From: Microcoleaceae cyanobacterium
GTDB taxonomy: Bacteria > Cyanobacteriota > Cyanobacteriia > Cyanobacteriales > Microcoleaceae
Direction of reading: 5' to 3'
NCBI GenBank assembly: GCA_051652765.1
Contig: JBOFUV010000078.1
Coordinates: forward strand, 1 to 21,340
Length of the DNA stretch: 21,340 nt
Position numbers and translations under genes: made by a program
In this document: in pieces, positions 1-21,340 of the stretch
How the letters are laid out: each line of letters begins with the position of its first letter
Numbering within the stretch: position 1 is the first letter of the stretch
The notes under the pieces: generated by a model
The model's database searches: none
The model's input: only the letters and a program-made list of their open reading frames with translations
Told to the model about the DNA's origin: nothing

Positions 1-203
1 AAGGCAAAGTTGAGGAGGGTTTAGCGACAGGGGAAACAGCCTTGAAGATCGATGGTCGCTATGCCGACGTTGATTTTCTCAAGGAAAATCTTTGGGGCGA
101 TCGCCTGATTGGTGACACTGCAAGGTTTCTGGCAACACCTCGAATGAAAGAAACTATCGCCCAGCTCGCTGAAACAACTCCACCGACGACCCCTACTCCC
201 TGA
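1..203 (+). CDS. 3' end of a conserved cyanobacterial protein, probably TPR-containing (partial, start lies outside the window)
   Basis: Not in the ORF track. Frame +3 is open from nt 3 to TGA at 201-203 and reads GKVEEGLATGETALKIDGRYADVDFLKENLWGDRLIGDTARFLATPRMKETIAQLAETTPPTTPTP*. The helical 'ETALKIDGRY...FLKENLWGDRL' segment resembles, from recall, the C-terminus of cyanobacterial TPR proteins. It contains a HIP1 site at 97-104. Confidence 0.7.
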   Translation, partial: GKVEEGLATGETALKIDGRYADVDFLKENLWGDRLIGDTARFLATPRMKETIAQLAETTPPTTPTP

Positions 204-266
204 TGAAACCGATCCAGGTTTCCGGCTCAACCCTAGCAGACGCGAGCAGGCTCACCCGATTAACTC

Positions 267-331
267 AGGTTCCTAGATTAGGTTCCTAGGGATGAATGCA
301 TAAACAATGAATGTATAAACAATGCATAAAC
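267..331. repeat. Short direct repeats: AGGTTCCTAG x2, then ATGAATGYATAAACA x2 plus a partial copy
   Basis: AGGTTCCTAG at 267-276 and 280-289; ATGAATGCATAAACA 292-306; ATGAATGTATAAACA 307-321; ATGCATAAAC 322-331. Confidence 0.85.
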
Positions 332-420
332 CCTGAAAAGCTTCCTTTGTAAAAGACAAGGGAGCAACACAGCTCGTATTGGCTTCCGGCAAAATACTGA
401 GTTTGTTGGGAGGATCTCTG

Positions 421-825
421 ATGAATATTAAGACACTCCGAAATCTAGTGCTTGAATCAATTGGGCTAATGGGTTTGTCTTTACTTTGCCATCGTGTTGC
501 CCTGACTCAAGCCAATGTTGACCCTAGTGCCGGTCAAGGTGATCGCCAAGCTTGGTGTCGTGATCAGGGCGGGACATGGATCAATCAAAAAATGAATCCG
601 AGTTGCCAATGGGCAAACCTCAGTCTACCTCCTCAACAAGAAATACAATTAGGGCAAGCCTGTAGCGACCAGAACGGAATTTGGCAAACCCTAGTGGAAG
701 AAGTCTACACTCCTCAATGTAGTGGAGATGTCTGTCTGCCCATGTATGACCCCCTTGCTGCGGACTATGTTGAGAAGGGCATAACCTGTATTTGGTATTC
801 GGACATTGAGCCCGTTGGTAGATAA
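421..825 (+). CDS. Hypothetical secreted cysteine-rich protein
   Basis: ORF track gives 379..825, but ATG 421 follows a GGAGGA RBS. The N-terminus is signal-peptide-like (MNIKTLRNLVLESIGLMGLSLLCHRVALTQA). The mature part has 6 Cys and two CxDQxGxW motifs. Confidence 0.7.
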   Translation: MNIKTLRNLVLESIGLMGLSLLCHRVALTQANVDPSAGQGDRQAWCRDQGGTWINQKMNPSCQWANLSLPPQQEIQLGQACSDQNGIWQTLVEEVYTPQCSGDVCLPMYDPLAADYVEKGITCIWYSDIEPVGR

Positions 826-845
826 GACGCTGGAACCGAACTGCA

Positions 846-1532
846 TTAAACCTGGAACCGATCCTTGAGGATAAACTCTGCAACCTTGAGATCAACCGGC
901 GTTGTCACCTTGAGATTGGTCTCTTCTCCCTGAACAATCTGTACAGGCAAGTTACACTTTTCAAACAAAGCTGCATCATCCGTTACTTCCCAACCCTGGT
1001 ATAAACCCTGTTCATGGCAGTGTTTGAGTAACTTCACCTCAAACCCTTGAGGGGTTTGGGCTGCCCACAATTGACTGCGGTCAGGAGTATTTTGAATCAG
1101 ACCCTGAGCACCTACCACCTTAATCGTATCTTTGACTGGAACTGCCGCAATCAATCCTGAACACGTTGACAAAAAATCAGTGCAGCGATTGAACAATTCT
1201 GGTGTGACCAAACATCTAGCGCCATCGTGAACGAGCACCCGTTCGGCCTCGGGTGGCAGGGCACACAACCCGTTGTAAACTGACTGCTGACGAGTGTCTC
1301 CCCCCTGAATAATCTGCACCGGGGTTTTCAGGGCAAGGTCAATTAAGATCGTCTCAAAATCCGGAAAGTCCACAGGCTGCCCAATAATACCAATCCAGCG
1401 AATCGCCGCAGCACTCTCGGCGGCCAGCAACGTCCAAGCCAGTAACGGTTGATCCAACACTTTGAGTAACAGCTTATTGCGCTGACTCCCCATGCGTCGT
1501 CCTGAACCTGCGGCTGGAATTAATAAATACAT
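846..1532 (-). CDS. ispD: 2-C-methyl-D-erythritol 4-phosphate cytidylyltransferase
   Basis: IspD signature motifs: IPAAGSGRRMG, GGDTRQQSV, VLVHDGAR, DTIK, AQTPQGF, TDDA, NLKVTTPVDL. Confidence 0.97.
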   Translation of the reverse strand: MYLLIPAAGSGRRMGSQRNKLLLKVLDQPLLAWTLLAAESAAAIRWIGIIGQPVDFPDFETILIDLALKTPVQIIQGGDTRQQSVYNGLCALPPEAERVLVHDGARCLVTPELFNRCTDFLSTCSGLIAAVPVKDTIKVVGAQGLIQNTPDRSQLWAAQTPQGFEVKLLKHCHEQGLYQGWEVTDDAALFEKCNLPVQIVQGEETNLKVTTPVDLKVAEFILKDRFQV

Positions 1533-1612
1533 CTTGAGATTTTGAGTATGGAAGCGAGTCTTCTATTAAATTCTATTAGAATGGAGCCGATCAGTAGATT
1601 AACCCCTTAAAG

Positions 1613-2575
1613 ATGAAAATACTAGCTCTTGTTCCCGGTGGAATCGGTGATCAGATTCTATTCTTTCCAACTCTAGATGATTTGAAGCAAACCTGTCCCC
1701 CTGCCAAAATCTCTGTGATCACTGAACCCAGGTCGAAGGGAGCCTACCGAGTTTGCAAATCGGTTTCGGAGGTACTGACCTATGATTTTAAAGATCGCAA
1801 CGGCTTAGCAGACTTTGCCAATATTTTAGAAATCATTCGCGATCGCGAATATGATGTGGTACTTTCCCTGGGACAGCGCTGGACAGTGGGGTTTGCCCTT
1901 TGGCTGACGGGAATTCCGACCCGAGTGGGCTACATGGGCAGTGCAGGGGCTCGATTCCTCACCCATCCCGTTCCCCTAAAAACAGAGCAATATGCCGCTG
2001 AAATGTATCATGACTTGCTGCAGGGGTTGGGAATCAACCTACCATTTTCAGGGTTAGCCGTTAATGTCCCAAAACTAGACCTGGATTGGGCCGACACAGA
2101 ACAGCAGCGTTTAGGAGTCAAGGAAAGCGGATACGTCTTAATTCACGGCGGATCAAGTCAACTCGCGCAAACCAAGGGGATTGATAAAATTTATCCTGCG
2201 GAGCAATGGCAACAGATTATTCAAGAGTTGCAACAGCGCCAGCCTAACCTTCCAGTCGTGGTTGTCAATGGGCCAGAAGATACTGCCTTTGTGAGTGGAC
2301 TCTTGCAGCACTGCCCTAATCTCAAAGTCACGACCCCGGAGGATATCGGCAAGTTAGCTGCTATGATCGCAGCCGCAAATTTGATGATTTGTACCGATAG
2401 TGCGCCGATGCATCTCGCCGTTGCTGTTGGAACTTATACGATTGCCCTATTTGGCCCCACTGACCCAGTCAAGTTATTACCGAAGAGCGATCGCCTGATT
2501 GGCATCAAGTCCCCCACCGAAAATATGGCAGATATTTCACCCAATGAAGTCTTGAAGAAAGTTTGGGGAGGCTAG
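1613..2575 (+). CDS. Glycosyltransferase family 9 (ADP-heptose:LPS heptosyltransferase-like)
   Basis: N-terminal GGIGDQIL motif and C-terminal CTDSAPMHLAVAVGTYTIALFGPT motif, typical of GT9/RfaF-like proteins. Divergent from ispD. Confidence 0.9.
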   Translation: MKILALVPGGIGDQILFFPTLDDLKQTCPPAKISVITEPRSKGAYRVCKSVSEVLTYDFKDRNGLADFANILEIIRDREYDVVLSLGQRWTVGFALWLTGIPTRVGYMGSAGARFLTHPVPLKTEQYAAEMYHDLLQGLGINLPFSGLAVNVPKLDLDWADTEQQRLGVKESGYVLIHGGSSQLAQTKGIDKIYPAEQWQQIIQELQQRQPNLPVVVVNGPEDTAFVSGLLQHCPNLKVTTPEDIGKLAAMIAAANLMICTDSAPMHLAVAVGTYTIALFGPTDPVKLLPKSDRLIGIKSPTENMADISPNEVLKKVWGG

Positions 2576-2587
2576 ATCAAAAAATCC

Positions 2588-2616
2588 TGTAGAGACGTTT
2601 GATTAACGTCTCTACA
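2588..2616. repeat. Perfect 12-bp inverted repeat beginning with GTAG (REP-like cyanobacterial dispersed repeat, possible bidirectional terminator)
   Basis: TGTAGAGACGTT-TGATT-AACGTCTCTACA, located between the convergent GT9 and prs genes. Confidence 0.8.
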
Positions 2617-2675
2617 AAGCGTTCATTAACAGCGTTAATCAAATGTCAAGAAAACGTTCAGCGCAAAGTAGCTCA

Positions 2676-3674
2676 CTATCGGAACATGATACTGACCGAA
2701 CTATCTTCATGGATTCGCCAAATTGTTTCACCTAAAAGATTTGCAACTGACAACATGGTGAGTTGAGCAAATCGTTTGTCTTCTAGGACGGGAATTGTGT
2801 TAGTGACAATGACCTCTTCAAACAACCCTGTTTCAGACAATCGCTCAGCAGCAGGGGACGAAAACACAGGATGGGTTGCACAGGCATACACCTGACTTGC
2901 TCCCTTTTCTCGGAGCAATTTTGCGCCTTCAGTGATTGTGCCAGCAGTGTCGATCATATCATCGACTAATACGGCAACCTTACCCTCAACATCCCCAATG
3001 ACATTTAAAACCTCTGCCACGTTGTGAGCCTGACGACGCTTGTCAATAATTGCCAGAGGAGCATCATCTAGCTTCTTGGCAAACGCCCGCGCCCGCGCCA
3101 CCCCTCCCACATCTGGGGAAACGACAACAATGTCTGAGAGTTGCTTCCCGAGCAGATAATCTAGGATCACAGGAGAACCGTATACATGGTCAAACGGGAT
3201 GTCAAAATACCCCTGAATTTGGGCAGAATGCAAATCCATTGCTAAGATTCGACTGGCTCCAGCTTCAGTGATCAGGTTTGCAACCAACTTTGCTGTAATT
3301 GATTCTCGGCCTGCCGTTTTGCGATCTGCCCTAGCATAACCATAGTAAGGAATTACGGCAGTAATTTGCCTCGCCGATGCCCGCCGACAGGCATCGATCA
3401 TAATCAGTAATTCCATCAAGTTGTCATTGACTGGACAGCAACAAGGTTGAATGAGATAAACATCACAGCCTCGGATAGATTCTTGAATTTGAATATACAA
3501 TTCCCCGTCCGCAAATCGCTTACGAACCATTGGGCCTAAGTCAATCCCTAGATATCGACTGACTTCTATTGCCAGGGGAACATTCGCAGATCCTGAAAAG
3601 AGTCGGAGTCGGTGATGATCTGTTGGTGATTCAGCGCTCGGAAGAGGTAGAGTAGCAGATTGGATCACGGCCAT
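2676..3674 (-). CDS. prs: Ribose-phosphate pyrophosphokinase (PRPP synthetase)
   Basis: Motifs FADGE, YYGYARADRK, MDLHSAQIQGYF, VSPDVGGVARAR and the PRPP-binding loop VLVDDMIDTAGT. Confidence 0.98.
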   Translation of the reverse strand: MAVIQSATLPLPSAESPTDHHRLRLFSGSANVPLAIEVSRYLGIDLGPMVRKRFADGELYIQIQESIRGCDVYLIQPCCCPVNDNLMELLIMIDACRRASARQITAVIPYYGYARADRKTAGRESITAKLVANLITEAGASRILAMDLHSAQIQGYFDIPFDHVYGSPVILDYLLGKQLSDIVVVSPDVGGVARARAFAKKLDDAPLAIIDKRRQAHNVAEVLNVIGDVEGKVAVLVDDMIDTAGTITEGAKLLREKGASQVYACATHPVFSSPAAERLSETGLFEEVIVTNTIPVLEDKRFAQLTMLSVANLLGETIWRIHEDSSVSIMFR

Positions 3675-3964
3675 GCCTCGCAGTTCAATTCATGGCAATC
3701 TTAGCATTCACCCTCGAGTGATATTAAGAGTCAGAGATTATAACAATCCAAAGTGATCAGTAAAGTGGAGTGAAGGAGCGTTTTCCTGGCTGGGGAACTT
3801 TAGCCCCGAAACCCTGTTCAGTTTTCTCAGGATTGATTTAGGATTGCCATAGCAGTCTGATTTAAAGGATGAACGTGGAGCGGGATCTGGCACGCGCAGA
3901 CTGGAAAATTACTCCAAGGGCATATCATAAACTATTGTTGCAATTTTATCCGTTTAGAATCTGG

Positions 3965-4002
3965 GTTGAGTGTTTAAGATTTTGTTGAGTGTTTAAGATT
4001 TT
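3965..4002. repeat. Perfect 19-bp tandem duplication upstream of the YqeY gene
   Basis: GTTGAGTGTTTAAGATTTT at 3965-3983 and 3984-4002. Confidence 0.9.
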
Positions 4003-4030
4003 ACTGAATACGAGTTTGAGGACAGAGCCA

Positions 4031-4486
4031 ATGAGTTTAAAAGATCGCATTACAGAAGATATCAAGGCCGCGATGAAAGCAAAGGACAAGGTGCGACTAG
4101 AAACCGTTCGCAGCATTAAGAAAGTGATCCTGGAAAAAGAATCCACGGTTCGAGGGGAAGGACAGGAAGTCTTGACCCCCGAGCAAGAACTCGAAGTCCT
4201 GACTCAGCAGGCCAAACAACGACGTGACTCCATTGAGCAGTATCGCCAGGTAGGACGGGAGGATCTGGCTGAAAACGAGGCCGCAGAGTTGACCATCATT
4301 GAGGAGTATCTGCCCAAGCAACTCTCTGACGCAGAAATTGCCGCCGTAATTGATGAGATGATTGTTGAAGTGGGAGCAAGTTCGGCAAAAGATATGGGGA
4401 AAGTCATGGGGCCTGCGATGCAGCGGTTGAAGGGTCAAGCCGATGGTAAGAAGGTTCAAGATATTGTTAAATCCAAGCTTCCTTAG
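4031..4486 (+). CDS. GatB/YqeY domain-containing protein
   Basis: MSLKDRITEDIKAAMKAKDK...KQRRDSIEQY...EEYLPKQLS...KDMGKVMG...ADGK is the YqeY pattern. ATG 4031 follows GAGGA and is preferred over GTG 3989. Confidence 0.93.
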   Translation: MSLKDRITEDIKAAMKAKDKVRLETVRSIKKVILEKESTVRGEGQEVLTPEQELEVLTQQAKQRRDSIEQYRQVGREDLAENEAAELTIIEEYLPKQLSDAEIAAVIDEMIVEVGASSAKDMGKVMGPAMQRLKGQADGKKVQDIVKSKLP

Positions 4487-4768
4487 AAGTCTGATGGTGA
4501 TCAGTCAGCACCGCATTTCAACTTGAATTTTGCTTATCACCTTAGCAATACCCTAGTAGACTTGTACTGATAACACTAATTGCAGTTAACGAAATTCGGG
4601 AAAAACTTGCTGAAGTTCTATAGAAGGAGTGAATCTTTGTATAAGAAAATTCTGATCTGAAAGAGTTCTGATGATCAAGCTACTGATCATCAGTCACGTT
4701 CAAACGTTTATCGATGCTTTGTTTTCTTGACCTTGTTTCTGGCTCTTCTATTCTGCTTCAAGCACACT

Positions 4769-6688
4769 ATGCAACCTGCTATTCCGCTCGGAACTGTTCT
4801 GCAACGCCGCTATCGCTTGATTGATCTCTTGGGTCAAGGGGGATTTGGTCGTACCTATCTAGCTGAGGACTTAGGGCGCTTTAACGAACGCTGTGCCCTG
4901 AAAGAATTTATTCCCCCTGAGACTGGAAACTGTCCCTTTGAGAAATCTCAAGAACTCTTCCAGCGAGAAGCCCAAGTCCTGTATCAAATTTGCCACCCGC
5001 AGATTCCTCAGTTTTGTGCCGTGTTTGAGGATGGTCATCGCCTGTTTCTGGTGCAGGACTACGTGGAAGGAAAGACGTATCACAAACTCCTGAACGAACG
5101 CCGCACCTCTACGAGCGAGCCAAAAGCTTTTTCTGAGGTCGAGGTACTGTTGTTTCTGAAGCAGATGTTGCCTGTGCTGGCTTATATTCACAGTTTAAGA
5201 ATCATCCATCGAGACATTTCTCCAGATAACATCATTCTGCGTCAACGGGATCAACTGCCTGTGTTGATTGACTTTGGCGTTGTGAATGAGGTAGTGACTC
5301 AGGTTCGATCTCAGAACCTGACGTTACCCCCCGCCACTCGAGTTGGGAAAGTCGGCTATGCTCCCGTTGAACAGTTGCAAATGGGACGGGTTTCTCCCAG
5401 CAGTGATCTTTATGCCCTTGCCGTTACCGCCATTGTTTTGCTGACCGGTCAGGAGCCTCAACAACTGATGGATCAGACTACCTTGACTTGGAACTGGCAA
5501 CAGGGGGTGAATGTTAGTCCTGAGCTTGCCTACATTTTGAACCGGATGTTGAGTCGGCAACCGGGCGATCGCTATCAATCTGCCGCCGAAATTGAACAGG
5601 CATTGGCAAATTCCACATCAGCCAAAGCCCAGCCCACTCAACCGGTTCCCTTGAGTCTGTCTGAGATGAAAACAGTTGCAGTAGGACGACCGGCCCTAAA
5701 TGTCAATTCCCCTCAGCAACCTGCTCCCCGAGCCTCTGGTGGCCTGGGAAAATCTCTCTGGGAAAATCCCCTAGCAGCAATCACCTCTGGCATCGTGATT
5801 GCTCTCCTTACCCTTTGGGGATCGTGGGTATTGCTCAGTGCTTTGCTGGATTCCACCGGCAATAAACCTCGCCCCACACCAACAGCCAAGCTAAATCCTG
5901 AGCCCACCCTAAAACCCCTACCTGAGCCCACCCCTGAACCTACGCCGACTCCTACCCCTGAGTTCTCACCGACTCCAGTTCCTCCTCCTGTTTCAGAACC
6001 TCCCTCCGTACCAAAGGTTCTGACCCGTCGTCTCAACGTGATTCCCGGAGAACCCACTGCGATCGAAGGCTATCTCCAATCCAATGGAACCGTTAACTAT
6101 TTACTGTCTGTTGCCAAGGGACAACAGCTCTATACATTTGTTTCTGGGGATGGAGTGCTGCTAACCTTATTAGATCCTCGCCAAAATCCAGTTGATAGCC
6201 GCGCTGAGGGGGTTTCCTTCTGGCAGGGGACTTTACTCACAGATGGGGATCATACGGTTCAGCTCAGAACCTTACCCGGTTTAGCAGAAAGCAACTACAC
6301 CCTCGAAATTCAGCTTGTAGATTCCCTACCCCCAATTACGCCCGAACCAACACCCGAACCAACACCCGAGCCAACTGTTGAACCTGAACCGGCCCCAGAC
6401 CCTGAAGAGCCAATCCCGACTCCAAACCCAGAGCCCGAACCAACGCCCGAACCAACCGTTGAACCTGAACCGACCCCAGACCCCAAGCCCGAAACTCCCC
6501 CCGAAGTTCAGCCCATTCCTGAGCCAAACCCTGCTCCCAGCCCAACCCCAACTGCAAACCCGAGTGACTCCTCAAAATCTAGCCCCAAGCAGCCTACTTT
6601 TTTCCCAGAGAGTAATGGCAACAAAGAGGAGGCAACACTTGGCAATCTCAATCGCCATACGTCCCGTAAGGGTTTGAGTCATGCGTGA
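4769..6688 (+). CDS. Membrane-anchored Hanks-type Ser/Thr protein kinase with Pro/Thr/Glu-rich linkers and a PPC-like extracytoplasmic beta domain
   Basis: Kinase motifs LGQGGFG, ALKE, HRDISPDN, IDFG and GYAPVEQ. One hydrophobic TM segment (LAAITSGIVIALLTLWGSWVLLSALL). PEPT-rich tracts flank a ~100-aa beta-rich domain. ATG 4769 is preferred over TTG 4727. Confidence 0.93.
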   Translation: MQPAIPLGTVLQRRYRLIDLLGQGGFGRTYLAEDLGRFNERCALKEFIPPETGNCPFEKSQELFQREAQVLYQICHPQIPQFCAVFEDGHRLFLVQDYVEGKTYHKLLNERRTSTSEPKAFSEVEVLLFLKQMLPVLAYIHSLRIIHRDISPDNIILRQRDQLPVLIDFGVVNEVVTQVRSQNLTLPPATRVGKVGYAPVEQLQMGRVSPSSDLYALAVTAIVLLTGQEPQQLMDQTTLTWNWQQGVNVSPELAYILNRMLSRQPGDRYQSAAEIEQALANSTSAKAQPTQPVPLSLSEMKTVAVGRPALNVNSPQQPAPRASGGLGKSLWENPLAAITSGIVIALLTLWGSWVLLSALLDSTGNKPRPTPTAKLNPEPTLKPLPEPTPEPTPTPTPEFSPTPVPPPVSEPPSVPKVLTRRLNVIPGEPTAIEGYLQSNGTVNYLLSVAKGQQLYTFVSGDGVLLTLLDPRQNPVDSRAEGVSFWQGTLLTDGDHTVQLRTLPGLAESNYTLEIQLVDSLPPITPEPTPEPTPEPTVEPEPAPDPEEPIPTPNPEPEPTPEPTVEPEPTPDPKPETPPEVQPIPEPNPAPSPTPTANPSDSSKSSPKQPTFFPESNGNKEEATLGNLNRHTSRKGLSHA

Positions 6689-6695
6689 GTTATGG

Positions 6696-6737
6696 CTGAA
6701 TCTTAATAACTGAATCTCAATAACTGAATCTTAATAG
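6696..6737. repeat. 14-bp tandem repeat x3 between convergent genes
   Basis: CTGAATCTTAATAA 6696-6709; CTGAATCTCAATAA 6710-6723; CTGAATCTTAATAG 6724-6737. Confidence 0.9.
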
Positions 6738-6741
6738 ATTG

Positions 6742-7767
6742 CTAAGGTTGATAAATTCTTCCCACAGAATGATCCGCGTTAATCTCAACCACTAGATCAA
6801 CTAGATTTGGGTTTTGAAGTAAAGGTTTGATCAATAATTCTGGATGTAAAGCTTTCCAGAAATAATCTACAAATTGTTCGACTTCTGCATCGCTCATGCC
6901 GGATTTGCCCTGAGCAATCATATTGTGTTCAGCCTGTTTACGCCACTGTTTAGATAATTTATAATCCACTGGCTTCAACACCATTAGCCGATCTAAACGT
7001 TCCCAAAGTGGCACGTAATCTTGTAATTTTCGGTTCATGTCTTGGGCAAATTGTCGATCTTCAGTCGTTATAATGGGTTCTGGCGCAGTCTCAAATACTA
7101 CGGGATTAACAGGCCGACATCCAACAAACCACCCTTCAAACAGCACAATATCAACTTCTGTCACTGACTTGGGTGCAATGCGATCGCCCATACCTTGCCA
7201 AAGAGATTTATCAAACTGAGGCACTGAAATTAACTGGCTCGGTTGAGGGTGGCGCAGTTGATCTAAAACTTGAAGGCCAATTTTAACATCGTGGGTTCCG
7301 GGTGGCCCGCGCCAGATCAACCGGGGGTCAACTTGGCGAAGCTGTTCCCGATCTGCATAACTTTTATAGAGATCGTCTAGGGACAGACTCAGGGTGCGAT
7401 ACCCCTGAAGGTTTAGGAGTTGAGTTAAGGCGGCCCCTAAGGTCGTTTTTCCAGTGCCTTGACCTCCGAGAATGCCTTGAACAGTCGGACGACCCAGGGA
7501 TTGATGCTGGGCGATCAGTTGCAAAGTAAGGGGGAGCCAGAGTTGCCAGAGTAACGTCTCCCAGCCTGGAATTTGCGGGAGGGATTCTTTGTGCTGGCAG
7601 ACTGAGCAGAACAAACGAGCTCGCTCTTGAATGTGCCCGACAACGGTTTCGGGGGTAACCCCAAAGGCAGCAGCCCTTTTGGAGTCTGCAAGTTCTAGAT
7701 GAGTCAAAACCTGCAATTCCTCAGCTTGAGGCTCTGCACCGATTGCCCAAGCCTTGAGACTATCCAT
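6742..7767 (-). CDS. D-glycerate 3-kinase, plant-type (GLYK-like)
   Basis: P-loop GGQGTGKTT, SLDDLY, RGPPGTHD, FDKS, FEGWFVG and WRKQAEH match class III (plant/cyanobacterial) glycerate kinases. Confidence 0.85.
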   Translation of the reverse strand: MDSLKAWAIGAEPQAEELQVLTHLELADSKRAAAFGVTPETVVGHIQERARLFCSVCQHKESLPQIPGWETLLWQLWLPLTLQLIAQHQSLGRPTVQGILGGQGTGKTTLGAALTQLLNLQGYRTLSLSLDDLYKSYADREQLRQVDPRLIWRGPPGTHDVKIGLQVLDQLRHPQPSQLISVPQFDKSLWQGMGDRIAPKSVTEVDIVLFEGWFVGCRPVNPVVFETAPEPIITTEDRQFAQDMNRKLQDYVPLWERLDRLMVLKPVDYKLSKQWRKQAEHNMIAQGKSGMSDAEVEQFVDYFWKALHPELLIKPLLQNPNLVDLVVEINADHSVGRIYQP

Positions 7768-7803
7768 GCTTAAGGAATTCCTTAATTTTTTCCTGAATTG
7801 TCG

Positions 7804-8136
7804 TTACGATCCTACTATAAATGCTAATAGGTATAAGCTGTAAACAACGCCAATTTTGAGCGAGTTCACCATTTCTAACCAGAGAGGTTGTTGGCCTTGG
7901 GGCTTTAGACGGTAAGTTAGCCAGCTAACCAATTCGGTTGTGAGGACTAGGAAGGTGGCCACAGCAATATCCCATCTTGACTGTTGTCCAGAGACAGAGG
8001 CGATTGCAACCCCAAGAAAATTACCAAACAACAGGCTAAGTATAGTTAAAGAGATTCGTCGCCAGGGATTTTGAAACCACTGTCCAAGACGATTTCCTGT
8101 AACACTAGCTAACTGGTTGAGACGAGTGCTTTGCAT
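7804..8136 (-). CDS. ycf20: Ycf20 / DUF565 family membrane protein
   Basis: MQSTRL...NPWRRISL...LLFGNFLG...LKIGVVYSLYLLAFIVGS; 110 aa with about 3 TM helices and the family's terminal 'GS'. Confidence 0.88.
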   Translation of the reverse strand: MQSTRLNQLASVTGNRLGQWFQNPWRRISLTILSLLFGNFLGVAIASVSGQQSRWDIAVATFLVLTTELVSWLTYRLKPQGQQPLWLEMVNSLKIGVVYSLYLLAFIVGS

Positions 8137-8182
8137 AGGTTCAGAGATTGATGGGTGTTCTTATCCAGTATCGAGATATGAG

Positions 8183-8773
8183 ATGATTAAGCTCAAACTT
8201 TACCCAACGGCTTGGATTGCTGGGCTTGTCCTGGTAGCTAGTGTAGCGTTGAAATCCCTATGGTTAATATCGAGTTCCAATTCGGTTCCCCAAAGAGAAA
8301 TCGTTGAATCTACGGAACCGTTAGACTCTAATTTGTCTGATCTGCCTATGGGTGCAGTAACGATCTCTGAGTCTGAGTCTCAGGTTGTCTCTCAAGCTGA
8401 GTCTCAATCACCCACTCGATCGTCGTCTCCTTCTCCTTCTCCCAGTCTGAATCCTATCCAATTGAATACTCCAGGAAGCGTTCGGGTGGGCAACCAAACC
8501 CAACATCCAGTCCGAGTTGTGCTCAAGCGTCGTTCAGCGTCTGGCTCAAGTGCTCAACCGATTCACTGGGATTTTGCGCCCCAGGAAGGCAGTGTCAAGG
8601 GGCTGACTCTGGCTCTCCCAGATGAGGGTTTGACTCTAGTCCCTGGAGATGTCTTAGTTGTCTTTGCTCAAGATGGTTCTCGACGCTACTGGGGGCCATA
8701 TATTGTCGATGAAACCGCTTTACCCGAGTGGAGTAAGACGGATCAAGCGTGGCAGTTAACCGTGCAACCTTAA
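8183..8773 (+). CDS. Hypothetical protein (N-terminal membrane anchor, Ser/Pro-rich linker, C-terminal beta-rich domain)
   Basis: ORF track gives 8117..8773; ATG 8183 avoids overlapping ycf20. The C-terminal motifs 'RVGNQTQHPVRVVL...HWDFAPQEGS...PGDVLVVFAQDGSRRYWGPY' look like a conserved cyanobacterial domain (recall only). Confidence 0.75.
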   Translation: MIKLKLYPTAWIAGLVLVASVALKSLWLISSSNSVPQREIVESTEPLDSNLSDLPMGAVTISESESQVVSQAESQSPTRSSSPSPSPSLNPIQLNTPGSVRVGNQTQHPVRVVLKRRSASGSSAQPIHWDFAPQEGSVKGLTLALPDEGLTLVPGDVLVVFAQDGSRRYWGPYIVDETALPEWSKTDQAWQLTVQP

Positions 8774-8806
8774 GCTGTACGATCCTAAGCTGTCCAACCC
8801 TAAATC
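8766..8806. repeat. Degenerate 15-bp-period tandem repeat spanning a stop codon
   Basis: AACCTTAAGCTGTAC / GATCCTAAGCTGTCC / AACCCTAAATC. Confidence 0.5.
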
Positions 8807-8887
8807 GCCAGACCAGACATTAAGGTGTACAGTCGTGAATGGGCTAATTAATCTCGATCAACGGCCCATTTAGCGTATTTAAGTCTA

Positions 8888-10846
8888 GTGCACTGGATGA
8901 AATCAAAATCGATTCGGCTGTGGAAACTGCTCCACTCAATTCAAGCTTCAAAGTTTGGGTGGTTACTGCCTTTGCTGTGGATTAGCTGGCTCAGTGGTAT
9001 TGCATTGTTTTTGCAATTAGGTAGCACCGGGTTACTAGACGAGACCGAACCTCTGTTTGCAGAAGCAGCCCGTCAGATGCTAGTCACAGGAGATTGGATT
9101 ACGCCCTATTACAATGAGGTCACTCGATTTGATAAGCCTCCATTGATTTATTGGCTCATGGTAATTTCTTACCAGATTTTTGGGGTTAATACTTGGGGCG
9201 TGAGGCTACCCTCTGCGATCGCTGCCTTTGGATTAACTTGTTTAGGCTTTTATACGCTGTGGTATTACGTTCAAACCCAGCTTCAAGCTCAACAAAAAGC
9301 CACTGCAATTCTGACTGCTGATCAAACAAGTGATTTGCAAAATCATCAACACGATCACGCCAACAAAAATCACCTTTTTCATCCGTTACCTTGGATCGGT
9401 TCAGCCTTGATTGCGTTAAATCCACAAATGATTGCCTGGGGAAGAGTTGGTGTTTCAGATATGCTATTGGTGAGCTGTATTGGGATTGCATTGCTTGCAT
9501 TTTTTTTGGGCTATTTAAGCTTTGAAAACAGTTTAGGATCTGATTTCCTTGAAATTGCTATACTTGACAAAAATACAAAGATCCAGACTTCAAGTCTTTG
9601 GTATTTAATCTTTCATCTCTTTATTGCTCTAGCAATTTTAACAAAAGGGCCTGTTGGATTTGTTCTACCTATGTTAGTGACTGGAACTTTTACCCTTTAT
9701 ATGGGCAACTTTCATCAGGTCTGGCGAGAAGTTCGGCCAGTTCAAGGACTAGGATTGATTTTAATTATTACTTTGCCTTGGTACATTTTGGTAACCCTTG
9801 CTAATGGCACGGCATTTCTAAATACATTCTTTGGGTATCACAATTTCCAACGCTTTACTCAGGTTGTCAATCATCACAGTGCACCTTGGTATTTCTATTT
9901 TATTGTTGTTCTACTAGGCTGCTTACCCAATTCAACTTATCTACCGATCTCTCTATTTCAGATCCGGTTTTGGCAACGTCAATCCTGGCAATATCAACCT
10001 CGCTGGCATCACCTAAAAATATTTGCTTTTATTTGGTTTCTTTGTATCTTTGTTTTTTTTACGATTTCTGTTACGAAGCTACCCAGTTATGTGCTTCCGC
10101 TGATGCCAGCTTGCGCCATTTTAATTGCATTATTTTGGAGTGAGATGATGCTTGAACCCGAAGCAATTTTGGGAAATAGTTCGTCTTCTAATACAGTATT
10201 CATGCGCCTTTTTTTTAAAGGATCTTTACTGTTAAATATTGTCTTTCTGTTAGTGCTGGCCTTTGCCAGTTTTAATACAGTGAATTGGTTGGCCTATGAT
10301 CCAGACATGCCTGCTTTTCCTCAACGGTTGCAAGAGTCTGGATTTTTATTCAGGGCTAGTTTGACTTGGTTACTCACGGCTGTCACAGTTGCCGTATTGC
10401 TCTGGCGGCAGCAAATTTCCTGGATTTTACCCATAAATCTTTTAGGATTTGTGATCTGTTTTATCGTTGCTGTTGTGCCAATTTTTAATCTGCTTGATCA
10501 GCAAAGACAAGCTCCTTTGCGAGAAATTGCCCAAGCAGTTATACAACAAAAAATATCAAATGAACCGCTCGTCGCAGTTGGGTTCATTAAGCCTAGTTTA
10601 GTTTTTTACACCAAGAATCCTGTGCAATATTACGAATACTCCACGGATGCGATCGCTGCCTTCAGTTCTCCTAGTTTTCAGTCTTCAAGTCAGGATACAA
10701 GTTCTGAAACATTTTTACTAGTTGCCTATCCTAGGGAATTTCAAAACTTAGGTTTACAGCCTGAACAATATCAGATTCTTGATCAAGCCTCTGTTTATCA
10801 ACTGGTTCGGGTTCCTCGAAAGGCATTCTCAAAGAGATCTTTTTGA
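8888..10846 (+). CDS. ArnT/PMT-like polytopic membrane glycosyltransferase (GT-C fold; GT83/GT39-like)
   Basis: DETEPLFAEAARQM..TGDWITP, RFDKPPLIYW, RLPSA, DMLL, LTKGPVG and TKLPSYVLP motifs; many TM segments. Confidence 0.9.
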   Translation: MHWMKSKSIRLWKLLHSIQASKFGWLLPLLWISWLSGIALFLQLGSTGLLDETEPLFAEAARQMLVTGDWITPYYNEVTRFDKPPLIYWLMVISYQIFGVNTWGVRLPSAIAAFGLTCLGFYTLWYYVQTQLQAQQKATAILTADQTSDLQNHQHDHANKNHLFHPLPWIGSALIALNPQMIAWGRVGVSDMLLVSCIGIALLAFFLGYLSFENSLGSDFLEIAILDKNTKIQTSSLWYLIFHLFIALAILTKGPVGFVLPMLVTGTFTLYMGNFHQVWREVRPVQGLGLILIITLPWYILVTLANGTAFLNTFFGYHNFQRFTQVVNHHSAPWYFYFIVVLLGCLPNSTYLPISLFQIRFWQRQSWQYQPRWHHLKIFAFIWFLCIFVFFTISVTKLPSYVLPLMPACAILIALFWSEMMLEPEAILGNSSSSNTVFMRLFFKGSLLLNIVFLLVLAFASFNTVNWLAYDPDMPAFPQRLQESGFLFRASLTWLLTAVTVAVLLWRQQISWILPINLLGFVICFIVAVVPIFNLLDQQRQAPLREIAQAVIQQKISNEPLVAVGFIKPSLVFYTKNPVQYYEYSTDAIAAFSSPSFQSSSQDTSSETFLLVAYPREFQNLGLQPEQYQILDQASVYQLVRVPRKAFSKRSF

Positions 10847-10871
10847 GAGATCTTTGAGAAGGTGCTTTTTT
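10823..10871 (+). terminator. Putative intrinsic terminator overlapping the end of the ArnT-like gene
   Basis: TTCTCAAAGA (10826-10835) pairs with TCTTTGAGAA (10851-10860), extendable by GCA/TGC with a bulge, and is followed by a T-run at 10866-10871. Confidence 0.5.
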
Positions 10872-10888
10872 ATTAGAGTCACCAAGGT

Positions 10889-10922
10889 TAAAGATGAGCG
10901 ATGGCAGCACAGCCCATCTTTA
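10889..10922. terminator. Second hairpin in the convergent intergenic region
   Basis: TAAAGATGAGC (10889-10899) vs GCCCATCTTTA (10912-10922). The single mismatch becomes a G-U pair on the minus-strand transcript. Confidence 0.35.
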
Positions 10923-10949
10923 TTTTAAAATCTACGATGGGATTGGGTA

Positions 10950-12434
10950 TTAACCAGGTTTAACTCTAGAAAATAACTCATTCCAGTCTCCAGAAACCTG
11001 TTCATTCTGGGTAGATTTGACCTCAAAGGTAATATTACAAGCCTGAGGGCAACTTAGGGCTTGAATACAGAGTTCCGCGATGTCCTCCCGGCTGACTTTT
11101 CCTTTAATTGTATCTCCCTGAGCCACGATCAACTCCTCTCCACCCGGTTCTTCAGTTAAGGCACAAGGCCGAACAATCGTATAAGGAATACCACTGAAAC
11201 GAACTGCTTCTTCTCCTCGTAATTTCCAGGTTAAGATCCTTCCCAATTGATCATTCAAACGAACTGCGGGCGGCTCTTCATCTAAGTTTAATCCCGGTTT
11301 TCCAGGGCGAGTTACGCCTGCTGAACTAACCATTACAAACCGAGAGAAACATTCTCTTCCATAAGCTTTGATCGATTCTAATTCTACCTGAAAGGTTCCG
11401 GGTGAAAATTTTGGGTTGAGAGCACCATCGTATTCAAACTTACTCAACATTAGCTGAATAGAATACACTCGACTAGGATCAAAGGGTTGCCCACCTTGAA
11501 CAGTTTTTGCACGAAATAGGGGAATAACCTGATCAAATGGAACCCGAATATTTATGGGAATATTGTAAAGGGTATCGAAAGAATAGCTGTAAGCAATGCT
11601 ATCCCATTTATCATCGCTACGAAGGATAAATTTATATCGTTTTCCATCTCCCTTCACCCGCAAATCAATACCTGAATAGGCTGACAAATCAAGGGGAGGG
11701 TCGAAGTTTTTTGTGCGAATAGATGCAAATCCCCCAGAATTTTCGGTGGAAACATTGCCCATAAAAAATGTTGTATTACTGATGATTTGAATTGAACTTT
11801 CACTGACTCCTCCCATCACAACATCATCTAATGCACCCCAAAGTTCTTTGAGGTTTTGAGAGGGTTTTGTAAAGTCAAAAATTACTTTCTCACCTCTATT
11901 TTTTAAATACGCTGGAGCAGCATTGACTAAATTTTGTAAGCCTTTATATTCAACAATTTCTGGAACGTCTACCACTTCAGGCATATAGAATTTAACGCCC
12001 TGATAATACTTTTCACGGGTGGGTGTGTCTCCTTCCACAGGCTGCACTCTGGTTCCGGTACAACAAATAATTGCAGCCACGTTCTGCATAACTTGCGGGG
12101 TTAAGGTTTCGGCAATGGTAATGTCCCCTTCCACAAACTCAAGGGCATTTCCTCCTGAGTTACCCAATAAGGCACGGGCCCGCTTTGTATCTCGAACAAG
12201 CGCTCGCACCTTGATTCCCTTTTGGCGCAGTCGTTGGACAACCCGCTTGCCCACGCCCCCCGTTGCTCCAGCCACTAAAATTACATTGGGTTCGGTTGAG
12301 ATCAAGGCTTGGCTCTTCTTGCTAAATCGTTGCTGCAACCATCCCACACTTCCAATAAACGGGACAATGCCAAAATAAACCAGCGTCTTGACAAATCGTC
12401 CCACATCCCATTTTTTCCTTTGAATGTCTCCCAT
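10950..12434 (-). CDS. NAD(P)-binding SDR/NmrA-like protein with an inserted CIA30 domain
   Basis: Rossmann motif VAGATGGVG; CIA30 insert (WGALDDVVMGGVSES, NSGGFASIR, KGDGKRYK, LMLSKFEYDG); SDR C-terminal half (VSSAGVTR, WKLRGEEAVR, YTIVRP, VSREDIA). Confidence 0.9.
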   Translation of the reverse strand: MGDIQRKKWDVGRFVKTLVYFGIVPFIGSVGWLQQRFSKKSQALISTEPNVILVAGATGGVGKRVVQRLRQKGIKVRALVRDTKRARALLGNSGGNALEFVEGDITIAETLTPQVMQNVAAIICCTGTRVQPVEGDTPTREKYYQGVKFYMPEVVDVPEIVEYKGLQNLVNAAPAYLKNRGEKVIFDFTKPSQNLKELWGALDDVVMGGVSESSIQIISNTTFFMGNVSTENSGGFASIRTKNFDPPLDLSAYSGIDLRVKGDGKRYKFILRSDDKWDSIAYSYSFDTLYNIPINIRVPFDQVIPLFRAKTVQGGQPFDPSRVYSIQLMLSKFEYDGALNPKFSPGTFQVELESIKAYGRECFSRFVMVSSAGVTRPGKPGLNLDEEPPAVRLNDQLGRILTWKLRGEEAVRFSGIPYTIVRPCALTEEPGGEELIVAQGDTIKGKVSREDIAELCIQALSCPQACNITFEVKSTQNEQVSGDWNELFSRVKPG

Positions 12435-12826
12435 GGCCTTATCCTCAGAATTCTATTCAGCTCACATCTACCATATTAAGATATGTTACAAGCTTACTTG
12501 CTATCTTACAGCAGATGAATCTGAGGTCTAAAGTTAATCTTGATTTTAAGCGGCTAAAACCAGCATTTAGAGTTAACTAATGAGTCATAATTTCTAAATG
12601 CCATAAATGTATTATACAACTCATAATTGTTTTTTACGGAAATCTTTTCCTGTGGACTAGAAAATGAAAGTATCAAACAAAACTAGCGAGAAAGGGGTAA
12701 ATTTCAATTCACTTACAGTTTAGAAACTTTACGACAGTATTAGGGAATATCTCAATATATTATTCAGGCAAACTGTCCTAATACAAGTTTGCTAGAAATC
12801 CATCATCAAACGTTAGTTGACTATAT

Positions 12827-13747
12827 CTAGGAGCACTTTTTGAGAAATTCTTTGAATGTTTCCCAGTCAGGTAATGAGGGCTGTGCTCCCGATTTTGTAG
12901 TTGCTAATGCTCCAGCGGCAGCACCCCAAATCATCGACTCTTGTATGGGCAAACCTCGATCAAGGGCAGCAGCCATTGCTCCATTAAATGCATCTCCAGC
13001 CGCGACTGTATCGACAACCTTAACTTTAAACGGTTCAATCCAGACTTTTTCAGATTGATTCATGTAAAAAACACCTCGACTTCCTAGCTTGATGACAACG
13101 GTCTTGACTCCTTTTTCAATCAATATTTGTCCAGCTTTTTCCCACGCTTGCTCATCTATCATTTCAAAGCCAACTAGGCGATGAGCTTCTGTCTCATTCG
13201 GAGTAATAATATCAATTAAAGAATAAAGTTCCTCAGGAAATAATTCTGGAGCTGGCGCTGGATCAAGTACAACTATTATGCCAGCTTGATGAGCTATTTC
13301 AGCAGCTGTAATAATTGTTGCCATTGGAATTTCTAACTGTAATAATACAGTGCTGACATCAGGCAAAATATTAATTAGTTGCTGAACTTCAAGAGAACCT
13401 ACTTGGCCATTTGCTCCAGGAATCACAATAATTGTATTTTCCCCGGTATGACTGACGGTAATTAATGCAACTCCAGAACTAGTTTGAGGGCTAATTGTAA
13501 CGCTATCAATTTGAACATTAGACTTCGTTAAACTTACTAGTAACTCTTGACCCAATTGATCATCTCCAACCCGTCCTATCATATAAGTCTTGGTTTTTAA
13601 ACGAGCAGCAGCAACAGCTTGATTAGCACCTTTACCACCTGGAACGATGAAGAAGTGATGCCCCTGTAGTGTTTCTCCCGGCAGAGGTAATCGAGCAGTC
13701 TGAGTTATCAAATCCATATTAATACTACCAAAAACAATTAAACTCAT
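12827..13747 (-). CDS. rbsK: Ribokinase (PfkB family)
   Basis: FGSINMDL, PGGKGANQAVAAARL, GENTI, PGAN, LLQLEIP, TPNETE and DTVAAGDAFNG. Start refined to ATG 13747 (MSLIVFGS). Confidence 0.93.
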   Translation of the reverse strand: MSLIVFGSINMDLITQTARLPLPGETLQGHHFFIVPGGKGANQAVAAARLKTKTYMIGRVGDDQLGQELLVSLTKSNVQIDSVTISPQTSSGVALITVSHTGENTIIVIPGANGQVGSLEVQQLINILPDVSTVLLQLEIPMATIITAAEIAHQAGIIVVLDPAPAPELFPEELYSLIDIITPNETEAHRLVGFEMIDEQAWEKAGQILIEKGVKTVVIKLGSRGVFYMNQSEKVWIEPFKVKVVDTVAAGDAFNGAMAAALDRGLPIQESMIWGAAAGALATTKSGAQPSLPDWETFKEFLKKCS

Positions 13748-13847
13748 AATGATTTTTAAAGTTAAGTCTGAGCCAAAAATCCACATTTGATCTGTATTTT
13801 AGTCTTAGAGTAATCTTAAAAGTGATAAACTAAGAAAGGTTAAGAAA

Positions 13848-14411
13848 ATGCAAGATTACAAAATTATTATGCGAGCTTATCTAGCAGGCCCTGATGTTTT
13901 TTTGCCTGATCCAGAAAAAACTGCACATGCAAAACAAGAAATCTGTCAAAGATATGGGTTTGTTGGACTATTTCCTCTCGATCAAACCCTCAACATAGAA
14001 AAGTTAAATCCTCGAGATGCAGGTCTGGCAATTTATCGTAGTAATATTCAGTTAATGAATAGTTGTAGCTTGATTATTGCAAATATGACTCCGTTTCGCA
14101 GTCCTAGTTTAGATGTAGGAACAGCATTTGAAATTGGGTATATGACTGCTCAAGGTAAGCCAATATTTTGCTACAGTAACGATGACCGTCTTTACACTGA
14201 ACGGGTGATTGCTCAAGGCGCTTCAACCCTAGATCAAGTTGGAATGTTTATTGAGCAGTTTGAAATGATTGATAATCTGATGTTAGAGAGTGCCACGGTT
14301 GAAAGTGGAGGGGCAATTGCCTATGAATCTGTTGAACCTGAAGTATATTATACTGAACTTAGGGTATTTAAAAAAGTCGTAGAAATTGCAGCGCAAAAAC
14401 TTCTGGTTTAA
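13848..14411 (+). CDS. Nucleoside 2'-deoxyribosyltransferase family protein
   Basis: YLAGPDVF, IANMTPFRSPSLDVGTAFEIGY (catalytic Glu), GKP and NLML. An alternative start is ATG 13869 (MRAYLAGP). Confidence 0.88.
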   Translation: MQDYKIIMRAYLAGPDVFLPDPEKTAHAKQEICQRYGFVGLFPLDQTLNIEKLNPRDAGLAIYRSNIQLMNSCSLIIANMTPFRSPSLDVGTAFEIGYMTAQGKPIFCYSNDDRLYTERVIAQGASTLDQVGMFIEQFEMIDNLMLESATVESGGAIAYESVEPEVYYTELRVFKKVVEIAAQKLLV

Positions 14412-14424
14412 ATGATTTTTTAAT

Positions 14425-15399
14425 ATGATAAAAATTCTTCTAGATACTGATCCAGGTGGAGATGATGCCTTTGCATTCTTATGGCTTGCAAGTTTAGTAA
14501 AACAAGGATTTGCAGAGTTAATTGCAGTAACTTCAACAGAAGGGAATGTTTCTGCCGATCTAACATTTAGTAATGCATGTAAACTACTCCAACTGATAGG
14601 CTTAGATCAAGTTGAAGTTGGTCGCGGAATACCAAAACCAGAACAACTTCATAAGAATGCAACACATATTCATGGTGATGATGGCTTAGGGAATCTAGCT
14701 TGCACCTTACTAGAACCTCATCAATTCTATGTAAAAGCTAGATTTTCAGATGAAATCCTAATAGAAATGCTGACTAAATATCCTGGAGAAATTACGATTG
14801 TTGCACTCGGGCCACTGACAAATTTAGCTGCTGCAGTCATGAAAAATCCAGGAATTCTTAATTTAGCTAAAGAAATTGTGTTGATGGGAGGAGCGTTTCA
14901 GGTTCCGGGGAATGTGACCCCAGAAGCTGAATTTAATATTGCTTATAATCCCAAAGCCGCTGCAACAATTTTTGATCATTGCAACAGTTTGGTTGTATTA
15001 CCTTTGGATGTGACACGATCATTGATTTTTACTACAGATATGGCGTATGAACTCTATCAAAGTTATCCAAACCATAAAATTACTCGGTTTATTAAAGAAC
15101 TGTGTAATTCAATGACAAAAGCAGCTCTTGCTCATCGAGAAACTCAAGGAAATAAAGGGTTTCTGATTCACGATGCCGTTACTTTAGCATATTTATTTTA
15201 TCCAGAGACTTTACAGTTTTATCGAGCTAGAACTCATATCGAGGTCTCGGGTAATTTTACTCGTGGAAAAACGCTATTTGACCATCGACATAAGCCAAAG
15301 TTTTCCGCAAATTCATGGGTTGCATCATCCATAGACTCTGTTAATTTATTAACTTGTTTAGTAGAAGACTTAAAACTTTTAGTTTCAGAGGGTGTGTGA
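14425..15399 (+). CDS. Nucleoside hydrolase (inosine-uridine-preferring family)
   Basis: Ca-binding DTDPGGDD, EGNV, IHGDDGLG, LGPLTNLA, MGG, GNVTPEAEFNI, PLDVT and IHDA. Starts 13 nt after the NDT stop, so probably co-transcribed. Confidence 0.93.
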   Translation: MIKILLDTDPGGDDAFAFLWLASLVKQGFAELIAVTSTEGNVSADLTFSNACKLLQLIGLDQVEVGRGIPKPEQLHKNATHIHGDDGLGNLACTLLEPHQFYVKARFSDEILIEMLTKYPGEITIVALGPLTNLAAAVMKNPGILNLAKEIVLMGGAFQVPGNVTPEAEFNIAYNPKAAATIFDHCNSLVVLPLDVTRSLIFTTDMAYELYQSYPNHKITRFIKELCNSMTKAALAHRETQGNKGFLIHDAVTLAYLFYPETLQFYRARTHIEVSGNFTRGKTLFDHRHKPKFSANSWVASSIDSVNLLTCLVEDLKLLVSEGV

Positions 15400-15531
15400 A
15401 AGGTTGGAGTTGCTACCCAACAAATTGGGCAGTACCGCTTAAAATCTCCCTATTTTTGCTGTGGGTCTGGTTTGCTGATGCTGATCGAGACCCTTTACAA
15501 GTGAGTTTTTTTAATGACCTCTCAAGTTAAA

Positions 15532-16740
15532 TTACAGCAAGAATCCTGCTGTAGAAGCTACAATTAAGTTTGCTAAAACTCCGCCAACCATAGCGCGAAT
15601 CCCAAGTTCAGCAATTTCGCCTCGGCGTTCAGGGGCAATTCCACTTAACCCACCAATTTGAATTCCAATGGAACCAATGTTGGCAAAGCTACAGAGTGCA
15701 AATGTGACAATTCGGGTTGCCCGTTCAGAAATCGCATTGTTCTTAACAAGTTCTACTAAATCAATATAAGCAATAAATTCATTTAAGACTATTTTCTTGC
15801 CTAGTAAGGCAGCAACTTGACTGGCATCTGAGATTGGAATACCCATCAGGATAGCAACTGGATATAAGAGCATTCCTAGAATAGAGTCCAAAGAAAGCTG
15901 GGGAAACCCAAACCAGCTTCCAAACCAACCTAAAATACTATTTAATAAAGCAATTAAAGCGATAAATGCAATCATAAGTGCTGAAATATTAATTGCTAGT
16001 TTTGCTCCCTCAATTGCTCCTCCTGCAGCTGCATCAATGACATTAACTGCAGTTTTTTCAATCTCAAGTTCTAGCTTTCCTGCTGTTTCAGGTTTCTCAG
16101 TTTCGGGATAGAGTAGTTTAGAAACTCCTAAAGCGCAGGGAGCAGCCATTACTGAAGCAGTAATTAAATCTTGGGCAGAGATTCCAAAAGAAATATAAGC
16201 AGCTAAAACTCCCCCTGCAACAGTTGCAAATCCCCCCGTCATGATAGTATTTAACTCCGACTTCGTCATTGTTGAAATAAAGGGTTTGACTAACAAAGGA
16301 GCCTCAGTCATTCCAACAAAAACATTGGCAGCATTAGATAAAGATTCCGCCCCTGAAGTCCGAGCTGTTTTCAACATTATCCAAGCAGCAATTTTGACAA
16401 TTTGTTGTAGGATTCCAAGATAGTATAAGATCGAAATAAAGGAAGAGAAGAAAACAATTGTTGGTAAAACCTTAAAGGCAAAAGGGTGTTGATCATAACT
16501 TTCCCCAAAAACAAATTTTGATCCTTCTACTGTGAAATCTAAAAATCGTGTAATGATTTGTCCTATGGCATCAAAGACTAAATAAGCTCCTGGTATTTTT
16601 AGAACAAAGATGGCAATGATGAACTGTAATGCGAATCCCCAGAGAACAGGTCGCCATCTAATCGAACTCCGACTAGATGACATTAAATATCCAATCGCAA
16701 TAAAAGTTAATATCCCCAGTAAGGAAACAAGGCGCTCCAT
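15532..16740 (-). CDS. nupC: Concentrative nucleoside transporter (CNT / NupC family)
   Basis: FAFKVLPTIVFFS, ANVFVGMTEAPL, MTGGFATVAGG, MAAP, LNEFIAY and FALCSFANIGSIGI; hydrophobic, 402 aa. Confidence 0.93.
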   Translation of the reverse strand: MERLVSLLGILTFIAIGYLMSSSRSSIRWRPVLWGFALQFIIAIFVLKIPGAYLVFDAIGQIITRFLDFTVEGSKFVFGESYDQHPFAFKVLPTIVFFSSFISILYYLGILQQIVKIAAWIMLKTARTSGAESLSNAANVFVGMTEAPLLVKPFISTMTKSELNTIMTGGFATVAGGVLAAYISFGISAQDLITASVMAAPCALGVSKLLYPETEKPETAGKLELEIEKTAVNVIDAAAGGAIEGAKLAINISALMIAFIALIALLNSILGWFGSWFGFPQLSLDSILGMLLYPVAILMGIPISDASQVAALLGKKIVLNEFIAYIDLVELVKNNAISERATRIVTFALCSFANIGSIGIQIGGLSGIAPERRGEIAELGIRAMVGGVLANLIVASTAGFLL

Positions 16741-17120
16741 AAATGAATTCCTGAATTAACTTTGAGTCCAACAGGTTAAATTGTAGAGCCTTAGTCTTGA
16801 AACTCAACCCTAAAACGGTAAGATAATCAATAAGAATTAATATACTGGCGATCAATATCAGGAGATGGAAGATTGAAGAGATATGTAGGTTGAGATGTTC
16901 AGGCACAAAACCCAATGCTGGCAAGGGTTATAATATTACAGTCTTGTTCTGCAAACAATCACAGATCCTAAAATCCACTAGCTGATCAAGCCTAAATCAG
17001 TGATGAAGAAATCAAAGCAGGTTTAGCGACAAAGCCCTTAAACAAATGTCTCTACTTTTTGCTTTACTAACGTGTTTAAGCTCTTAGGTTATTTTAATTG
17101 GTTATCTTAAAACTTATTTG

Positions 17121-18473
17121 ATGTCTAAATCTGCTACTATTCATGGTTTTCGAAGTTCATTTTTAGATTTTATTGATGATCCTTTTTATTGTCAGGAATC
17201 AGACTGTACTCGGTATTTTCCTGATGGCTTACTAGTGATTGAGAATGGCAAGGTTAAAGACTTTGGAAATTACCAAGTTTTACAAAGAAAATATCCTGAT
17301 TTAGCCATCATATCTTATTCTGATAAACTAATTGTTCCAGGGTTTATTGATCTGCATGTTCACTATCCCCAAACAGAAATGATTGCCGCCTATGGCGAAC
17401 AACTCTTGGAGTGGTTGAATAAGTATACTTTTCCCACAGAAGCCAGGTTTAAGGATCAAGATTATGCGCGAACAATGGCTTGTTTTTTTCTAGATGAACT
17501 CCTGCGGAATGGAACAACAACTGCGTTAGTTCTAGCGACTGTTTTTCCTGAATCAGTTGATGCTTTTTTTGAAGAAGCTAGTCGTCGTAATCTGAGGATG
17601 ATTTCGGGAAAAGTGATGATGAATCGGAATGCACCTGAACCATTATTGGAGACTACTGGAGCATCTTATGAACAAAGCTATCAACTCATTCAAAAATGGC
17701 ATGGGAAAAATCGACTTTCCTATGCTGTAACTCCCCGGTTTGCGATCACATCCACCTCCGAACAACTTTCACTAGCAGGAAGACTATTGCGGGAGTTTCC
17801 AGATGTTTATCTTCATACTCATCTGTCTGAGAATCTAAAAGAACTTGAACTTACCCTTGAACTTTTTCCAAAGAGTGCAGATTACCTAAATGTTTATGAG
17901 CAGTTTGATTTAGTGACTCAACGATCTGTTTTTGCCCATGGAATTCATCTTTCAGAATCCGAGTTTCAACGATTATCAAAGGCGGAAGCAATGATTGCAT
18001 TTTGCCCTACGTCAAATTTATTTTTAGGCAGTGGTTTGTTTAAACTTCATACTGCAAAATCTTGGCAAACTCCGATTAAAATAGGTTTAGGAACAGACAT
18101 TGGTGCAGGGACGAGTTTCTCTCTGCTACAAACTGCAAGTGAGGCATATAAAATCGGTCATTTACAGGGAAATCCATTCTCTGGTTTGCAGGGATTGTTT
18201 CTGGCCACCTTGGGAGGAGCGAGAGCCCTCTCACTTGATCATCAAATTGGTAATTTTGAGGTTGGGAAAGAGGCAGATTTTGTGGTTCTAGATTGGCAGT
18301 CTACTCCCCTTTTATCCCTGAGAACTCAGAATGCTGCAGGTGCAAAAACAGTTGAAGAAATCGCTGACCAGATCTTTACCCTAATGATGCTAGGAGATGA
18401 TCGCGCAACTCACGCGACTTATGTCATGGGAAACTTGATGTATCCAGCTTCAGGTAACGAAACAAGACTCTAG
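17121..18473 (+). CDS. guaD: Guanine deaminase (amidohydrolase family)
   Basis: PGFIDLHVHYPQ, LLEWL..YTFP.E, NGTTT, VTPRFA, HTHLSEN, FAHG, CPTSNLFLGSG, GTDIGAG, ATLGGA and LGDDR. Confidence 0.95.
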   Translation: MSKSATIHGFRSSFLDFIDDPFYCQESDCTRYFPDGLLVIENGKVKDFGNYQVLQRKYPDLAIISYSDKLIVPGFIDLHVHYPQTEMIAAYGEQLLEWLNKYTFPTEARFKDQDYARTMACFFLDELLRNGTTTALVLATVFPESVDAFFEEASRRNLRMISGKVMMNRNAPEPLLETTGASYEQSYQLIQKWHGKNRLSYAVTPRFAITSTSEQLSLAGRLLREFPDVYLHTHLSENLKELELTLELFPKSADYLNVYEQFDLVTQRSVFAHGIHLSESEFQRLSKAEAMIAFCPTSNLFLGSGLFKLHTAKSWQTPIKIGLGTDIGAGTSFSLLQTASEAYKIGHLQGNPFSGLQGLFLATLGGARALSLDHQIGNFEVGKEADFVVLDWQSTPLLSLRTQNAAGAKTVEEIADQIFTLMMLGDDRATHATYVMGNLMYPASGNETRL

Positions 18474-18771
18474 CTTCACCCCTGAAATCTATCCCAGAAA
18501 TTTGACGAACAGGACAGATTTAGCAATAATACTGGTACTACGAAGGCTAAAGTGCCGCGTATTGCATCTAGGGTGCTGGTTTTGTTTTTATAGTTTGTCT
18601 CTGCAAATTTGTTTTTGTGGGTTTGTTTCTGTAAAACGCGCAATAGCCTAAAGACAATCGATTGAGGGCTGCATCAGACTGTCAGTTTTAGATGGGGGTA
18701 TCTTTGGAGAAACCTTCTAGGAGGGCAGTTGTAGTCATTGTATAGGTTTTTTGCTTTATAGCTCTTCAAAG

Positions 18772-18801
18772 TTTAACCCGAGCTGAACCTGAAGTTAACT
18801 T
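18772..18801 (+). promoter_or_regulatory. Putative SphR (PhoB) Pho box upstream of the CRP-family regulator
   Basis: TTTAACCC-gag-CTGAACCT-gaa-GTTAACTT: three 8-mers at 11-bp period resembling the cyanobacterial Pho consensus PyTTAAPyPy(T/A). A TATAGT -10-like hexamer lies at 18815-18820. Confidence 0.7.
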
Positions 18802-18841
18802 TGATAGCTCAAAATATAGTTAAGAGTTTTATGGCTTTATT

Positions 18842-19411
18842 GTGGCAGCTTCTAACGTGGTTGTGCTTGTAGATCAGACATCGCGCAGCTTTGGCCGCCG
18901 TGATCTTGTTCCTCTCTGGCCTGATGCTTTGTGGAAAATTGAACAGGGAGTTGTCCGCACTTTAACTTGGAGTGAGGAAGGAACCCTGATTAGCCTGGGA
19001 TATTGGGGAAAGGGTGATGTTGTTGGGCAGCCCCTGACCCGCCTTGACCCTTATCAAATTGAGTGTTTGACCCCAGTATCCGCTGACTTGATTCCTCCAC
19101 AGCAATGGTCACAGGAGCTAGACGCAATCTTGTCCCACACTCAACAAGCCCAAGAGCTTCATAGTATTGTGCAGACTCAAGGTACAGACCAACGGTTACT
19201 CAGCTTTCTCAACTGGTTGGCCAAAAAGTTTGGTCAATCAACGGACATGGGGCGACTTATTGATTTGCGACTGACTCATTTGGAAATCTCTGATGTCATC
19301 GGTACAACTCGAGTTAGTGTCACTCGGATGATGTGTCGCTTAGAGGCTCAAGGCATTATTCTGCGTCCCGGTCGTCATTCTATTGTATTGCGGTCAAATC
19401 GATTGGCTTAA
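18842..19411 (+). CDS. CRP/FNR-family transcriptional regulator, short cyanobacterial PtrA/CysR-like type
   Basis: LWKIEQGVVRTLTWSEEG..ISLGYWGKGDVVG (truncated cNMP-like domain), RLLSFLNWLA and the HTH LRLTHLEISDVIGTTRVSVTR. Confidence 0.88.
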   Translation: MAASNVVVLVDQTSRSFGRRDLVPLWPDALWKIEQGVVRTLTWSEEGTLISLGYWGKGDVVGQPLTRLDPYQIECLTPVSADLIPPQQWSQELDAILSHTQQAQELHSIVQTQGTDQRLLSFLNWLAKKFGQSTDMGRLIDLRLTHLEISDVIGTTRVSVTRMMCRLEAQGIILRPGRHSIVLRSNRLA

Positions 19412-19465
19412 ATTTAGGGACAATTTATTAGAGGGCTGAAATTTAGAAAGCGCTGTACTTAATAC

Positions 19466-19495
19466 TTTAACCTTTAATAAATCTTTTCTTAACCT
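19466..19495 (+). promoter_or_regulatory. Putative second SphR Pho box, upstream of the nucleotidase/phosphatase
   Basis: TTTAACCT (19466-19473), ATAAATCT (19477-19484), CTTAACCT (19488-19495): 11-bp period with two perfect consensus half-sites. Confidence 0.6.
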
Positions 19496-19518
19496 TGCTA
19501 ACTCAAGCGAGGCCAATT

Positions 19519-19560
19519 TTGCTGGAATTAACTTGCTGGAATTAACTTGCTGGAATTCAT
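19519..19560. repeat. 14-bp tandem repeat x3
   Basis: TTGCTGGAATTAAC 19519-19532; TTGCTGGAATTAAC 19533-19546; TTGCTGGAATTCAT 19547-19560. Confidence 0.9.
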
Positions 19561-19858
19561 TAGGGTTCATTTTCACAAGGTTTTTGTAAAATTTTTGTAA
19601 GTTTAGGGCTTTTAATCTAGATTGAGATCTTCTAAGATATCATCGGAGTTAGCTTCTTCACAATCAGTTGAAGACAGTGTAGCTGCGTTTTTTGAGGCTC
19701 GAATATTCACATAGTTAGGTTGGTTTGAATGATAACCTTGCTGTGGTGGAAGGCTCAGTTGATGCCGAGCTTTTGCAGGGGGATGATGCAACCTACATTT
19801 TGAGGCGGACGCAGTTACATTAACCCCAGTGTGCAATCGTTAACGGTCACTCCTCACT

Positions 19859-19872
19859 GTATTCCTGCTTAC
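19859..19872. promoter_or_regulatory. GTA-N8-TAC (NtcA-type) palindrome about 100 nt upstream of the nucleotidase ATG
   Basis: GTA-TTCCTGCT-TAC. There is no canonical TAN3T -10 element 22-23 nt downstream, so support is weak. Confidence 0.3.
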
Positions 19873-19973
19873 GTTAAAGCTGAACTCGCAGCTAATCCTG
19901 AGAGTGTTACCAGCCATAGTCTGCTGAGATTGTGAGTCAATTTACTATTAACCCTGAATTACCTGAACTAATC

Positions 19974-21340
19974 ATGGCTTTTGAACTACAAATTCTGCAT
20001 ACATCCGATCAGGAAGCCGGAATTCCGGCACTAAACGATGCCCCCGGACTTTCTGCGGTTTTAAATGCCCTGGAAGGCGACTTTGCCAACACCATTAAGT
20101 TGAGTTCTGGGGACTTATTTATTGCAGGGCCATTCTTCGATGCTAGCCGCAAAATCTACGATGGCGGCGGCTCCGAAGGTCTACCCGGTGTGGCTGATAT
20201 CCTGATTCAGAACGAACTCGGTTGGGATGCGGCGGCAGTTGGAAATCATGAATTTGATGCGGGAAGCAGCACGTTTTTCAATCTCCTCGCCCCAAACCCT
20301 GCAATTATAAATGGTACAGGTGGCGGTGTGGGAATTACAGGAACCTATCCTGGTGCCTCTTTCCCTTACCTGTCCAACAACCTAGACTACTCCAACATTA
20401 CGTTACCTCCAGGGTTAACTGTTGTTGAAAATGGAGGCGCACCCCAGCCCAATAGCCTCACAGGCAGCGTCATCGTTGACGTGAACGGAGAGCAAGTGGG
20501 TGTGCTGTCAGCAGTCACTCCTTACCTCCCTTCCATTGCTGGGATTGGAGATGTAGTCATCACAACCGGTGAGGGATTTACTTCTGCAACCCCCATCGCC
20601 CAGCAAGTGGATGCCTTGGTTGCCAATTTGCAGCCAGAAGTTCAAGCCCTCACCGATGCTGGAGTCAACAAGATTATCCTGATGACTCACCTGCAAGAAG
20701 CTGAAATTGAGCAGGCATTAGCCCAAGCCTTGGCGGATCAAGATATTTCCGTAGACGTACACATCGGGGGTGGTTCTCACCGGGTAATGACCAATGAGAA
20801 TACAATTCCACCCCTGCGAGCAGACGAAACCCAGCAGAACAGCGGGCAATTGTTAATCCCCTATCCCCAACCCTTTACCAACCCTGGGGATGACGATGCA
20901 GAAAACACCGTCTACTACATCAACACTGGAGCCAACTACCGTTACCTCAGCCAGTTGGTCGCCAACTTTGATGACAATGGAGTCATCACTGAAATTGGCG
21001 ACGAAAGCGGTACCTTTGCAACGGATATTGCCGGAGTTGCTCAGCTTTATCCTGAAGCAACCGTTGAAGATATTGATGACGTGAAAGCGCTTGCTGACCC
21101 CGAACTGGTCGGCATCATCAACGGCATTGGTGAATATGTCAATACTCTAGATGCCAATATCTTTGGCCAAACCGATGTCTTCCTGAATGGAATTCGCGGC
21201 GACGTTCGGACTCAGGAAACCAACTTGGGAAGCCTGACCGCCGATGCCAACGACTTCTATGCCGAGGAATACCTGGCAGCAGGTTTGCTGGGAGATGCCT
21301 TTGCAGGCTTTGAGGAGATTGATATTTCCTTCAAGAATGG
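19974..21340 (+). CDS. Bifunctional metallophosphatase/5'-nucleotidase (UshA-like; cyanobacterial atypical alkaline phosphatase type), partial, runs off the window
   Basis: Not in the ORF track because there is no stop in the window. From ATG 19974: MAFELQILHTSDQEAG...LSSGDLFIAGPFF...GNHEFD (20241)...MTHLQ (20682)...IGGGSH (20763)...DVRTQETNLG (21201)...DISFKNG (21321). All motifs are in the same frame. Confidence 0.9.
   Translation, partial: MAFELQILHTSDQEAGIPALNDAPGLSAVLNALEGDFANTIKLSSGDLFIAGPFFDASRKIYDGGGSEGLPGVADILIQNELGWDAAAVGNHEFDAGSSTFFNLLAPNPAIINGTGGGVGITGTYPGASFPYLSNNLDYSNITLPPGLTVVENGGAPQPNSLTGSVIVDVNGEQVGVLSAVTPYLPSIAGIGDVVITTGEGFTSATPIAQQVDALVANLQPEVQALTDAGVNKIILMTHLQEAEIEQALAQALADQDISVDVHIGGGSHRVMTNENTIPPLRADETQQNSGQLLIPYPQPFTNPGDDDAENTVYYINTGANYRYLSQLVANFDDNGVITEIGDESGTFATDIAGVAQLYPEATVEDIDDVKALADPELVGIINGIGEYVNTLDANIFGQTDVFLNGIRGDVRTQETNLGSLTADANDFYAEEYLAAGLLGDAFAGFEEIDISFKN

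Follow-up and report, generated by a model that had tools for sequence, protein, structure and literature searches.

Seven consecutive genes running to the end of a cyanobacterial contig probably make up two adjacent, separately controlled units: a block of five nucleoside genes (rbsK, an NDT-family gene, a nucleoside hydrolase gene, nupC and guaD) and a pair formed by a CRP-family regulator and a large phosphatase, both preceded by Pho boxes. Judging from their sequences and neighbors, the five nucleoside genes are likely a real, little-described module for nucleoside use, because they pair in shifting combinations across distant cyanobacteria. The window analyzed is the entire contig C78 (21,340 nt) of genome G000, which is 99.97% complete. 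A sequence-only reading of this DNA had proposed a candidate nucleotide-scavenging island, possibly under phosphate control. The seven adjacent genes were confirmed, with their families assigned by profile searches, and the idea of a single island proved weak, since Pho boxes precede only the last two genes and the modules lie apart in relatives.

The five nucleoside genes

The ribokinase RbsK (12827-13747, minus strand, ATG at 13747; 306 aa) scores 340.8 bits against TIGR02152, above the cut-off of 299.65, and falls slightly below that of PRK11142 (328.7 versus 341). It contains GSINMD, GGKGANQA, NETE and DTVAAGDAF, which we take to be the ribokinase substrate and anion-hole motifs. NDT (13848-14411, plus strand; real start likely Met8) matches PF05014, a family common to deoxyribosyltransferase and dNMP glycosidase subfamilies, and was placed within it by sequence marks. 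Type I purine 2'-deoxyribosyltransferases are marked by PF05014, a Tyr near the catalytic Glu and an NLM motif (PMC7308715); NDT has these as Y11, E95 and N143-L144-M145, and Y11, D89, E95 and the NLM motif are invariant in all six aligned orthologues. Its only solved relatives are the trypanosomatid enzymes LmPDT (6QAI, E 1.8e-15) and TbPDT (2A0K, 6.5e-14), with which it shares the Tyr, the Asp, the catalytic Glu and the NLM motif, whereas the cyanobacterial protein is bacterial and has 187 aa with a C-terminal extension. Because NDT appears to be in an operon with a hydrolase and a ribokinase, its context suggests a catabolic rather than a transferase role.

The nucleoside hydrolase NH (14425-15399, plus strand; PF01156) begins 13 nt after NDT, and the two genes are likely co-transcribed. 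Group I (IU-type) hydrolases are recognized by DxDxxxDD, a His in the beta3-alpha3 loop and a His before the last Asp (PMC8910321); NH shows D7-D14 (DTDPGGDD), the H83 region and H249-D250, invariant in nine of nine sequences. In profile searches it lies below every Rih equivalog cut-off. IAG enzymes match it weakly, and it has His at both places where the purine-specific group II (IAG/IG type) has Trp, which argues against that type. The purine specificity read into the pathway earlier thus holds only in part, since its His/His active site is the one found in group I enzymes that are non-specific or prefer pyrimidines. Convergent with NH is nupC (15532-16740, minus strand), a concentrative nucleoside transporter (CNT) gene (TIGR00804, 453.7 bits, cut-off 442; PF01773, PF07670 and PF07662) whose product matches the CNT3 and vcCNT structures at E ~1e-102 to 1e-107. 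A hairpin at 15533-15553, at the nupC end, gives a terminator-like match in a scan that was overall at background. Divergent from nupC, guaD (17118-18473, plus strand) encodes a guanine deaminase with its metal-site motifs present (TIGR02967, 572.9 bits, cut-off 375.4).

These genes had been read as one nucleoside pathway, and their varied pairings elsewhere support this; the "complete" pathway with nitrogen recovery was overstated. Neither xanthine dehydrogenase (xdhB) nor NCS2, uraH or uraD was found in G000, in searches whose controls for xanthine dehydrogenase, HIU hydrolase and OHCU decarboxylase were positive in 5-6 of 14 genomes. Guanine would therefore yield one of its five nitrogens. 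Apt-like and Gpt-like phosphoribosyltransferases are present in G000, and xdhB is likewise missing from 16 of the 24 guaD-bearing genomes in the sample.

A regulator and a phosphatase with Pho boxes

Beyond guaD lie a short CRP/Fnr-family regulator gene (18842-19411, plus strand; HTH_Crp_2) and the 5' part of an UshA-like phosphatase gene (19974-21340, plus strand), open at the contig end. The SphR (Pho) box consists of three tandem 8-bp repeats with 3-bp linkers (PMC1906773). Arrays of this form, three 8 bp repeats with 3 bp linkers, stand on the plus strand at 18772-18801, 40 nt 5' of the CRP gene, and at 19466-19495, ~480 nt 5' of the phosphatase start, and both genes are predicted members of the SphR regulon. 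The two arrays, already noticed in the sequence-only reading, stood up to scrutiny: none of 300 shuffles of either region scores as high, and they rank 1-2 among 3,257 upstream regions (19466-19495 being first). With at most four mismatches, the CRP-gene box recurs in 7/7 close orthologues and 0/20 distant paralogues; the second box has the same place in G018 (three mismatches) and is weaker in G005 (five). Upstream of the nucleoside genes the ranks are 620, 1,814, 2,076 and 2,476 of 3,257, and the best sites 5' of rbsK, NDT-NH, nupC and guaD have 6-8 mismatches, in agreement with the earlier statement that these genes have no tandem Pho array. A Pho-like array 5' of deoC (rank 11) was rejected as chance, having 5-8 mismatches in all five orthologous regions.

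The NtcA box has the consensus GTA-N8-TAC. It occurs in neither divergent gap, nor in the orthologous gaps scanned; one instance at ~19859, 5' of the phosphatase gene, was rejected because the corresponding gaps of G005 and G018 lack it. No common motif was evident in the divergent gaps, an Rfam scan of the window gave no purine riboswitch (0 matches), and scans for sigma-70 promoters and terminators were at background level (14 versus 18.8 and 4 versus 5.3). We agree with the previous estimate of at least four transcription units; the row probably has six.

The best NCBIfam match of the regulator is NF053664, PtrA, with 91.5 bits where the cut-off is 300, which places it outside PtrA as modeled. 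In marine Synechococcus, according to two reports, PtrA is a PhoBR-controlled CRP-family regulator of phosphatases (PMC11098088, PMC11665274), and it forms a second tier under PhoBR through which phosphatases are induced (PMC11098088). The window regulator resembles PtrA in being a short CRP-family protein with a conserved Pho box and an adjoining phosphatase gene; it differs in its low score and in having targets that are predicted only. Genes that carry no Pho boxes could still be under a second-tier regulator of the PtrA-like kind, so the absence of boxes from the nucleoside genes is compatible with phosphate control. Searches with PhoB and HlyD models returned candidates only, none over the cut-off, and neither SphR nor a type I exporter was assigned.

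The phosphatase gene is incomplete because the window is an entire contig, cut by the assembly. Its 455 aa on C78 have no Pfam match, give weak UshA/NadN/CpdB-type matches, all far below the cut-offs, and begin with no signal peptide visible by eye. The gene likely continues at the start of contig C53 of G000, for a protein of ~1,750 aa of RTX-tailed UshA/choice-of-anchor type. On C53 this likely continuation carries 5'-nucleotidase C-terminal (PF02872), choice-of-anchor I, Ig and RTX domains, a set that recurs, PF02872 included, in orthologues of 1,782 and 2,154 aa. Next after it come pstS- and pstB-like genes in convergent orientation. What was formerly labeled a 5'-nucleotidase is a large multidomain phosphatase, putatively UshA-like. 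Among its metal motifs GD and GNHEFD are present, whereas the first (HTSDQE) and last (GGGSHR) deviate from those of a canonical UshA-like protein from locus L193 (HSNDMH and GGHSH). By domain make-up rather than direct alignment, it resembles the atypical PhoA/UshA type of Synechococcus PCC 7942 and of the Synechocystis phoA-nucH operon in being large, Pho-boxed and composed of UshA-like metallophosphoesterase and 5'-nucleotidase C-terminal domains. One gene annotated phoA is noted to be a 5'-nucleotidase (PMC12260270), and PMC11098088 states that atypical PhoA has no HMM.

Published raw counts from Trichodesmium, another genus, in which the hydrolase may not be an orthologue and the phoA protein type may differ, allow a comparison of phosphate-replete (+P) and phosphate-starved (-P) cells. 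Expression of phoA rises about six-fold, from 2389/2748/1827 (+P) to 6674-24265 (-P), with no rise for the nucleoside permease (1224/790/758 versus 665-1044), ribokinase (151/122/106 versus 84-152) or IU hydrolase (232/195/154 versus 116-265). The co-induction expected by the sequence-only reading is thus not seen for the homologous nucleoside genes.

Linkage of the seven genes in other genomes

The full seven-gene row is found in this genome only (0/40 relatives, the majority of them fragmented drafts; the collection has just two congeners). It splits into three modules that lie apart in relatives: rbsK-NDT-NH, together in G005, G018, L074, L075 and L089; nupC-(NCS2)-guaD, together in G002 and with an NCS2 permease in between in G007, G018 and G020; and CRP-phosphatase, together in G005 and G018. 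The last two genomes have all seven genes, on at least three contigs and with unrelated flanks. Contig breaks were ruled out as the cause of lost linkage in G002, G005 and G018, where unrelated flanking genes are seen; a break likely explains G001, in which a degenerate NH-like start ends the rbsK-NDT contig. Both NDT and NH of G001 have an internal TAG, as expected of genes lost together. Every junction except NH-nupC recurs in one or more other genomes, and that of guaD with CRP is kept in one congener, G002, so a nupC-guaD-CRP(-phosphatase) arrangement may predate this strain. Apart from this single guaD-CRP case, the nucleoside block and the regulator-phosphatase pair are unlinked in relatives, which largely refutes the linkage first claimed for them.

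We counted 85 other NH loci, 60 of them of at least 10 kb (one duplicate locus was left out; the near-identical L089 and L075 were both counted). None has the CRP or phosphatase gene, and no CRP gene lies near other guaD genes within 1.5 kb (0/24 loci) or ~10 kb (0/20). At 12 of the 85, NH adjoins a different UshA-like nucleotidase, so nucleotidase-hydrolase coupling does recur. In distant cyanobacteria the nucleoside genes occur in other, independent pairings, as xdhC-xdhA-NCS2-guaD-rbsK-nupC-NH (L076), rbsK-nupC-NH (L097), rbsK-NH (L189), rbsK-guaD (L232) and nupC-NDT (L279).

Composition and gene trees

GC3 is 0.22-0.29 in all five nucleoside genes, against a genome median of 0.456, and the block is the only five-ORF run with GC3 <0.30 among 2,646 runs. 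It is ordinary in CRP (0.44) and the phosphatase (0.50), with a sharp boundary between guaD and CRP. The 5.6 kb of the block contain no HIP1 site, with ~3.6 expected. Gene trees place rbsK (87/82), NH (99/95) and guaD (98, quick tree) with congener G002; NDT and nupC fall in the same group, their position within it not settled.

Discussion

We propose that NupC would take up nucleosides, that ribonucleosides would be split by the group I hydrolase and 2'-deoxy purine nucleosides by the NDT-family enzyme, and that RbsK may phosphorylate the freed (deoxy)ribose, which could enter the pentose-phosphate pool or pass to DeoC, encoded elsewhere. GuaD would convert guanine to xanthine and one ammonium. 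The ring would stay closed without xanthine dehydrogenase, bases being mostly salvaged via phosphoribosyltransferases; the block is therefore likely to supply bases for salvage and carbon from pentose, and only a little nitrogen. SphR is predicted to switch on the regulator and phosphatase as part of the ordinary phosphate-starvation regulon, and the large, likely secreted phosphatase would free extracellular phosphate for the Pst system. Nucleosides left by it could feed NupC, the two units being likely under separate control.

The adjacency of the units, the retention of guaD-CRP in G002 and the role of PtrA summarized above might instead point to a cascade from SphR through the PtrA-like regulator to the adjacent nucleoside genes, phosphate-starved cells stripping extracellular nucleotides and importing the nucleoside too. 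The chemistry chains, and NH pairs with another nucleotidase elsewhere. We nevertheless regard such a cascade as quite unlikely: only one of seven close CRP orthologues adjoins a nucleoside gene, the Pho-boxed CRP gene persists in G004, G009 and G017, which have no orthologous NH or NDT, the Trichodesmium homologues are not induced, nucleoside import gains no phosphorus while RbsK costs ATP, and GC3 changes sharply between guaD and CRP. An equally low probability attaches to its fuller form, in which a regulator recruited over the block in this lineage would give a photoautotroph a phosphate-triggered route, first stripping extracellular nucleotides derived from RNA and DNA and then importing and breaking down both ribo- and deoxyribonucleosides, with the trypanosomatid-type NDT as the DNA arm. 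That same GC3 shift and the lack of HIP1 sites might indicate that an unsampled, AT-richer relative was the joint source of the five genes, through transfer or replacement, and that they adjoin the Pho-boxed pair by chance. This seems highly improbable given the grouping of the gene trees, and no terminal repeats, transposase or insertion-marking repeats were seen at the block; moreover, both of its outer junctions appear ancestral, because CIA30-rbsK is common to G001 and guaD-CRP to G002.

The block could also mainly recycle what the cell's own nucleic-acid turnover yields, and recapture nucleosides that leak within a mat or sheath, with foreign nucleotides negligible as a nutrient. The absence, by eye, of export signals from NH, NDT, RbsK and GuaD would agree with this, as would the missing ring catabolism, the two further CNT paralogues elsewhere in G000, and the wider spread of CNT homologues (31/41 genomes) than of NH (13/41). 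We think it unlikely, since importer genes recur beside those of the enzymes (nupC in L076, L097 and L279; NCS2 adjoining guaD in 8 of 24 guaD loci) and the patchy distribution among 401 sampled genomes (NH in 19, guaD in 24, NDT in 4) is more in keeping with a niche trait than with housekeeping. In addition, one report describes mat cyanobacteria degrading extracellular nucleic acids (PMC5029224).

The significance of two probably separately controlled units is modest: every component comes from a known family, and the phosphate pair fits a described regulatory pattern. The more interesting point is the likely presence in some filamentous cyanobacteria of a module for nucleoside use, with a rare NDT tied to a hydrolase and a ribokinase, which would let primary producers in mats import and reuse nucleic-acid breakdown products. 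We found no description of such a module in titles and abstract openings, a coverage outside which most subscription journals lie. If the regulator does control the block, these genes would be the first defined targets of freshwater or mat PtrA-like proteins.

Compared with aerobic purine catabolism clusters (guaD-xdhABC-uraH/uraD with an NCS2 permease), the window has guaD in common; in relatives guaD adjoins NCS2, xdhC or uraH/uraD-like genes, whereas G000 has none of these partners. Heterotrophic bacteria such as E. coli have nucleoside-utilization sets of NupC, a Rih-type hydrolase and RbsK. The window block draws on the same families; it differs in belonging to a photoautotroph, in adding a trypanosomatid-type NDT and guaD, and in being divergently and convergently arranged with no cognate repressor gene. 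In loci of non-cyanobacterial type, rbsK also lies directly beside NH (e.g., L149-L153, L160, L162, L164, L165 and L168).

Coherence and linkage of the nucleoside genes

The seven genes and the Pho boxes are real and all of known kinds, but the nucleoside-use block (rbsK, NDT, the nucleoside hydrolase NH, nupC and guaD) and the Pho-regulon pair (a CRP-family regulator and a phosphatase) likely adjoin by happenstance. The host draft genome measures 5.04 Mb, with 46% GC and 99.97% completeness, and the window spans contig C78 end to end; the closest NH homologs among named records come from one Oscillatoriales MAG and two Lyngbya genomes. All seven genes were found where the sequence-only reading had placed them, in the order rbsK (−), NDT-NH (+, 13 nt apart), nupC (−), guaD (+), CRP (+) and phosphatase (+). 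Curated NCBIfam cut-offs are passed by rbsK, nupC and guaD, and NDT and NH have passing Pfam matches. The top NCBIfam match of the CRP-family regulator is PtrA, far under its cut-off, and the last open frame shows weak UshA/NadN/CpdB-type matches. An Rfam scan of the window gave zero family matches.

The five nucleoside genes likely belong together, as indicated by their varying pairings in distant cyanobacteria. A distant cyanobacterial MAG has a seven-gene cluster xdhC-xdhA-NCS2-guaD-rbsK-nupC-NH (L076, 1808–10972), a fuller catabolic version of the window's block; rbsK-nupC-NH occurs in L097 and rbsK-NH in L189, and a single closed genome carries both rbsK-guaD (L232) and nupC-NDT (L279). 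Their occurrence is patchy among 401 genomes of the phylum (NH in 19, guaD in 24, NDT in 4). GC3 of the five genes is 0.22–0.29, and they are the only one of 2646 five-ORF runs with all values below 0.30; the boundary sits between guaD and CRP, and no HIP1 site was found across them (12827–18473). Despite this odd GC3, gene trees group them with their congeners.

We searched all seven genes in 40 relatives and retrieved the flanking regions. Three modules recur: rbsK-NDT-NH (G005, G018, L074, L075), nupC-guaD (adjoining in the congener G002, with an NCS2 permease in between in G007, G018 and G020) and CRP-phosphatase (G005, G018). Both G005 and G018 have all seven genes, but separated, and in the near-closed G016 and G028 the genes found lie tens of kilobases to megabases from each other. 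G002 retains nupC-guaD-CRP; its rbsK-NDT pair, its NH and its phosphatase gene lie at other places, each amid unrelated genes. The other congener, G001, retains CIA30-rbsK-NDT. Its NDT and NH have internal TAG stops, as if the nucleoside module were in decay; NDT is followed by a HigBA-like pair (named by eye), and a contig end holds a degenerate NH-like start (L051, 11730–13157; L052, 31–1080). NH-nupC is the sole junction unique to this genome. The gap there (15384–15500) resembles intergenic stretches on contigs C34, C26 and C82 (72–88% identity), a small dispersed repeat.

Is the nucleoside block linked to phosphate?

The sequence-only reading had joined both groups into a single island, and synteny argues against this. 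Among 85 NH ortholog loci (60 metagenome and 25 genome; 60 of at least 10 kb), neighbors include rbsK (8), NDT (8), nupC (2) and guaD (1), and CRP or the phosphatase in none. Likewise, across 24 other guaD loci NCS2 lies within 1.5 kb in 8 cases and CRP in none, the guaD-CRP junction recurring in G002 only. A phosphate-linked role for the nucleoside block nevertheless keeps a small probability, given that this junction is retained in one congener, that a PtrA-type regulator is described as acting on genes without Pho boxes (PMC11098088), that 12 of the 85 loci place NH next to another UshA-like nucleotidase lacking a signal peptide, and that most relatives are fragmented drafts, with only two congeners among them. 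NH and this nucleotidase form a separate conserved unit (L190, L192, L193, L194, L101, L103–L105, L107, L117, L142, L147); the nucleotidase (∼493 aa) is canonical UshA-like, shows no sign of a signal peptide and is often accompanied by a second divergent hydrolase.

The predicted regulatory sites argue against a single island as well. SphR is described as binding three or more tandem repeats of 8 bp, separated by 3-bp linkers (PMC1906773), a pattern that the predicted sites before CRP (18772–18801) and the phosphatase (19466–19495) both fit. With a matrix trained on boxes preceding CRP orthologs of seven other genomes, these arrays take the top two ranks among 3257 upstream regions (the CRP box partly by construction, the phosphatase box independently), and 0 of 300 shuffled regions match the score of either. 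Several further top-ranked genes resemble phosphatases or phosphate-binding proteins (named by eye). With up to four mismatches allowed, a box is present before 7/7 close CRP orthologs and 0/20 distant paralogs. The nucleoside genes rank far lower (NDT 620, rbsK 1814, nupC 2076, guaD 2476), so tandem boxes indeed precede only the last two genes, as first proposed; the NtcA pattern was absent from both divergent gaps of the block. In G004, G009 and G017 (L070, L071, L072), the Pho-boxed CRP gene has a PadR-like gene and an RND efflux pair (named by eye) as its divergent neighbors, with no phosphatase there.

Expression data from Trichodesmium give an indirect comparison, with possible orthologs in another genus. 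Among the rows listed in a supplement of raw counts (PMC6411698), the nucleoside permease, ribokinase, IU hydrolase and deoC are flat under −P; phoA rises approximately sixfold in transcript and 2.5-fold in protein. Tery_3465, which encodes an IU-family hydrolase, stands two locus tags away from phoA (Tery_3467) but shows no P induction there. A literature search, judged from titles and abstract openings, turned up no paper describing this cluster for cyanobacteria, in agreement with the initial impression that it had not been described as a unit. Extracellular nucleic acids are reported to be degraded by mat cyanobacteria (excerpt of PMC5029224), and the excerpt of PMC3858816 merely counts two nucleoside/purine transporters.

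The phosphatase gene

The end of C78 truncates the phosphatase at residue 455. Contig C53 starts with a 1288-codon frame whose ortholog alignment begins about six residues further on, with 5′-nucleotidase C-terminal, choice-of-anchor I, Ig and RTX domains in the same order as in the orthologs of G018 (1782 aa) and G005 (2154 aa). Because the genome's second copy (C65, 881 aa, 81% identical) is already complete within its own contig, C53 most likely continues the gene, judging from these alignments. Convergent pstS-like and pstB-like genes follow the frame on C53, and the phosphatase gene therefore likely marks the edge of a phosphate island. RTX repeats without a signal peptide are a hallmark of type I secretion, and their combination here suggests export by that route. 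Two metal motifs deviate from those of the canonical UshA-like protein; large enzymes of this sort appear in the literature annotated as atypical PhoA or 5′-nucleotidase (excerpts of PMC12260270, PMC11665274, PMC11098088).

The C65 copy (L050, 8715–11360) lacks the choice-of-anchor domain and has a weaker array of three repeats upstream (rank 52). The G005 ortholog (L059, 1668–8132) has an additional endonuclease/exonuclease/phosphatase domain fused N-terminally before the nucleotidase. That of G002 (L058, ∼10150–10480) has a frameshift near codon 54, a pseudogene or assembly error, and no good Pho array within the 550 nt scanned upstream. In the window, a 14-nt unit is repeated three times in tandem (19519–19560) directly past the second Pho box, within the long phosphatase leader.

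Enzyme chemistry and pathway gaps

NH carries the DxDxxxDD fingerprint, with a His at each of the two leaving-group positions; under published group criteria (excerpt of PMC8910321), these residues predict a group I enzyme, non-specific or pyrimidine-preferring, unlike the Trp-bearing purine-specific type. The only solved structures related to NDT are Leishmania and Trypanosoma purine 2′-deoxyribosyltransferases, and NDT retains the Tyr that has been tied to a preference for deoxy substrates (PMC7308715); from its operon partners, we infer that it cleaves deoxy-purine nucleosides. Given the active site of NH, the purine specificity of the proposed nucleotide dismantling stands only in part. 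Recovery of nitrogen by a complete pathway does not hold: xanthine dehydrogenase, XdhC, NCS2, adenine deaminase, uraH and uraD were sought in this genome and not found, so guanine would release one of its five nitrogens. The gap is common, xdhB missing from 16 of 24 guaD-bearing genomes. Elsewhere, the genome encodes DeoC as well as an Apt-like and a Gpt-like transferase, these two named by eye. A prs gene (ribose-phosphate pyrophosphokinase, PF00156 match) lies at 2676–3674, 9 kb from the nucleoside genes, and was not found beside them in the fetched loci of relatives; its product would consume the ribose-5-phosphate produced by RbsK.
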